Origin: an uncultured Candidatus Saccharibacteria bacterium
Lineage (GTDB): Bacteria; Patescibacteriota; Minisyncoccia; Phycocordibacterales; Phycocordibacteraceae
Assembly (NCBI GenBank): GCA_964402535.1
Contig: CAYOCH010000001.1
Coordinates: 72,286 to 136,285 of the forward strand
DNA length: 64,000 nucleotides
Direction: 5' to 3'
This document shows, in pieces, positions 1 through 64,000 of this stretch. The notes under the pieces were generated by a model that searched no databases, was not told the origin of the DNA, and saw only the letters and a program-made list of their open reading frames with translations. Made by a program: the position numbers and the translations under genes. Every line of letters starts with the position of its first letter. The stretch's first letter is position 1.

Positions 1-408
1 CCCATTCGAATATCCTACCTCGCAACTATCCACTAATTATAACGGCCGTTAGACTTAGTGGATAACCGTTGTCTGGCTGTGACAAAAGAAAAAGCCGCGA
101 GGAACGCTAGATTCAGCGCTCTCGCGGCCCGGGCCTTCGTTGTCCGTCAAGCCGACTTCAGGCATCCGCTGGCGGTATGAGATACCCGGGAAATGCCTCA
201 AACTTGATAAGGTTAGGGTCGACCCCTTCCCGTTCCGGGGATGACGTTATCACGGTGCGGCCCCGTTCGCCAATTAATCTCAAAGCTTATCGAATACTTG
301 TTCGGGATATCCCACCGGGAGAACCGCAACCACAGGAATTGAAACTTGTTAGGAGCGATCTTCCCGAATCCGAACCGATTGAGCGTCAGTTCGATATCGA
401 TCGACATG

Positions 409-2880
409 CTAGAGCGCGACCATCGAGGCGATCGAGTCGCCCTCGTAGAGCTTCATCACGCGGACGCCCTGGGTGGCGCGCGAGAGGAGCGAGATCTCGG
501 CGACCGATGTGCGGATCACCTGCCCCTTCTTCGAGACGACAACGAGCTCCTCTTCGTCCACGTTGCCTGCGAGGACGCGCGCACCGATGATCTCGCCCGT
601 CTTCGGTGTGACTTCCGCGGTCTTGATGCCCGAGCCGCCGCGACCCTGCACCTTATACTCTGACATCTTAGTGCGCTTGCCGTAGCCCTTGCTCATCACC
701 ACGAGGAGCGAGGCGTCCTTAGCCGATGCAGGGATCACCTCGGCCGAGACGACGCGGTCGCCCTTCTTGACGCTCATGCCGCGGACGCCGCCCGCGGTGC
801 GACCCATCTCGCGCACGTCCTCTGCCTCAAAGCGGATCGACTGCCCTTTCGCCGTCACTATCGAGACCGTGTCGCCCTCGCCCGAGAGGTTTGCAGAGAC
901 GAGCGTATCGCCCTTCTTGAGGTTGATCGCGATGATGCCCGAGCGCCGCACGTCGGCGAAGCTCTTGGCCGCGACGCGCTTGGCGACGCCCTCGAGCGTC
1001 ACGAACACGATCGAGGAGGCCTCAAGGGCCGCGCCCTTCGGCACCGCGAGAACGCTCGTCACCGACTCCTCGCCCGCGAGCTGGAGGAAGTTCATGATGC
1101 TCTTGCCCTTGGTCGCGCGCTTGCCCTCGGGGATCTCGTACATCTTGAGCTGGTAGGCTTTGCCGAGATTCGTGAAGAAAAGGAGGTCGCTGTGCGCCGA
1201 TGCGACCAGGAAGTGCGTCACCACGTCCTCCTCCTTGGTCGCGATGTCGACGACGCCCACGCCGCCGCGCTTCTGCTTGCGATACTCAGCCGGGTTCGTG
1301 CGCTTCACATAGCCGCCCTGCGTGAGGACGAGCATCGAGTCCTCGTCCGGCACGAGATCTTCTACTGAAATGTTCTTCACGCCGCCCTTCATGATCTTGG
1401 TGCGGCGGTCATCGCCATACATCTGCGCGAGCTTCTCGAGCTCGCTCTTCACCACGGCGAGGATCTTCTTGGGCGAGGAGAGGATGTCCTTCAATTTCTT
1501 GATCAAAGCCTGGATCTCAGTGAGCTCGTCCTCGATCTTCTTGCGCTCAAGGCCGGCCAAGGTCTGGAGGCGCATCGCGAGGATCGCTGCCGTCTGCCGA
1601 TCGGTGAAGCCGAACTTCTTGCGGAGCGCGAGATCGGCCGAGGGCACGTCCGGCGCCTTCTTGATGATAGCGATCACCTCGTCGATATGATCGAGCGCCT
1701 TTGAGAGGCCGAGCAAAATGTGTTCGCGCTCTTCGGCCTTCCTCAGGTCGTGCTCGGTGCGGCGCTTCACCACCTCTTGGCGGTGCTTGATGAAGTGCCC
1801 GAGCATGTCCGAGAGCGAGAGCATCTCGGGGACGCCCTCGACAAGGGCGAGCATGTTGTAGTGGAAGGTGCTCTCAAGCTCGGTGTGCTTGTAGAGCGCG
1901 TTCAGGACCGCCTGCGGATGCGCCGTGCCCTTGAGCTCCACCACGATGCGGATGTCCGAGGTCGACTCGTCGCGCAGGTCGCGGATGCCCTCGAGCTTCT
2001 TCTCCTGCACGAGCTCGGCGATGCGCGCGATGAGGTCGCTCTTGTTCACGCGGTACGGGATCGAGGTGATCACGATGCGCGTATCTTTCTTCCCATCATC
2101 AATAATCTCGGCCTCGCCGCGCACCACGACCGGCCCTTTGCCGGAGCTATAGGCGTGCGTGATGTCCGCCTTGTTGAAGGCGACGCCCCCGAGCGGGAAA
2201 TCAGGCCCCTTCACGAACTCGAGCAGGTCGCTCGTGGTGGCGTCCGGGTTGTCGATCAGGTGCACGGTCGCGTCGACGACCTCGCGGAGGTTGTGCGGCG
2301 GGATATTGGTCGCCATGCCGACCGCGATGCCGAGCGTCCCGTTCAAAAGCAGGTTCGGGAGCGCCGAGGGGAGCACGTTCGGCTCCTCGCGCGTCGCATC
2401 GTAGTTGGGGTTCCACGCCACGGTCTCCTTCTCGATATCGGTGAGGAGCGACTCTGCGATGCGCGACATCTTGGCCTCGGTGTAACGCATGGCCGCCGGC
2501 GAGTCGCCGTCGATCGAGCCGAAGTTACCCTGGCCGAGGACGAGCGGATAGCGATAAGAGAAGTCCTGCGCCATCTTGGCCATCGAGTCGTAGACAGCGA
2601 CGTCGCCGTGCGGGTGGTACTTGCCGAGCACTTCGCCGACCACCGTCGCCGACTTGCGGAACTTTACGCCCGGAGTGAGGCCCATGTCGCGCATCGCGTA
2701 GAGGATGCGGCGATGCACCGGCTTCAAGCCGTCGCGCACGTCCGGGAGCGCGCGCGAGGTGATCACCGACATCGCGTAGTCGAGATACGAGGTGCGCATC
2801 TCGCTCACGATCGGCTGTTCGATGATGTTCGGCGTTACGGCCGACTCTTCAGACTTCTTGTCTTTATCCTTCGAGGCCAT
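409..2880 (-). CDS. gyrA: DNA gyrase subunit A
   Basis: 823 aa; N-terminus [34 protein letters not shown] is the canonical GyrA motif; C-terminal beta-pinwheel repeats. Confidence 0.95.
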
Positions 2881-2889
2881 GTCGCTTGG

Positions 2890-3225
2890 TTAGAACGGGA
2901 TCACCGTCTGCTGCGTCTGCGGCGGTTTGGCGCTCGTCGAGGAGGACGAGTCGACGATCTCGATATGCGCAGGGACGCTATCGCCCGTCTGCGGGAGCGC
3001 CGAGGCGGCTCCGGCAAGCGCGCTAGAGGCCGTGCTGCCTTGTGCAGGCGCCGGCGTGTCGAACGAGCTCCCCGAGATCGCGAATGAGCCGGTTGCGAAT
3101 GAGCCCGTGAGCCACACGAGCGCGATCACGCCCGCGATGCCGGCAGACGCGCCGATCACCACCTTCTTGCGGATATGGTGCGGCTGCCCTTTGACGTATT
3201 CGATATGTTCGAAGAGGGATTTCAT
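2890..3225 (-). CDS. hypothetical small membrane protein
   Basis: 111 aa ORF with one hydrophobic segment, directly upstream of gyrA on the same strand. Confidence 0.4.
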   Translation of the reverse strand: MKSLFEHIEYVKGQPHHIRKKVVIGASAGIAGVIALVWLTGSFATGSFAISGSSFDTPAPAQGSTASSALAGAASALPQTGDSVPAHIEIVDSSSSTSAKPPQTQQTVIPF

Positions 3226-3229
3226 GGCG

Positions 3230-3871
3230 TCAGGCCGTCACGACCAGTATACTCCCGTCTTTGCCGACGAGATCCTTCTTCTTGAGCGTAAGCTTGTCGA
3301 CCTTTTCGCTACCGTTGCCGCTCTGCTTGAGGAAGGCCTCGAGCGACTTGGGTGCGCCGATGCCGCTCCAATGCATCGGGATGATGATCTTGGGCTCGAG
3401 CGCGACGGCGAGCTTGTGCGCGTCTTCAGCCGAAAGAACGCCGTCGCCGCCCACCGGGACGAAGAGGACGTCGATCTCGTCGAGCGCCTCGCGCGCCTCC
3501 TTAGAGAGTTCGGTCGAGGCGAGGGCGCCCAAGTGGACGATCGTCATGTCCTCGAGGTCGACGGCGTAGATCGTGTTGACCGCCTCCTCCTGCCCCTTGT
3601 CAAGACCGTATTTGCTCTTAGAGAGGAAGCCCTGGATCACGATCCCCTGCCGCTCATACTCGCCCGGGCCGGTGATCGCGAACGGCTTCTTGTCGCCGTA
3701 GGTGACCTCCTCGACGCCGTTCATGTCCTTGTGGTTCCTGGAGACGAGCGCGATGTCTGCGCCGAAGCGCGCAGCCGGGAGAGTCGCCCCTTTGGCGATC
3801 GGATCGAACACAAGCGTCAAGTCACCGAAGGTGACCTTGAAGCACTGTCCGCCGTGATGAGTGATGACCAT
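3230..3871 (-). CDS. metal-dependent hydrolase, MBL-fold (UPF0173-like)
   Basis: 213 aa; MVITHHGGQCFKV...HWSGIGAP pattern typical of the beta-lactamase-fold UPF0173 family. Confidence 0.65.
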   Translation of the reverse strand: MVITHHGGQCFKVTFGDLTLVFDPIAKGATLPAARFGADIALVSRNHKDMNGVEEVTYGDKKPFAITGPGEYERQGIVIQGFLSKSKYGLDKGQEEAVNTIYAVDLEDMTIVHLGALASTELSKEAREALDEIDVLFVPVGGDGVLSAEDAHKLAVALEPKIIIPMHWSGIGAPKSLEAFLKQSGNGSEKVDKLTLKKKDLVGKDGSILVVTA

Positions 3872-4265
3872 GAAAGTGCTCTTATTCTATCACAAAATGA
3901 GCCTGCGCGACAGCATCTCTACGCGCGAAATCCGGCTCGCTATCCCCTCTTAAATCTTGCGCATCAAGGACGCTCTGATAGGTTAATGAACAGACGTTCC
4001 TAAGGTGTATGCGCAATGCAGCAAGCGCGGGGACGTCTGCTCCCTCAACGTGTCACTGCTAGGAGGTGTCTATGATACCCACGCAATGCAAACCCGTCGC
4101 TGCCATGTCGACTGCACCGCCGACTAGCGCGCTCGCGAAGAAAGCGGCCATCGCCTCGGTACCGAACGGCGACGGCTAGCTCGGCGAGCAGAGGCCGCAA
4201 AAAACTGCGTAGAGACTAATAACAATAAAATTGTTCAATAAGAATAATCCCGATCAGGGACCCTC

Positions 4266-4300
4266 GGGCCGCCACATCGCGCGGCCCTTTCGTTTTTCTT
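4266..4300 (+). terminator. candidate intrinsic terminator hairpin in long noncoding region
   Basis: gggccgc-cacatc-gcggccc stem followed by tttcgtttttctt. Confidence 0.35.
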
Positions 4301-4690
4301 ATCCCCACCGGGCCGCTACAGCCGTTGACGGATTCTCGGGCAGTGCTACTGTCGCCAACAGGCGCTCGTTGACCTGGCTGAATCGTCTCGTGCGCCATGC
4401 CACGCCTTCACAGGGCACATCGACTGCAGCTCACCGCTGCACAACTCGAATAGGAGGATGTTGATGAACAGATATTGGAATCATCGCATAACCAAGTTTG
4501 CTGTCGTATCGCGGCCCGGGCAGAGAGCGTAGCCAGCGACTCGCTCACTGAGGGACATAGGCCGCACTGCAGCATACTGTAGTTCCCTACTTCCATATCG
4601 ATTGGGAGAGCACCGACGCAGTAAACGATTCAAGCAAGACACTTTCCTCGGCGACACCTGCCGCCACACGGGTTCGCTAACGGCGTACCC

Positions 4691-4725
4691 AAAGGCCACT
4701 CTTCGGAGTGGCCTTTCACTTTTCC
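4691..4725 (+). terminator. candidate intrinsic terminator hairpin in long noncoding region
   Basis: aaaggccactc-ttcg-gagtggccttt stem followed by cacttttcc. Confidence 0.35.
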
Positions 4726-4831
4726 GCTGTTTCTGGTACAGTCTATTTGTTGCGTGCGGAGCAGTAGGAAAGGAGTAACCCTCTCGCCTTGCGGCGGGAC
4801 ACCCTTTTTGAACATCGGCACTGCTATATAA

Positions 4832-5950
4832 ATGTCTGAAGAGAAGAAAGTCGCTGCGCCTGCAGTGACCATCCATCTGACCGAGGGCCACCCGATGGCC
4901 GAGTTCGTCGACTCGATCCCGACGCCGCCCTCCTCGGGCGATCTCGTCGAGGGTTCGATCATCGCGATGAACCGCGGCCGCGTCTATGTCGACCTGCCGC
5001 CGTTCGGCACCGGCCTCATCTACGGCCGCGAGTACCTGAACGCCGCCGACGTGCTGCGCAAGGCGAACCCGGGCGACACGATCAGCGCCAAGGTCGTCGA
5101 CGCCGCCGGCCGCGACGGCTATATCGAGCTCTCGCTTAAGGAGGCTCGCCAGGCCGCGATCTGGGGCGAGGCCGAGGCCGCTATCCTCTCGGAGACGACC
5201 TACACGCTCACCGTCGACGAGGCGAACAAGGGCGGTCTCATCCTCTCGTGGCAAGGCATCCAGGGCTTCCTCCCTGCCTCGCAGCTCTCGAAGGAGCACT
5301 ACCCGCGCGTGCCGGAGGGCGATAAGGAGAAGATCCTCGGCGAGCTCATGCAGCTTGTCGGCCATCCGCTTTCAGTGCGCATCATCACCGCCGACGCAAA
5401 GGAGGGCAAGCTTATCTTCTCTGAGCGCACCGGCAACGAAGCCGAAGAGAAGGCATCGCTCATCGACAAGTACCAGGTCGGCGACACGGCCGAAGGCGAA
5501 GTGACTGGCATCGTGGACTTCGGCGTGTTCGTCAAACTCGAGCCGGGTCTCGAGGGCCTCGTGCACATCAGCGAGCTCGACTGGGGCCTCGTCGAAGATC
5601 CGCATGCGCTCTTCAAGGTCGGCGACAAGGTGCGCGTCAAGGTGATCGAGATCAAGGACGGCAAGATCTCCCTCTCGGTCAAGGCGCTCAAGGAGAACCC
5701 GTGGCACACCGCGGCCGACCGCTACACCAAGGGCCAGCAGGTGCCGGGCGTGATCATCAAGTACAACAAGCATGGCGCGCTCGCCTCGATCGAAGAGGGT
5801 GTGGCCGGCCTCGTGCACGTCTCAGAGTTCGAGTCGCCGCAGGCGCTTCGCGAGACGCTCGAGCTCGGCAAGACGTATCCGTTCGTCATCTCGCTCTTCG
5901 AGCCCAAGGATCAGCGCATGACGCTCACCTTCGCGGGCAAGGCGAAGTAG
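4832..5950 (+). CDS. rpsA: 30S ribosomal protein S1-like (multiple S1 domains)
   Basis: 372 aa with repeated S1 OB-fold signatures (GxVxGxVxxIxDFGVFVKL, GLVHISEL). Confidence 0.8.
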   Translation: MSEEKKVAAPAVTIHLTEGHPMAEFVDSIPTPPSSGDLVEGSIIAMNRGRVYVDLPPFGTGLIYGREYLNAADVLRKANPGDTISAKVVDAAGRDGYIELSLKEARQAAIWGEAEAAILSETTYTLTVDEANKGGLILSWQGIQGFLPASQLSKEHYPRVPEGDKEKILGELMQLVGHPLSVRIITADAKEGKLIFSERTGNEAEEKASLIDKYQVGDTAEGEVTGIVDFGVFVKLEPGLEGLVHISELDWGLVEDPHALFKVGDKVRVKVIEIKDGKISLSVKALKENPWHTAADRYTKGQQVPGVIIKYNKHGALASIEEGVAGLVHVSEFESPQALRETLELGKTYPFVISLFEPKDQRMTLTFAGKAK

Positions 5951-5993
5951 CATCGGGAATTAAGAATCTCGAATTAGAAATTTGGAAGAAACA

Positions 5994-6028
5994 CCCGCGG
6001 CGCCTCCGGCGCCGCGGGTGTTTTGACA
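5994..6028 (+). terminator. intrinsic terminator after rpsA
   Basis: acacccgcggcgcc-tcc-ggcgccgcgggtgt stem plus tttt; shares its core with the ftsZ terminator. Confidence 0.7.
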
Positions 6029-6053
6029 CATTGTGCAAACGTAGTATAGTGTA
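6026..6053 (+). promoter_or_regulatory. sigma70-like promoter (TTGACA-N16-TATAGT) for the 86-aa ORF
   Basis: consensus -35 TTGACA and -10 TATAGT with 16-nt spacer; GAGGAG RBS 6 nt before the ATG at 6086. Confidence 0.5.
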
Positions 6054-6085
6054 GATACGTTCTTTCCCGACAGAGAGGAGTTCAG

Positions 6086-6346
6086 ATGCCGAATATCGAG
6101 ATTCACGGCTGCGGTCATGACGAGGCAAAGAAGAGCGAGAAGAAGATCCTCAAGCACTGCAACTGGCCGGACCTGGTCGTCACGATCGTCACCGACGTCG
6201 TCCGGGATCGCAAAGGCAAGCTACAGCCGTTCCTGCGCGTCTACCAGGACGCGAGCAACATCGCTTGGCCGTTCCTTGAGCGACTCAACTTACACCTCGA
6301 TATCGAGGTCATCGCGGTTCACAAGTTCATCCCCAAGTCACCGTAG
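6086..6346 (+). CDS. hypothetical small protein (86 aa), in low-GC islet
   Basis: strong promoter and RBS upstream; low GC; no recognisable family. Confidence 0.5.
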   Translation: MPNIEIHGCGHDEAKKSEKKILKHCNWPDLVVTIVTDVVRDRKGKLQPFLRVYQDASNIAWPFLERLNLHLDIEVIAVHKFIPKSP

Positions 6347-6435
6347 TTCTGCCCCACTCACAGCCCGCCACGCGCGGGCTGTCGCTTTTCTGAGCTAATA
6401 AACAATGCCGACGCTTGGTCGACATTAGTTTTTTC

Positions 6436-6636
6436 TTACCCAACTTTTACTATCGGTCTCTGACTTCGATATTCATCCATTACCCTTCGCTGTTCTTCGT
6501 TCGCTTCTCTCAGGACTTGGCGAATGACCTTGGCTTTATCCCCAGATGATTTGCTGAAGAAATCAGAAAAATCGCTCCCGCGCCGAGCGTTATTGCCTCC
6601 AAAAGCCGCAAAAAAACCCTTAATTAGCTTCGTCAT
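6436..6636 (-). CDS. hypothetical 66-aa protein, translationally coupled downstream of the zeta-toxin-family gene
   Basis: ATGA start/stop overlap with the upstream gene; charged, coiled-coil-like. Confidence 0.4.
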   Translation of the reverse strand: MTKLIKGFFAAFGGNNARRGSDFSDFFSKSSGDKAKVIRQVLREANEEQRRVMDEYRSQRPIVKVG

Positions 6637-7337
6637 ACGAGTATCCTTTCTAAGTCTTCTAAAGCGTAACTGCCGTTCACGATGCGGTCAAGCTCATCAG
6701 CTGGGACATTCAGTTTGAACTCTTCTCTTCCTGTCTCATAGTCCTTGATGAGGATATTCAATTCTACGTCCTGCCCGAACTGTTCTTTCACCTGTCGAAC
6801 ATTATCGCGCGACGCAAAATAAGCCTTTATGAAGATATCTTTCGACACATGTCTCGTTTCTCGAGCTTCACGTACCTTGGTAAATTCCCAAGCCAAGACT
6901 GGATTCTGATAAATGAACCAGAGTTCAATCGTTCGATTGTGTGCCAGTGAGCGTTGTATATTCCCGGCAGCGTCACCATAAGCAAAAGTGCCGTCTAATA
7001 TGCAGTTCACGTCTCGATCCAAGGCATGATCATACAGAAAGTTGACACCCTTGTTCGCGGCCCTTTGGAAAAGGTGGGCGTTGCTTCCAGCGTACCCGGG
7101 ACACAGACTTCGAATTTCGTCTGCATCGATTCGTATCGGTACGTCTCTAAATTTCTTGATGAGCCCTTTCGAGACTTCCGTCTTGCCCGCACCTGGCGAG
7201 CCTGCCATAAATAGCGAGACCGGGTTTGCAACCGGATGACAACTGGCCGCCGGACAAAATTGTTCAATAATTACTGCCCTGTGATTCTTTATGAACTCTA
7301 TTGCCTCTCTTTCAATGCGCGTCTCCTCATCAGTCAT
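6633..7337 (-). CDS. zeta-toxin family P-loop kinase (PF06414-like)
   Basis: Walker A FMAGSPGAGKTEV followed by IRIDADEIR, resembling the zeta/PezT catalytic Asp region; low GC. Confidence 0.6.
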   Translation of the reverse strand: MTDEETRIEREAIEFIKNHRAVIIEQFCPAASCHPVANPVSLFMAGSPGAGKTEVSKGLIKKFRDVPIRIDADEIRSLCPGYAGSNAHLFQRAANKGVNFLYDHALDRDVNCILDGTFAYGDAAGNIQRSLAHNRTIELWFIYQNPVLAWEFTKVREARETRHVSKDIFIKAYFASRDNVRQVKEQFGQDVELNILIKDYETGREEFKLNVPADELDRIVNGSYALEDLERILV

Positions 7338-7358
7338 ACTTTGACGAAGAGGGAATCT

Positions 7359-8039
7359 TTATCGCGTGTTGGCGAACATCGTCGCCGCTTCGACGCCGTC
7401 AGAGGCGAAGAGTCGTGCGGCCTCCGCCGCTTTCTTTATTGCTTTCTTCACTACCGCCTCCTCGCCCGGCTTCCACTTGCCGATCACGTGCTTGATCACT
7501 TTTTCTTCTCCCGACACTTTCTTCGCCTGATTCCGCTTCCCCGCCGCGCTGATGCCGATCCGGATCCGCGCGAAGTCCTTGGTCTTCACGGCGCGCATGA
7601 TGCTCTCGACGCCTTTGTGCCCGCCGCTGCCGCGGCCGACCACCATCTTGATCGTGCCGAGCGGCAGGTCGAGGTCGTCGTGGATCACGAGCAGGTTCTT
7701 CGCTGCCTTAGGCGACTTCACGAACGCGGCGACGGCCTTGCCGGAGAGGTTCATCATCGTCTCGGGTAGGACGAGCGTCGCGTTCTCGGCGCCCACCGTC
7801 CCCTTCACCGAGAGCGCGTTCGCCGTCTTGTTGAAGACGAAGTCGTCGCAATTTTCCTCTCGGGCGAAGAGCTCTACCGCGCTCCGGCCTGCGTTGTGAC
7901 GCGTCTTCTCGTACTCCTTGCCCGGATTCCCGAGCCCGACGATGACGATCGAGCGCGAGGACGAATGCTCGAATCCTTTTCGAGCATTCGCTCCGAGCGC
8001 GATGTGTGTACGCTTACGTACGAATGCCATACGCGCCAT
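7359..8039 (-). CDS. pth: peptidyl-tRNA hydrolase
   Basis: IVIVGLGNPGKEYEKTRHNAG...LLVIHDDLDLPLG motifs; ~29-aa N-terminal extension with no internal ATG, so the true start may be a non-ATG codon further in. Confidence 0.85.
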   Translation of the reverse strand: MARMAFVRKRTHIALGANARKGFEHSSSRSIVIVGLGNPGKEYEKTRHNAGRSAVELFAREENCDDFVFNKTANALSVKGTVGAENATLVLPETMMNLSGKAVAAFVKSPKAAKNLLVIHDDLDLPLGTIKMVVGRGSGGHKGVESIMRAVKTKDFARIRIGISAAGKRNQAKKVSGEEKVIKHVIGKWKPGEEAVVKKAIKKAAEAARLFASDGVEAATMFANTR

Positions 8040-8104
8040 CGTACCACGCTCATGTCGCTCTCATGAACCTTGCGCGGTTCCTGCGACCGCGTACAATACG
8101 CGCT

Positions 8105-8689
8105 ATGCAAGATACCGGAAAGGGCCTCTTGAAGGATCTTTTCACGCTCGCTCTCCTGATCGTCGTTGTCGTCATCCCCATCCGCGTCTTCGTCGTCTCC
8201 CCCTTCGTGGTCGACGGCGAGTCGATGCACCCGACGTTCGAGAATCTCGACTACCTGATCGTCGACGAGCTCATCTACGACTTCAAGGCACCGGCGCGCG
8301 GCGACGTGATCGTCTTCCGCTACCCCGGCAACCCCTCCATCTTCTACATCAAGCGCATCATCGGGCTCCCTGGCGAGACTGTCTCGATCAACCACGGCAT
8401 CGTCTCGATCACGACCGCCAAGGGCGATCATCTGACCTTGAACGAGCCTTACATCGTGAACGAGGACGCCACCTACACCAAGAGCGTGACCTTAAACGCG
8501 GACGAATATTTCGTCATGGGCGACAACAGGCCGAACTCCTCTGACAGCCGCGTCTGGGGTCCCTTGCCCAAGAAGGACATCATCGGCCGCGTCGACCTGC
8601 GCCTCCTGCCCGTCGGTGAGGCAGGCTTCTTCCCAGGCACCGCGTCCTACCAGATGAATGCGAGCACGACCGCCCTCGTGACCCCATGA
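8105..8689 (+). CDS. lepB: signal peptidase I
   Basis: GESMHPTF (catalytic Ser box) and RIIGLPGETV motifs; start moved to MQDTGKG (ATG 8105), which precedes the TM helix. Confidence 0.85.
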   Translation: MQDTGKGLLKDLFTLALLIVVVVIPIRVFVVSPFVVDGESMHPTFENLDYLIVDELIYDFKAPARGDVIVFRYPGNPSIFYIKRIIGLPGETVSINHGIVSITTAKGDHLTLNEPYIVNEDATYTKSVTLNADEYFVMGDNRPNSSDSRVWGPLPKKDIIGRVDLRLLPVGEAGFFPGTASYQMNASTTALVTP

Positions 8690-9825
8690 CCCGCGACGTG
8701 ATCCCAGCGGACGAACTCCTCTTGAAGGCACACGCAGTGGGTCAGTACTACGGCTTCACCCCGCTCTCTGCGCTCACCGCCCGCTCGCGCGGCTCGGTGA
8801 AGAAGGCGAACACGGACGCCCTCACCAACCTCACGCTCGACCCGGTCGCCGAGTCGGTCGTCAGCTTCTTGAAGCACTGTCAGAACGTCGAGTGCGCACC
8901 CTCCTCGCGCCAACCGCTCTTTCTCTGGCACACCAACATCGCGCCCGGCCGTCCGGCACAGAAGAAGGCGACGATCCAGTTCCACGCGATCGGCGCCGAT
9001 CGCGCGATCGCAGACGTGGTGGTAATCCGCGCGCTCGTCGCGCTCGCGCGCGACCTCTTTCACGAAGAGCCGACGGTGCGCGTGAACTCGATGGGCGACA
9101 AAGAGACCCGCGCGCGCTACGCGCGCGAGCTCGGCAACTTCTTCAAGAAGCGGGCGAACTCGCTCCCCGAGGAGTGCACGAGCTGCGCCAAGCGCGATGC
9201 GCTCGAGGCCGCCGAGCTCGCGATCGCGAACGCCTACGCCGACGACCTCCCCGCTCCGACCGAGCATCTCTCTGACGCGAGCCGCAAGCGCTTCGAGGAC
9301 CTGCTCGAATATCTCGAGATGACCGAGACGCCCTACGAGCTCGCCAAGGACCTGATCAGCCGCGGCAATATCTGGAACGACGTCTGCTTCGAACTCACGA
9401 TCGGCGACCGCCGGGTCGCCTGGGGCTCGCGCTACGGCGACCTCACTCGCCACTTCTTCCCAGGCCAGGGGCTCTCAGCGACCGGGGCCGTCTTCCAGAT
9501 CGCGAGCGAGGGTAAGCTCGTCAAGAAGCCGCCCGTACCGCGCCTACGCTTCTCCTTCGTCCATATCGGCGACGAGGCCAAGCGCCTCTCGATCCGGCTC
9601 GCAGACGAGTTCCGCAAGGCGCACGTGCCGCTCACGCAGCACATCGGCGTCGAGTCACTGACCGAGCAGCTCCACCTCGCCGAACGCACCAACCCGCCCT
9701 ACCTCCTCATCATGGGCCGCAAAGAGGCGCTCGAGAACACGGCGATCCTTAGGAATCGCAAGACCCAAGAGCAGACGGTAATCCCCCTCTTCGGCCTCGC
9801 CGAACAGTTGAAGGCGGTCGCCTGA
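8686..9825 (+). CDS. histidine--tRNA ligase-like class II aaRS (HisS/HisZ family)
   Basis: WGSRYGDL (HisA-like motif), FHAIGAD, C-terminal anticodon-binding-like domain (LLIMGRKEALENTAILRNR); shorter than canonical HisRS (379 aa). Confidence 0.55.
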   Translation: MTRDVIPADELLLKAHAVGQYYGFTPLSALTARSRGSVKKANTDALTNLTLDPVAESVVSFLKHCQNVECAPSSRQPLFLWHTNIAPGRPAQKKATIQFHAIGADRAIADVVVIRALVALARDLFHEEPTVRVNSMGDKETRARYARELGNFFKKRANSLPEECTSCAKRDALEAAELAIANAYADDLPAPTEHLSDASRKRFEDLLEYLEMTETPYELAKDLISRGNIWNDVCFELTIGDRRVAWGSRYGDLTRHFFPGQGLSATGAVFQIASEGKLVKKPPVPRLRFSFVHIGDEAKRLSIRLADEFRKAHVPLTQHIGVESLTEQLHLAERTNPPYLLIMGRKEALENTAILRNRKTQEQTVIPLFGLAEQLKAVA

Positions 9826-9873
9826 TGGAGAAAGTAGACAGGTAACGCCTGCGTGTGCTAGAGTCATCGAATC

Positions 9874-10134
9874 ATGACTGAAACAGGAGCACGAGTGGAG
9901 GTACGCCGCGGCAAGAACGAGAGTTCGGCCGCGCTTATCCGCCGCTTCACCCGCCGCGCGCAGTCCTTGGGCCTCGTCCGCGAGGTCCGCGACCGCCGCT
10001 ACTTCGAGCGCACCAAGTCGAAGAACGTCGACCACAAGCGCGCCCTCGTGACCAAGGTCCGCCGCGAGCGCTATATCGAGCTCGTCAAGCTCGGCAAGAT
10101 CGACCCGGCAGCGCGCAAGACGCGCAAGCGCTAA
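9874..10134 (+). CDS. rpsU: 30S ribosomal protein S21
   Basis: VEVRRGKNESSAALIRRFTRR...REVRDRRYFERTKSK matches the S21 pattern. Confidence 0.75.
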   Translation: MTETGARVEVRRGKNESSAALIRRFTRRAQSLGLVREVRDRRYFERTKSKNVDHKRALVTKVRRERYIELVKLGKIDPAARKTRKR

Positions 10135-10137
10135 GAG

Positions 10138-10611
10138 ATGGCCGGCGTTTCTATCCGCAACCTGACCCGCCGCTCTGTGGCGGGTTTGCCGTTTGCAAAG
10201 GCGGCCGAGGCGGCACTCCCCGGCTGGGACATATCGCTCGTCTTCGCAGGCCCCGCGAAGGCACGCGCGCTTAACAAGGAGCTGCGCAAGAAGGACTACA
10301 CGCCGAACGTGCTCTCCTACGTCGCCGGCGAGAAGTCAGGCGAGATCATCATCTGCCCGGCAGAGGCGAAGAAGCAGGCGGGCGGCTTCTCGATGAGCGA
10401 GAGCGACTTCCTCCTCTATCTCTTTATCCACGGCCTCCTGCATATAAAAGGCCAGGACCATGGTGCTACTATGGAGCGAAGCGAACGAAGGCTCTTGGCG
10501 AGATTCGCTAAGGGTTCCGCTAGCGCAACGAATGAAACGCCGCATCGCAACGGGAATCGACATCGGCACCTATCAGGTGAAGATCGTCGTCGTCGAGGAG
10601 GTCGCCGATAA
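10138..10611 (+). CDS. ybeY: endoribonuclease YbeY
   Basis: HGLLHIKGQDH zinc-binding motif; ORF reads ~80 nt into ftsA. Confidence 0.8.
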   Translation: MAGVSIRNLTRRSVAGLPFAKAAEAALPGWDISLVFAGPAKARALNKELRKKDYTPNVLSYVAGEKSGEIIICPAEAKKQAGGFSMSESDFLLYLFIHGLLHIKGQDHGATMERSERRLLARFAKGSASATNETPHRNGNRHRHLSGEDRRRRGGRR

Positions 10612-11701
10612 ACGCGGCGGGCGGCAGCTCCATATCATCGGCACCGGCCTTGCGGAGTCGAAGGGCCTGCGCCACGGCTATATCGTCAACAAGGAGGAGG
10701 TCACCGCCTCGATCAAGGAGGCGAGGCGCCAGGCCGAGGCTGCCGCGCACGTGCCGATCAAGAGCGGCTTCCTCGCGGTGGGCGGCATCTCGCTCGACGA
10801 GGCGCGGGCGACAGGCTCGGCGATCATCTCGCGCGCCGACCAGGAGATCACCTCTCTCGACATCGAGAAAGCGGCCAAGACGGCGCGCGAAGCGGCTGCG
10901 CCCGGCTTCTTGAACCGCCACGTCCTGCACTCGATCCCGCTCGAGTACCGCGTCGACGGCGCGAAGGTGCTCGGCGACCCGCTCGGGATGAAGGGCGTAC
11001 GCCTCGAGATCGACTACCTCTTCATCACCTGCCTCGCGCAGCACGAGGAGGCGCTCGTCGCGGCCGTCGAAGACGCCGGCATCGAGATCATCGACCAGAT
11101 GGCCTCGCCGCTTGCCGGCTCCTACGTCCTCCTCGAAGGCGATCAGAAGATGAAGGGCTGTGTCCTTGCGAACATCGGCGCCGAGACGATCTCGATCGTC
11201 GTCTACGACGAGAACATCCCCGTCTCGGTGAAGGTCTTCCCGATGGGGTCGAGCCACATCACCGACGACATCGCGCTCGGCTTCCGCATCTCGCTTGAAG
11301 AAGCAGAGCGAGTGAAGCTCGGCCGCCTCGGCGGCCAGATGTATCCGCGCAAGAAGGTGGACGACTTTATCGTCGGCCGCTTGAACGCGATGTTCGCCTT
11401 GATCGACAAGCACCTGAAGTCGCTCGGCCGCCGCGGCCCCCTGCCCGCCGGCATCATCATCAGCGGCGGCGGCGCGGGCGTCGGCTCGATCAGTGACATC
11501 GCGAAGGGATCGCTTAAGCTCCCAGCGCGCCTCGCCGAGTTCCGCCTCTCGGCCGACACCAAGATCCGCGACGCGACGTGGGCCGTCGCCTACGGCCTCG
11601 CGCTCTGGGGTCTCACCGGCGACACGACCGCACCCGAGAAAGGGATGTTCGGCGGTCTCGGCAAGCTTTTCAGGCAGACATTCCAGCAATTTTTGCCCTA
11701 A
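10532..11701 (+). CDS. ftsA: cell division protein FtsA
   Basis: MKRRIATGIDIGTYQVKIVV actin-like N-terminus; start set at internal ATG 10532. Confidence 0.9.
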   Translation: MKRRIATGIDIGTYQVKIVVVEEVADKRGGRQLHIIGTGLAESKGLRHGYIVNKEEVTASIKEARRQAEAAAHVPIKSGFLAVGGISLDEARATGSAIISRADQEITSLDIEKAAKTAREAAAPGFLNRHVLHSIPLEYRVDGAKVLGDPLGMKGVRLEIDYLFITCLAQHEEALVAAVEDAGIEIIDQMASPLAGSYVLLEGDQKMKGCVLANIGAETISIVVYDENIPVSVKVFPMGSSHITDDIALGFRISLEEAERVKLGRLGGQMYPRKKVDDFIVGRLNAMFALIDKHLKSLGRRGPLPAGIIISGGGAGVGSISDIAKGSLKLPARLAEFRLSADTKIRDATWAVAYGLALWGLTGDTTAPEKGMFGGLGKLFRQTFQQFLP

Positions 11702-11787
11702 ACGGCGATTCTTTTTGACCGCCTGTCAAGATTTGCACTCTGGCGCGGAGTGCTATCATGGGTGAACTTATAAGGAATTTCATACCT

Positions 11788-13053
11788 ATGTCCAAGCGCA
11801 TTGAACCCGAGATCGAGACGTTCGCCCGCATCCGCGTGGTCGGCGTCGGCGGTTCAGGCGGCAACGCAGTGAATCACATGATCAACTCGAAGGTGCGGAA
11901 CGTCGAGTTCATCGCGGTCAACTCGGATGCGCAGGACCTGCACCGCAGTCTCGCCAAGCGCAAGCTCCATATCGGCAAGAACCTCACCCGCGGTCTCGGC
12001 ACGGGCATGAACCCGGAGCTCGGCCGTCGCGCTGCGGAGGAGACGCGCCAGGAGATCCAAGAGGCGCTCTCGGGGAGCGACATGGTCTTCATCACCTGCG
12101 GCATGGGCGGCGGCACCGGCACCGGCGCATCGGCGATCGTCGCGAAGATCGCCAAGGAGGTCGGCGCGCTCGTGATCGCCGTCGTCACGAAGCCGTTCGC
12201 CTTTGAGGGCGCGCACCGCAAGGACATCGCCGAGCGCGGCCTCGCAGAGCTCAAGAAGGAGGTGGACGCGTTCATCGTGATCCCCAACGACAAGCTCCTC
12301 TCGGTCGTCGACACGCAGACCTCGGCCAAGAACGCGTTCGCGATGTGCGACGAGATCCTGCGCCAGGCGGTCGAGGGCGTCTCGGACATCATCACCACAC
12401 CAGGCGAGATCAACACCGACTTCAACGATATCAAGGCGATCATGGAGGGCGCAGGCCCTGCGCTCATGGGCATCGGCGTCTCAGAGGGCGACGGCCGCGC
12501 CAAGGACGCTGCGCAGCAGGCGGTAAACTCGCCGCTCCTCGACGTCTCGATCAGCGGCGCGAAGGGCATCCTCTTCGTCGTCGCCGGCTCGGACGACCTC
12601 GGCATCATGGAGGTGCAGGAGGCGGCTAAGGTGATCAACGAGTCTGTCGACAAGAACGCCAAGATCATCTTCGGCATGATGCGCGACGAGAAACTCAAGA
12701 AGGGCCAGATCCGCATCATCGTCATCGCGACCGGCTTCCCCGATACCTCGCCGGCGGTACACCTCGGCCCCGAGCGCTCGCTCTTTGCGATGCCGACCGA
12801 GCGGCGCGACGAGGAGCGCGGCCGTATCTACCATGAAATATTGAAGCGCGAAGAGAAGCAGGCCGAGGAGAAGCCGAAGAAGCGCGCGCAGGATGAGGAA
12901 AAGGACAAGGAGATCCACTCCCCGATCGTCGTCGAGAAGGAGGAGCCGGTCGTGACGGCACAGCCGCACAAGCGCGAAGAGGTCGCGCCGGTCCCCGAGG
13001 ACGACGAGGCGTGGGGTGCGATTCCGGCCTTCTTGAGACGGCATAAGAAGTAA
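11788..13053 (+). CDS. ftsZ: cell division protein FtsZ
   Basis: IRVVGVGGSGGNAVNHM, TCGMGGGTGTGA tubulin signature; start set at MSKRIEP. Confidence 0.92.
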   Translation: MSKRIEPEIETFARIRVVGVGGSGGNAVNHMINSKVRNVEFIAVNSDAQDLHRSLAKRKLHIGKNLTRGLGTGMNPELGRRAAEETRQEIQEALSGSDMVFITCGMGGGTGTGASAIVAKIAKEVGALVIAVVTKPFAFEGAHRKDIAERGLAELKKEVDAFIVIPNDKLLSVVDTQTSAKNAFAMCDEILRQAVEGVSDIITTPGEINTDFNDIKAIMEGAGPALMGIGVSEGDGRAKDAAQQAVNSPLLDVSISGAKGILFVVAGSDDLGIMEVQEAAKVINESVDKNAKIIFGMMRDEKLKKGQIRIIVIATGFPDTSPAVHLGPERSLFAMPTERRDEERGRIYHEILKREEKQAEEKPKKRAQDEEKDKEIHSPIVVEKEEPVVTAQPHKREEVAPVPEDDEAWGAIPAFLRRHKK

Positions 13054-13061
13054 GAGTAAGA

Positions 13062-13090
13062 AACGCGGCGCCTCCGGCGCCGCGTTTTGT
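13062..13090 (+). terminator. intrinsic terminator after ftsZ
   Basis: aacgcggcgcc-tcc-ggcgccgcgtt plus tttgtt; same core as the rpsA terminator. Confidence 0.7.
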
Positions 13091-13102
13091 TATACTGCGC
13101 CT

Positions 13103-14026
13103 ATGCAAGACCTCATCATCATCGGCGGCGGGCCCGCCGGCATAGCAGCCGCTATCTACGCCGCCCGCAAACGGCTCGCGACCACGCTCATCGCCGAGGA
13201 GATCGGCGGACAATCGACCGTCTCCGAGGGCATCGAGAATTGGGTCGGCACGCCGAAGGTCTCGGGCAGCGACCTCGCGAAGCAGTTCAAGTCGCACCTC
13301 GAGGCGGTGAAGGGCGAGCAGGTCACGCTCGCGCTCGGCGAGCGCGTGACCGCCCTCGAGCAGATCCCCGAGAGCTTCACGGTCACCACGAAGTCGGGCA
13401 AGACGTTCTCGGCGAAGGCGGTCCTCGTCGCCTCCGGCGCCGGACGCCGCAAGCTCGAGGTGCCGGGAGCGGACAAGTTCGAGAACAAGGGCGTCACCTA
13501 CTGCGCCTCCTGCGACGGGCCGCTCTTCGCCGGCATGGACGTCGCGGTCGTGGGCGGCGGCAACGCGGGCTTCGAGACCGCGCTCCAGCTCCTCGCCTAT
13601 GCGAAGTCGGTCGTGCTCATCCACCGCCACAAAGCGTTCAAGGCGGACGCGGTGACGGTCGAGAAGGCCGCGGCGCACCCCAATATGCGCATCATCGCGG
13701 ACGCCGAGCCGGTCGAGGTCGTCGGCGACCAGTTCGTCACCGGCCTCAAGTATCGGGACAACGCGGCCGGCACCGTGCACGAGCTCCCCGTCTCGGGCGT
13801 GTTCGTCGAGGCGGGCGTGATCCCCAACACGGACTTCGCCGCCACGCTCCTCGAGCTCGATCAGGTGAAGCGCATCAAGGCCGACCCGCGCAATCAGCGC
13901 ACCTCGGTCGAGGGCGTGTGGGCCGCCGGTGACGCGACCGACGAGCTCTACCATCAGAACAATATCGCGGCCGGCGACGGCGTGAAGGCGCTCGAGGACA
14001 TCTACCTCTGGGTCAAGACGCAATGA
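13103..14026 (+). CDS. trxB: thioredoxin-disulfide reductase
   Basis: IIGGGPAGIAAAIYAAR FAD motif and CASCDGPLF redox-active disulfide. Confidence 0.9.
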   Translation: MQDLIIIGGGPAGIAAAIYAARKRLATTLIAEEIGGQSTVSEGIENWVGTPKVSGSDLAKQFKSHLEAVKGEQVTLALGERVTALEQIPESFTVTTKSGKTFSAKAVLVASGAGRRKLEVPGADKFENKGVTYCASCDGPLFAGMDVAVVGGGNAGFETALQLLAYAKSVVLIHRHKAFKADAVTVEKAAAHPNMRIIADAEPVEVVGDQFVTGLKYRDNAAGTVHELPVSGVFVEAGVIPNTDFAATLLELDQVKRIKADPRNQRTSVEGVWAAGDATDELYHQNNIAAGDGVKALEDIYLWVKTQ

Positions 14027-14760
14027 ACACCGCCGAACCCGTCTTCTCCGTCATCATCCCCACCTTGCGCGAAGCGCAGTTCCTCGAAGCGACGCTTGCA
14101 CAGTTTGCGAGCGTCACGATCCCCCACGAGATCATCATCACCGACGGCGGGAGCAAGGATACGACGCTTGATATCGCGCACCGCTACACCGACAAAGTGA
14201 CGGTCTGGGCAGAACCGCGCCGACAGACCTTCGGCGAGGCCAAGAACGCCGGCGCGGCGCTCGCGAAGGGCCGCTACCTCGTCTTCATCGACGCGGACGT
14301 GCATATCCCCGCACCCCAAGCCTTCTTTACCGAGATGATCGCCGCGTTCGAAAAGGACGCGAAGCTGGCGGGCATGACAGTACCGCTTAAGCCCTGGGCA
14401 GACAATCACTCGTTCGTCGACCACTTCTTCTGCGCACCCTTGAACTGGTTCTACGTCGTCTCGAACAACGTCTTCAACTCCGGCAACTCCTCGGGCGAGT
14501 TCCAGATGGTTCGCGCCGATACGTTCAAGAAGATGGGCGGCTTCGCAGAACATCTCGCTGCAGGAGAAGACAACGACCTCTTCCGCCGGCTCGCGGCGCA
14601 CGGCCGCACGCGCTCCTATGCCCGGCTCTTCGTCACCCACTCGCTTCGCCGCCCGCACAAGCTCGGGTGGCTGAAGACGTACTGGATCTGGATCAGCAAC
14701 GGTATCTCCGTCGCGCTCCGCGGCACAACGATCGTCAAAGAGTGGTCCGTGGTGCGATAG
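14023..14760 (+). CDS. glycosyltransferase family 2
   Basis: FSVIIPTLRE...TDGGSKDTT...FIDADV (GT-A DxD) pattern. Confidence 0.75.
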   Translation: MNTAEPVFSVIIPTLREAQFLEATLAQFASVTIPHEIIITDGGSKDTTLDIAHRYTDKVTVWAEPRRQTFGEAKNAGAALAKGRYLVFIDADVHIPAPQAFFTEMIAAFEKDAKLAGMTVPLKPWADNHSFVDHFFCAPLNWFYVVSNNVFNSGNSSGEFQMVRADTFKKMGGFAEHLAAGEDNDLFRRLAAHGRTRSYARLFVTHSLRRPHKLGWLKTYWIWISNGISVALRGTTIVKEWSVVR

Positions 14761-14881
14761 CGAGTATCTACGGGGTATTTTGAGTATATTGACTTTTTGC
14801 TCTGTTTAGTGCTATTATAGAAACAGGGTAACCGTTCCAATCAACAGCCGCTTGCGGCTATAACTCGTGTAGGAGGTTCAG

Positions 14882-15595
14882 GTGAGTCTTGGACTATGGA
14901 TCATAACGGGCAGCGTGCTGCTCGTCGCGTCTGAGGCGATCGTCTCGTACTTCTGCGAAGAGAACTTCTTCCCGTCGCAGATCTCGAAAAAGTGGGCGAT
15001 GAACGGCATCCCGTTCGCGTACCACGGCGGCGTTTGGAGCGACGTCCTGCTCTTGCCGCCGATGATGGCCTACATCGTCGGCAACTACGGCAGCAGCTGG
15101 ACGACAGAGGACGTGCTGAAGATGGGTGCGGCGGGCGTGGCAGTCACGCTCGCCAACCACATCCTCTTGATAACGACCCAGCCGATCCCGGACTCGTTCG
15201 GGTGGAAGAAGAACAAGTGGGACGCGGTCATCGCCTTCCACTTCGTCTACATGAGCGTCTACGTGGCGCTCGCGGGGCTCTTCTTCTTCTATTCGAAAGG
15301 CGTCTCGACCGCCGCCGCAGTGACCGTCGCGATCGTTCTCGGCATCCACACGGCGTTCGGCACGCACGTCCCGCTCGGGATGCTGCAGCGCCACAAGCGC
15401 TATATGTGGTGCCCGGACTTCCTCTCGAGCCCGCAGCTCCCATGGCTCTCGCTCGCGATCTGGACGACGCTTTCTATTCTCGCAGCAGCTGCTGCCGGCA
15501 TGGTGGCCGCTCTCCTGGTCGTTGCGATAGGCGCGTTCTTGGCTCTGTGGGTAGTAGCGTTCCTGATCGTCAGTCCGCCGGCGCTGCGCACCTAG
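14882..15595 (+). CDS. hypothetical integral membrane protein
   Basis: 237 aa, multiple TM helices, RBS GGAGG upstream. Confidence 0.45.
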   Translation: MSLGLWIITGSVLLVASEAIVSYFCEENFFPSQISKKWAMNGIPFAYHGGVWSDVLLLPPMMAYIVGNYGSSWTTEDVLKMGAAGVAVTLANHILLITTQPIPDSFGWKKNKWDAVIAFHFVYMSVYVALAGLFFFYSKGVSTAAAVTVAIVLGIHTAFGTHVPLGMLQRHKRYMWCPDFLSSPQLPWLSLAIWTTLSILAAAAAGMVAALLVVAIGAFLALWVVAFLIVSPPALRT

Positions 15596-15618
15596 ATTCG
15601 TTGTATGCTCCTTCATTC

Positions 15619-15650
15619 GCCCGTCCCTCGTGGACGGGCTTTCTTTTTAT
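15619..15650 (+). terminator. intrinsic terminator
   Basis: gcccgtcc-ctcgtg-gacgggc stem followed by tttcttttta. Confidence 0.6.
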
Positions 15651-15702
15651 GCAAATGAAAAGCCGCCATGAGAAGCGCGGCTTCTCATGGCGGTCAGCGA
15701 AT

Positions 15703-16083
15703 CTAGTCCTTCTTCTCGGGCGGGAGCACGATAGCGAGGAACATGATCGCGCCCGTAATCACGCTGATCACCGATGACGCCGCCCAGAACACCCAGCCGC
15801 CGACGTTGCAGTACAGCGTCAAGTGCCGTCCGGCCCGATGAATCCAAGCGATCTCTCGCTCATCGGCGACCGACAGTGCCACAAGCAGCGCCGGGACGCA
15901 CGCGATGATCAGGACGGTGAAGAACCATGCCGCCATGAACCCGCGCATCGTCGAGGGATCGATGCCGTAGCCGACCTGCAGGCCGACGAGCGCCGCCAAG
16001 ATTGCCGTGAGCAGCGCGGCGATGACGCCGATGAACCAGAGCGACGCGGCAGCGACGCCGCTCGGCTTCTTTACTTGCTTCAT
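15703..16083 (-). CDS. hypothetical membrane protein
   Basis: 126 aa with 3-4 TM helices; hairpin plus T-tract downstream on the minus strand (15660-15697). Confidence 0.45.
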   Translation of the reverse strand: MKQVKKPSGVAAASLWFIGVIAALLTAILAALVGLQVGYGIDPSTMRGFMAAWFFTVLIIACVPALLVALSVADEREIAWIHRAGRHLTLYCNVGGWVFWAASSVISVITGAIMFLAIVLPPEKKD

Positions 16084-16163
16084 ATCTTCTTCCCCTCTTT
16101 GTCGTATGCGCCCGAAACGAGCAAAATAACCCGCTATCTATATACCATGAAATATGCAAATAA

Positions 16164-17180
16164 TCAAGTGTTCTGCTTGATCGGGGCGAGCTGGGTCAAG
16201 AACGCATCGACAGAGTGCTCCCACGAATACCGCTCCGCCTTCGCGCGGCAATCGTCGCGCGAGAGGTCGAGGCATGAGAGTGCGCACGCGCGCAAGTCAT
16301 CGCCAAGATAGCCGTCCTTCCCTGCCGTGATGCTGTCCTTGGGGCCCATCACGTCGTGCGCGGCGACTGGGATGCCGCAGGCGAGGGCCTCGATCACGAC
16401 GAGCCCGAAGGTCTCGGTCCTTGAGGGGAAGACGAACGCGTCGGCGAGCGAGAGCCAGTCGACGAGCTCTTGGCCGCGCTTGTAGCCGACGAAGCGGTGC
16501 GTCGCGCCGTACTGCCGCTCCAACCGTGCGCGATCGGGACCGTCGCCGATCACGAGCTTGGTACCCGGGAGGTCGAGCTTCAAGAATTCTTCCGGGCTCT
16601 TCTCCGGCGCGAGCCGGCTGAAGTAGACAAACACCGGCTGCGGCACATCAGTCAAGGACGGTGTCGGGTTGCGCTTGAACAGCTCGAGATCGACCCCGAG
16701 CGGCACAACCGCGAGATTGCGATATCCCATCGACTCGAGCGTTCGCTTCAGCGTTTCGGTCGAGACGAATGTGCACGCGGCGGCGGCGTGGAACCGTCGC
16801 AAGTAGTAGAGCACCGGCGCGAGGAGGCCGCGTAGCCTGATATCGACATAGAGCTGCAGGTGCGTGTGGTACCAGGTCGTGAAGGGTATGCCGCGCCGTT
16901 TACAGACGCCCCGCGCCGCAAAGCCGAGCGGCCCCTCGGTCATGAGATGTATCGCGTCGGGGCGGAACTCGTCGATCACGCGAGCGATGCGGCGGCGCGA
17001 GGAGAGCGCGAGACGGATCTCGGGGTACATCGGGAGCGGGACGGTGCGAAACTGGGAGGGCTCGATCACTTTCACCTCATAGCCGCGCGCGCGGAGCCGT
17101 TCGAGATACGCGTCTTGTACTCGCACGACGCCGTTCACTTGGGGCGCCCACGCATCGGTCACGAACAGTATCTTCTTCAT
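16164..17180 (-). CDS. glycosyltransferase family 4
   Basis: MKKILFVTDAWAPQVNGVV...EALACGIPV GT-B/GT4 pattern; start trimmed to the ATG that overlaps (ATGA) the stop of the upstream DedA gene. Confidence 0.75.
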   Translation of the reverse strand: MKKILFVTDAWAPQVNGVVRVQDAYLERLRARGYEVKVIEPSQFRTVPLPMYPEIRLALSSRRRIARVIDEFRPDAIHLMTEGPLGFAARGVCKRRGIPFTTWYHTHLQLYVDIRLRGLLAPVLYYLRRFHAAAACTFVSTETLKRTLESMGYRNLAVVPLGVDLELFKRNPTPSLTDVPQPVFVYFSRLAPEKSPEEFLKLDLPGTKLVIGDGPDRARLERQYGATHRFVGYKRGQELVDWLSLADAFVFPSRTETFGLVVIEALACGIPVAAHDVMGPKDSITAGKDGYLGDDLRACALSCLDLSRDDCRAKAERYSWEHSVDAFLTQLAPIKQNT

Positions 17181-17812
17181 AGCCCGAGCTCTTTGTCCGG
17201 CGGCATCCGTTCGATGTCCGCGTCCTTCTTGAGGAACTTCTTGCGCATGTAGAAGGTGAAGACGTAGTAGCCGGTGATCGCGATCGCAGCGATCGCGATG
17301 ATGTACTGCACGTTCTCGATCACGCGCGTCGCCGTCCCGCCGAAGCTCGCGCCGAGATAATAGCCGGCGACTAAGAGCGTTCCATACTGGAGCACCGCCA
17401 CAACGCTTCCCCACCCGAAGAATTTCGTGAGCGGCATCTTGACCATGCCGGCGACCACGATGAAAGCCGAAGCGATACCGTACGAGAGCTTGCCGACAAG
17501 CATCGTGACGGCCGGCCGCCGCGCCCATAGGAGCCGCACCTCTTTGAGGTGGCCGGCGGTGATGCCGAGTTTCTTTAGCATCTTGGCGGCAAAGCGCGTC
17601 CGCCCGCCGAAGTAGCCCGTCGCGTAGTAGACGCCGTCGAGCCCGACATCGCGGACGAAGAACAAGATGGCCAGGATCCAGAACTCGAAGAGCCCGGCAG
17701 CCGCCATCGTGCCGGCGATGAATGCGACGACCGGACCCTCGAGAAGCGAGAGCGGAATGAGGATCCAGTAGCGGTAGACGAGGATAAGGTGCGTTAATGA
17801 ATCGACTGACAT
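17177..17812 (-). CDS. DedA/VTT-domain membrane protein
   Basis: 211 aa, SNARE-associated DedA-like hydrophobic profile. Confidence 0.7.
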   Translation of the reverse strand: MSVDSLTHLILVYRYWILIPLSLLEGPVVAFIAGTMAAAGLFEFWILAILFFVRDVGLDGVYYATGYFGGRTRFAAKMLKKLGITAGHLKEVRLLWARRPAVTMLVGKLSYGIASAFIVVAGMVKMPLTKFFGWGSVVAVLQYGTLLVAGYYLGASFGGTATRVIENVQYIIAIAAIAITGYYVFTFYMRKKFLKKDADIERMPPDKELGL

Positions 17813-17859
17813 CGGTGAAAGTATACTCCCTGGTCGGGAGCGGGCTATACTGATAGTGC

Positions 17860-19260
17860 ATGAAGGTTCATCATTCCGTCGACTGGCAGGGACTCTCGTT
17901 CGTCGGCAAGGCCTTGCTCGCGCTCATGGTCGTCTCGGGCGGCATCTACTTCAGCCAGCTCTACGCGTCGAGCTCGCGCGCTTCGGGAGAGCCGAACATG
18001 GTACTGATCCAACAACAAGCATCGATCGCACGCGGCGGATCAACGCTCGCACTATCGACGACTACATCGAAACACATCATTAACACGCTCACGATCGCCG
18101 ACGCCGTCCCCGCCTCCGGAAAATTCATCACGGCCGACCTCGTGAACAACGTGCTCACGCTCTACGAAGACGGTTCGGCGACCGCGAAATATCCGATCCT
18201 CGCCGCGGGCGCGCCGAGCTCGCCCTATGCCGCACCCGAGGGCGTCTACGCAATTCAGTCAAAGAATCCGGATCGTTTCTTCTCCGCCGGGCTCGTGCAT
18301 CAGAAGTGGAGCGTGCAGTTCGCCGGCAACTACTCTATCCATGGCACGCCCTATCGCGAGGACGGTGCCGCTGTTGATGCCGATTATAAGAACGACTCGA
18401 TCGAGGTGAGCACGAGCGACGCCGAGCGCGTCTTCGACTTTGCCGACAAGGGCACCAGCGTGTTCGTCTACGACCCGATCGGCCACGGCGCCTCATCGCT
18501 CGTGCTCGACACGGTGCCGCAGCCATCTGTCACTGCCGCCTCCTACCTTGTCGCAGACGTCGACACGGGCGACGTCTTTGCCGAGCGAGCAGCTCAATCA
18601 GTACAGCCGATCGGCTCGACAGCGACGCTCCTCACGGCGCTCGCCGCAGACGAGACCGTCCCCTTCGACACGAATCTCTCGGTGTTGAAGAGCGACCTCT
18701 CCCCCACCGTTCGCACCAAGACGCGAGAACGTCTCACGGCCGGACAACTCATATATCCGCTCCTTATGAACGGCAGCGCGGCTGCGGCAACAAGTCTCGC
18801 GGAAGCGTCGCAGAGCGACCTCATCAGCTGGATAAACGCGCTTGCCGGCTCGCTCGACATGCCGAAAACGCGCATCTCGGACCTTATCGGCACCTCGACG
18901 GCCTCGGTGACCACGGCAGATGACCTCTTTCATCTCGCGGCCTATCTCGCCGCCAACAAGACATTCATCCTGAGCATCGCCAAGGCGCCGCAAGCGAGCG
19001 TGCTCGCCGACAGCGGCACGACCTACCGATTCACGAACACGGTCGCAACCGGCAGTTCACTCGTCTCGCTCGTCTCGGTGCCATTGAACGGCACGCTCCG
19101 TCGCGCGGCCGTCATCGTGCTCGGTTCAGACAACGCCGCTATCGATGCGAATGCGCTCGGCAACTGGTACGCACAGTCGACTCGCCAGGGCGCCGAGATG
19201 GCCGCGACCGCGTGCGTCACCTGCACGCCGGCGCCGGCCTATCGCAAGATCCAGCTCTAA
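17860..19260 (+). CDS. secreted peptidoglycan-related protein: L,D-transpeptidase-like plus D-Ala-D-Ala carboxypeptidase (S11)-like domains, catalytic motifs apparently degenerate
   Basis: YSIHGTPY (YkuD-like) but no catalytic Cys; S11-like segment PIGSTATLLTA (SxxK becomes STAT), NGS in place of SGN, ATG in place of KTG. Confidence 0.5.
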   Translation: MKVHHSVDWQGLSFVGKALLALMVVSGGIYFSQLYASSSRASGEPNMVLIQQQASIARGGSTLALSTTTSKHIINTLTIADAVPASGKFITADLVNNVLTLYEDGSATAKYPILAAGAPSSPYAAPEGVYAIQSKNPDRFFSAGLVHQKWSVQFAGNYSIHGTPYREDGAAVDADYKNDSIEVSTSDAERVFDFADKGTSVFVYDPIGHGASSLVLDTVPQPSVTAASYLVADVDTGDVFAERAAQSVQPIGSTATLLTALAADETVPFDTNLSVLKSDLSPTVRTKTRERLTAGQLIYPLLMNGSAAAATSLAEASQSDLISWINALAGSLDMPKTRISDLIGTSTASVTTADDLFHLAAYLAANKTFILSIAKAPQASVLADSGTTYRFTNTVATGSSLVSLVSVPLNGTLRRAAVIVLGSDNAAIDANALGNWYAQSTRQGAEMAATACVTCTPAPAYRKIQL

Positions 19261-19263
19261 CTG

Positions 19264-19746
19264 CTAGTCAGAGGTGAACGAACGGCTCGTGAGGAGCGAA
19301 TAACCCTGATAGGCACTGTCGCGCACGCGGCGCGTATCGTAGTAGACGCCGATCGTATAACTCCCCGCGGGGATCGGGGTCGTGACCGTGTAGCTAAACC
19401 ACTGCCGATAGTCGGTGCTCACCTCGCCGCCGACGCCCGAGTCGCCCGATGCGACGACGCCCTTGATGGCTGCCGGATCATCCGGCTGCGCCGGTAATGC
19501 GGCATCGCCGGCCACGACGACGATCGTGAGATCGCCCGCATACATGTTCTCGAGCGTCCCGGAGATCGTCGGCGTCGCGGAGTCCGTGACGACGTCGACC
19601 GTCCCGCTCACTGTCCCGATCCCCGGCGGCGCGGACTTGGGCGCCGTCGCCGGCGCGATCGGCGACTTGATCACGCTGAAGAACCACGACCCGAGTACGG
19701 CCACGACGATGGCGATGACGGCGAGTACGACGATGTTCTTGCTCAT
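19264..19746 (-). CDS. hypothetical secreted/membrane-anchored protein
   Basis: 160 aa with N-terminal TM/signal segment. Confidence 0.45.
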   Translation of the reverse strand: MSKNIVVLAVIAIVVAVLGSWFFSVIKSPIAPATAPKSAPPGIGTVSGTVDVVTDSATPTISGTLENMYAGDLTIVVVAGDAALPAQPDDPAAIKGVVASGDSGVGGEVSTDYRQWFSYTVTTPIPAGSYTIGVYYDTRRVRDSAYQGYSLLTSRSFTSD

Positions 19747-19777
19747 GCCTTTGAATGATCTCTCCTATTATAACCTA

Positions 19778-19993
19778 GTGATGAAATTATACACTTTGCG
19801 CGAACCCACTTCGCACGCGCCGAGCGCGTGGTGACTCGGGACTAATGCGTACGCTCCGATCGCGCCTCGCCCGCGCTCGCGGACTCGCGCGGGCAAACCC
19901 AAAATTTCCTTGCATTTTCTCCTCGGCTCCTCCCCCGACCCCTCCGCCGAAAGGCGAAAAAGGATGGAAAGGAAATTTTTGGTTTGCGTCGCC
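19778..19993. repeat. IR1-L (~215 bp), perfect reverse complement of 22189-22403
   Basis: identical 70-80 aa spurious ORFs on opposite strands (19768-20010 minus and 22124-22408 plus); direct sequence comparison. Confidence 0.9.
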
Positions 19994-20197
19994 TTTTGAA
20001 AACTCCACAAGGGGCAACAAAGTATTCACATTGAAGCCCCTTGCTCCGTAATCAAAAGGCGACCCGAGGCGCAATACACAGCGGTCTGCGCTAGGGCGCA
20101 GTCAGTTTTGATATGTGCTTGGCCCACCCGCCCAGTCCGCGCACAACCAGCCCCGCCGTTTTAGGAAACATTATAAAACGGCGGGGCTGGCTCCCTA

Positions 20198-20548
20198 TCA
20201 GCCTGAATGAAAATCCGACTGTTTTTTATGTGCCCCCGTGTATTCTGGTAGCACTTTCTCAATTTTTCTTTTGTAAAACTTCCTTACAGAAACATCTTTC
20301 TGGAATAAAAAATGATCTTCCGTGAAAGTACCGTCTTTTTTCTTATACCTAAGGCCTATCAAAATGCAATCTTTCGCGCTGGTTGGTATTGAATATGTGA
20401 CATGGTCAAATACACCATCTTTTTGTCTCAATTTTATTCCATGTTTATTTAGAACTTTCAGAAAGATTTCTGCAGTTGGCTTTTCCAAGCTGCCACTGTA
20501 AATACTATCGGTGATATGTTTTATCTCACCATAAGAATCATCTTTCAT
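20198..20548 (-). CDS. hypothetical protein (island cargo, 116 aa)
   Basis: low-GC ORF, last gene of the minus-strand cargo operon. Confidence 0.45.
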   Translation of the reverse strand: MKDDSYGEIKHITDSIYSGSLEKPTAEIFLKVLNKHGIKLRQKDGVFDHVTYSIPTSAKDCILIGLRYKKKDGTFTEDHFLFQKDVSVRKFYKRKIEKVLPEYTGAHKKQSDFHSG

Positions 20549-20575
20549 AATTCTAAGCCAGACAATGACCGATCT

Positions 20576-20965
20576 TTAACTGACGGATTTTGAGGCTGTA
20601 TTACTTTCGTCTTTTTTTGAATCCCAAGGAAGTGTCTTAGAAAAAGCGATGAAATAAGCAATCACTGCCCACGCTGGTATAACAACATTCGGAAATGGAT
20701 CGTTGACCAGGTCAGCTCTCTTAGTAAGAACCGTCATTATAATAATGATTATTACGGCAATGAGCTCAAGAGTCTTTCTCAGTGTTGTTTCTTTCGCGAG
20801 ACCAAGTTTTCGCTTTTTAGCGGACATGTACGCAATTGAGCCAAGAACCATAAACCATCCCCCAACAAGTAAGCTGCCGTTGACTTGACCTGCTCCACCC
20901 AAAAGTGCGAAAAGCCCAAGCACTAAAGCCGCATAAGAACCCCAGAAATTTTTATAGTCTTTCAT
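20576..20965 (-). CDS. hypothetical membrane protein (island cargo, 129 aa, ~4 TM)
   Basis: hydrophobic profile; low GC. Confidence 0.45.
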   Translation of the reverse strand: MKDYKNFWGSYAALVLGLFALLGGAGQVNGSLLVGGWFMVLGSIAYMSAKKRKLGLAKETTLRKTLELIAVIIIIIMTVLTKRADLVNDPFPNVVIPAWAVIAYFIAFSKTLPWDSKKDESNTASKSVS

Positions 20966-20977
20966 ATATAAATTATT

Positions 20978-21889
20978 CTAAAAACAATTTATCGTTGCTA
21001 CTCCGCCTCCGGCAGACTGGACGGTGCAAGAAGTGGAGCGAGGAACCGCCACGGGTGCGGTAGACTGCGTGAGCGTGGAAGAATACATGTTGTAATCTGA
21101 GACAAACGATGCAGCAAATCCCTGGAATGCATTCAACACTGTGTAGGTATCGGTCGGTGTTTGGTAGTTTAGGAAATACGAAAGCGGTTGAGATTGTAAA
21201 TTTGCTAAATCTGACTGCGCCTTTTCAATGATTGACTTTGTAGGCGCTTGTTGATTCATGATGCGTGTGATTCGCAGATTCGTCAGATTTCGCAAAGCAA
21301 CCGCTACCTGACTGTTATTGTTTGCGAGCGCATTTAGCACACCATTCATGCTGTCTATATCAGACGTCTGAAGATTGTAGAGGTATGTATAGCTAGAAAT
21401 TATTTTGTTGAGGGTGCCGATAGCGTCATTTTTTACTAAAACAGCAGCGGACAAATCTTGTGTCTGGGTTTGTGTCTGATTTTGGACTGGCAGATTTTGG
21501 TTTTGCGCTTGTTGTGTTTTTGATTGGCAATATGCTTTCCCGCCATCCCCAGGACATACAAAATCACTTCCAGACGGACAGGAAGAATAGTAGGTGCCGT
21601 TACAAAGGGTAGAATTTTTTGGCACGGCGGCTTCTGTCTTCGTGGACACACTCTGGCCTTTGTTGGTCGGTACCGTTTGAGGAGAAATTTTTACATTTCC
21701 TGTCGTGCTAGTTGCAAGAGGCGAAACGTTATTTGGAGTGTTATTCGGAGTAAAGAAGGTTGACACCCGATTTGTAAAAGGAGAAAAGATATACCAAGAA
21801 AGCGGATTCCACCATGCTGCGAAAGCAACTTGTGGAATAACAAAGATCATTACAGCGCCGACTGCAAAAAGATTTTTATACCCTTTCAT
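20978..21889 (-). CDS. secreted S/T/N/Q-rich protein with Cys cluster (island cargo, 303 aa)
   Basis: signal peptide, CNGTYYSSCPSGSDFVCPGDGGKAYC cysteine cluster, QTQTQTQ low-complexity region. Confidence 0.5.
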   Translation of the reverse strand: MKGYKNLFAVGAVMIFVIPQVAFAAWWNPLSWYIFSPFTNRVSTFFTPNNTPNNVSPLATSTTGNVKISPQTVPTNKGQSVSTKTEAAVPKNSTLCNGTYYSSCPSGSDFVCPGDGGKAYCQSKTQQAQNQNLPVQNQTQTQTQDLSAAVLVKNDAIGTLNKIISSYTYLYNLQTSDIDSMNGVLNALANNNSQVAVALRNLTNLRITRIMNQQAPTKSIIEKAQSDLANLQSQPLSYFLNYQTPTDTYTVLNAFQGFAASFVSDYNMYSSTLTQSTAPVAVPRSTSCTVQSAGGGVATINCF

Positions 21890-21894
21890 GATTA

Positions 21895-22116
21895 TTATTT
21901 CAAAAAATAATTGATGTCTTTGTCGTAGAGCTTTGCGAATCGCTTGAGTTCCACGACATCGACCCTCTGCTGTCCCGATTCGACGTTCGAGATATGTGAC
22001 TGCGGCCGGCCAATCTTTTTGGCGACTTGCGTCTGGGTCAATCCGGCCTCAAGGCGAGCCGTCCGCAGTCTCTCGACAAAGACAGCATATTCCTTTGTTT
22101 GGATTGACTTCTTCAT
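21895..22116 (-). CDS. XRE-family helix-turn-helix transcriptional regulator
   Basis: LTQTQVAKKIGRPQSHISNVESGQQ HTH_3 pattern; first gene of the cargo operon. Confidence 0.7.
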   Translation of the reverse strand: MKKSIQTKEYAVFVERLRTARLEAGLTQTQVAKKIGRPQSHISNVESGQQRVDVVELKRFAKLYDKDINYFLK

Positions 22117-22188
22117 ATGGTAAATGGTCTATCTAAGAAGTCAATATCCAAAGTTTGGATATTCTCGTGCTAAGCTGAATAGGACCTC

Positions 22189-22403
22189 GGCGACGCAAAC
22201 CAAAAATTTCCTTTCCATCCTTTTTCGCCTTTCGGCGGAGGGGTCGGGGGAGGAGCCGAGGAGAAAATGCAAGGAAATTTTGGGTTTGCCCGCGCGAGTC
22301 CGCGAGCGCGGGCGAGGCGCGATCGGAGCGTACGCATTAGTCCCGAGTCACCACGCGCTCGGCGCGTGCGAAGTGGGTTCGCGCAAAGTGTATAATTTCA
22401 TCA
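22189..22403. repeat. IR1-R (~215 bp)
   Basis: reverse complement of 19778-19993. Confidence 0.9.
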
Positions 22404-22515
22404 CATAGTAAAACATCTGCCGGAGTGAGTGCGGCGGAGCCGCGCCGCGAAGCGGCGCGGGAAGGAGCGGCGGCGAATTGCGCCCTGCGGGCGCGGGCTA
22501 ATTCGGAGGGCGGGC
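22403..22515. repeat. IR2-L (~113 bp), reverse complement of 23993-24105
   Basis: direct sequence comparison; lies immediately upstream of the recombinase start. Confidence 0.9.
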
Positions 22516-22576
22516 AGGATGCAAGAAATGAAATCGGAAATGGTACTTGTCGGTTTTGAATCCAAAATCTATTTAT

Positions 22577-24166
22577 ATGTCGGCTAAACCAAAATATTTT
22601 CTCTACGCGCGCAAAAGCACCGAGGACGACGACAGGCAAGTGATGTCCATTGAGGCGCAACTTTTCGAGCTACGCGAGTATGCGCGCAGAGAAAATCTTG
22701 AAATTCTTGAGGAATTTCAAGAGTCGAAAAGCGCAAAGAGCCCGGGGCGGGATATTTTCGGCAGAATGATGATGCGCGTCGAGGGTATGCAGGGCGTCGG
22801 GATTTTAGCGTGGCATCCTGACCGATTGGCGAGAAATAGCATTGACGGCGGACGCATCATCTACGCCGTGGACACTTCGCGTATTGTCTCTTTGCGCTTT
22901 CCGACATTTTGGTTTGAGCCGACGCCGCAGGGGCTCTTTATGTTGCAAGTGGCGTTCGGCCAGTCGAAATATTACAGCGACAATCTCACACAGAACGTCG
23001 AACGAGGGTTCCGCCAAAAACTGCGCCGCGGCGAGTGGCTGACGCGCGCTCCCTTTGGCTATGTGAATAATCCGCGCACGCGGAATATCGAACCCGACCC
23101 CGTGAAGTCGCGGGTCGTGGTGCGCGCGTTCGAGGAGTACGCCAAAGGATTGCACACGCTGGTTTCGTTGGGGCAGTTTTTGGCGGAACACGGCGTTGTG
23201 ACCCGCGCCGGAACGCCACTTGGCAAAGCTTCCGTGGCGAGATTGCTTTCCAATCGCGCGTATCTCGGACTTACCAAACATCACGGCGAATTTTTCCCCG
23301 GAAGCTTTGCGCCAATTCTTTCTGCGCCACTGTTTGAAGCCGTCCAAAAGAAATTGCATGAGCGAGCGCGTCCCCGTCACAGCCGCGTCCGCCATGACTT
23401 TCCATTTACGGGTCTGTTTCGGTGCGGCGAGTGCGGTGCAATGATTACCGCACAGTGGACTACAGGTCGTCATGGCGGACGCTACCGCTACTACCGCTGT
23501 ACCAAAAAGAATGGCACGTGCGGTCAAGGATATTTGCAGGAGGACGCGCTCGTCATGCAGACAAAGGAACGGCTTCAAGCAGTGTCGCTCCCCGACGACT
23601 GGGCAGAGTACATGCTCGGCAAGGCCGAGGAATGGGACAAGGCGGACAAGCAGTCGTCGGGGAGCCATGCCGAGCGACTGAAATCCGAACTAAAGGAAAT
23701 CGAGCGAAAGCTTGATGCGCTCGTTGATTTGCACCTGAACGGCGATATTGAGCGCGCGAGGTATCTGGCGAAAAAGGACGCACTGATGCGCCTCAAGCTC
23801 TCGCTCGATACAAAATTATCAGCCGCCCGACACGGCAGAAAGAATTGGGTCGAACCCCTGCGGCAGTGGATTTTGGATTCAAAACGCGCGGGGTTTCTGG
23901 CTTCCAGTACAAACTACGCGGAAATCCGCGAGTTTGTCCGTTCCTTCGGAACGAACCCCGCGATGCGCGACAAGACCATTTCGATTTCATTTTGCCCGCC
24001 CTCCGAATTAGCCCGCGCCCGCAGGGCGCAATTCGCCGCCGCTCCTTCCCGCGCCGCTTCGCGGCGCGGCTCCGCCGCACTCACTCCGGCAGATGTTTTA
24101 CTATGTGACCCCACGGGGAATCGAACCCCGATTTACGCCGTGAAAGGGCGCTGTCCTAACCGTTAG
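22577..24166 (+). CDS. large serine recombinase (resolvase/invertase N-domain plus recombinase and zinc-ribbon domains)
   Basis: YARKSTEDDD...SIEAQ catalytic Ser region, CGECGAMITAQW...YRCTKKNGTCGQ zinc ribbon; ORF C-terminus reads through IR2-R into the tRNA-Glu gene, so the true C-terminus is uncertain. Confidence 0.85.
   Translation: MSAKPKYFLYARKSTEDDDRQVMSIEAQLFELREYARRENLEILEEFQESKSAKSPGRDIFGRMMMRVEGMQGVGILAWHPDRLARNSIDGGRIIYAVDTSRIVSLRFPTFWFEPTPQGLFMLQVAFGQSKYYSDNLTQNVERGFRQKLRRGEWLTRAPFGYVNNPRTRNIEPDPVKSRVVVRAFEEYAKGLHTLVSLGQFLAEHGVVTRAGTPLGKASVARLLSNRAYLGLTKHHGEFFPGSFAPILSAPLFEAVQKKLHERARPRHSRVRHDFPFTGLFRCGECGAMITAQWTTGRHGGRYRYYRCTKKNGTCGQGYLQEDALVMQTKERLQAVSLPDDWAEYMLGKAEEWDKADKQSSGSHAERLKSELKEIERKLDALVDLHLNGDIERARYLAKKDALMRLKLSLDTKLSAARHGRKNWVEPLRQWILDSKRAGFLASSTNYAEIREFVRSFGTNPAMRDKTISISFCPPSELARARRAQFAAAPSRAASRRGSAALTPADVLLCDPTGNRTPIYAVKGRCPNR
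23993..24105. repeat. IR2-R (~113 bp)
   Basis: reverse complement of 22403-22515; ends exactly at the tRNA-Glu 3' terminus. Confidence 0.9.
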
Positions 24167-24177
24167 ACGATAGGGCC
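24106..24177 (-). tRNA. tRNA-Glu (anticodon TTC)
   Basis: cloverleaf by eye: acceptor GGCCCTA/TGGGGTC (two G-U pairs), anticodon loop CTTTCAC, T-arm CGGGGTTCGATTCCCCG; CCA not encoded. Confidence 0.8.
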
Positions 24178-24232
24178 TCACTACACGCGAATCCTAGCAT
24201 TTTCGGCCTCAAATGCTAGAATCTCGGCACAC

Positions 24233-24320
<88 letters not shown>

Positions 24321-24434
24321 ATCAGATTTTTCCACAGATGACGAAATAATGAATTGTGATAAGGTGTAGAGACAAAAGGACCAGAGATGGCCGCTTTTGT
24401 TTTTTGTTCTTTCACCAATCAGTGTACGGGAGTA

Positions 24435-24611
24435 GACATGCTGGACAATATCGCAGTTAACAACCTTGCGCGGCCGCTTCAACAAGAGGTGGAGACCGCA
24501 CAAGCTGCAGCAGCAGAAGCCGCGCGTCGTGCGCACGACCCGCGGTATAGCCACGAGCCGTTCGGCTGGGCTCGCGTCATGCTCGAAGAAGGCCTGACGC
24601 CCCGTCCATAA
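24435..24611 (+). CDS. hypothetical small protein (58 aa)
   Basis: GGGAG RBS before ATG 24435; hairpin plus T-rich tract downstream; no family match. Confidence 0.3.
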   Translation, partial: DMLDNIAVNNLARPLQQEVETAQAAAAEAARRAHDPRYSHEPFGWARVMLEEGLTPRP

Positions 24612-24702
24612 TCGGATTGGATCACGAAAGCGCATCCCTCGCGGGGTGCGCTTTCCTTATCGTTATTCCTGCGGCATGAAGATTGTGGTATAGTCGCACC
24701 AC

Positions 24703-24775
24703 GCGCGGTTAGCTCAGTTGGTAGAGCACTTCCTTGACGTGGATGGGGTCATAGGTTCGAATCCTATACCGCGCA
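24703..24775 (+). tRNA. tRNA-Val (anticodon GAC)
   Basis: GCGCGGT/ACCGCGC acceptor, anticodon loop TTGACGT, closely resembles E. coli valV. Confidence 0.8.
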
Positions 24776-24778
24776 CCC

Positions 24779-25549
24779 ATGGGTCCGAAGCGCCACAGCC
24801 CCAAGCAGGGCAAAGTGTATATATACGGCAAGCATGCGCTCATAGAGGCGCTCATGAACGCGCCTCAGGTGGTGCGCAAGGTCTTTCTCGCGTCGACCGT
24901 CCGTGACCGTGACCTGCTCTCACTCATCGAGAAGCACGCGACCCCCGTCTCTCCGCTCTCGACGGGACGCGGCAAAGAGATCGTCGGCAAGGACACGGCG
25001 CACCAGGGCGTCATCGCGACGATGGATCCCGCTGCCCTTCTCCTCTCGCTTGATGACTTCATCGCGAAGCTTGACCTGTCCAAGAATCCGGCCATCGCCG
25101 TACTCGGCGAGGTGCAGGATCCGCACAACGTCGGCGCGATCATCCGCTCAGCAGCCGCCTTCGGCCTCGCGGGCGTGCTCATCCCCGAGCACCACCAGGC
25201 CGGCATCACGGGCGCGGTCGTGAAGACCTCTGCCGGGATGGCCTTCCGCGTGCCGCTCGTCTCGATCGGTAATGTGAACGCGACCCTCGCCGCGCTCAAG
25301 AAGAAAGGCTTCTGGGTCTACGGCCTTGCGATGGCGGGCACCGCGCAGCTCGGCACGGACGTCTTCAACGCTCCGGTCGCATTCGTGGTCGGCAACGAAG
25401 GCTCCGGTATCCGCGAGAAGACGCTCGAGGCCTGCGACGTCACGCTCTCGATCCCGATGCACCCGCGCACCGAGTCGCTCAATGCTGCGGTCTCTGCTGC
25501 GGTCGTCTTTTACGAATGGTCGAAGAAGCACCCTGAATTCTTGGTATGA
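24779..25549 (+). CDS. TrmH/SpoU-family RNA 2'-O-methyltransferase (RlmB-like)
   Basis: VYGKHALIEAL N-terminus and SpoU methylase core (GEVQDPHNVGAIIRSAAAFG, FVVGNEGSGI). Confidence 0.8.
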   Translation: MGPKRHSPKQGKVYIYGKHALIEALMNAPQVVRKVFLASTVRDRDLLSLIEKHATPVSPLSTGRGKEIVGKDTAHQGVIATMDPAALLLSLDDFIAKLDLSKNPAIAVLGEVQDPHNVGAIIRSAAAFGLAGVLIPEHHQAGITGAVVKTSAGMAFRVPLVSIGNVNATLAALKKKGFWVYGLAMAGTAQLGTDVFNAPVAFVVGNEGSGIREKTLEACDVTLSIPMHPRTESLNAAVSAAVVFYEWSKKHPEFLV

Positions 25550-26427
25550 ACCTTTCGACTTTGCTCAAGGTAAAACTCGACCAGCACCTCACAGCAGAAT
25601 CGTGGGCGGATTACGAACTCATCGACTCGGGTGAGAACATGAAGCTCGAGCGCTTCGGCTCGGTCGTCGTCGCACGTCCAGAGACGCAGGCGTTGTGGAA
25701 GAAGGGTCAGCCGGAGTTGTGGAGCAGTGCCCACGCCGTCTTCGCCTTCCGCGACAAGAAGGGATCGTGGGACATGCTAAAGAGCGCCCCAGAGTCGTGG
25801 CCGGTCACCTGGCAGAGCGCGACATGCTCCGCGCGCCTCACCACCTTCAAGCACACGGGCATCTTCCCCGAGCAAGCGCCGAACTGGGAGTGGCTCGCGC
25901 GGGTCGTGAAGCCCGAGATGCAGATGCTGAACCTGTTCGGCTACACCGGTATGGCGACCGTCGTCGCCGCGAAGGCCGGCGCGCACGTGACGCATGTCGA
26001 TGCCTCTAAGCAGTCGCTCGACTGGGCGCACGAGAATGCGCGCCTCTCGGGTGTGGGCGAAGAGTCGATCCGTTGGATCCTCGATGACGCGCTCGCATTT
26101 GCGAAGCGCGAGGCGCGCCGCGGTGCGCAATACGACGGCATCATCCTCGACCCTCCGGCCTTCGGCCGCGGCGCCAAGGGCGAGGTGTGGAAGATCGAAG
26201 AGGATCTCCCTGCCCTCCTCGACACGCTCAAGCCGCTCCTCGCTGAAAGCGCCGGGTCGTTCTTCCTCATAAACGGCTACGCCGCCGGCTACTCGCCGCG
26301 CTCGTTTGCACAGGCGGTCGAGAGCACCTTTGGTAGCGTACACGGCGAAGCGGGAGAACTTTTCATCAAAGAATCTGCAACCGACCGTGTCATCCCCGCA
26401 GGCATCTACGTCCGCTTTGTGCGGTAA
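25546..26427 (+). CDS. class I SAM-dependent methyltransferase (RlmI/YccW-like core)
   Basis: LNLFGYTGMATVVAA...ILDPPAFGRG motifs. Confidence 0.6.
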   Translation: MNLSTLLKVKLDQHLTAESWADYELIDSGENMKLERFGSVVVARPETQALWKKGQPELWSSAHAVFAFRDKKGSWDMLKSAPESWPVTWQSATCSARLTTFKHTGIFPEQAPNWEWLARVVKPEMQMLNLFGYTGMATVVAAKAGAHVTHVDASKQSLDWAHENARLSGVGEESIRWILDDALAFAKREARRGAQYDGIILDPPAFGRGAKGEVWKIEEDLPALLDTLKPLLAESAGSFFLINGYAAGYSPRSFAQAVESTFGSVHGEAGELFIKESATDRVIPAGIYVRFVR

Positions 26428-26436
26428 CATACGACT

Positions 26437-27279
26437 ATGCCGGCTAAGCAGATAGTCGTCCTCTACCACCGCAACTGCCCGGACGGCTTCGGAGCCGCAT
26501 ATGCCGCGTGGAAGAAGTATGGCGACATGGCCGAATATATCCCGGTCGCCTATGGCGATTCCGTCGTCGAAGGGCTTGAGGGCAAAGAGGTATTCATCCT
26601 TGACTTCAGCTATGAGCTCCCCGGCGAGATAGACCGATTGAAGTCCATAGCGAAGCGGCTCGTCATCATCGATCATCACGAAAGCGCCCGCGCACTCGTC
26701 GAGGGCGTGCCCGAACACATATTCGATACGAACCACTCCGGCGCCTCGCTCGCCTGGTCGTATTTCCATCCCGATACCGAGATCCCGCTCTTGCTGCAAT
26801 ATATCGAAGACGTCGACTTGTATCGATTCGCGCTGCCGCAGTCTGAAGAAGTGAACACCTTTGTAGCGATCCAAAAGCTCGACTTCGCTGTCTGGGATAA
26901 GCTCGTACCGAAGTTCGACAATCCGACCACTCGCGTCACGATCCTCAAGGCGGCTTCATTCTATAGCGAATATTTCAATGCGCTCGCAGAGCAGTCAGTC
27001 GAAAAAGCGAAGAAGGTCCGATTCGAGGGCTACGAATGCTACTTCGCCACGACGCACGGCGCGATGCGCTCGCGCGTCGCACACGAGCTCTACACGAAGC
27101 TCCCGCCGATCGCGCTCGTCGTGAATGCACACCCCGACGGCTTCGGCGTGTCCATCCGCGGCGACGGGACCGTCGATGTCTCACAGATCGCGATGAAATA
27201 TAACGGCGGCGGCCATCCGAACTCTTCGGGATTCTTCATTAGGAACGGCACCGAGGTGCCGTGGGTCGAGGTTGATTAG
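26437..27279 (+). CDS. DHH-family phosphoesterase (NrnA-like nanoRNase/pAp phosphatase)
   Basis: IIDHHES DHH motif and YNGGGHPNSSG DHHA1 GGGH motif. Confidence 0.7.
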   Translation: MPAKQIVVLYHRNCPDGFGAAYAAWKKYGDMAEYIPVAYGDSVVEGLEGKEVFILDFSYELPGEIDRLKSIAKRLVIIDHHESARALVEGVPEHIFDTNHSGASLAWSYFHPDTEIPLLLQYIEDVDLYRFALPQSEEVNTFVAIQKLDFAVWDKLVPKFDNPTTRVTILKAASFYSEYFNALAEQSVEKAKKVRFEGYECYFATTHGAMRSRVAHELYTKLPPIALVVNAHPDGFGVSIRGDGTVDVSQIAMKYNGGGHPNSSGFFIRNGTEVPWVEVD

Positions 27280-27833
27280 AGCTTAAAGAGCTTGTCGCGA
27301 TAGAGCTTCAGTTCTCCTATCGACGCGAGAATATCGTCGGCAGCGCGATGCGCGCTCTCGCCCTTCAATTCCTTCACTTCTTCGAAGACCGTCGGCGCCC
27401 AACGGCGTGCGAGCTCCTTTATCGATGAGACGTCGATGCAGCGATAAAAGAGATACTGGTCAATCTGCGGCATCTGCAGCTTCAAGAAATGCCGGTCCAT
27501 ATGGATGGAATTGCCGCACAAGGGCGCTGTCTGCGGCGCGACGTAATCCTGCAAGAATTCGAGCACCATCTGCTCCGCCTGCTCGAGCGTCACGTCGCTT
27601 GCCGCCGCCGCGTCAACGAGCTCACGCTGAAGCGGCCAATCGAGCGTCTCAGGCCGCTTTCGCGATTCGTAGAATGCTTTGTCCGTCTGGATAACGATAC
27701 TCGGGAGCTCGGCGACGATGTTCAAATCTTTATCCGTCAGGACGACCGCGATCTCGGTGATGCGGTCGACGCGAGCATCCTGAATCGAGGTCATCTCGAG
27801 GTCCATCCAGACGAGGAGGTCATTCCGCTGCAT
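27276..27833 (-). CDS. orn: oligoribonuclease
   Basis: DEDDh exonuclease: WMDLEMTS..., HRAADDI. Confidence 0.85.
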   Translation of the reverse strand: MQRNDLLVWMDLEMTSIQDARVDRITEIAVVLTDKDLNIVAELPSIVIQTDKAFYESRKRPETLDWPLQRELVDAAAASDVTLEQAEQMVLEFLQDYVAPQTAPLCGNSIHMDRHFLKLQMPQIDQYLFYRCIDVSSIKELARRWAPTVFEEVKELKGESAHRAADDILASIGELKLYRDKLFKL

Positions 27834-27853
27834 TAGGGCTATACTACTCCCAC

Positions 27854-29092
27854 ATGAAAATCTTAGCCATAGAGACCTCCTGCGACGAGACGGCTATCGC
27901 GATCGTCGAGGCCGGACACACTGCGGCCAGTGTGACCGGCGATGCGGAGTTCAAGGTGCTCGGCAACACGCTCCTCTCGCAGATAGAGGTTCACAAAGCG
28001 TACGGAGGCGTCTTCCCTGCGCTCGCCAAGCGCGAACACGCGAAGAATCTCGTCCCGATCCTCGAGGCCGCGCTCGAAGAGGCAGAGCTGTTGCATGAAG
28101 ATACGCAGGCGATCCCGCAAGAGAAGCGCGATCAGATCGCGAAGATGCTCGAGCGCGAACCGGGCCTCACTGAAGCGTTCTTCGATTTCGCGAGCGAGTG
28201 CGAGCCACCCGCGGTCGACGCGATCGCGGTCACGGCCGGGCCCGGCCTCGAGCCGGCGCTCTGGGTCGGGGTCAACTTCGCTAAGGCGCTCGCCACACTC
28301 TGGGACAAACCGCTCGTCGCGGTGAACCATATGGAGGGACACATACTGGCTGCACTCGCGCAGTCAGAAGCACAAAATTCGAATCTCGAAATCCGAAACG
28401 TGAAGATGCCGATCCTTGCGCTACTTATTTCAGGCGGGCATACGGAGCTCGTGCTCATGAAGAGCTGGCTCGAGTACGAGCTCGTCGGCCAGACTCGTGA
28501 TGACGCGGTCGGCGAAGCGTTCGACAAGGTCGCGCGCATGCTCGAACTCCCCTACCCGGGCGGACCCGAAATCTCGAAGCTTGCAGAGGCTGCCCGCGAG
28601 GAATGTCGGGACGTCGTACGTCCTACATTTGATGTAGGACGTACGACGTCCTACACATGGGCGAAACTGCCACGGCCAATGCTCCACGACAACACGTGCG
28701 ACTTTTCATTCGCCGGATTAAAGACAGCCGTACTGAACCTGCTCAAAAAGCGCACTGACCTCACAGAGTCAGACAAGCGCCATGTCGCGCGTGCTTTTGA
28801 AGATGCGGTCGGCGATGTGTTGTGGAAGAAGACCGCGCGGGCGATCGAGGCGACGGGTGCGCAGCTGCTCGTCCTCGGCGGCGGCGTCTCTGCCAACACG
28901 CACATCCGCCGCGAATTCACCACGCATATCGCTTCGGACTACCCGAATGTTTCGCTCCGGATCCCCACCGCAGCGCTCACCACCGACAACGCGCTCATGA
29001 TCGCGCTCGCCGGCTTCTATCGCGCCTCGCGGCGCGAGTTCGCCGTCCCTGAAGCCGTGACCGCAAACGGCAACCAGCACCTCGCGCAATAG
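27854..29092 (+). CDS. tsaD: tRNA N6-adenosine threonylcarbamoyltransferase TsaD, with palindromic in-frame insertion
   Basis: MKILAIETSCDETAIAIVE, HMEGHI, PYPGGP motifs; 412 aa vs ~340 canonical. Confidence 0.9.
   Translation: MKILAIETSCDETAIAIVEAGHTAASVTGDAEFKVLGNTLLSQIEVHKAYGGVFPALAKREHAKNLVPILEAALEEAELLHEDTQAIPQEKRDQIAKMLEREPGLTEAFFDFASECEPPAVDAIAVTAGPGLEPALWVGVNFAKALATLWDKPLVAVNHMEGHILAALAQSEAQNSNLEIRNVKMPILALLISGGHTELVLMKSWLEYELVGQTRDDAVGEAFDKVARMLELPYPGGPEISKLAEAAREECRDVVRPTFDVGRTTSYTWAKLPRPMLHDNTCDFSFAGLKTAVLNLLKKRTDLTESDKRHVARAFEDAVGDVLWKKTARAIEATGAQLLVLGGGVSANTHIRREFTTHIASDYPNVSLRIPTAALTTDNALMIALAGFYRASRREFAVPEAVTANGNQHLAQ
28609..28651. repeat. perfect 20-3-20 palindrome inside tsaD (in frame)
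   Basis: ggacgtcgtacgtcctacat-ttg-atgtaggacgtacgacgtcc; encodes RDVVRPTFDVGRTT, absent from canonical TsaD between PYPGGP...AG and FxFPRP. Confidence 0.85.
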
Positions 29093-29117
29093 CGCATATT
29101 TGCTATATTTTAAGGCA

Positions 29118-31235
29118 ATGCCTGAGAAATTCCTCAAGCCCTACGATTCGGCCACGACCGAGCCGCGCATCTATGCCGACTGGGAGCGGAGCGGACTCTT
29201 CAATCCGGACGAGTGTGTGAAGCAGGGCGTCATCGCCGCGGACGCCACACCCTACTCGATCGTCCTCCCGCCGCCGAACGTCACCGGCCGCCTCCACATG
29301 GGCCACGCGCTCATGCTCACGATCGAGGACATCTTCATCCGCTTCAAGCGCATGCAGGGCTTCAAGACGCTGTGGCTCCCGGGCACCGATCACGCCGCGA
29401 TAGCGACGCAGTCGGTCGTCGAGAAGCAGATCAAGAAGGAGGAGGATAAGAGCCGTCACGACCTCGGCCGCGAGGAGCTTTTGCGCCGCGTCGAAGCCTT
29501 TGCCGCAGCGAGCCACGACACGATCGTCTCGCAGATGAAGACGATGGGCGCCTCGCTCGACTGGTCGCGCGAGGCGTTCACGCTCGACGAGACGCGCAAC
29601 CGCGCGGTGCGCAAGGTCTTCAAAGAGATGTACGACGCAGGCCTCATCTACCGCGGCAACCGCATCGTGAACTGGGACCCGAAGGGTCAGACCACCATCT
29701 CTGACGACGAGATCGTCTACGAGGAGCGCCCCGCCAAGCTCTACACGTTCAAATATTCCAAGGACTTCCCTATTGCGGTCGCCACGACGCGCCCTGAGAC
29801 GAAGGTCGGCGACGTCGCCGTCGCCGTGCACCCTGATGATGCACGGTATATGGAGTTCGTCGGCAAAGAGTACGATGCCGTGTTCTGCGACGTACCGATC
29901 CACATCACGGTGGTCGCAGACAAAGAGGTCGACCCGGCCTTCGGCACCGGCGCCGTCGGCGTCACGCCAGCGCACAGCCAGACGGACTGGGACATCGCCG
30001 ACCGCCACCTGCTCTCGCACGAGGTGATCGTGATCAACGAGTACGCCAAGATGACCGTATCTGGACGGCTTGAAGGCAAGAAGACGGGCGAGGCACGCGA
30101 GATCGTCGTCGAGTGGCTCAAGAGCGAAGGGCTGCTCGAGAAGGAGGAGGATATCAAGCAGAACGTCGCCACGGCCGAGCGAACGGGCGGGATTATCGAG
30201 CCGCTGCCTAAGCTCCAGTGGTGGGTGGACGTGAACAAGGAGGTCCCCGGCCGCGGCACCTCGCTCAAGGGCCTCATGCTCGAGGCGGTACGCTCAGGCG
30301 CGATCACGATCATCCCCGACTACACGGTCAAGACCTACTATCACTGGATCGAGAACCTGCGCGACTGGTGCATCAGCCGCCAGATCTGGTACGGCCATCG
30401 CATCCCCGTGTGGTACAAGGGCGAAGACATCATGGTCGGCGTCGAGCCCAAGGAGGATGGCTGGGCACAAGACGAGGACACGCTCGACACCTGGTTCTCT
30501 TCAGGCCTCTGGACATTCTCGACACTCGGCTGGCCGGAACAGACTGACGACTTCAAGACGTATCACCCGACCGACGTGCTTGAGACGGGCTACGACATCC
30601 TCTTCTTCTGGGTCGCGCGCATGATCCTCATGACCGAGTTCGCAGTGAACGACATCCCCTTCAAGACCGTCTACCTGAACGGTCTCGTCCGCGACGCGCA
30701 GGGGCGCAAGATGAGCAAGTCGCTCGGCAACAATATGGACCCGCTCGACATCGCCGCTAAGTACGGCGCCGACGCGGCGCGCATGGCGCTCGTGGTCGGC
30801 AACACGCCGGGCACCGACATGCGCATGAGCGAGGACAAGATCAAGGGCTACAAGCACTTCGCGAACAAGCTGTGGAACATCGCGCGGTTCGTACTTGAGA
30901 ACACGAAGGGAGAGCCGGTTGTGCGCGAGATACGCGAGCTCGAATCCTACGGCATCCCCGCGCTCGTCCGCGAGGTGACCGAGGATATCGAGCAATACCG
31001 CGTCTATTTGGCGTCCGAAAAGATATACCACTACGTCTGGCACACGCTCGCAGACATCCATATCGAAGAGAGCAAGAAGGATGAGCGAATCAAGGCGGAC
31101 CTGTATTCGATACTGGTCATTTGCTTGAAGCTCCTCCACCCCTTCATGCCGTTCGTCACAGAAGAGATTTATCAGTCCCTCCCGACCAAGGATTCACAGT
31201 TCTTGATGACCGCGAAGTGGCCCCTGCTTCGCTGA
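29118..31235 (+). CDS. valS: valine--tRNA ligase (short form)
   Basis: PPPNVTGRLHMGHA (HIGH) and KMSKSLGN motifs; ~705 aa, lacks the long C-terminal coiled-coil. Confidence 0.85.
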   Translation: MPEKFLKPYDSATTEPRIYADWERSGLFNPDECVKQGVIAADATPYSIVLPPPNVTGRLHMGHALMLTIEDIFIRFKRMQGFKTLWLPGTDHAAIATQSVVEKQIKKEEDKSRHDLGREELLRRVEAFAAASHDTIVSQMKTMGASLDWSREAFTLDETRNRAVRKVFKEMYDAGLIYRGNRIVNWDPKGQTTISDDEIVYEERPAKLYTFKYSKDFPIAVATTRPETKVGDVAVAVHPDDARYMEFVGKEYDAVFCDVPIHITVVADKEVDPAFGTGAVGVTPAHSQTDWDIADRHLLSHEVIVINEYAKMTVSGRLEGKKTGEAREIVVEWLKSEGLLEKEEDIKQNVATAERTGGIIEPLPKLQWWVDVNKEVPGRGTSLKGLMLEAVRSGAITIIPDYTVKTYYHWIENLRDWCISRQIWYGHRIPVWYKGEDIMVGVEPKEDGWAQDEDTLDTWFSSGLWTFSTLGWPEQTDDFKTYHPTDVLETGYDILFFWVARMILMTEFAVNDIPFKTVYLNGLVRDAQGRKMSKSLGNNMDPLDIAAKYGADAARMALVVGNTPGTDMRMSEDKIKGYKHFANKLWNIARFVLENTKGEPVVREIRELESYGIPALVREVTEDIEQYRVYLASEKIYHYVWHTLADIHIEESKKDERIKADLYSILVICLKLLHPFMPFVTEEIYQSLPTKDSQFLMTAKWPLLR

Positions 31236-31277
31236 AGCTACGCAGGGCAGGCCTCGTAGGCCTGCTACAATAGTGGG

Positions 31278-31973
31278 GTGACGTTTATCGCCCTTTTTTA
31301 CGCATTCATCGGCGGGCTCTTACCCTCCCTCATTTGGCTCTATTTCTTGCTTAAGGAGGACGCGAAGCACCCGGAGCCTAAGTCGCTCATCCTGCTCACG
31401 TTCATCGCCGGCATGCTCGCCGTCGCCGTTGCGCTCCCCTTCGAGCAGTACGCCAAGGCCAACCTCTCGGGCGACGTGCCGATCCTCACTGCCTGGGCGC
31501 TCATCGAGGAGGTGCTCAAATATGCTGTCGTGGCGATTCTGATCCTCTGGCGGTCCGCGGTCGACGAGGCGCCCGATTATGTGATCTATATGCTCACGTC
31601 CGCGCTCGGATTCGCCGCCGGCGAAAACGCTCTCTTCCTCCTCACGCCGATCGCGAACGGTGAGCTCGCGGCGAGCCTCTTCACGGGCGATCTGCGTTTC
31701 CTCGGCTCGACCCTCCTTCATGTGGTCGCCTCAGCCGCAATCGGCTTCTCCCTCGCGTTCTCGGCTGCGTCACGCCCAGTGGTGCGGATGAGCGCCGCCG
31801 GCATCGGACTTATCCTCGCCGTGTCGTTGCACACCGCGTTCAATACGCTTATCATCAGTCAAGGCACATCGGCGACACTTACGGCCCTCTTCCTCGTGTG
31901 GATGGTAGCCGTCATCTTTTTCGCAGCGTTCGAGGTGCTCAAATATTTCCAGTACCGTAATTTCCCTACGTAA
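31278..31973 (+). CDS. PrsW-family intramembrane protease
   Basis: EEVLKYAVV and GFAAGENALF motifs in a multi-TM context. Confidence 0.6.
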   Translation: MTFIALFYAFIGGLLPSLIWLYFLLKEDAKHPEPKSLILLTFIAGMLAVAVALPFEQYAKANLSGDVPILTAWALIEEVLKYAVVAILILWRSAVDEAPDYVIYMLTSALGFAAGENALFLLTPIANGELAASLFTGDLRFLGSTLLHVVASAAIGFSLAFSAASRPVVRMSAAGIGLILAVSLHTAFNTLIISQGTSATLTALFLVWMVAVIFFAAFEVLKYFQYRNFPT

Positions 31974-31977
31974 CAAC

Positions 31978-32463
31978 ATGGCAAAGCGCTCCTTCTTCGA
32001 ACGACTCTCCGGATCGACCTCCTCTGCCGATACGTTCGACACGTTCGATGACGATGAGGTCGTCGCGACGCACGCGCCACACAAAGAGGGGCATGCCCGC
32101 CCGGCGCCGCTCGAGGATGACCTGCCCGTCTCCGAGGGTCAGCTTCCGGTGGATGTCCACCAGACCGCGAACGACATCATCATCCGCGCCTTTGTCGCAG
32201 GCGTCCGCCCCGACGAGCTCTCCATTTCGATAAGCCGCGACATGGTCGAGATCGAAGGCTCCCGTCTCGAGCGCGAGCAGGTCGCGGGGCCTGACTTCTT
32301 CACCCGCGAGCTCTTCTGGGGCTCGTTCTCGCGTGCGATCACCCTCCCGCAAGAGGTCGATGTCGACGCCGCAACCGCCAGCGCCAAGGACGGTCTCCTC
32401 ACGCTCATCCTGCCGAAGCTCGACAAGGCACGCCAGACGAAGCTTCGTGTGAAAGCAGGCTAG
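31978..32463 (+). CDS. Hsp20/alpha-crystallin small heat-shock protein
   Basis: ACD pattern VDVHQTANDIIIRAFVAGV...KDGLLTLILPK. Confidence 0.8.
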   Translation: MAKRSFFERLSGSTSSADTFDTFDDDEVVATHAPHKEGHARPAPLEDDLPVSEGQLPVDVHQTANDIIIRAFVAGVRPDELSISISRDMVEIEGSRLEREQVAGPDFFTRELFWGSFSRAITLPQEVDVDAATASAKDGLLTLILPKLDKARQTKLRVKAG

Positions 32464-33572
32464 TCAAGCGTCACCGTCGTGAGCGTCGGGTCACGCGGCA
32501 CGAACTCGGCAGTAAAAGGCATCCGTGCTATGACACGCCCGTCAGCGGCGACAACGTCGACGCGCCAGGAGCCTGCTGATGTAATCGGCACGGTCGAGTA
32601 ACCGCGATACCCGTTATCGCGCCCGCCGATGATCGGATACGAGATGGTCGCGCGCTCCACCCAGCGCTTGTTCGCGCTGTCGTACCATGACCAGCGATGC
32701 GCGACGGTCGCCGTAAGCGTCGTCGGCGCAAAGACGGAGCTATAGGCAGATATCTGTTCGCCCTCGGTCACGTGCAGGGTCGGCGAGAATCCGAGGTAGC
32801 GGACGAGCCACGAATTTTCAAGTTCCGCCGCGGCCATATACGCGCCCGGGACGCGCCACACAGAGTGATAGACGCCCGCCGCAGTCGCCGAGAGCGGCAT
32901 CGGCGGCAAAACGCTCGTGAAGTAGAATAGGTTCATGAGCACGAGAACGATGAGCGCCCCGAGCCGGATACGCCAGACACCGCCCTTGAACCGCGTGTGC
33001 GCGACGAGCCGTAGCACGCTCGTGAATGCGATGAAAACAGCGATAGCGACCAAGCCGCTCAGGAGGAACGTCAGCGTCCCGATCGTACCGACGTAGATCG
33101 GTACTTCGAATATCGCGTAGTTGTAGAGTGCAAAGAAGAAGAGCACGGTCGTAAAGACGAGCCGCTGGTGATACTGGTGGAAGTACTCGCTCGCGAAGAA
33201 GATGAGGAACACCAGGATGAGGAACGGCCACGAGACGCCGAGGACCGCCGACCGACCGTAGAAGATGACGAACGCGCTCCAGAATCCGCCGAGCGCGAAC
33301 TGCGTCACGACGGCGAGAACGAGGCGCGAACGCGGCAAGGGCGTGCCGCGCTTGGTCGCGCGAGACTCGATCCAGTGGAGCGCAGGGATCGCGATGGCGC
33401 AGGCGATCGCGTAGCCAGCCAAGAGAAGCTGCGTCTGCAAGAGATCGATGCGCGTGAACACGAGATTGTCGGCGACGAAGCCGGCGATCATCGCGAGCGC
33501 AGAGAGATGCCGCTCGTACGCGTGCGCCCATGCAAAGAACCGCTTCACCATGCGTTTCATTATACTGATCAT
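32460..33572 (-). CDS. hypothetical membrane protein with extracytoplasmic C-terminal domain
   Basis: 370 aa, about 8 N-terminal TM helices. Confidence 0.45.
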   Translation of the reverse strand: MISIMKRMVKRFFAWAHAYERHLSALAMIAGFVADNLVFTRIDLLQTQLLLAGYAIACAIAIPALHWIESRATKRGTPLPRSRLVLAVVTQFALGGFWSAFVIFYGRSAVLGVSWPFLILVFLIFFASEYFHQYHQRLVFTTVLFFFALYNYAIFEVPIYVGTIGTLTFLLSGLVAIAVFIAFTSVLRLVAHTRFKGGVWRIRLGALIVLVLMNLFYFTSVLPPMPLSATAAGVYHSVWRVPGAYMAAAELENSWLVRYLGFSPTLHVTEGEQISAYSSVFAPTTLTATVAHRWSWYDSANKRWVERATISYPIIGGRDNGYRGYSTVPITSAGSWRVDVVAADGRVIARMPFTAEFVPRDPTLTTVTLD

Positions 33573-33608
33573 TGCGCACGCGTCAGGCGCTTACACTGCA
33601 CAATTCGG

Positions 33609-33681
33609 TGCTTGGAGTCGGGATCGAACCGACGACCCCTTCCTCTTCAGGGAAGTGCTCTACCATCTGAGCTATCCAAGC
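33609..33681 (-). tRNA. tRNA-Phe (anticodon GAA)
   Basis: GCTTGGA/TCCAAGC acceptor, anticodon stem CTTCC/GGAAG with loop CTGAAGA. Confidence 0.85.
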
Positions 33682-33694
33682 TTGTTGTACCGGG

Positions 33695-33985
33695 TTATAT
33701 GCCCGCTTTGATCGAGTTTAGCAGCTTTTGCACGTCAGCGGAAGTCGGCAGGCCGAAGGGGCCTGATGCGGGCGTCTCAATACCGGTCGCCTGCGAGAAG
33801 CGCGCGACCAAGGGCTGCAGGTACTGCTGATAGAGATAGAGAGGGAGTGCGAGCACGATCACCCACACGATCACACGACCGATGAAGCCGAGCCATTGGT
33901 CGCGGCGGATCGCACGGAGCATCTGGTGGTTGTCCTTGGCGAGCGCGTGCGTCTCTTCAAGCAGCTTCTTGAGTTCTGGATCCAT
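33695..33985 (-). CDS. hypothetical small membrane protein
   Basis: 96 aa with one TM helix. Confidence 0.35.
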   Translation of the reverse strand: MDPELKKLLEETHALAKDNHQMLRAIRRDQWLGFIGRVIVWVIVLALPLYLYQQYLQPLVARFSQATGIETPASGPFGLPTSADVQKLLNSIKAGI

Positions 33986-34011
33986 GTGCCTTCATGATAG
34001 CACCTGCAAGT

Positions 34012-34083
34012 GCCCTTGGTAGGAATCGAACCTACATCGCCTCGTTAGGAGTGAGGTGCTCTATCCATTGAGCTACAAGGGCA
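34012..34083 (-). tRNA. tRNA-Arg (anticodon CCT)
   Basis: GCCCTTG/CAAGGGC acceptor, anticodon loop CTCCTAA. Confidence 0.75.
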
Positions 34084-34162
34084 GGTAAGTGGAGGGTAAC
34101 ACAAAACGCGCCCCGTGAGATGGCGGCTTCGCCTATCTCACGGGGCGCGTTTTGCGTGCTCC

Positions 34163-34435
34163 CTAGATCCCGAGAGAGGAGGCGATGCGCTCCTGGTCGA
34201 ACCCGATGATCATCTCGTCGCCGATGACGATGACCGGGACGCCCATCTGACCGGACTTCTGGATCATCTCCTGGCGCTTCGCAAGGTCGTGCGCCACGTC
34301 ATACTCGGTATAACTGATGTTGTGGTCTTTGAGATAGTCCTTCGTCATCTGACAGAAGTGACAGGTCGGGGTGCTATAAATCGTGACTTTCTTGTCCATG
34401 TATCGTGTTATTAACGGTGGCTTCGAGTATAGCAC
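34163..34435 (-). CDS. glutaredoxin-like protein (NrdH/YruB-like)
   Basis: TIYSTPTCHFCQ CxxC thioredoxin-fold motif, 90 aa. Confidence 0.75.
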   Translation of the reverse strand: MLYSKPPLITRYMDKKVTIYSTPTCHFCQMTKDYLKDHNISYTEYDVAHDLAKRQEMIQKSGQMGVPVIVIGDEMIIGFDQERIASSLGI

Positions 34436-34452
34436 GCATAGTTATCCACAGG

Positions 34453-34523
34453 TGCGGGTAGGGAGAATCGGACTCCCGACTACTGCTTGGGAAGCAGTCG
34501 TTTTACCACTAAACCATACCCGC
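34453..34523 (-). tRNA. tRNA-Gly (anticodon CCC)
   Basis: GCGGGTA/TACCCGC acceptor, anticodon stem ACTGC/GCAGT with loop TTCCCAA. Confidence 0.8.
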
Positions 34524-34524
34524 A

Positions 34525-34863
34525 TTAGAAAAAGTTTAAGATCTTCTCCCACCAGGTGGGCGTCGCAGTCGGCGTCGAGGTCGCCGGAGGCACGACGACG
34601 ATCACCTCCTCGCCCGGCCGAGCGACGCCGAAGGCCGTCCGGATGGCCGCATCCTTCCCTCTCGCCGTGCCGAGCGCCGCCAGGTTCGCCTCGAGGATCG
34701 CCTTGCGCGCCTCAAGCGACTGATACTGCGCCTTAGCCTCGTTCGCCTGCGAGACGGCTACCTGAGCCTTACCCGCGAGCCCGTAGATCAGCGTCACGAG
34801 CCAGAATGCGACCAGGAGCAGGATACCGATCACCACCCCCTGCCGCCACTCTTTCGCGCGCAT
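34525..34863 (-). CDS. membrane-anchored coiled-coil protein (FtsB/DivIC-like?)
   Basis: N-terminal TM then coiled coil (QYQSLEARKAILEANLAAL). Confidence 0.35.
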   Translation of the reverse strand: MRAKEWRQGVVIGILLLVAFWLVTLIYGLAGKAQVAVSQANEAKAQYQSLEARKAILEANLAALGTARGKDAAIRTAFGVARPGEEVIVVVPPATSTPTATPTWWEKILNFF

Positions 34864-34876
34864 CCCTCCAGTATAC

Positions 34877-36709
34877 CTACTCGGCCGAGGTCTGCACCAT
34901 CTTCATAAAGACCTCTTCAGGGATGTTCACCTTCCCTCTCCCCCGCTCAAGGAGCTTCTTCTTGCCGCGCTTCTGCTTGTCGAGGAGCTTGTTCTTGCGC
35001 GAGACGTCACCGCCGTAGAGATAGCCGGTGACGTCCTTGCGCATCGCCGAGAGCGACCGAGACGCGATGATGCGCCCGAGCGCCTTACCCTGGATCTTGG
35101 TCACGAAGAGCTGCTTGGGCAGCATCCTGTAGAGCTTCTCCACCATCTTCTCGGCCTCCTCCTCGACGCGGCGGCGCGCGACCACGCGCGAGAAGGCCGG
35201 CACCGGCTCGTCGGCGACGAGCACGTCGAGACGCACCACATCCGCCTCGCGCTCAGGCAGGATCTCATACGAGAGCGACGCATAGCCCGACGAGAGGTTC
35301 TTGAGCTTGTCGAAGAAGCCGCGCATGAGCTCGCGAAGCGGCATCTCGATCGTCATCTCGATACGTCCGTCGGCGAACGTCTCTGTCCCCATCGTGTTCG
35401 CCTCATGATCGTAGAGCATCTGGACGAGCGCGCTCACGCAGTCGGGCGGCGTGATGATGATCACCTTCGCCCACGGCTCTTCGATCTTCACGATATCCCC
35501 GTACTCCGGGAACTTGGCGGGCGTATAGATCGTCTCGCGCACGCCGCTTTTCGTCGTGACGACGTAGGAGATGGTCGGGATCGTCACGACGAGCGTGAGG
35601 CTGAATTCGCGGCGCAAGCGTTCGGTGACGATCTCAAGATGCAGAAGGCCGAGGAATCCGCAGCGGAATCCCCTCCCCAAAACGCCAGATGATTCCTCCT
35701 CGAACGAGAGCGAGGAGTCAGAGAGACGCAGGCGCTCGAGCGCCTTGCGCAGGAGAGGTAGGTCGTCCTGGCTCTCGGGATAGACTGAGGCCCACACGAC
35801 CGGCCGAACCCGTTCGTAGCCGAGCAAGGCCGGCAGGCTGCCTTTAGCCGCACCGATCGTGTCGCCGACCGCCACAACCCCCGGTTCCTTGATGCCGGTC
35901 ACCACGTAGCCGATCTCGCCGGAGGAGAGCGACTCTGCCGGCGTCTCGCCGGGCGTGAAGATGCCGGTCTCGAGCGCGACGAACTCCTTCCCTGCGGCAT
36001 GAAAGCGGAGCGGCTGACCCTTCTTGAAAGTACCGTCGAAGACACGCATATAGACCGCGATGCCGCGGTGCGTCGAATACGAAAAGTCGAAGATAAGCCC
36101 GCGCGGCTCATCGGCATTGTAAGTTTGACTTACAAGGTTCTCCCTGGATTGTAAGTCGAACTTACAATGCGGGGGCGGGACGAGCTTCACGATCGCCTCG
36201 AGGAGCTCTTCGACGCCCGCCCCGGTGCGGCCGGAGACGGCGAGCACCTCGTCCGGCGAGACGCCCACGAGCTTCGCGAGCTCGGCCTTGACCTCAGCGA
36301 CGCGCGCATACGGCGAGTCGATCTTCGACACGATCGGGATCACGACACAACCCTGCGCCTGCGCCATTGAAAGCGTCGTCAATGTCTGCGCTTGCACGCC
36401 CTGCGTCGAGTCGACGAGGAGCAGCACGCCCTCGACGGCATGCAGTGCGCGCGACACCTCGTACGAGAAATCGATGTGGCCCGGCGTGTCGATCAGGTTC
36501 AGCGTGTAATCGCGATAGCGCATCCGCACCGGCTGCATCTTGATGGTGATGCCGCGCTCGCGCTCGAGGTCCATGCGGTCGAGCACCTGGTCGCGCATGA
36601 GGCGCTCGGGGATCGTGCCCGTCCGTTCGAGAAGACGGTCAGCGAGCGTCGACTTGCCATGGTCGACGTGCGCGATGATAGAAAAATTTCGGATGGTCTC
36701 TGGATTCAC
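34877..36709 (-). CDS. lepA: elongation factor 4 (LepA), with palindromic in-frame insertion
   Basis: NFSIIAHVDHGKSTLADRLLE G-domain and LepA C-terminus YGGDVSRKNKLLDKQKRGKKK. Confidence 0.93.
   Translation of the reverse strand: MNPETIRNFSIIAHVDHGKSTLADRLLERTGTIPERLMRDQVLDRMDLERERGITIKMQPVRMRYRDYTLNLIDTPGHIDFSYEVSRALHAVEGVLLLVDSTQGVQAQTLTTLSMAQAQGCVVIPIVSKIDSPYARVAEVKAELAKLVGVSPDEVLAVSGRTGAGVEELLEAIVKLVPPPHCKFDLQSRENLVSQTYNADEPRGLIFDFSYSTHRGIAVYMRVFDGTFKKGQPLRFHAAGKEFVALETGIFTPGETPAESLSSGEIGYVVTGIKEPGVVAVGDTIGAAKGSLPALLGYERVRPVVWASVYPESQDDLPLLRKALERLRLSDSSLSFEEESSGVLGRGFRCGFLGLLHLEIVTERLRREFSLTLVVTIPTISYVVTTKSGVRETIYTPAKFPEYGDIVKIEEPWAKVIIITPPDCVSALVQMLYDHEANTMGTETFADGRIEMTIEMPLRELMRGFFDKLKNLSSGYASLSYEILPEREADVVRLDVLVADEPVPAFSRVVARRRVEEEAEKMVEKLYRMLPKQLFVTKIQGKALGRIIASRSLSAMRKDVTGYLYGGDVSRKNKLLDKQKRGKKKLLERGRGKVNIPEEVFMKMVQTSAE
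36115..36169. repeat. 55-bp double-hairpin palindrome inside lepA (in frame)
   Basis: cattgtaagtttgacttacaa-N13-ttgtaagtcgaacttacaatg; encodes HCKFDLQSRENLVSQTYN inserted after the conserved PPP of domain II. Confidence 0.8.
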
Positions 36710-38433
36710 GGCTGTATCGGATCTTCGGCAGAGGGAGAGAGCACTTTCGCAGAGATGCCCGGAATGCGGATAAGCCGTCCGAGGGCATTCGCGACAATGC
36801 GGAACTCTTCATTCTCTACGACGTAGAGGGCGAGCGCCGACGCGATAAGACCGACAATACCAGCAAAAAGGCCCTGCAGGAAGACCGCCATGAGAGTGGT
36901 CAAGGGCGCAATCCCACCGAGAAGTACGAGCGCCACATAAGCCGCGGCACCGCCCGCGACGGCCGCCAGAAGGCCGTCAGCCAAGGGACGCCACAGTGAG
37001 CGTGCGAGCCCGGGCGAGACGCTCCGGAGCGCCAGGAGCGAGAGCACGACGAGGAAGATCTGCCCCACAGTCGAGGCGAGCGCGATAAGGAGGATGGCCG
37101 TTCCAGAGACGTCGCCTACCTTGAGGAAGGACGCGAACGTCTCCGGGAGTCCGTTCGCAGGCAGTGCGAGAAACGCGAGCGCCGCAAGGACGGTGACCGC
37201 GCCGCCGGCGACCTGGTAGATGAGCGGCCGCCACGACTGCCGCACCGCGTAGAGCGCACGAGAGAAAAGGAGTACAAGCCCTTGCGCCACGAGCCCGACC
37301 GCGAGCACGGCGAGGAGCGCGGCCGTGAGGCGCGTCGCGTTCCAATCGAACGCGCCGCTCCCTAGGATCACGCGCACCAGGTGCGCGCGCAGGACAGCGA
37401 TGAGCCCGAGCGACACGACCGACCAGAGGATGATATGCCGTGCGCTCGAGGAGAGGATGCGCGTGAACTCCTCGCGCCGCTCCGGCGCAGAGGTCTCAGA
37501 GAGCGCCGGGAACGCGGCGACCGCGTAGGAGGAGCCGATCAGCGCGAGCGGCACGGCCTCGAGGTTCGACGCGAACGTGAAGACCGAGACAGCGCCGGTT
37601 CCTACTCGAGAAGCAAGCGCAGTGAGGAGGAGCGCCGTGATCGAGCCCATGCCGAGCGCAAGCGAGCGCGGGATCGAGTCACGCACGACCGACGCCATCG
37701 TCGCGAAGCGCGGCAGGCATAGGTACGGCATTACCCCCGCACCCGACACGACCGGCAAGTTCACGGCAAGATACGCCACGGCCCCGACGACGACGCCCGC
37801 GCCTATGCCAGAGATCCCCCAGTAAGGATAGAACACGACGGTGCCGAGGATGATGCCGAGGTTGTAGAGCACCGGCGAGAGCGCGAAGAGCGTGAAGCGC
37901 CGATGCACCTGGGTCACCGAGCCTAAGACACCGGACAGCCCGAGCAGGATCGGCTGCACGAGGAGAAGCCGCGCAAGGAAGATGAAAGAATCGTGCTGCG
38001 GCAACGCCATCAGATCCGGATACACGAGTGAGAGGAAAGACGGCATGTAGACAGCGAGCACCACAGAGATCGCGCCGCCCATACCGACGAGAAATGACGC
38101 GGACTCGGAGAGGAGCCGGCGCGTCTTATCTTGAGGCATGCCCGCGATGCGCGGGATGAGCACGTAGGCGGAGACGAGCGAGGAGACGAGCGCGAACACG
38201 AGATCCGGCACGCGGAAGGCGGCATAGTAGATATCCAAGGTCTGCCCTGCCCCGAACGTGTGCGCGAAGGTGCGATCGCGGAGAAGGGCGAGCGCCTGCG
38301 ACGCGAGAGTCAGGGCAGCGAGGAGATACGCAGCCTGGTGAAGGCCGCGTATCGGCGCCGCGATGCGCGAATACGCGGCCTCAGAGAAGCCGCGTATCGG
38401 CGCTGCGACGCGTTCGTAGGTCTCCCGAACCAT
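36706..38433 (-). CDS. murJ: lipid II flippase MurJ
   Basis: 575 aa, 14-TM MviN/MurJ profile with conserved N-terminal FRVPDLVF-type motif. Confidence 0.8.
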   Translation of the reverse strand: MVRETYERVAAPIRGFSEAAYSRIAAPIRGLHQAAYLLAALTLASQALALLRDRTFAHTFGAGQTLDIYYAAFRVPDLVFALVSSLVSAYVLIPRIAGMPQDKTRRLLSESASFLVGMGGAISVVLAVYMPSFLSLVYPDLMALPQHDSFIFLARLLLVQPILLGLSGVLGSVTQVHRRFTLFALSPVLYNLGIILGTVVFYPYWGISGIGAGVVVGAVAYLAVNLPVVSGAGVMPYLCLPRFATMASVVRDSIPRSLALGMGSITALLLTALASRVGTGAVSVFTFASNLEAVPLALIGSSYAVAAFPALSETSAPERREEFTRILSSSARHIILWSVVSLGLIAVLRAHLVRVILGSGAFDWNATRLTAALLAVLAVGLVAQGLVLLFSRALYAVRQSWRPLIYQVAGGAVTVLAALAFLALPANGLPETFASFLKVGDVSGTAILLIALASTVGQIFLVVLSLLALRSVSPGLARSLWRPLADGLLAAVAGGAAAYVALVLLGGIAPLTTLMAVFLQGLFAGIVGLIASALALYVVENEEFRIVANALGRLIRIPGISAKVLSPSAEDPIQP

Positions 38434-38468
38434 CGCACTATTCTACCCTGTTTCCCTCGGTTCTAGAA

Positions 38469-40832
38469 CTATTGGACCGGTGTGGATGACGCCGAGAGCA
38501 GGTTCGCCGGGAAGGGGTTCCTGCCGGCCTTGAGGGCGTCGAGTTGCGAGGCGACCGCCTTCGCGTTATCAGCCGACATGTCCGCAATCGCCTGGACTTG
38601 CGTCTGCGCATCCTTCAGGTCGCCAAGCTTCGCAAGGACCGCAGCGAGGAAGTAGCGTGCGTTCGCGAACTGCGCGTTCGCCTGCACGGCCGCCGAGAGC
38701 GCCGCTGCTGCGTTCTGGTAGTCCGCCGACGCCGCATAGAGCACTCCGACCTGGAAGAGGATGTTCGGGTCGTTCGGCGTGAAGTAGGCTGCGGCGAGAG
38801 CCGAGTTGAGCGCCTCCTTCACGTTTCCGTCCTGCACCTCGAGCTGCGAGAGAAGGAAGATGGCCGCAGTGTAGTCCTGCTTCAAAGCGATCGCCGCCTT
38901 CAGATCTGTCTGCGCCGTCTTCGTGTCCTTGTTGGCGATATCGAGCTGCGCGAGGATGTATGGGATCTGCGGATTGGTCGGATTGAGGTCCTGCGCCTTC
39001 TTGAAGGCGGTGCGGGCGCTGTCGTAGGCGCCGGTGACGCCGATCGGAACTGCCTGGGCATAGAGATTGCCGAGCGCGAGCCAGCCCTGGTAATCATTCG
39101 GATTCAGGTTCGTCGCCGTCAAGGCCGAATTGATGCCTGAAGAGAGCGCAGCCTGGTAGGCTTTCTGCGCGGTCGCCTTGTCAATCGTCGAAGAGGAGAC
39201 AATCGACGCAAGCCGCGCGTTCGCGATACCCGACTGGAGTTGATAGGCGATCGATGACGGCGCGAACGAGACGGAGTTCTGCACCGCCTGGTCCGCCGCG
39301 TCGAGGTTGCCGTTACTCAGTGACACCGCGGCGCTCGCGAGCTGCGCGTCTGCAACGTAGCGGCCGACAAGGCTGTAGGCGCCGACGACCGACGAGAGCA
39401 AGAGGATCGTGAGCGAGAAGACGATCACGAACCCGATGCGCGGCGAGCGAGAGAAGATGATCCCCCACTGCTGGCCCTCTGTCGCGTAGCGCATCGTCGA
39501 CGTGAAGATACCAGCAAAGACGAACGCAAGCGCGAGGAGCACGGTGCCCGGTAGATCGAAGAATGCCGTCGCGAAGAGGTAGACCGTGCCGATGAACGAG
39601 AGGATCGCCACGTAGCGCACCTGCGGATCCTGCGGCGTGCGCGTGATAAGCATCCGCAGGCCGAGCCCGATGAAGAGAACGAGGAACGCGATCCAGAGGA
39701 TAGCGCCCACGACACCGGTAGTCGCAAACGAGGACGGGATGAAACCGATGCCCGAAGAGAAGTCGACATTCCAGAAGATCGTGGAGTTGAGCCCCGCATC
39801 ACGATACTTGAGCCACTGCACGCCGAACGTACCCGGACCGGAGCCGAACAGCGGCGCTTGGGTTATCGTCTTCTCCGCCACAGTGAAGGTGGACTGCCAC
39901 GACGGCCGGATGTTGAGGATGTTCACGTGAAGCGCGTTCGCGAGCGCGCCGCCCAAGGTCCCGCCGATTAGGAAGAAGAGCGAGACCGCGAGCACGACAA
40001 GCGGCATCACGAGCGAGTGGTTGCCCTCGTCAGACTCGACCGGAGACTCAGAGAGCACGGTCGCATCATCGACATCCGCGTCGGCCGACTTGCCGCGCTT
40101 CATCACCGCCTCGACGAAGAGGCCGAGCGAGACGAGCGCGAGCATGATCCACACCAACGAGGCGTTCGCCACCGCAAGGATGAAGATCGCGAGGACGCCG
40201 GCACCGGTGAGGAGCTTGGCCGTCTTGCGCGACACATCGAGGAAACGGAGCGTGATAAGGATGCCGACGACGCCGAGACCCATGAGAGTCGCGAGGTCGC
40301 TATACGAGCCGACGAGCGAGTAGGCCGGCGAGATCGTGTTCGGCGCGAACTGGCCGATGATGACGATCAAGACCTGGATAGCCGCAACGACGGCGAACGC
40401 GTACGCCGCTGCCTTGAAGAACCAGCTGTAGTTGTCAGAGCGGCGCAGCACCAATGTCGAGAGCGTGCCGAGCACCGCCGCGACGAGCATGAAGCCGAGC
40501 GTATCCGGCTCGAGCGCCGTCCCCCAGAACGAGTTGCTGAACGCGACGCCGGAGAAGGCGGCCGAGAGCGCGTACGCGACGACCGGGAGCCACATTGCCC
40601 ACAAGAGCATCGTCGACGGGAAGATGAGGTTGCCGCGAGCGAGGCGCGCGAGGATGTAGAGCGCGAGCGTGATGATCGCGCCGGCCGCGAGCACGAACGT
40701 CTTCGTCGTGAGCGCAGAGACTGCCATCCACGGCGTGACGGCGATTAAAGCGAGTGCGAGAGAAATAAAGAGCGCCCAGGTGCTGACAGAGTCAAGCGAC
40801 CGTCGGCGCGGTGAACCTGATTGCGGAGGCAT
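38469..40832 (-). CDS. O-antigen ligase-like polytopic membrane protein with C-terminal TPR repeats
   Basis: 787 aa; 12+ TM helices then TPR-like repeats (YQGWLALGNLYAQ...). Confidence 0.55.
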   Translation of the reverse strand: MPPQSGSPRRRSLDSVSTWALFISLALALIAVTPWMAVSALTTKTFVLAAGAIITLALYILARLARGNLIFPSTMLLWAMWLPVVAYALSAAFSGVAFSNSFWGTALEPDTLGFMLVAAVLGTLSTLVLRRSDNYSWFFKAAAYAFAVVAAIQVLIVIIGQFAPNTISPAYSLVGSYSDLATLMGLGVVGILITLRFLDVSRKTAKLLTGAGVLAIFILAVANASLVWIMLALVSLGLFVEAVMKRGKSADADVDDATVLSESPVESDEGNHSLVMPLVVLAVSLFFLIGGTLGGALANALHVNILNIRPSWQSTFTVAEKTITQAPLFGSGPGTFGVQWLKYRDAGLNSTIFWNVDFSSGIGFIPSSFATTGVVGAILWIAFLVLFIGLGLRMLITRTPQDPQVRYVAILSFIGTVYLFATAFFDLPGTVLLALAFVFAGIFTSTMRYATEGQQWGIIFSRSPRIGFVIVFSLTILLLSSVVGAYSLVGRYVADAQLASAAVSLSNGNLDAADQAVQNSVSFAPSSIAYQLQSGIANARLASIVSSSTIDKATAQKAYQAALSSGINSALTATNLNPNDYQGWLALGNLYAQAVPIGVTGAYDSARTAFKKAQDLNPTNPQIPYILAQLDIANKDTKTAQTDLKAAIALKQDYTAAIFLLSQLEVQDGNVKEALNSALAAAYFTPNDPNILFQVGVLYAASADYQNAAAALSAAVQANAQFANARYFLAAVLAKLGDLKDAQTQVQAIADMSADNAKAVASQLDALKAGRNPFPANLLSASSTPVQ

Positions 40833-40932
40833 GATGAAGTGCGTGATGCGATATACGGGTAATGCCGTTCAGTATACCTCCCCGCGCCTCTTGTCTAGCA
40901 GTGCGTCCACAATGAAAAATGTAGGAAATATG

Positions 40933-41296
40933 GTATAGTGCGCTCGGACCGAGCTAGACGACCGCTCCGTGAGCGATCACGGGGAGGAAAGTCCGAACAT
41001 GCTCCCGCGCGCAAGCGAGGGAAACCGGGTAGCGGGTAACGCCCGTCGTCCGCGAGGATAGAGGTGCCTACAGTGACGTCGAAGGCGAAAGCCGGAGACT
41101 CCCCTGCCTGCCGGTAGGCAGGCTTCGGGGAGAATCCTGCCGAGAGGCAGGGGTGCAACGAGCAAATCCTTACCTGCATGCAAGGCCGTATCGCCAGTGC
41201 TTCGCACTGGCGGGGTGCCGCTTGAGCCCGCCGGCGACGCCGGGCCCAGATAAATGGTCGTCCACGACAGAATTCGGCTTATCGGCTCGGTCCGCA
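40933..41296 (+). ncRNA. rnpB: RNase P RNA (bacterial type A)
   Basis: P4 strands GGAGGAAAGTCCGAAC and ACAGAATTCGGCTTATCGG covary with consensus (GG becomes AA paired with CC becoming TT); GGGTAACGCC region; P1 CGGACCGAGC/GCTCGGTCCG; TATAGT -10 just upstream. Confidence 0.75.
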
Positions 41297-41302
41297 TACA
41301 TG

Positions 41303-41340
41303 CAAAAACTCATGCTCCTGCATGAGTTTTTGCTTTTTCT
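41303..41340. terminator. bidirectional intrinsic terminator between rnpB and nrdJ
   Basis: gcaaaaactcatgc / gcatgagtttttgc stem flanked by A- and T-tracts. Confidence 0.6.
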
Positions 41341-41346
41341 ACTTCT

Positions 41347-43734
41347 TTACACTATTTCGCAGGTGCCGCCGGCACAGGCCAGCTCCCGCTTCATGTCCGA
41401 CTCGTCTGCGCGCTCGTAGGCGATCAGCTGCGCGTAGTCCACCTTGGGGAATCGGGCGCGGCGCTCCTCATATTCCTCCTTCGTGATCGCTTCGTAGGGC
41501 GCGAGGCGGTAGATGTGGTTGGAGCGCGGGAGGAATGAGAGGCCGCCGATGATCTCCCAATTGCGCTGGATCCAATCCACCACGCCGATCCACTCGTCCT
41601 CGCCTACCGAGATCGTGGCGGAGGGGTTGTGCTCGGTGTAGTTCACCTTGACCCGCTTCCAGTATTCGAGCTGGTCGAGCGCCGAGAGGTCGTCCTTGAA
41701 GCGCGCCTCCTTAGAGTGATCGGGCGCCACGACCGGGAACTCGAGCACGTAGGTGTTCGCGCTCTCAAGCGACTGCCCCACCTCTGGGTAATACGGCACG
41801 CCCTGGTCGCGCATGAGCTTAAAGAGCGAGTCGGTCGCGCTGATGCGCACGCGGCGGATATAGTAGGGCGCGTGGCGCGGGTGGATGCCCGAGGCGCAGT
41901 TGAAGGTCTGCGAGACGGTGCCCGAGGGCTTCACGGCCGTGACCGACATCGAGCGTTCGATGCCGAAGCGCTTCGCATAGGTCTGGTTGGTCTTGACTGC
42001 CGTGTCGCGCATCTTGCGCATCACGTCTGCCTCGCGCGCGACCGGCGAGTCCCACTGCCCCGTCACCGAGACGCCGAGGAGGCGCTCTGCCTTGTTGTGA
42101 TCGGTCCAGTCCTGCGAGATGTAGCCGAAATTGGTGAGGGTCGACTGGTAGGTGCCGATGATCGCCGCGAGGCGCATCTTGCGCACCAGGGTCGCCTCAG
42201 TGTCATTCGCGCGCGCGATGACTTCTGAAAGATTGCAGAACTGCTTGGACTGCAGGATGATCTCGGCGCACGGGTTGGTGCCGATCGAGCCGGTCACGAC
42301 GCCGTCATCGCCGATAAAGCCGACCGTCTTGAAGTAGTCGACACGGCGCTTCGGCATCGTCTTGGCGAGCGCTGCGCGGTTGAAGATGCCGCGCTCGCCG
42401 CTGCCGCTCTTCATGAGCGCGACCCACTCGTCCATGAGCTCGGCATTCGTCGGCTGGGTCTCGTAGACGGCCGAGTTGTTCGCGACCGCGCGGTGCGGAT
42501 CGGTCATGTAGAACTGGCCCTTCTTGGCGTCGCGCATGTCGACGTCGTCGAGGTCGGAGAGCGAGATCATCGCCGTGCGGCGCACGCCGCCGGCCACCAC
42601 GCACTCGCCGATCTTGCAGATGATGTCGTGCGCGTCGATCGTGCGCAGACGGCGCCCCTGGCGCGCGAGCACGCGGTCACGAGCGAACGCGAGAAGCGAC
42701 CGCAGCGGCTCCGGTCCTGAGGCCTTGCCGCCCATCGTGCGCAGGCGCGCGCCGGCCGGCCGGATCTGCGAGAAGTCGAACGAGACGTCCTTGCCGCTGT
42801 ACCAGGTCTTGAGGCCAAGCGTGAGCGCGTCGCACCAGCCCTCCTTAGAGTCGGCGATCACGTGCGTCTCGAGCTTTTTGCCGCCCTGCTTCATGATCTG
42901 CGGGAGCTGCTCGATGTTCTGGCTCTCGACGGCGAAGCCGACGCCACAGCCCTGCATCGAGAGGTACATGATCTCGGCGAAATCCTCGAGCTTGGTCGGT
43001 GCAGTGAACGTGCAGTTGTAGGCGCAGGTGTTGCAGCGGCGCGCCGGCTCGCCCGCGAACTGCATGAGGCGCATCGAGGGCATCACCTCCTGCTTCAAGA
43101 TCCCCATGCGCACTTCTGAATATTCTTTTTCCGTGAGCTTGTTGCCCAAGTTTTCGCGCATGAAGCTCATGTAACGGTCGACCGTCTCTACCCACGTCTC
43201 GCGGCGGCCTTCTTCGGGGATCCACTTCGCGTACGTGCGCAGGTAGACGAACTCGCCGAGCGCGTTGCCGGCAAAATATTTCTTGCTCTCCTCGACGAGC
43301 TTCTTCACATGCGGCGGGATCTCGACGTGCGCTGCGCGCAGCTGGGCGCGCTTGTCGCGGTAGAGGATGTAGGCCTTTGCCGTCTTCACGTAGTCGTTCA
43401 GGATCAGGTACTTCTCGACAGAGTCCTGCATGCCCTCGACCGTCGGGAGGAAGCTCTTGTACTTCTTAGCGAAGCGCGCGAGCTCGCCCGAGACTTGGTG
43501 CGCGACAAGCGTCGCATCCTCTTGTCCGCCCTCGCCCGCCTCGGCCATCGCCTTCTGCACCGCCGACACGATCTTTTCGAAATCGAACTGCACGAGTCGG
43601 CCGTCACGCTTCTCGACCTGCGGGATGAGTTCCCGATACCGCTTCGTTTCTTTCGACACCGCTTTTGCAGGCTCCGCGACCGCAGCCGCCGCACTCACTT
43701 TTGCACGTGAAGAAACTTTAGCGGCTTTTGGCAT
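41347..43734 (-). CDS. nrdJ: adenosylcobalamin-dependent ribonucleotide reductase (class II, NrdJ) with N-terminal ATP-cone
   Basis: ATP-cone VEKRDGRLVQFDFEKI, class II core, C-terminal CAGGTCEIV. Confidence 0.88.
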   Translation of the reverse strand: MPKAAKVSSRAKVSAAAAVAEPAKAVSKETKRYRELIPQVEKRDGRLVQFDFEKIVSAVQKAMAEAGEGGQEDATLVAHQVSGELARFAKKYKSFLPTVEGMQDSVEKYLILNDYVKTAKAYILYRDKRAQLRAAHVEIPPHVKKLVEESKKYFAGNALGEFVYLRTYAKWIPEEGRRETWVETVDRYMSFMRENLGNKLTEKEYSEVRMGILKQEVMPSMRLMQFAGEPARRCNTCAYNCTFTAPTKLEDFAEIMYLSMQGCGVGFAVESQNIEQLPQIMKQGGKKLETHVIADSKEGWCDALTLGLKTWYSGKDVSFDFSQIRPAGARLRTMGGKASGPEPLRSLLAFARDRVLARQGRRLRTIDAHDIICKIGECVVAGGVRRTAMISLSDLDDVDMRDAKKGQFYMTDPHRAVANNSAVYETQPTNAELMDEWVALMKSGSGERGIFNRAALAKTMPKRRVDYFKTVGFIGDDGVVTGSIGTNPCAEIILQSKQFCNLSEVIARANDTEATLVRKMRLAAIIGTYQSTLTNFGYISQDWTDHNKAERLLGVSVTGQWDSPVAREADVMRKMRDTAVKTNQTYAKRFGIERSMSVTAVKPSGTVSQTFNCASGIHPRHAPYYIRRVRISATDSLFKLMRDQGVPYYPEVGQSLESANTYVLEFPVVAPDHSKEARFKDDLSALDQLEYWKRVKVNYTEHNPSATISVGEDEWIGVVDWIQRNWEIIGGLSFLPRSNHIYRLAPYEAITKEEYEERRARFPKVDYAQLIAYERADESDMKRELACAGGTCEIV

Positions 43735-43821
43735 GGAAGGCGGTTTAGGGATGAATAATATATCGAGTAAGGTTGTTCCAATTTTACTCCCGACTCCGCG
43801 AATCGCTATGTGTGGACAGCG

Positions 43822-44310
43822 CTATTTTGAAACGGTCGGAAGACTTTGCAAATTGAGCGGCGTACCAGTCGCTATTACGTGCCGTGAGGCGAACCCGGCA
43901 GCCGTCTCTAGGACATATCGAGCCGGCACTGTCGGATATAAGACATTCGGATAGCTCGAGGTCGCGACGTTCTCAGCGATCGTCACCACGCGTCCTTTTG
44001 AATCGAGCCAGAACATGTCGAGCGGCACTTGCATATCCTTCATCCAGAAGCCGTAGTAGTCGTCCTTCGGGAAGACGAAGAGCATCGCATAGTTCTCTGG
44101 GACAACGGCACGGCCCCCGAGCCCGCGCTCGCGCGCCGCTTCAGTTGTCGCATAGTCTATATTCAAGGACACATCGCCAAAGGTGCCGACGCTGCTCGTC
44201 ACTACAGGTGTCCTATAGACGGAAACGAATAGCAAAACGATCAGGCCGAGCACGACTGCGAGGATGCCAGAACGCTTCCATTCCATAGCGCCAGTATACG
44301 GCAGATACAA
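43822..44310 (-). CDS. DUF192 domain protein
   Basis: YGFWMKDMQVPLDMFWLD matches DUF192 core. Confidence 0.6.
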   Translation of the reverse strand: MYLPYTGAMEWKRSGILAVVLGLIVLLFVSVYRTPVVTSSVGTFGDVSLNIDYATTEAARERGLGGRAVVPENYAMLFVFPKDDYYGFWMKDMQVPLDMFWLDSKGRVVTIAENVATSSYPNVLYPTVPARYVLETAAGFASRHVIATGTPLNLQSLPTVSK

Positions 44311-44361
44311 CGTGCGGCGCGCCCCACCAGGCGGCGCGCCGCATCCTCCTCCCTACTACGG

Positions 44362-44562
44362 CTATTGGTGCTGCGGTGTGCGGTGCACCATCCGCCCCTC
44401 TTCGCGTTCGATCGAGGTCTCTTGGATACCCCACAACGAGAGCACGGCGATCGCGACACCTGTCACGACAAGCGTCCACGAGAGCGCCGTACCCGTAATG
44501 CCGAGGAACGGCACCACGATCGTCCACAACCCGAGCAGTGCATTGATCCACTGTTGCCACAT
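44362..44562 (-). CDS. hypothetical small membrane protein
   Basis: 66 aa with 2 TM helices. Confidence 0.3.
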   Translation of the reverse strand: MWQQWINALLGLWTIVVPFLGITGTALSWTLVVTGVAIAVLSLWGIQETSIEREEGRMVHRTPQHQ

Positions 44563-44736
44563 ATCGTTGAAAATTATTGGTAAACAACTGGATTGTAGGG
44601 GTCGTGAGATGAAATTTGCGTTACCGTTTGCGAGCGAAAAGTATTGACATATGTGTTGCGAAATGTTTCAATACAAACTGCTTCGGTCTTTTCTTTCCTG
44701 CAGTAGCAGGTTCATCACTATCGAGGGGAGGTACAT

Positions 44737-45384
44737 ATGCAACCGGTAGAAGCACCCGCGCGGCACACCATCACGGTGCCGCTGCATCCAAACGTCATGA
44801 TCGACATCTTCCGTAGTACGGAACTGTCGATTGCGAAGAGCGGAGAGCTGGACAACCAAGGCGTCGATTTGTCATCCGACGGCGTCCGCCAAGCGCAGCA
44901 GTTGAGCGTCGTGTTGCATGCGTACGGCATTCACTACGACTTGGCTGTCTATGCGGCGACGCCGCGCGCACGCCGGATGGCGCATGCCGTACTCGGCAAC
45001 CATCGTGGTGCGTGGTACCGCGGCCAAGGCCGCGATCTCTACGCGCCGCGTGACGACCGGCACTACAACGCGCTGCTTGCGCTCGACCGCGAGATCAAGT
45101 CGCGCCGCTTCGGGAAGTTCACACCCGTCGTGAGCGCTGATGTTCTCGATCGGGCGGAGCCGCTCTTCGAGGCGTTCCTGCGCGATACCCGCCAGGTCTT
45201 CGCGTCGATTAAGAAGATCGAGGAGATGCGTCGTATCGCCATCTTTGCTGATACGCTGATGACGGGCGAAGCGCTGCTCCCCCACTTGGCGGAGTCGCTG
45301 CGCGAGATAGATCGCGGATTCGCGCATGGCGAATGGGTGCAGCTCTCGCACAACGGCTGCATCTACCACAAGCGCCCGATGTAG
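44737..45384 (+). CDS. hypothetical protein (possible degenerate histidine-phosphatase fold)
   Basis: 215 aa; weak resemblance only. Confidence 0.35.
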   Translation: MQPVEAPARHTITVPLHPNVMIDIFRSTELSIAKSGELDNQGVDLSSDGVRQAQQLSVVLHAYGIHYDLAVYAATPRARRMAHAVLGNHRGAWYRGQGRDLYAPRDDRHYNALLALDREIKSRRFGKFTPVVSADVLDRAEPLFEAFLRDTRQVFASIKKIEEMRRIAIFADTLMTGEALLPHLAESLREIDRGFAHGEWVQLSHNGCIYHKRPM

Positions 45385-45414
45385 CCTGTTACACCACCAA
45401 GCCAGTCAGCATTC

Positions 45415-45448
45415 AGCCGGAGGTTCACCCCTCCGGCGTTTCTTTTTA
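45415..45448 (+). terminator. intrinsic terminator
   Basis: gccggagg-ttcacc-cctccggc stem followed by gtttcttttta. Confidence 0.6.
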
Positions 45449-45455
45449 TATATTG

Positions 45456-45545
45456 TGGCGGAGAGGGCGAGATTCGAACTCGCGGTGGGGTTTCCCCCAC
45501 GCATGCTTTCCAAGCATGTCCTTTAGACCACTCAGGCACCTCTCC
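45456..45545 (-). tRNA. tRNA-Ser (anticodon GGA), CCA encoded
   Basis: GGAGAGG acceptor, long variable arm, anticodon stem CATGC/GCATG with loop TTGGAAA. Confidence 0.8.
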
Positions 45546-46197
45546 ATTTCTCGTAGACCGAACGTATGCGTTCATTCGAGGTGCCGAATACCCGTAAGTA
45601 CTTGGCGACCGCATCCTCTCGATAGAGATAGATATTGCGACCTCGGGTATCAATATGCGGCAAAATGCCGAATTGTTCAAATACCGCTGCGACCTGCCGG
45701 AGCATCCCTGGTGAATAACTTGTAAAACAGAGACCGATGTTTTTATAAATCTTTCCCGCTATCTTGTGCGAATGAACGAACAGGCACCCGTCGGTATCAA
45801 TGAGGCCACGGACACATGCCCGCCGATACGAAGACTTCTTGAGGATCCAGTCTGGTATGCAAAGCCCATGCTGCAATTTATTGCCGCGAGGAAGCCCTTT
45901 CTCTACGAGGAAATCTACCAGAGTTGTACTCGCAGCTGATATGACTAACGCATCGCGACCTTTGCGCTTTCGAATAGCCGGTCTGATGTGGAACAAATCA
46001 AATATGAGCGCCTCTACGTAATGCGCATATCGCGCATCGGTGATTGAATTCATCGTGATATTAGCTTGCCATGGGTTATTGATGCCTCCATCACCAAGCA
46101 TGACTCCGAAGAATTCCGCAAGACGCGCAGAAGGCCCCGGAATTCGTATCTCCTTCCGATGACTCCTTTTTGGATATCTAAGCCTGCGAACTCTCAC
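45532..46197 (-). CDS. LAGLIDADG homing endonuclease (two-motif, single-chain)
   Basis: LAEFFGVMLGDGGI and CVRGLIDTDGCLF LAGLIDADG motifs; ~50% GC vs ~65% flanks; 3' end overlaps tRNA-Ser by ~14 nt. Confidence 0.7.
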   Translation of the reverse strand: MRVRRLRYPKRSHRKEIRIPGPSARLAEFFGVMLGDGGINNPWQANITMNSITDARYAHYVEALIFDLFHIRPAIRKRKGRDALVISAASTTLVDFLVEKGLPRGNKLQHGLCIPDWILKKSSYRRACVRGLIDTDGCLFVHSHKIAGKIYKNIGLCFTSYSPGMLRQVAAVFEQFGILPHIDTRGRNIYLYREDAVAKYLRVFGTSNERIRSVYEKWRGA

Positions 46198-46307
46198 TTG
46201 CTAAGTATAGCATTTGGTCTAGTGCCGGAAATTTTACCCGCACTGGTCACAACCCGCACAAAAGAAAGGCACGGGGCTTAACCCCGTGCTCGTGAAATGA
46301 CGATCGC

Positions 46308-46520
46308 CTATATCGCTGTGCCGACTGCCACCTTGATGCCGAAGTCTTCAAGCCATTTTTCGCCGCGCACAACCGCAGTCGCATCTGCGAATGACAGACC
46401 GTGGTCATGGGTCAGTTCGTCGCGGATCAGCAGTTGCTCCATTGTGAACCCCTCGATACGCGCCTGGATGGCTCCGGAATGCTCGAGCGTTTTGCTCATT
46501 TCGTTCTCATCTTTAAACAT
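46308..46520 (-). CDS. hypothetical 70-aa protein
   Basis: ORF followed on its strand by hairpin ggcacggggcttaaccccgtgcc plus T-tract (46262-46291). Confidence 0.35.
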   Translation of the reverse strand: MFKDENEMSKTLEHSGAIQARIEGFTMEQLLIRDELTHDHGLSFADATAVVRGEKWLEDFGIKVAVGTAI

Positions 46521-46570
46521 TGGAATCTACCCGGAGGCATCCTAACCTCAACGCATGCACGGGTCAAACA

Positions 46571-47482
46571 CTACTTGGCCTGCTTATTCAACAGCGCGTT
46601 GATCCGGTCGGGGATGGGCGGATGGGTCGAGAAGAGCTTCTCGATCCAGTTGCCGCTGCCCTTCCCCTCCGAGCCGAACGGGTCGCCGATAAAGAGGTGC
46701 GCGGTCGCGAGGTTCGCGCGCTGCATCGGCGCGCCGTAGCCGCCGATCTTCGCAAGCGCGGAGGCGAGCCCCTCCGGGTAACGCGTGAGGAGGGCGCCCG
46801 AGGCGTCGGCCAGATACTCGCGCCGGCGCGAGACCGCAAGCTGGATGAGCTTAGCGGCCAAGGGCGCGAGGATGATGCCGACCACAGCGAGCACGATGAC
46901 GACAGCATTGCCGCCCTCGCGGTCGTCGCGCCGACCGCCGCCCCAGAGCGACACGCGCAAGAAGATGTCCGCCACGATCGCCGCGAAACCGGCGAGCACG
47001 ACCGCGACCGTCATGAGGAGGATATCGCGATTCTTGATGTGCGAGAGCTCGTGCGCGACGACGCCCTCGAGCTCGACGCGCGAGAGCATCGAGAGGAGCC
47101 CCGTCGTCGCGCAGACGACCGCGTGCGCCTCGTCGCGCCCCGTCGCGAACGCGTTCGGCGCAGGATCGTCGATCACGTAGAGCTTGGGCTTGGGGAGCCC
47201 GGCGATGATCGCGAGATTCTCGGTCACGGTGTAGAAGTCGAAGAACTCCTCGCGCGAGGCCGGCCGCGCGCGATTCAACGAGAGCACCAGCGTATCAGAC
47301 GCCCAGTAGGCGTAGAAGTTCGTGGCGAGCGCGATCGCGAGCGCGATATAGGTTATCGCCGGGTTGCCGTAATAGTAGGCAACGGCATAGCCGACTGCGG
47401 CTACTACGACGACGAAGCCGAGCACGAGCGCCCAGGTCTTGCGGATGTTGCTTGAGCGTTGTTCGTACAAATTCATAGGCAC
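46571..47482 (-). CDS. htpX: M48 zinc metalloprotease HtpX
   Basis: HELSHIKNRD (HExxH) in TM context. Confidence 0.85.
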   Translation of the reverse strand: MPMNLYEQRSSNIRKTWALVLGFVVVVAAVGYAVAYYYGNPAITYIALAIALATNFYAYWASDTLVLSLNRARPASREEFFDFYTVTENLAIIAGLPKPKLYVIDDPAPNAFATGRDEAHAVVCATTGLLSMLSRVELEGVVAHELSHIKNRDILLMTVAVVLAGFAAIVADIFLRVSLWGGGRRDDREGGNAVVIVLAVVGIILAPLAAKLIQLAVSRRREYLADASGALLTRYPEGLASALAKIGGYGAPMQRANLATAHLFIGDPFGSEGKGSGNWIEKLFSTHPPIPDRINALLNKQAK

Positions 47483-47506
47483 GAGGCGCTAGGCTCTAGG
47501 CGCTAG

Positions 47507-48073
47507 CTAGAATTGGACTTTGACCGGTTCAGCCGCAGCCGCGTCTGCCGCCGCGAGTTCGAAGAGATCCATTGGCTTGAAGCCGAACGAGCCGGCGATC
47601 AGATTGCCCGGGAAGGATTGCTCCGCCGTGTTCAAGGCCATCACCGTCGTATTGTAGAAGCGGCGCGAAGCCTGGATCTTGTCCTCAGTGTCGCCGAGCT
47701 CGCGCTGGAGCTCTAGGAAGTTCTGATTGGCCTTCAGGTCCGGATACGCCTCCGAGACCGCAAAGAGCGACTTCAAGGCACCAGAGAGCTGATTCTCGGC
47801 TTGCGCTTGCGCAGCGGGAGCGGCGCCAGTCGCGCCGATAGCCGCCGCGCGCGCCTTGGTGACGTTCTCGAACGCGCTCGCTTCGTGCGCTGCATAGCCC
47901 TTGACCGTCTCGACCAGGTTCGGGATCAGGTCGTAGCGGCGCTTCAGCTGCACCTGGATATCCGCCCACGCCTCCTTGGCCTGATTCACGAGCGTCACGA
48001 GCCGGTTGTAGGCAAAAATCGCCCACAACACGACGAGCGCGAGCACTATGAGAATGATGGTAGTCGTTGTCAT
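47507..48073 (-). CDS. LemA family protein
   Basis: N-terminal TM plus conserved LemA core (QLKRRYDLIPNLVETVKGYAAHE). Confidence 0.8.
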   Translation of the reverse strand: MTTTTIILIVLALVVLWAIFAYNRLVTLVNQAKEAWADIQVQLKRRYDLIPNLVETVKGYAAHEASAFENVTKARAAAIGATGAAPAAQAQAENQLSGALKSLFAVSEAYPDLKANQNFLELQRELGDTEDKIQASRRFYNTTVMALNTAEQSFPGNLIAGSFGFKPMDLFELAAADAAAAEPVKVQF

Positions 48074-48098
48074 ATGTTCAGTATATCACTGCACGAAA

Positions 48099-48521
48099 TT
48101 AGTAAAACCTGGTCAGGATATAGACCGCGATCGGCACGCACCAGACGAGCCAATCCATGATCCCTTTGCGCCACAGCTGCCGATAGATCTTACGTTGCAG
48201 ATAGAACTCTTGAAATGAGATGAAGAGGATCGCCGCGAGCAAGAAGCCGTAGAGCGCGACCACGCTGCCGAAGAGGTACTGCGAGAGATACGCAGCGCTG
48301 TAGAGGAAGAGGATCGAGCCGGTGAGATGGAAGAGTTGCCGGTACACGGAGAGCCTGAAGCCGAAGTGCCCGTGGCCATAGAGCTTCTGTACTCGCTCGA
48401 GCGCAGCGTCATAGGAGCGGATGCCACGCACCCACTGCCCCGCTACCTCGTTCTTGAACGGGTACAGACGATCGGGTAACACTACGAGCGCGTGATAGAG
48501 GCCGCCTGAGCGCTTTCGCAT
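48099..48521 (-). CDS. hypothetical membrane protein
   Basis: 140 aa, 3 TM helices. Confidence 0.4.
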   Translation of the reverse strand: MRKRSGGLYHALVVLPDRLYPFKNEVAGQWVRGIRSYDAALERVQKLYGHGHFGFRLSVYRQLFHLTGSILFLYSAAYLSQYLFGSVVALYGFLLAAILFISFQEFYLQRKIYRQLWRKGIMDWLVWCVPIAVYILTRFY

Positions 48522-48538
48522 ACGCCTAGTATACTGCA

Positions 48539-50716
48539 GTGGTGAATCCTGAAGACCGCATCGAGCAGCATTTCACCCGGCTCAATCCGGGGCAGAAACG
48601 AGCGCTCGCGAAGCTCGGGATCCGCACGATCAGCGACCTTCTGTACCACTTCCCGGCCCGCTACGAGAGCGCCGGACCAACCGGCACGATCGCCGGCGTC
48701 GCTCCTGGCGCGGACGTGACGCTCTACGGAACGGTGCGTAAGCCGGATGTGCGCAAGACGTGGAAGAGCCGCCGACCGGTCGCCGAGGCGTGGCTCGAGG
48801 ACGCCTCAGGCCGTATCAAGATGATGTGGTTCTCGCAGCCCTACATCGCCAAGACGTTGCACGACGGCATGTTGGTGAAAGTCTCTGGCCGTGTCGCGGG
48901 CGAGGGCGCCAAGATCTACCTCGCGAACCCTGCGATCGACAAGACGCCCGTGCACGCCGAGGACGTCTCGAGCTCTCTCTTTACAAGTGGACATCCGATC
49001 TCCACTGATGAACACGCAGAGCTCTTCCCGATCTACCCCGAGAGCCGAGGCGTCTCCTCGCTCTGGCTCGCGCACGCGGTGAAGCGCGCGTTCGAAGAGC
49101 GCGTGCACGAGCGCCTAGAGGATCCGCTGCCGCACGACATCCTCGCGCGCTACAAGCTGCCCGCGCTCTCGGCAGCGCTCGTCTATATCCACGCGCCCAA
49201 GCGCGAGAGCGATGCCGCCGCCGCCAAGAAGCGCTTCGCTTTCGAGGAGGTCTTTGCGCTCCAGCTCGTGATGCAGGAGCGCCGGCGCGCGCAGCTCAGT
49301 GAGAAGGCGCTCCCGGTCACGGTCGACCGCACGAAGCTCGATGAGTTCGTCGCGTCGTTCCCCTTCCCGGCGACCGCCGCGCAGACGCGGGCGATCGAGA
49401 CGATCGTCGCGGACTTCGAGAAGACGCACCCGATGCTGCGGCTCCTCGAGGGCGACGTGGGAAGCGGTAAGACGGCGGTCGCTGCGGCGACCGCCTACCT
49501 GGTCGCCACCTCGCTCCCCACCGGCCGCATCGCGGGCGCGCTCCAGACCGCCTACCTCTGCCCGACCGAGATCCTCGCCAAGCAGCATTTCTCGACCTTC
49601 GTTGCCTACTTCCGCGACCATCCGATCCCGATCGGGCTCATCACGGGGAGCGAGTGCCGCGTCTTCCCCTCCCGCGTGCGCTACGAGGAGTCGGCTAAAC
49701 TCTCCAAGGCGACATTCAAGAAGCGCGTCGCCGACGGACTGATCCCTATCGTGATCGGCACGCACGCGCTCGTCGAGAAGTCGCTCACGTTCAAGCATTT
49801 CGCTTATGCGATCATCGACGAGCAGCACCGCTTCGGCACGATCCACCGGCAGAAGCTCGCGAAGAAGGGCGACATCGTGCCGCACCTGCTCTCGATGACC
49901 GCGACGCCGATCCCACGCACGTTCGCACTCACGCTCTATGGCGACCTCGACCTCACGCTCCTCGACGAGATGCCGGCGGGACGTAAGCGCGTCATCACAG
50001 AAGTGCTCGACCCGAAGAAGCGCGGCGAGGCGTATGCGCGCGTCCGCAGCGAACTCGCGGGGGGCCGCCAAGCGTACGTGATCTGCCCGCGCATCGATGA
50101 GCCTGATCCGGCCAAGGAGCTCGCGCTACAAGCGAAGTCAGTGAAAGCCGAGGCGGCTCGGCTGCAGAAAGACGTGTTCCCCGATGCATCCATCGGCATC
50201 CTCCACAGCAAGATGAAGCCGGACGAGAAGGAATCGGTGATGCGTGACTTCGAACAAGGCACGATCGACATCCTCGTCGCGACCTCGGTGGTCGAGGTCG
50301 GAGTGAACGTGCCGAACGCGACCGTCATCCTCATCGAGGGCGCCGAACGCTTCGGCCTCGCGCAGCTCCACCAGCTGCGTGGGCGCGTGATCCGCTCCAC
50401 GCACCAGGCATACTGCTTCGCGCTTCCCGAGACTTTCGGCGAGTCGACGCGCGAGCGGATGACGGCGTTCGTGAACGCCAAGAACGGCTTTGAGCTCGCT
50501 GAGTACGACTTGGCGCTTCGCGGCGCGGGCGAGCTCGCCGGCGGCCGCCAGTGGGGCGTCTCTGACATCGCTATGGAGGCGCTGAAGAACATCAAGCTCG
50601 TCGAAGCGGCGCGCACCGAGGCCGCTGCGCTCGTCGAACGCGACCCGGACCTCTCGCACAATGGCGCGCTCGCCCGCCGTGCCTCGCTCGCCGACCGCGA
50701 GGTGCATCTTGAGTGA
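48539..50716 (+). CDS. recG: ATP-dependent DNA helicase RecG
   Basis: wedge domain then SF2 helicase (GDVGSGKT, DEQHRFG). Confidence 0.9.
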   Translation: MVNPEDRIEQHFTRLNPGQKRALAKLGIRTISDLLYHFPARYESAGPTGTIAGVAPGADVTLYGTVRKPDVRKTWKSRRPVAEAWLEDASGRIKMMWFSQPYIAKTLHDGMLVKVSGRVAGEGAKIYLANPAIDKTPVHAEDVSSSLFTSGHPISTDEHAELFPIYPESRGVSSLWLAHAVKRAFEERVHERLEDPLPHDILARYKLPALSAALVYIHAPKRESDAAAAKKRFAFEEVFALQLVMQERRRAQLSEKALPVTVDRTKLDEFVASFPFPATAAQTRAIETIVADFEKTHPMLRLLEGDVGSGKTAVAAATAYLVATSLPTGRIAGALQTAYLCPTEILAKQHFSTFVAYFRDHPIPIGLITGSECRVFPSRVRYEESAKLSKATFKKRVADGLIPIVIGTHALVEKSLTFKHFAYAIIDEQHRFGTIHRQKLAKKGDIVPHLLSMTATPIPRTFALTLYGDLDLTLLDEMPAGRKRVITEVLDPKKRGEAYARVRSELAGGRQAYVICPRIDEPDPAKELALQAKSVKAEAARLQKDVFPDASIGILHSKMKPDEKESVMRDFEQGTIDILVATSVVEVGVNVPNATVILIEGAERFGLAQLHQLRGRVIRSTHQAYCFALPETFGESTRERMTAFVNAKNGFELAEYDLALRGAGELAGGRQWGVSDIAMEALKNIKLVEAARTEAAALVERDPDLSHNGALARRASLADREVHLE

Positions 50717-50719
50717 GTG

Positions 50720-50792
50720 TGCGCCCACCACGACTCGAACGTGGAACCGCCGAGGTATAAGCTCGGTGCTCTAACCATTGAGCTATGGGCGC
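50720..50792 (-). tRNA. tRNA-Ile (anticodon TAT)
   Basis: GCGCCCA/TGGGCGC acceptor, anticodon stem CCGAG/CTCGG with loop CTTATAC. Confidence 0.65.
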
Positions 50793-50875
50793 CCTGAAAT
50801 AGTACACCCGCTTTTTCGGTTTGAGTACCATAGCGCTCGTGCACTATCCATATCTCTGCGCTATAGCGGAAAGAT

Positions 50876-51436
50876 TTGGATGTCTTGTCTAAGAGACAAT
50901 TGACTATACGCGTCAACAGTGCTACCGTAATAAACAGTTTTTGCAGTACATTTTCAACGCAACATGCTTCACCGTTTCAAGGAGAGGAAGACGTGGCAAA
51001 GAATGAGAGGTGGTACCCAAAAAATGCAACGAGCGGGCACCGCAGCCCGCCGATCGCGCAACTCGTGGAGATTCGCGTCCGGGTATCGGCGGGCGGCGTG
51101 CTTAACCTGCCGTTGCCTAGAGCGGGCCGCACACTGATGTCAGATGACGGGGCGTACATCGTCGACACTAAGGACGAGCGGATTCCAGAGCAGGTGGTGG
51201 TCATCTGTCATCGAGGCGCCGACTACGCGCTTAAGGGATGGAAGCAGCATGTCACCGGGAAGCCGATCGTTGTCGTCGACCCAGGCGCCTCGCACGATAT
51301 GCTGTTCGTACCAAAGAGCCGCTGCATCACGCCGTTCATCGACCGCGATTACTGCAAAAAGCCGCATGTTCCGTGCAGCGACGCGAACCACGAGTGCGGG
51401 CGGTGCGTCAACAATCCCAAAAAGAAACAGAACTAA
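50876..51436 (+). CDS. hypothetical protein with Cys-rich C-terminus (start uncertain; possibly MSDDGAY at ~51137)
   Basis: ORF in moderately low-GC region; no family match. Confidence 0.35.
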   Translation: MDVLSKRQLTIRVNSATVINSFCSTFSTQHASPFQGEEDVAKNERWYPKNATSGHRSPPIAQLVEIRVRVSAGGVLNLPLPRAGRTLMSDDGAYIVDTKDERIPEQVVVICHRGADYALKGWKQHVTGKPIVVVDPGASHDMLFVPKSRCITPFIDRDYCKKPHVPCSDANHECGRCVNNPKKKQN

Positions 51437-51487
51437 CCGCGGGAGAAGGCCCGCAACAAACCCCGAGTCATCTCGGGGTTGAAGTTT

Positions 51488-53425
51488 TTAGAACTCGATC
51501 GGGACGATGTTCGCTGGATCCTCTTCCCGCTTCTTCGGGGTGATACCGTTCGCGGCGAGGAGCGTCTCGAACTCCGTGCGCTCGATCGTCTCCTTCTCGA
51601 CAAGCGCCTTCGCGATCGCATCGAGCGCCTTGCGGTGCTCCTTCAATACCTGCATCGCGCGCGCCTTCGCGTCTGCGATGATCTCTGAGACCTCCGCGTC
51701 GATCTCTGCCGCGACGCGCTCAGAGAACGGCTCGTTGCCCATGAGACGCTCGCCGAATGCGATCGGTCCGAGCTTCTTGCTCATGCCGTAGCGCGTGACC
51801 ATGTCGCGCGCGAGCGCGGTGATGACCGCCAGGTCGTTGCTCGGCCCTGTCGTCACGTCATCAAAGAGCATCTCCTCTGCGGCGTAGCCGCCTAAGGTCG
51901 CGGCGATGTCGTCGAGGAACTGCTTCCTCGATTGCATCTTGCGGTCCTCGAACGGGAGCTTGAGCGTGTAGCCGGCGGCGCGGCCGCGGCTGATGATCGA
52001 GATCTTGTGCACCGGATCGGCGGCGGGCAGGATCGAGGAGACGAGCGCATGACCGGCCTCATGGTACGCCGTGAGCTCCTTCTCCTTTTTCGTAAGCAGA
52101 TGCGATTTGCGCTCGGGACCGAGCATCACTTTCTCTATCGAGCGGATCAGATCATATTGCGTTACTTCTTTCCGATCCTCGCGCGCGGCGAGAATCGCGC
52201 CCTCGTTCATGAGCGAGTAGAGCTCGGCGCCCGAGAAGCCCGGCGTACGTTCGGCGATCACCGAGAGCGTCACGTCGGGGCCCAAGGGTTTCGCGCGCGC
52301 ATGAATCTTGAGGATCTCCTCGCGGTCGCGCCGATCCGGCAGATCGATCGTCACACGCCGGTCGAAGCGGCCGGGACGCAAGAGCGCAGGGTCGAGCACG
52401 TCCGGCCGATTCGTCGCCGCCATCACGACCACCTTCTCGGTCGGCTCGAAGCCGTCCATCTCGACGAGGATCTGATTGAGCGTCTGCTCGCGCTCGTCGT
52501 TGCCGCCGCCTACGCCCGTGCCGCGCACGCGGCCGACCGCGTCGATCTCGTCGACGAAGATGATCGCCGGCGCCGCCTTCTTCGCCATCTGAAAGAGGTC
52601 CCGCACGCGGCTGGCGCCTACGCCGACGAACATCTCGACGAATTCTGAGCCCGAGATCGAGAAGAACGGCACCCCCGCCTCGCCCGCGACCGCTCGCGCG
52701 AGCAGCGTCTTGCCGGTGCCCGGTGCACCCATGAGGATGATCCCCTTCGGGATCCGCGCGCCGATGTCGAGGAACTTCTTCGGATTCTTGAGGAAGTCGA
52801 CGATCTCCATGAGCTCCTCCTTAGCCTCGCGCGCGCCCGCCACGTCCTTGAAGGTGACACGCTGCGCCGTGTCAGCCGGGTCGATCACGCGCGCCTTCGA
52901 TTGACCGAAGGTGAACGCCTGCATGCCGGCGCCCTTGACCTGCCGCGAGAGGAACCAGAAGAGCACAGCGAAGAAGAGGAGCGGCAAGAGGATCGGCGCG
53001 AGCGTCACGAACCAGAACTGGAATCCGGACTGCCCCTCGATCGTGATCGCAACCTTCGCGAGCTCGGCGGGCGTGACGCCGTAGGTCGCCAAGGTCTCGG
53101 GGAGCCCGGCCGAGGGATCCTTATGCGAGGTCTTTACGCCACCGTCAGCGTAAGTGACGTTGAGCGAATCGCCGCTCACGGTGATAGAACTGATCTTCCC
53201 GGCCGCGACGTCCGTCGCCACCGTCGAGAGCGGGATCGTGTTCGCGCTCTGCGTGAACCCAGTCACGAGCGAATACACGCTCATGAGGAAGAGGAAGATG
53301 AGCACCGTCGTCAGAAGATTGCCGAAGAACGACGGGCCGCCCGGCGCGAACCCGCGCCGCGTCGGCGGTTTCTTCTGCTGCCTCGGAGCAGGCAGCTTCG
53401 GCCGTTTCGGGGATACTGCCGCCAT
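51488..53425 (-). CDS. ftsH: ATP-dependent zinc metalloprotease FtsH
   Basis: [26 protein letters not shown]+ motif and HEAGHAL zinc site. Confidence 0.93.
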
Positions 53426-53446
53426 AACCCGTACTATACTCTCTGT

Positions 53447-54274
53447 ATGCGCGAAGAGAAAGTGGCGATCGTCACGAGCGGCGGCGGAATGAAGTGCGCG
53501 TACGCGGCCGGCGCGCTTGTCGCGCTCGCCAAGAAGCTCAGTATCACCGAGCCTGACATCTATATCTCCGCGTCAGGATCGGTCGGTGCGATGTTCTACT
53601 ATCTCGCCGGCCAGTACGACAGCATCGAGAGGATCTGGCTGCGCTACCTCCCGTCGAAAGAGGTAGTCAGCCGCTTCCCGCCCGGCTTCGACGTCGATTA
53701 CGTGGTCGACACGGTGATGCGCCGCGAGCTCCCGCTCGATGAGCGCGCGTTCGTCAAGACGAAGACGCGCTGGTTCGTGCCGGTCACTGACCTCGACAGC
53801 GGGCGCACCGACTTCGTCACGAACGGCTCATGGTTCAACCCATACGAGGTGATGCGCGCGGCGAAGGCGATCCCCTTCCTCTACGGCGGCTCGGTCCGGC
53901 TCGGCAGCCATAACTATATCGACGGCGACTTGAACATGAACATGACGAAGCTCATCCGCAAGGCACGCAAGGAGGGCGCGACGAAGATCATTGTCATCAC
54001 GAACACGGTGACACTCTCCCGTATGAACCGCCTGCTCGCCCGGACCTATTCATTCTTCGCGAATCCGCTCATCCGCAAACTCATACAGTATGACCTCAAA
54101 CGGTCGCACTTCGACCATCTCCCGGCCGACGTCGAGCTCTTAGTGATCGGCCCTACATACCCGCTCCCGGCCGGCCTCTACACGCGGAACCGCCGCGCGA
54201 TCGCACAGTCCTATCAGATGGGATGGGACGACCTGCTTGCAAAACGCGAAGATATAGGGAGACTATTCTCATGA
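53447..54274 (+). CDS. patatin-like phospholipase
   Basis: VTSGGGMKCAYAAG (GGGxK/R oxyanion) and ASGSVG (GxSxG); 4-nt overlap with smpB. Confidence 0.7.
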   Translation: MREEKVAIVTSGGGMKCAYAAGALVALAKKLSITEPDIYISASGSVGAMFYYLAGQYDSIERIWLRYLPSKEVVSRFPPGFDVDYVVDTVMRRELPLDERAFVKTKTRWFVPVTDLDSGRTDFVTNGSWFNPYEVMRAAKAIPFLYGGSVRLGSHNYIDGDLNMNMTKLIRKARKEGATKIIVITNTVTLSRMNRLLARTYSFFANPLIRKLIQYDLKRSHFDHLPADVELLVIGPTYPLPAGLYTRNRRAIAQSYQMGWDDLLAKREDIGRLFS

Positions 54275-54714
54275 GCCTCGTCGAAAACAAGAAGGCCCGC
54301 CTGAAGTACGCGGCGCTCGAGGAGTTCACTGCGGGGTTCGAGCTATTCGGAACGGAGGTGAAGGCGCTCCGGAGCAAGCTCGGCTCATTGGACGGCGCAC
54401 GTGTCGTCGTGCGCGGCGGCGAGGCCTTCATCGTTGGCATGCATATCCCGCCCTACCAGGCTGCGAACGCACCGAAGACCTATGACCCGGAGCGCACCCG
54501 CCGACTCCTCCTCTCGAAGAAGGAGATCGCCGAACTCGCCGCGGCAGAATCGAAGAAAGGCTTGACAATAGTACCGTTTGAGGTATATACTAAAAAGAAC
54601 CTCGTGAAAGCGCGCATCGCGATCGTTCGCGGCAAGAGCAAGACCGACCGGCGCGAAGATATCAAGCAACGGGATGCAGCGCGTGAACGTAGTAGAGTAT
54701 TGAAGAGCCGGTAG
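54271..54714 (+). CDS. smpB: SsrA-binding protein
   Basis: KYAALEEFTAGFELFGTEVKALR...KARIAIVRGK SmpB pattern; GGGAG RBS. Confidence 0.9.
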   Translation: MSLVENKKARLKYAALEEFTAGFELFGTEVKALRSKLGSLDGARVVVRGGEAFIVGMHIPPYQAANAPKTYDPERTRRLLLSKKEIAELAAAESKKGLTIVPFEVYTKKNLVKARIAIVRGKSKTDRREDIKQRDAARERSRVLKSR

Positions 54715-54765
54715 TCCCGATCAGTCCGGAATTCCTAATTCCGTATTCGTAATTCTGTGTTGATC

Positions 54766-55168
54766 GGGGGTGACCGGCTTTGACGGTCTGTCCTTTGAAA
54801 GACGTGCGACGCAGTGCCCGCTCGACGACACTTTAATCCGACGAGCAACCAAACTTGCCAAGAACACTCTTGCAAGCGTGAAGTCCCCGTACTTCGGTGC
54901 AAAGGACTTCGCGTTCGCGTACGCGGTCGCCTAACGGCCACTCGCCTGCGCGACATCTCGCTCTCCGGGCTCCCGCAGCCGCGGGCTGAGGTGGAATGGT
55001 CTGCAGGATCTATGTCCGGCCTCCCGCCCGGCGCATCTAGATCAGGGATCGGAGCGGAACGGTTTCGTCTTGATTTCCACGCCCGCTCTTAAATCCAATC
55101 AAGCCTACGCGTCGTAGAAACGCTTTCAAAGCCAGATTCGGACTCGAGTTCGACTCTCGACACCTCCA
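54766..55168 (+). ncRNA. ssrA: tmRNA (SsrA)
   Basis: 5' GGGGGTGACCGGCTTTGACGG, 3' T-arm TCGAGTTCGACTCTCGA plus acceptor CACCTCC-A; putative tag reading frame ...AKDFAFAYAVA-TAA; immediately downstream of smpB. Confidence 0.85.
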
Positions 55169-55286
55169 CTCGATATGCGCGGCCGCCCAGAGGGCGGCCG
55201 CGCGTTTGACTATGGCCCGGACATTCCGTATCGTACGAGCCGAACCTAGCCATTCCGGCAGAGGTACTAGTTCTTTAGGAGGAGCA

Positions 55287-55928
55287 ATGGATCGATTCGC
55301 ATCGCATGAGGAACGGGGTTTGCAGCGACAGCTTGCGCTCGCGCTCTTCGACACCGGGGCGCTCTGCATTGCGGCGTCGCCGACGCGGTCGCTGTTTTCA
55401 TTCCCGCCAGACGCGCTCTATTCGCCTGCACTGCTCGGCCTCGCCTCGCAGTGCATCGACAGGCTGCAGAAGCGGGTCTGCGACGAGAACCGCGACCCGC
55501 TCACGTTCAGTGCGGTCGCGGGCGTCCCTGACACCGGGTCGACCGTAGCAACCGCGTTCGCAGAGCACATCGACGTGCCGTATCTGCCGCTTCGCAAGAA
55601 GGCCGGCCGTAAGGATTGCGGGTTCCACCTTGCCGGTCCGGCGCCCGCACGAGGACGCAAAGTTCTCGTCGTCGACGCCATCGTCCGCGAGACGGAGACG
55701 AAGCAGGCTGCGGACGCACTCCTCGGACGAGGGCTCTGGGTCTCGGACATCGTGACGCTCATCGACGGGACGAAAGACGCCAAGCTCGAGCTCGGGATAT
55801 GGGGAGCCTTCAACCTGTACGCGGTGTTCCAGGTCGGACCGCTGCTTACGATGTATCGCGAGGCGGGTAAGATAGGCCATGAGCAGCATCGCAGCCTGCA
55901 GGCGTTCGCAGCCACGATGTACGCATGA
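55287..55928 (+). CDS. phosphoribosyltransferase-fold protein (PyrE-like, PRPP motif degenerate)
   Basis: LALALFDTGALCI N-terminus resembles OPRTase; VLVVDAIVRETE in place of VLVVDDVxTTG; strong AGGAGG RBS. Confidence 0.5.
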   Translation: MDRFASHEERGLQRQLALALFDTGALCIAASPTRSLFSFPPDALYSPALLGLASQCIDRLQKRVCDENRDPLTFSAVAGVPDTGSTVATAFAEHIDVPYLPLRKKAGRKDCGFHLAGPAPARGRKVLVVDAIVRETETKQAADALLGRGLWVSDIVTLIDGTKDAKLELGIWGAFNLYAVFQVGPLLTMYREAGKIGHEQHRSLQAFAATMYA

Positions 55929-56056
55929 CCGTTCTTCCCACGACAAACAACAAAAGCCGCAGCTGTTGCTGCGGCTTTTTTAATGTGACGTTCATAGTGC
56001 ATTCATTACTATTGCGCCGGAACGTCGAGCAGTTCTTTCAATTCAACCTATAGGGC

Positions 56057-56932
56057 ATGCACATGAAATGGTTCGCGGTTCTCTTGTTTCTCGTATTGGC
56101 CTCACTGTTCCCGTGGGCCGATGCAGATGCAGCGGCCGCGGATGTTCCATCGATGACGCGACATCTTGTCGTCAAAGACGAGTGTTTGTCGGTCATCGCG
56201 CATCGGTATCACGTCAAGATGCGCTTAATCCTCGCGCGGGAGGTCAACCCCGTATTGTGGAGGCGCAACAACCCCGATCTCATCTACGCGGGCGAGACGA
56301 TCTCGATCCCGAACGCGCAGAAGGTCGCGGCGGCACCGGTCACCGTACGCGTCGCTGACGCGGCGGTGGCTGATGCGGGAGCGGCAGCGGAGGGAACGTT
56401 CGCTACGCCGCCGCTCAAAATGACGACCACAATAACGGTGAATGATGCCACCCCTAAAGCGCCGGCACCGGTTCACACCCGCGACATGTCTGGTGTCGTC
56501 ACACCAGCCCCCGCAATCGATCAGGCACCGACGCTGCTGCCGTCACAACCGACTCGCGCGACGCCTGCGCTTGAGATGACGACCAGGATCACTGTGTCGG
56601 AGGAGACACCGGCTGCGCGGACTGAGCGGGATGAAAAGTACGCCGATCCAAAGAAGCCGAGCAAGAAGACCGGCAAGCACTCTATGGAGAAGCCGGCCGA
56701 AGGGGCGCACGATTACAACATCCTCGGCCGTGCGATAAACGGGCTCATCGCCGCTGGGATCATATTCATCTTGTACCATATCAGCCTCGCTCCATCGATC
56801 ATGCAGGGCGCGTCTAAGGCTGAGCTTGCGAGCGGACCTCCGGGCGAGCCGCCGACGCCTGTCGCGAAACCGCGCGATCCCGAAACGGGACGGGACAGCG
56901 AGCTTCCCCGACAAGCGCTCTCCACTGCTTAA
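56057..56932 (+). CDS. secreted LysM-like protein with internal repeats and C-terminal TM anchor
   Basis: signal peptide, LysM-like block (DECLSVIAHRYHV...YAGETISIP), duplicated KMTTTITV/EMTTRITV units. Confidence 0.45.
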   Translation: MHMKWFAVLLFLVLASLFPWADADAAAADVPSMTRHLVVKDECLSVIAHRYHVKMRLILAREVNPVLWRRNNPDLIYAGETISIPNAQKVAAAPVTVRVADAAVADAGAAAEGTFATPPLKMTTTITVNDATPKAPAPVHTRDMSGVVTPAPAIDQAPTLLPSQPTRATPALEMTTRITVSEETPAARTERDEKYADPKKPSKKTGKHSMEKPAEGAHDYNILGRAINGLIAAGIIFILYHISLAPSIMQGASKAELASGPPGEPPTPVAKPRDPETGRDSELPRQALSTA

Positions 56933-57048
56933 CGAGATCGGACGCGATCTCTTACCCGCCGCAGCTCAGAACTCGAGACTCATGCTGCGATGACGGATGA
57001 CTCACGGCCGCCCCTGGCGGCCGTTACTGTATCCGGTATCCTCTCGAT

Positions 57049-57639
57049 ATGAAGCCGCTCCCTCAATCCTGCCCGCACCCCGTAGCCTTGGCGAAGGAGT
57101 GGTTCGCCGGAGATGCGGTCTCTCTTGCGCCGAAACTGCTGGGAAAGATCGTGAAGAAGGGCACATGCGAAGGGATCGTCGTCGAGACCGAGGCGTACAC
57201 GATAGACCCGGCGTCGCACGCGTTCCGCATCACCCCGAGGAGCCGCGCGATGCGCGACACCTACGGTCACTGGTACGTCTATTTCACCTACGGCATGCAC
57301 TGGTGTGCGAACGTGACGACCAACAAAGGTAGCGTCGGCGCAGTGCTCGTCCGCGCAGTCGAGCCGATCGCAGGTATCGCCCTCATGCAGCGCCGGCGAA
57401 AAGTAAAGAGGTCAGACCTCTTTACTCGCGAGCTGTGCAACGGACCGGCGAAGTTCTGCAAAGCGTTCGGTATCGCGCGCAAAGAGAACGGCCTTCCGGT
57501 CGGCGGCGAGTTTGCGATCTATGATGCACCGCCTGTTGCCCGCGAGGATATCGCCATCTCGACGCGCATCGGCGTCAAGAACGGCAAGGACTTGCTGTGG
57601 AGATTTTATGTGAAAGACAGCCCGTTTGTCAGCCGCTAA
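57049..57639 (+). CDS. mpg: DNA-3-methyladenine glycosylase (AAG/Mpg family)
   Basis: GIVVETEAY...GHWYVYFTYGMHWCANV core typical of PF02245. Confidence 0.8.
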   Translation: MKPLPQSCPHPVALAKEWFAGDAVSLAPKLLGKIVKKGTCEGIVVETEAYTIDPASHAFRITPRSRAMRDTYGHWYVYFTYGMHWCANVTTNKGSVGAVLVRAVEPIAGIALMQRRRKVKRSDLFTRELCNGPAKFCKAFGIARKENGLPVGGEFAIYDAPPVAREDIAISTRIGVKNGKDLLWRFYVKDSPFVSR

Positions 57640-57703
57640 CGCGTCGACTGATAGCCGCCGCGGACACTATGCGGAGACTATAGCGCCTTCATGAACGATC
57701 CAG

Positions 57704-59530
57704 TTAACGGCGTGCGCGGGCGCGGTCGGTCTCGGTGAGATGCTGTTTGCGCAACCGGACGGAAGTCGGCGTGATCTCGAGGTACTCGTCGTCCGCCATG
57801 ATCTCGAGCCCGCGTTCGATCGAGAGCTCGTAGGGCGGAATAAGGACGATTGCCTCGTCGGTACCCGAGGCGCGTACGTTCGACTGGCGCTTGCCCGTTG
57901 TTGGGTTCACCACCATCTCTTCGCCCTTGGCCGTGTTGCCGATCACCATGCCCTCGTAGACCTCGGTCGCCGGCTTGATATAGAGCGTGCCGCGGTTCTG
58001 CAGATTGTCGAGCGAATAGCCGAGCGCCTTGCCGGTCGCCATCGAGATCATCGAGCCGACCTGACGCTTCTTGATCTCACCCGCATACGGCTTGAAGCCG
58101 ATGAAACGTGACGAGAGGATGCCCTCGCCCTTAGTGTCGACGACGAAGATGTTCTTGTAGCCGAGGAGTCCGCGCGTAGGGCCGACGAGCGTGAGGCGCA
58201 CGCCGCCGCCCTCGACCTGCAAATCTTGGAGCTGGAAGGCGCGCTGCCCCAGCTTCTCGATGATCGCGCCCTGGAACTCTCCTGGCGTGTCGATTACGAC
58301 CTCCTCGAACGGCTCGAGCTTGACGCCGTTCTCTTCGTGCAAGATGACCTGCGGCTGCGAGACCTGCATCTCGTACCCCTCGCGGCGCATCTGCTCGAGC
58401 AATATTGAAATGTGGAGCTCGCCGCGGCCCGAGACCTTGAAGGCGTCTGCCGCCGAGGTGTCCACCTTGAGCCCGACGTTCACCTCGAGCTCCTTCTCAA
58501 GGCGATCGCGCAGTTGCCGGCTCGTGACGTACTTGCCCTCCCGCCCGGCAAATGGCGAGTTGTTGACTAAGAAGTCGAGCGCGATCGTCGGCTCATCCAC
58601 AGCAATCGCCGGCAAGGGCGCTGCCTGCTCATTGGTCGTGACCGTCTCGCCGATATAGATGTCCGGGAGACCGGCGATAAGCACGATGTCGCCCGCCGAC
58701 GCCTCGGTCGCCTCGACGCGCTCGAGTCCCTTGAAGGTGAAGACCTTGGTCGTGCGCTCGGCGCGCGTCTCACCCGACGGCTTCTTGACGAAGACCGCCT
58801 GGTTCGGCTTCACCGTGCCCTCGTAGATGCGGCCGACCGCGAGCCGGCCCATGAAGTTGTCATAGGCGAGGTTGAAGGGCTGCAGCATCAAGGGCGCGTC
58901 GGCCGAGGCGGTCGCGTTTGCGGCGGGAACTTTTTCGAGAATCGTATCGAGCAGCGGCGAGAGATCGCCCTCGCCGCTTGCGAGGAGGTCGTTAGGGTTC
59001 AAGCACGCGCGGCCGTCGCGGCCGATCGCGTAGACGACCGGGAAGCTGCTCTGCTCGTCGGACGCGCCGAGATCGAGGAAGAGCTCGAGCACCAGCTCCT
59101 CGCAGCGCGCCGGGTCTGCAGCCGGCTTGTCGATCTTGTTGATCACCACGATCGGCTTCAAGCCGAGCTCCAGGGACTTCTTAAGCACGAAGCGCGTCTG
59201 CGGCATCGGCCCCTCCTGCGCGTCGACGACCAAGAGCACCGAGTCGATCGAGCGCAGCACGCGCTCGACCTCTGAGCCGAAGTCGGCGTGACCCGGCGTG
59301 TCGACGATGTTGATCTTGGTGCCCTTGTATTCGACCGCCGCGTTCTTGGCGTAGATCGTGATGCCGCGCTCCTGCTCGAGCTTGTTCGAGTCCATCGAGA
59401 CGCTCGCGTCCGCCGCGCCCGTCTGGCGCAGGATATGATCGGTCAAGGTCGTCTTGCCGTGGTCGACGTGCGCGATGATGGCGATGTTGCGGATTTCCAT
59501 TGAAATAAAAATGGCCGTCTGGCCGGTCAT
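57704..59530 (-). CDS. typA: translational GTPase TypA/BipA
   Basis: IRNIAIIAHVDHGKTTL G-domain and BipA C-terminal domain; start may be the internal MEIRN Met (59500). Confidence 0.9.
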   Translation of the reverse strand: MTGQTAIFISMEIRNIAIIAHVDHGKTTLTDHILRQTGAADASVSMDSNKLEQERGITIYAKNAAVEYKGTKINIVDTPGHADFGSEVERVLRSIDSVLLVVDAQEGPMPQTRFVLKKSLELGLKPIVVINKIDKPAADPARCEELVLELFLDLGASDEQSSFPVVYAIGRDGRACLNPNDLLASGEGDLSPLLDTILEKVPAANATASADAPLMLQPFNLAYDNFMGRLAVGRIYEGTVKPNQAVFVKKPSGETRAERTTKVFTFKGLERVEATEASAGDIVLIAGLPDIYIGETVTTNEQAAPLPAIAVDEPTIALDFLVNNSPFAGREGKYVTSRQLRDRLEKELEVNVGLKVDTSAADAFKVSGRGELHISILLEQMRREGYEMQVSQPQVILHEENGVKLEPFEEVVIDTPGEFQGAIIEKLGQRAFQLQDLQVEGGGVRLTLVGPTRGLLGYKNIFVVDTKGEGILSSRFIGFKPYAGEIKKRQVGSMISMATGKALGYSLDNLQNRGTLYIKPATEVYEGMVIGNTAKGEEMVVNPTTGKRQSNVRASGTDEAIVLIPPYELSIERGLEIMADDEYLEITPTSVRLRKQHLTETDRARARR

Positions 59531-59558
59531 TTGAGCATAACACGCGAACAGCGCCCTG

Positions 59559-60335
59559 TCACTGCCGCAGGCCCAGCCCGATGCGGATCAGGTACCAGGC
59601 GAAGAGGAGGAAGGCGGCCGCGAAGACGAGCAGGATGCCGAGCGACATCATGAGCGGCACGTCAGCGATGCCGAGAAAGCCGTAGCGGAATCCGTTCACG
59701 ACGTAAAAGATCGGGTCGAACTTCGTGAGCGACGACCAGAACGGCGAGAGCGCCTGCGTCGAATAGAAGACGCCGCCCAGGTAGACAAGCGGCGTCAAGA
59801 CGAATGTCGGCACGATGTTGATGCCGTCGATCGACTTGGCGTAGATGCCGTTCACGAGCCCCGCGACCGAGAAGATGAGCGACGTGAGGACAAGGAAAAG
59901 GATGATGATCGCGATGCTATGCACCGCGAGGTGCGTGAAGAAGAGCGAGACCAAGAGCACGAGCGCGCCGATCAAGACGCCGCGGATCACGCCGCCTGAG
60001 ACATAGCCCGCGACGATCACCCACGGCGGCGTCGGCGAGACCAGGATCTCGTCGATGTTGCGCGCAAAGAACTTGGACATGAACATCGTGAACGAGGTGT
60101 TCATGTACGAATTGGTCACGACGGCGAGCATCACGAGCCCAGGGACGACGAACGAGATGTACGGAACGCCATGCACCTCGCCGATGCGAGAACCGAGGAA
60201 TGCGCCGAAGATGAGGAAGTACAAGACTGACGTGACGATGGACGGGAGAAACGTCTGCGCCCAGATGCGGATGATCCGCACGACGTCCTTGCGGACGATC
60301 GTGTAGAAGGAGATCCATGTCTCGTAGGGCGTCAT
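59559..60335 (-). CDS. ABC-2 family transporter permease
   Basis: 6-TM ABC-2 profile; ATG overlaps the stop of the upstream ATPase. Confidence 0.7.
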   Translation of the reverse strand: MTPYETWISFYTIVRKDVVRIIRIWAQTFLPSIVTSVLYFLIFGAFLGSRIGEVHGVPYISFVVPGLVMLAVVTNSYMNTSFTMFMSKFFARNIDEILVSPTPPWVIVAGYVSGGVIRGVLIGALVLLVSLFFTHLAVHSIAIIILFLVLTSLIFSVAGLVNGIYAKSIDGINIVPTFVLTPLVYLGGVFYSTQALSPFWSSLTKFDPIFYVVNGFRYGFLGIADVPLMMSLGILLVFAAAFLLFAWYLIRIGLGLRQ

Positions 60336-60336
60336 A

Positions 60337-61095
60337 CTATTTCTCTTGCGTGAGCTTGATGAACACCTCCTCGAGCCGGCCGCCGCGATACCCGCTGCCG
60401 TCAGAGGGTCCTTCATGCAGTGCGAGCACCTCCTCGAGCGTGCCGTCGACGATGATCTCGCCCTTGTTGATGATCGCGACGTGCTTGGCGAGCTGCTCGG
60501 CCTCTTCGAGGTAGTGCGTCGTGAGGATGATCGTCACGCCGCGCTTCGTGAGCTCGGTGAGGTAGTCCCACATCGAGCGGCGCAACTCGACGTCGACGCC
60601 CGCCGTCGGCTCGTCAAGGATCAGGAACTGCGGGTCGTTAATGAGCGCGCGAGCAATCATCAACCGCCGCTGCATCCCGCCTGAGAGCGTGCGCGCCTGG
60701 TCGAAGCGCTTCTCGTAGAGGCCGAGGTCGGCGAGTATCTTCTCGGCGCGCGGGATCGCGACCGAGCGCGGGATGCCGTAGTAGCCGCCCTGCGTCACGA
60801 CGATCTCGCGCACCTGACCGAAATAGTCGAAGTTGAGGTTCTGCGGGACGATGCCGATATGCCGGCGCGCCTTTTCAGGTGACTCATCCAAGTCGATACC
60901 CTCGACGAACACCTTGCCGCTCGTCTTGCCGACGAGCCCGGTGACGATCCCGATGATCGTCGTCTTCCCCGCCCCGTTCGGCCCCAAGAGCGCATAGAAA
61001 TCTCCCTTGGGGATCTCGAGCGAGACGCCCTTCAGAGCCTCGACGCCGTTGCCGTACGTCTTCTTGAGGTCACGGATCGAGAGTGCGGCAGCCAT
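60337..61095 (-). CDS. ABC transporter ATP-binding protein
   Basis: GPNGAGKTT Walker A, LSGGMQRR signature, ILDEPT Walker B. Confidence 0.85.
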   Translation of the reverse strand: MAAALSIRDLKKTYGNGVEALKGVSLEIPKGDFYALLGPNGAGKTTIIGIVTGLVGKTSGKVFVEGIDLDESPEKARRHIGIVPQNLNFDYFGQVREIVVTQGGYYGIPRSVAIPRAEKILADLGLYEKRFDQARTLSGGMQRRLMIARALINDPQFLILDEPTAGVDVELRRSMWDYLTELTKRGVTIILTTHYLEEAEQLAKHVAIINKGEIIVDGTLEEVLALHEGPSDGSGYRGGRLEEVFIKLTQEK

Positions 61096-61143
61096 GAGGC
61101 GGCAGTATAGCACCCAGCCGCCTGTGCGACCTGTGAAGAACGG

Positions 61144-62532
61144 CTACAAGAGCGCGTAGATGGCGGCGAGGCCGGAAGCGGCCATGAAGGCGACCGTGAT
61201 CCAGCCGAGGAGAGTCGTGAACGGACGATTCGCGTAGTCGCCCATGAGCCGTTTGCTCGCCGAAAGCTTCACGACGAAGTAGAGGATGATCGGCGCGACC
61301 ACGCCGTTTGCGACGGCGGCATAGATGAGCCCCTTGATCGGATCGAGATGCATGAAGTTGGCGACGATACCGAGCGCCATCGAGATGATGATCACGCCGT
61401 AGAAGGCGTAGGCCTCGTGCAGCTTGCGGTAGAGGCCGTAGCGCCAGCCGAAGCTCTCGGAGATCGCGTAGGCGGTGGAACCGGCCAAGACCGGCACCGA
61501 GAGGAGGCCGGTCCCGACGATTCCGAGTGTGAAGAGCAAGTACGCCATCTCGCCGAAGGGCTTCAAGGCGAGTGCCGCCTGATCGGCCGTCTGGATGTCG
61601 GTGATGCCGCTCGCATAGAGCGTGCCCGCGGTCGCGGCGAAGATGAAGAACGAGATGATGTTCGAGAAGAACATGCCGCTCCAGACGTCGATGCGCATCT
61701 GACGGATCGACCGGCGGTTCGAGCCCGCCTTGCGCTCCGCGATCGTCCGTTCGCCGTGCAAGATATTCTCCTCGACCTCTTGCGACGTCTGCCAGAAGAA
61801 GAGGTACGGCGAGATCGTCGTGCCGAGCACGGCCGCAAGCAAGATAAGCTGGTCCTTCTCAAATGAGAGCGAGGGCACGAGAGTGGCATGCAGCACGGCG
61901 CCCCAATCGAGATTGACCGTGAACGCGACCACCACATACGAGAGGAGCGCGAGCGTTAGGTACTTCAAATATTTCGCATACCGCGCATAGGTCGTGAAGA
62001 TCTGAAGCCCGAGCGTGACGAGAGCGAAGACGATCACCAACAGCTCGGTGCTGAACTGCGGGGCAAGGAGTCGCGTCGCCGCCGCCATCGCACCGAGATC
62101 TGCGGCGATATTGAAGGTGTTGGCGAAGAAGAGCAGCGCCGTCGCGCTATAGAGCGCGTAGCGCGGGTAGTGCCTGCGGATATTGGCTGCGAGCCCCTCT
62201 CCCGAGACGACGCCGATGCGCGCACACATCTCTTGTACTGTCGCCATGAACGGGAAGGTAAACAAGGAGGTCCAGATGAGGCCGAGGCCGTACTTCGCCC
62301 CCGCCTGCGAGTACGCCGCGATACCGGAGGGGTCGTCGTCTGCGGCGCCCGTCGTGAGCCCAGGACCGAGCGTGGTCCAATATTCCTCTGCGAGCTTGAA
62401 GGGCTTCTTGCTGATCAGGATGCGCTCCTCGCGCTCCACGACGACGATCGTCTCTTCGAGCACGCGCGCCGGCGCTTCTGCTGCTTCTTCGAGCTCGTCG
62501 CGAAAATCAGGTGAGGCCATTGCAACCATCAT
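61144..62532 (-). CDS. mntH: NRAMP-family divalent metal transporter
   Basis: GPGLTTGAADDDPSGIA and MATVQEMCARIG NRAMP motifs; start trimmed to internal Met to avoid overlap with the next gene. Confidence 0.8.
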   Translation of the reverse strand: MMVAMASPDFRDELEEAAEAPARVLEETIVVVEREERILISKKPFKLAEEYWTTLGPGLTTGAADDDPSGIAAYSQAGAKYGLGLIWTSLFTFPFMATVQEMCARIGVVSGEGLAANIRRHYPRYALYSATALLFFANTFNIAADLGAMAAATRLLAPQFSTELLVIVFALVTLGLQIFTTYARYAKYLKYLTLALLSYVVVAFTVNLDWGAVLHATLVPSLSFEKDQLILLAAVLGTTISPYLFFWQTSQEVEENILHGERTIAERKAGSNRRSIRQMRIDVWSGMFFSNIISFFIFAATAGTLYASGITDIQTADQAALALKPFGEMAYLLFTLGIVGTGLLSVPVLAGSTAYAISESFGWRYGLYRKLHEAYAFYGVIIISMALGIVANFMHLDPIKGLIYAAVANGVVAPIILYFVVKLSASKRLMGDYANRPFTTLLGWITVAFMAASGLAAIYALL

Positions 62533-62599
62533 ACCCGACCGCACCCGCTCTAAGAACAAGGCGCCGTGGGTACGGCGCCTGAACGAGTGCCACACAGCA

Positions 62600-63121
62600 T
62601 CACGCGAACAGATCATCGCCGCGAACCGGCACGTGTTTACCGAGAAGGCGTACCGCACCGTCACGGACGACCGCCCAGACAGCGTCCGCCGCGTACAGTG
62701 AACCGTCGTGCGCGAGCGAATAGCCCATCACTGCCGCGTCGCCGATGACGAATTCGAGCAGCTCCTCTTCAGCAAGAGCGAATCGCGGCTCGCGGCGGAT
62801 CTGCTCCGAACCGAAATACATCGTCATGAACGAACGGTCGATCCGGAGCTCCACATACCGTTCTGTCGGCAGTGCGCAGCGGCCAGTCGAGTCGAACAAC
62901 ACGTCTTCGCCCGCAAGGATGCCGATCACGCACCGGCTCTCGCCGAATATGCCTGGGCAGTGCATCGTACTTCGGATGGATACGGATGTGTCGGAGAAGA
63001 TGCCGTCATGCGGATCGCGGCTGACCGCTAAGAACAGTTCGCCGCGCTTCCCTCTCAATAGCTGCCGCAGCTTGCTGATGCGCGCCGCGTAGAACGACTG
63101 CACGTTACTGACATCATTCAT
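62600..63121 (-). CDS. hypothetical protein
   Basis: 173 aa ORF, no family match. Confidence 0.35.
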   Translation of the reverse strand: MNDVSNVQSFYAARISKLRQLLRGKRGELFLAVSRDPHDGIFSDTSVSIRSTMHCPGIFGESRCVIGILAGEDVLFDSTGRCALPTERYVELRIDRSFMTMYFGSEQIRREPRFALAEEELLEFVIGDAAVMGYSLAHDGSLYAADAVWAVVRDGAVRLLGKHVPVRGDDLFA

Positions 63122-63260
63122 GACACACCTCGCTCGGTTGATGGTTGAAGGTTCTTCTCAGTAGGTGATACACGAACACTCATGAAGGTGACATGAAGAG
63201 CTCATGTAAGCGCCGCAGCGAGAGGTGCGCTATAGTGCCCGCATGACAGATGATTTCCCG

Positions 63261-63950
63261 ATGCGGATCAATAAATATCTCGCCCATATGGGCGTCTCGA
63301 CGCGCCGCGGCGCAGACGAGCTTGTCGCGCGCGGCGCCGTGCTTTTAAACGGCCGCGTCGCAGCGATCGGCGACCAGGTGCAAGAGGGCGACCGTGTCGA
63401 GGTGCGCGGCAGGCGCACGCACAAGGCGTACCGCTACTTCGCCTACAACAAGCCGGTCGGCGTCGTGACACACTCGCCGCAGCACGGCGAGAAAGAGGTG
63501 AGGCACGGCGTGCCGAAGGGCGTCTTCCCCATCGGCCGGCTCGACAAGGACTCGAGCGGGCTCCTCATCCTCACGGACGACGGACGAGTCACCGACCGGC
63601 TCCTAAACCCGCGCTTCGACCACGACAAGGAGTATCGCGTGCGCACGCTCGACCCGCTCCGGGGCAGCTTCAAGCAGGCGATGGAGAAGGGCGTGGATAT
63701 CGAGGGATACCTGACCGCACCGTGTACGGTGCGTAAGACCGGCCCCAACTCATTCCACATCACCCTCACCGAGGGCAAGAAGCATCAGATCCGCCGCATG
63801 GTCGCAGCGCTGCACAACCAGGTGACCGAGCTCGTCCGCGTGCGCGTCTTGAATATCCGCCTCGGCGACCTTGCAGAGGGCGCATGGCGCCCGATCGCAG
63901 GCGCAGAGCTTGCAGAGTTCTTGAATACGATCGGCCTAGCTGCCGACTGA
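63261..63950 (+). CDS. RsuA/RluB-family pseudouridine synthase
   Basis: S4 domain (MRINKYLAHMGVSTRR) plus GRLDKDSSGLLILTDDG catalytic Asp motif. Confidence 0.8.
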   Translation: MRINKYLAHMGVSTRRGADELVARGAVLLNGRVAAIGDQVQEGDRVEVRGRRTHKAYRYFAYNKPVGVVTHSPQHGEKEVRHGVPKGVFPIGRLDKDSSGLLILTDDGRVTDRLLNPRFDHDKEYRVRTLDPLRGSFKQAMEKGVDIEGYLTAPCTVRKTGPNSFHITLTEGKKHQIRRMVAALHNQVTELVRVRVLNIRLGDLAEGAWRPIAGAELAEFLNTIGLAAD

Positions 63951-64000
63951 GCGGCGGCCCCAGTGGATGTGCGCCCACACGCGCTCGTGCAGGTAGTAGA

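Follow-up and report, generated by a model that had tools for sequence, protein, structure and literature searches.

Homing endonuclease genes (HEGs) usually enter essential RNA genes within a self-splicing intron or an intein. The locus described here raises the question of how such a gene comes to lie, free-standing, against a tRNA-Ser(GGA) gene. It belongs to a 64,000-nucleotide stretch (the window) from a Candidatus Saccharibacteria bacterium, in which an earlier note had reported an intact tRNA-Ser(GGA) with a free-standing LAGLIDADG HEG directly beside it; both genes are indeed found, on the same strand (Table 1).

Table 1. Features of the locus, numbered from the first letter of the window, with the tRNA alleles referred to in the text.
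Feature	Position	Strand	Remarks
LAGLIDADG homing endonuclease ORF	45532..46197	-	221 aa, GTG start; TGA stop within tRNA D-loop
tRNA-Ser(GGA), complete, encoded CCA, canonical ("class A") D-arm	45456..45545	-	ARAGORN; Rfam tRNA 58.6 bits
tRNA nt 1-27 (acceptor 5′ strand and D-arm), putative element-borne replacement 5′ part	45519..45545	-	
Extended -10 promoter TGCTATACT	46204..46212	-	ends 6 nt before GTG start
Box GCACTAGACC, the D-arm motif GGTCTAGTGC of the displaced allele in inverted orientation	46216..46225	-	adjoins promoter
Possible remnant of the displaced 5′ part of the tRNA	46240..46257	-	GCGGGTTGTGACCAGTGC vs GGAGGGTTCGCATAGTGGTCTAGTGC; by-eye alignment to intact relics
Intrinsic terminator of upstream 70-aa ORF	46269..46289	-	
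HtpX (Peptidase_M48)	46571..47482	-	conserved upstream neighbour of tRNA-Ser(GGA)
D-arm of displaced allele			GCATAGYGGTCTAGTGC
HEG-less tRNA-Ser(GGA) gene			GGAGGCGTCGCATAGTGGTCTAGTGCACCGCCTTGGAA type; allele GGAGGCGTCGCATAGTGGTCTAGTGCACCGCCTTGGAAAGG
HEG-linked tRNA			GGAGAGGTGCCTGAGTGGTCTAAAGGACATGC...; also GGATAGTGGTTTATTCC variant

An intact endonuclease gene overlapping tRNA-Ser(GGA)

The ORF is a genuine, intact LAGLIDADG homing endonuclease gene. It is not a chance reading frame, because it has 414 homologues at E<=1e-3, with a top non-self match of 2.9e-109. The ORF contains both motifs quoted in the earlier note: MLGDGGI spans residues 33-39 and LIDTDGCLF residues 132-140. That note had let its claim stand or fall with a match to LAGLIDADG profiles, and the C-terminal domain (residues 124-203) matches Pfam LAGLIDADG_3 with 35.4 bits against a cut-off of 22.5, while the N-terminal half stays below the cut-off for both LAGLIDADG_2 (20.8 vs 25) and the WhiA LAGLIDADG domain (19.6 vs 23.2). 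Several homologues contain both PF03161 and PF14528. The alignment proposed in the note as a check on the catalytic acidic residues finds Asp D36 (GDGG) and D136 (DTDG) invariant in 41 of 41 aligned family members. The AlphaFold2 model of the protein (pLDDT 90.9) has the secondary structure expected for a pseudo-dimeric alpha-beta-beta-alpha-beta-beta-alpha fold, and its top Foldseek matches are LAGLIDADG enzymes without exception, the best PDB entry being 2dch, the intron-encoded I-Tsp061I (TM 0.71/0.76, E 2.9e-12); WhiA is also among the structural matches. The product is probably an active free-standing homing endonuclease, with cleavage predicted as one part of the overall explanation set out below.

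The ORF forms a low-GC island (0.47-0.51, in line with the ~50% of the note, against 0.59-0.72 in the flanks) and overlaps the tRNA by exactly the 14 nt that had been estimated. It ends ...AAA TGG AGA GGT GCC TGA, in which GGAGAGGTGCCTGA is tRNA nt 1-14, and these nucleotides double as code for the last HEG residues and the stop. The acceptor and anticodon stems of this tRNA are fully paired. At the other end of the gene, the extended -10 promoter lies so close to the start codon that a leaderless HEG mRNA, transcribed from its own promoter, is predicted. In 52 of 75 family loci, 41 of them with TGn, a -10 box with at least 5/6 matches ends 5-9 nt (most often 6) upstream of the start codon, compared with 6 of 75 in shuffled controls. 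The terminator farther upstream is predicted to insulate the HEG promoter against transcription from upstream. The 70-aa ORF between HtpX and the HEG was rejected as a part of the element discussed below, having no homologue at any other locus.

One origin for such a gene would be an intron- or intein-encoded endonuclease that lost its ribozyme or Hint domains by decay and was left as a lone ORF next to the tRNA. The earlier note had offered this context as one possibility and had proposed a search for intron-encoded relatives; the closest structural relatives are intron- or intein-encoded (I-Tsp061I, the TliVMA intein, I-DmoI), and LAGLIDADG-bearing insertions are abundant in CPR rRNA genes (PMC11270868). 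The locus itself carries no intron signal, however. At gathering score, Rfam detects no intron family anywhere in the 64-kb window, and it detects none, group I or II, even at E<=1 across 45300-46600, where the tRNA alone is found, in agreement with the note's own statement that there is no intron. Pfam finds no Hint domain in the 221-aa protein, and sequence matches to VMA intein PDB entries are restricted to their endonuclease domain, on which grounds an intein context was rejected. Moreover, the downstream tRNA has a complete 5′ part of its own, so there is nothing to splice; only about 60 nt of non-coding sequence separates ORF and upstream tRNA relic where such a relic is present; the ORF has its own promoter; and one compact architecture recurs in more than 70 loci. 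Descent from a decayed intron or intein is thus hardly credible.

Linkage to tRNA-Ser and the site of insertion

The association with tRNA-Ser extends well beyond the window. Of 76 related metagenome loci long enough to hold one, 74 have a tRNA-Ser(GGA) gene directly 3′ of the HEG, and the two genes overlap in 69, mostly by 23 or 14 nt. In most members, the window included, a conserved Trp codon is formed by a T and tRNA G1G2. Among distant relatives, all five informative ones flank tRNA-Ser genes (TGA, CGA, GCT, GCT, GGA). The family is a large one, conserved in Patescibacteria (CPR bacteria), rather than an isolated oddity, and tRNA-Ser-linked LAGLIDADG endonucleases of this kind have apparently not been described before.

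Upstream of the HEG, 13 loci contain the first 26-27 nt of another tRNA-Ser(GGA) allele as a relic, GGAGGCGTCGCATAGYGGTCTAGTGC, positioned -63 to -69 from the start codon (-66 to -69 in 12 of the 13) and without a mismatch in L118 and L121. The native tRNA promoter still precedes some of them. All relics end at one nucleotide, tRNA nt 26/27, at the junction of the D-arm and anticodon stem. The full relic is kept in only 13 of 76 loci, a more divergent subfamily (L131-L165) having neither relic nor inverted box. The HEG would occupy a fixed point in a conserved tRNA gene that its insertion disrupts.

The tRNA genes themselves differ in the same region. The D-arm motif GGTCTAGTGC occurs in 28 of 45 HEG-less functional tRNAs and in 0 of 76 HEG-linked ones (Fisher test), a comparison in which HEG-linked loci were gathered through the HEG and HEG-less loci through HtpX, and in which the test ignores phylogeny. 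This motif is likely the target, the site being deduced from the relic boundaries together with motif exclusivity.

Cleavage might instead fall outside the tRNA body, in the leader, the promoter or a distant sequence, with the tRNA serving as a safe, conserved landing pad; relics and tRNA differences would then be ascribed to co-conversion or unrelated recombination. Phage T4 SegG and related enzymes reportedly cut away from their insertion point, many loci are without relics, and the whole-tRNA differences at many HEG-linked loci would suit long co-conversion tracts. Nevertheless, LAGLIDADG enzymes as a rule cleave at their own insertion site, the relics of 13 independent loci share their end nucleotide, and GGTCTAGTGC is found in no HEG-linked functional tRNA. 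We regard a remote cut as quite improbable, and a target within the tRNA gene is retained in what follows.

The box beside the promoter is an exact inverted copy of this motif and its sole copy within the 64 kb window. Across the family an inverted box is located at -25..-32 in 32 of 76 loci, and at loci with a surviving relic the two pair as a hairpin of 10-16 bp. The box may serve as an operator or mimic the target. As an intrinsic terminator the hairpin is doubtful, since a U-tract is absent after it and fold z-scores range from -4.8 to -1.0. In the window, the spacing between the possible relic and the inverted box is as expected, yet this relic fell outside the regex threshold of the relic scan; its position and by-eye alignment weakly suggest a vestige of the displaced tRNA 5′ part.

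Evidence for replacement of the 5′ part comes from the composition of the tRNAs. Identity in the 5′ part is 69% between an HEG-linked tRNA and its nearest HEG-less neighbour, compared with 92% among HEG-less pairs, and at some loci (e.g., L086, L128) the neighbour's 3′ tRNA part is retained. The L093 tRNA is a hybrid, or chimera, in which the 5′ strand GGAGAGG faces the 3′ strand CGCCTCC, and the L121 tRNA is half compensated. Some HEG-linked tRNAs differ from their neighbours over the whole gene, and at most loci the right boundary of the element is inseparable from co-conversion, which seems frequently to span the whole gene. That the element carries a whole tRNA as a general rule was rejected: no 3′ relic occurs within about 300 nt downstream in 11 of 11 relic loci, and L095 has the HEG with only the 25-nt 5′ tRNA part. 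The complete tRNA-Ser(GGA) of the window would be a functional gene regenerated by the element and partly supplied by it.

Gain, loss and the proposed element

HtpX served as an independent anchor for empty sites, a tRNA-pattern scan of genome collections being too unspecific. Through HtpX, 80 GTDB species were found; tRNA-Ser(GGA) is part of the locus in 45, and lies downstream on the same strand in 43 of these. Only four of the 45 carry the HEG (L006, L013, L016, L073). In the comparison with related genomes that the earlier note had called for, the closest relatives, L007, L008 and L011 (HtpX 80-82% identical), are empty at the same locus, and in L008 and L011 the tRNA follows about 35 nt after HtpX. 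HEG pseudogenes occur in L013 (frameshifted, possibly by assembly error), in L152 and L155, which share the same break in two samples, and in L153, L154 and L156, which have an N-terminal stop; scars remain in the HEG-less loci L010, L033, L039 and L046. Pseudogenes and scars point to the cycle of invasion, degeneration and loss expected of a mobile HEG. The note's further reading, that the HEG targets the tRNA gene region, finds strong support at the sequence level in the strict linkage, the empty sites and the upstream tRNA 5′ relics.

Pairwise HEG and HtpX identities correlate (r = 0.70), with only moderate outliers, and the comparison found no near-identical HEGs in distant hosts; this co-divergence gives no positive sign of recent long-range horizontal transfer. 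For strain-level polymorphism in the window species, an exact-match HtpX look-up returned no match, and P0001, which has the same arrangement, is only a 1.2-kb contig.

These patterns bear on whether the protein has been domesticated. In that case the host would pass the gene on vertically, the product might bind DNA to regulate tRNA-Ser transcription or have some other tRNA-Ser-linked role, and the gene would sit beside the tRNA for co-expression and not for mobility. The dN/dS of 0.07-0.18 (with synonymous sites close to saturation) indicates strong purifying selection compatible with a host function, the correlation with HtpX gives no sign of recent distant transfer, synteny is kept across Paceibacteria-like lineages, and WhiA provides a precedent for a LAGLIDADG fold turned regulator. 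On the other hand, most close relatives have the same locus without the gene, pseudogenised copies and scars exist, and both catalytic Asp residues are invariant, unlike in domesticated proteins of the WhiA type. The relics also show that the gene arrived by disruption of a tRNA gene, and gene and D-arm motif are mutually exclusive. Domestication is consequently considered unlikely.

The explanation that we favour, and consider likely as a whole, is a mobile element inside tRNA-Ser(GGA) that has the HEG as its sole gene, brings its own replacement 5′ part, and homes by cutting and repair. The element would be about 0.72 kb long, extending from about 46239 to 45519 in the window, and would have inserted between canonical nt 26 and 27 of an allele with the D-arm GCATAGYGGTCTAGTGC. 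Its 3′ end would be a substitute for tRNA nt 1-27 with a different D-arm, joined to the 3′ part of the tRNA, such that a complete tRNA gene is regenerated without splicing and hence without an intron. The displaced native 5′ part would be left upstream as a decaying relic, nearly gone in the window.

For homing, the enzyme would recognise a stretch of about 20 bp spanning the junction of HEG-less alleles and cut there, and repair from an HEG-bearing allele would copy the element in, with the relic and the tRNA 3′ part as homology arms and with co-conversion tracts of variable length. Carriers would be immune because the new D-arm does not contain the recognition motif. The HEG would be expressed as a leaderless mRNA from its own extended -10 promoter, and the tRNA, co-transcribed with it, would be released by RNase P. 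This cut would take off the HEG stop codon and therefore limit expression, while the inverted D-arm box beside the promoter may act as an autoregulatory operator.

Comparison with known systems and wider meaning

The arrangement of HEG and tRNA would be a new form of free-standing homing. If the proposed mechanism holds, bringing a replacement gene fragment would be a third route into essential RNA genes in bacteria, next to introns and inteins. It would also explain oddities in the annotation of some CPR tRNA-Ser genes, whose D-arms diverge, whose 5′ fragments are duplicated and whose stems contain mismatches, and it raises the possibility of a selfish element driving tRNA sequence evolution. 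The predicted leaderless expression and coupling to RNase P would be new modes of HEG regulation, and the family is predicted to offer hundreds of compact monomeric meganucleases of ~220 aa, each with a predictable target about 20 bp long.

A broader idea is tentative, and we incline somewhat against it: that CPR LAGLIDADG endonucleases form a natural "cleave-and-rescue" superfamily, hundreds of 50%-identity clusters in size, on tRNA-Ser genes of all isoacceptors, with a double expression throttle and arms-race diversification of the D-arm. Each element would then cut a susceptible tRNA-Ser allele and swap its 5′ part for a resistant one, and the rescue tRNA would be tied to transcription through the endonuclease gene, so that silencing one costs the host the other. 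The two throttles would be the target-mimic operator (the inverted D-arm box) at the leaderless promoter and stop-codon removal by RNase P, and an arms race with the elements would have left its trace in the D-arm diversity of tRNA-Ser(GGA) across Patescibacteria. Synthetic cleave-and-rescue and home-and-rescue drives direct a nuclease against an essential gene and link it to a cleavage-resistant rescue copy. Their logic is the same, but they are engineered, Cas9-based and used in insects, whereas the natural system here is a proposed one. For home-and-rescue-like logic in nature, the literature found documents only protein-coding genes in fungal mitochondria.

Other systems share single features. 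Integrase-driven genomic islands and prophages enter tRNA genes and bring along a duplicate of the displaced end, which restores the gene as is proposed here. However, they depend on tyrosine integrases with att sites, in most cases rebuild the 3′ end, measure tens of kb and do not spread by double-strand-break repair. I-Tsp061I and I-DmoI (PDB 2dch, 2vs7) are likewise monomeric two-domain enzymes of the same fold and size, with two LAGLIDADG helices that each bear a catalytic acid, but they are archaeal rRNA-intron enzymes with about 17% sequence identity and other targets. In CPR bacteria, LAGLIDADG endonucleases are found in rRNA insertion sequences and introns (PMC11270868, in whose text the word "tRNA" is absent). 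These share phylum, enzyme superfamily and a preference for conserved structural-RNA genes with the present family, yet reside within insertions in rRNA, which in many cases are group I introns removed from the RNA, in contrast to the ribozyme-free replacement of a gene part proposed here.

Two systems come closest: the gene hybrids of mitochondrial endonucleases, and SegB of phage T4. Gene hybrids are made by mitochondrial endonuclease ORFs in atp6 of Allomyces macrogynus and in atp6, atp9, cox2 and nad3 of Glomus (PMC3630166 and the Allomyces work cited therein). There too, an intron-free endonuclease ORF (LAGLIDADG or GIY-YIG) enters an essential gene, the displaced segment is replaced by a foreign copy that fuses to the remaining gene, and the native segment persists as an adjacent unexpressed relic. 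The fungal elements occupy protein-coding genes in mitochondria and swap the 3′ (C-terminal) part, leaving the relic downstream, while here a tRNA gene on a bacterial chromosome would have its 5′ part exchanged and the relic lies upstream; furthermore, the present ORF extends into the replacement segment, and its family specialises in tRNA-Ser genes. The correspondence would thus be one of architecture only, with host, gene type and polarity different.

SegB is a free-standing GIY-YIG HEG within the T4 tRNA gene cluster, a site-specific endonuclease needed for preferred inheritance of the T4 tRNA region and its flanks during co-infection with a related phage (PMC2330249). It resembles the present HEG in being free-standing among tRNA genes, but it belongs to another enzyme family and a phage genome, is intergenic, leaves no disrupted tRNA relic and replaces no gene part. 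A phage vector for the HEG was rejected after a scan of IMG/VR, which gave no close relative of the HEG and a best match of 39% identity (L166). This match likewise flanks a tRNA-Ser(GGA) gene.

The endonuclease gene and its tRNA partner

The earlier note described a free-standing LAGLIDADG homing endonuclease gene (HEG) beside an intact tRNA-Ser(GGA), and this description was right in all details; the finding is genuine, and of more interest than the note suggested. The same-strand overlap, put at about 14 nt, is exactly 14 nt: the ORF ends ...AAA TGG AGA GGT GCC TGA, and tRNA nt 1-14 are GGAGAGGTGCCTGA. The GC content, given as ~50%, measures 0.47-0.51 across the ORF, compared with 0.59-0.72 on either flank. 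The motifs agree with family profiles, in that the C-terminal half matches Pfam LAGLIDADG_3 above cut-off and the N-terminal half gives weak matches to LAGLIDADG_2 and WhiA-type profiles. An AlphaFold2 model with 41 homologues as input (pLDDT 90.9) superposes best on the monomeric, intron-encoded I-Tsp061I (TM 0.71/0.76); the next-best matches are intein endonuclease domains, I-AniI, I-DmoI and the I-OnuI family. Alignment of 41 family members (mean column identity 71%) shows the catalytic Asp to be invariant in both motifs (D36 in GDGG, D136 in DTDG). By motif, profile, catalytic residues and fold, the enzyme belongs to the LAGLIDADG superfamily. Domain and Rfam searches rejected an intron- or intein-encoded gene, and the decayed intron or intein context suggested earlier is not supported.

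The neighbouring window genes encode LemA, HtpX (Peptidase_M48), a DUF192 protein, class II ribonucleotide reductase and RecG, and the closest HtpX relatives come from metagenome-assembled genomes that carry the labels Paceibacterota, Kaiserbacteria or Parcubacteria, which assigns the window to a Patescibacteria (CPR) bacterium. HtpX is separated from the HEG by a 70-aa orphan ORF that has a terminator of its own. This ORF has no Pfam match and no homologue in ~170 related loci; only L175, a short contig from the same organism, shares it. The tRNA-Ile gene that starts 3 nt past the stop codon of RecG has the anticodon TAT (UAU); AUA is decoded in most bacteria by a CAU tRNA with a lysidine modification, and a genome-encoded UAU tRNA-Ile is unusual.

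Features of the HEG/tRNA-Ser(GGA) locus and related genes in the window
Feature	Position	Strand	Remark
RNase P RNA, class A	40946-41297	plus	118.8 bits
tRNA-Ser(GGA)	45456-45545	minus	tRNA prediction and Rfam
Putative element	~46239-45519	minus	coincides with low-GC island
LAGLIDADG ORF	45532-46197	minus	GTG start, 221 aa
Predicted HEG promoter TGCTATACT	46204-46212	minus	GTG 6 nt beyond
Inverted box	46216-46225	minus	exact; sole copy in 64 kb
Possible relic vestige	46240-46257	minus	doubtful
Intrinsic terminator	46289-46269	minus	closes upstream ORF just ahead of HEG promoter
70-aa orphan ORF	46308-46520	minus
tRNA-Ile (UAU)	50719-50792	minus
tmRNA	54766-55171	plus	86.3 bits

The order LemA-HtpX-HEG-tRNA-Ser(GGA) recurs on three long contigs with family members. 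A metagenome scan with the family alignment gave 80 loci, 76 of them with at least 90 nt past the ORF, and in 74 of the 76 tRNA-Ser(GGA) follows directly 3' on the same strand. The ORF enters the tRNA in 69 of these, by 23 nt (39 loci), 14 nt (14 loci), 15 nt (6 loci) or other lengths (10 loci), and 5 loci have a small positive gap. In most members, including the window, a conserved Trp codon near the HEG C-terminus consists of T plus tRNA G1G2, and the tRNA D-loop encodes the last residues and stop codon. At locus L073 the tRNA lies 3 kb away from HtpX and still has the HEG next to it; the HEG goes with the tRNA rather than with the locus.

HtpX served as a HEG-independent anchor and yielded 80 GTDB species representatives. 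The tRNA-Ser(GGA) is within the locus in 45, downstream of HtpX on the same strand in 43 of them. Relatives without the HEG, for which the earlier note proposed a check, do exist: only 4 of the 45 species carry it (L006, L013, L016 and L073), broken across three frames in L013, and a six-frame profile search found no HEG remnants elsewhere. Ranked by HtpX identity to the window, the filled site L006 (84%) is followed by the empty sites L007 (82%), L008 and L011 (80% each), and L009 and L010 (77% each). In L008 and L011 the promoter (tgcTATAAa) and tRNA lie within ~35 nt past HtpX.

Relics and proposed replacement of the tRNA 5' part

When the 60-100 nt upstream of the HEG start were aligned across loci, a fixed layout emerged: native tRNA promoter - GGAGGCGTCGCATAGYGGTCTAGTGCA - ~12 nt - GCACTAGACC - TGnTATAAT - 6-8 nt - ATG. 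The block GGAGGCGTCGCATAGYGGTCTAGTGCA equals the first 26-27 nt of the class B tRNA-Ser(GGA), the allele intact in HEG-less relatives, and contains the acceptor 5' strand and complete D-arm. This relic is present with at most 6 edits in 13 of 76 non-redundant loci, at -63 to -69 (12 at -66 to -69), with 0 edits in L118 and L121, and ~20 further loci retain the D-arm part alone. All relics end at the same nucleotide, the D-arm/anticodon-stem junction. No 3' tRNA relic was found within ~300 nt past the functional tRNA in the 11 relic loci with downstream sequence. In L095 (780-900), just the initial 25 nt of a tRNA-Ser (GGAGAGATGCGAGAGTGATTTAATC) come after the HEG, the sequence beyond them is unrelated, and ARAGORN detects no tRNA in the 529 nt that remain; the locus may carry an ectopic or truncated copy marking the right end of the element.

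From the relic boundaries, the absent 3' relic and L095, the element appears to have inserted into the tRNA-Ser(GGA) gene at nt 26|27, with its 3' end supplying nt 1-27 anew, so that the gene is full-length again. An intron-less homing element would split the tRNA-Ser gene and then repair it with its own 5' fragment, and the intact tRNA with its stand-alone HEG would be the end state. We infer a cleavage site and immunity of the new allele. The relics of split genes, the linkage and the empty sites in relatives, all seen directly, strongly support the suggestion that the HEG targets the tRNA gene region.

In the functional tRNAs, the new 5' part is unlike the displaced one. Those linked to a HEG mostly have the canonical (class A) tRNA-Ser D-arm with TG at nt 8-9, as GGAGAGGTGCCTGAGTGGTCTAAAGG, a type shared by the window tRNA-Ser(CGA), and others have a variant D-arm GGATAGTGGTTTATTCC; in HEG-less relatives GCATAGYGGTCTAGTGC predominates. 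Among functional tRNAs, 28 of the 45 HEG-less ones contain the exact motif GGTCTAGTGC, against 0 of 76 HEG-linked ones (Fisher's p 5e-16, a value that ignores relatedness and compares differently sampled sets). Identity between HEG-linked tRNAs and the nearest HEG-less neighbour by HtpX is 69% in the 5' part, 60% in the anticodon stem and 59% in the variable arm, compared with 92%, 83% and 70% among HEG-less tRNAs. In L086, L088, L128, L118 and L001 the 3' part is like the neighbour's and the 5' part unlike. The L093 tRNA is a hybrid, with 5' strand GGAGAGG opposite CGCCTCC, which would pair perfectly with the class B strand GGAGGCG; L121 is a half-compensated hybrid, and every other tRNA is fully paired. 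Such identity patterns and hybrids would be the expected trace of variable co-conversion tracts around a double-strand break.

A layered arrangement is seen in L109 (300-1180) and, from a second sample, L160. A class B 5' relic is followed by a HEG whose 3' end holds a canonical (class A) tRNA 5' fragment (GGAAGAGTGCCAGAGTGGTAG), and beyond it lie a fresh TGATATAAA promoter and a complete tRNA of the variant type (GGATAGTGGTTTATTCC). This suggests repeated rounds of 5'-part replacement.

Duplicated tRNA-Ser(GGA) 5' fragments also lie just upstream of the intact gene in the HEG-less loci L010 (at -29), L033, L039 and L046 (at -115). In L046 the relic D-arm reads GGATAG...TTTATT and that of the functional gene GCATAG...CTAGTGC. 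These may be scars of element loss or of further, HEG-independent replacement.

Predicted expression and regulation

Upstream of the start codon, 52 of 75 loci (6 of 75 in shuffled controls) have a -10 hexamer with at least 5/6 matches whose end lies 5-9 nt (mode 6) from the codon; in 41 of the 52, TGn precedes the hexamer. This leaves no space for a Shine-Dalgarno sequence, and the HEG mRNA is therefore predicted to be leaderless. No convincing tRNA promoter was found inside the window ORF, so the tRNA and the HEG probably share one transcript, from which RNase P would free the tRNA. The RNase P cut would strip the last codons and stop codon off the HEG mRNA, full-length protein would come from unprocessed transcripts only, and the cut could plausibly, on purely inferential grounds, act as a brake on HEG expression. 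The window also encodes RNase P RNA and tmRNA, which both bear on the predicted processing of the HEG-tRNA transcript and on what would become of a HEG mRNA without a stop codon.

At many loci, among them L098, L100 and L101, the C-terminal S-V-Y-K-K-W codons (...GTnTATAAAAAATGG) put TATAAA ~10 nt before tRNA nt 1, a distance similar to that of the native tRNA promoter at empty sites. In these loci the HEG coding sequence may double as tRNA promoter. The window C-terminal codons (GTCTACGAGAAATGG) are without the hexamer.

The inverted D-arm box abuts the promoter and is intact even at loci with a decayed relic, the window among them, which suggests a functional cis element. I-TevI is known for autorepression, and by analogy the box may serve as an operator, mimicking part of the target. 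At loci with a surviving relic, box and relic could form a 10-16 bp hairpin (fold z-scores down to -4.8).

Conservation, reach and known systems

Values of dN/dS between family members are 0.07-0.18, with synonymous sites near saturation, and thus the protein is under strong, long-term purifying selection. Decay is also seen: two frameshifts in L013 (possibly assembly errors), an identical break in L152 and L155 from two samples, and an N-terminal stop in L153, L154 and L156. HEG identity correlates with HtpX identity (r = 0.70), this comparison revealed no near-identical HEGs in distant hosts, and IMG/VR contains no close copy. Spread thus seems to be local, among relatives, which is what homologous-recombination repair would require.

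A 90%-clustered protein database holds 414 homologues at E<=1e-3, nearly all 220-230 aa and 60-78% identical, and those named are from Patescibacteria. A profile search of 1.84 billion cluster representatives matched 3285 clusters at E<=1e-3 and 421 at E<=1e-30, many of ~330-350 aa with a ~120-aa N-terminal extension, for which P0126, the single member tested, gave weak HTH matches.

In the small sample of distant relatives that could be examined, 5 of 5 lie directly 5' of a tRNA-Ser gene: P0127 (345 aa; tRNA-Ser(TGA), 38-nt overlap, the same TGGTATAAT-6 nt-ATG start), P0129 (271 aa; CGA), P0131 (346 aa; GCT), P0134 (220 aa; GCT) and a partial match on L166 (39% identity to the query; GGA). 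The tRNAs of L179 and L180 are cut off at contig ends and were identified by eye. Adjacency to one amino-acid family in 5 of 5 by chance is very unlikely, and the whole superfamily appears to be specialised on tRNA-Ser genes.

The closest analogue is found in fungal mitochondria, where mobile endonuclease ORFs form gene hybrids: they bring in a foreign C-terminal segment, and the native segment stays behind as a relic (PMC3630166, which covers the Allomyces atp6 case as well). The tRNA-Ser element differs in its reversed polarity, its tRNA gene target and its bacterial chromosomal setting. Phage T4 SegB, a free-standing GIY-YIG enzyme, has its gene among clustered tRNA genes and drives the inheritance of this region (PMC2330249). 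The CPR LAGLIDADG genes described so far are those in rRNA insertions, in a paper whose text does not contain 'tRNA' (PMC11270868). Full-text literature searches, of incomplete coverage and thus no proof of absence, found no published description of the HEG/tRNA-Ser arrangement.

Two further arrangements were observed. L179 (1054-2218) has, in order, tRNA-Ser(TGA), a 69-aa ORF, the 271-aa HEG relative and the start of tRNA-Ser(CGA), placing one endonuclease gene between two tRNA-Ser isoacceptor genes. On the viral-classed contig L166 (420-1146; IMGVR_UViG_3300025715_000112), the HEG relative precedes its tRNA-Ser(GGA); this may represent a version carried by a phage, or else a CPR contig that was misclassified.
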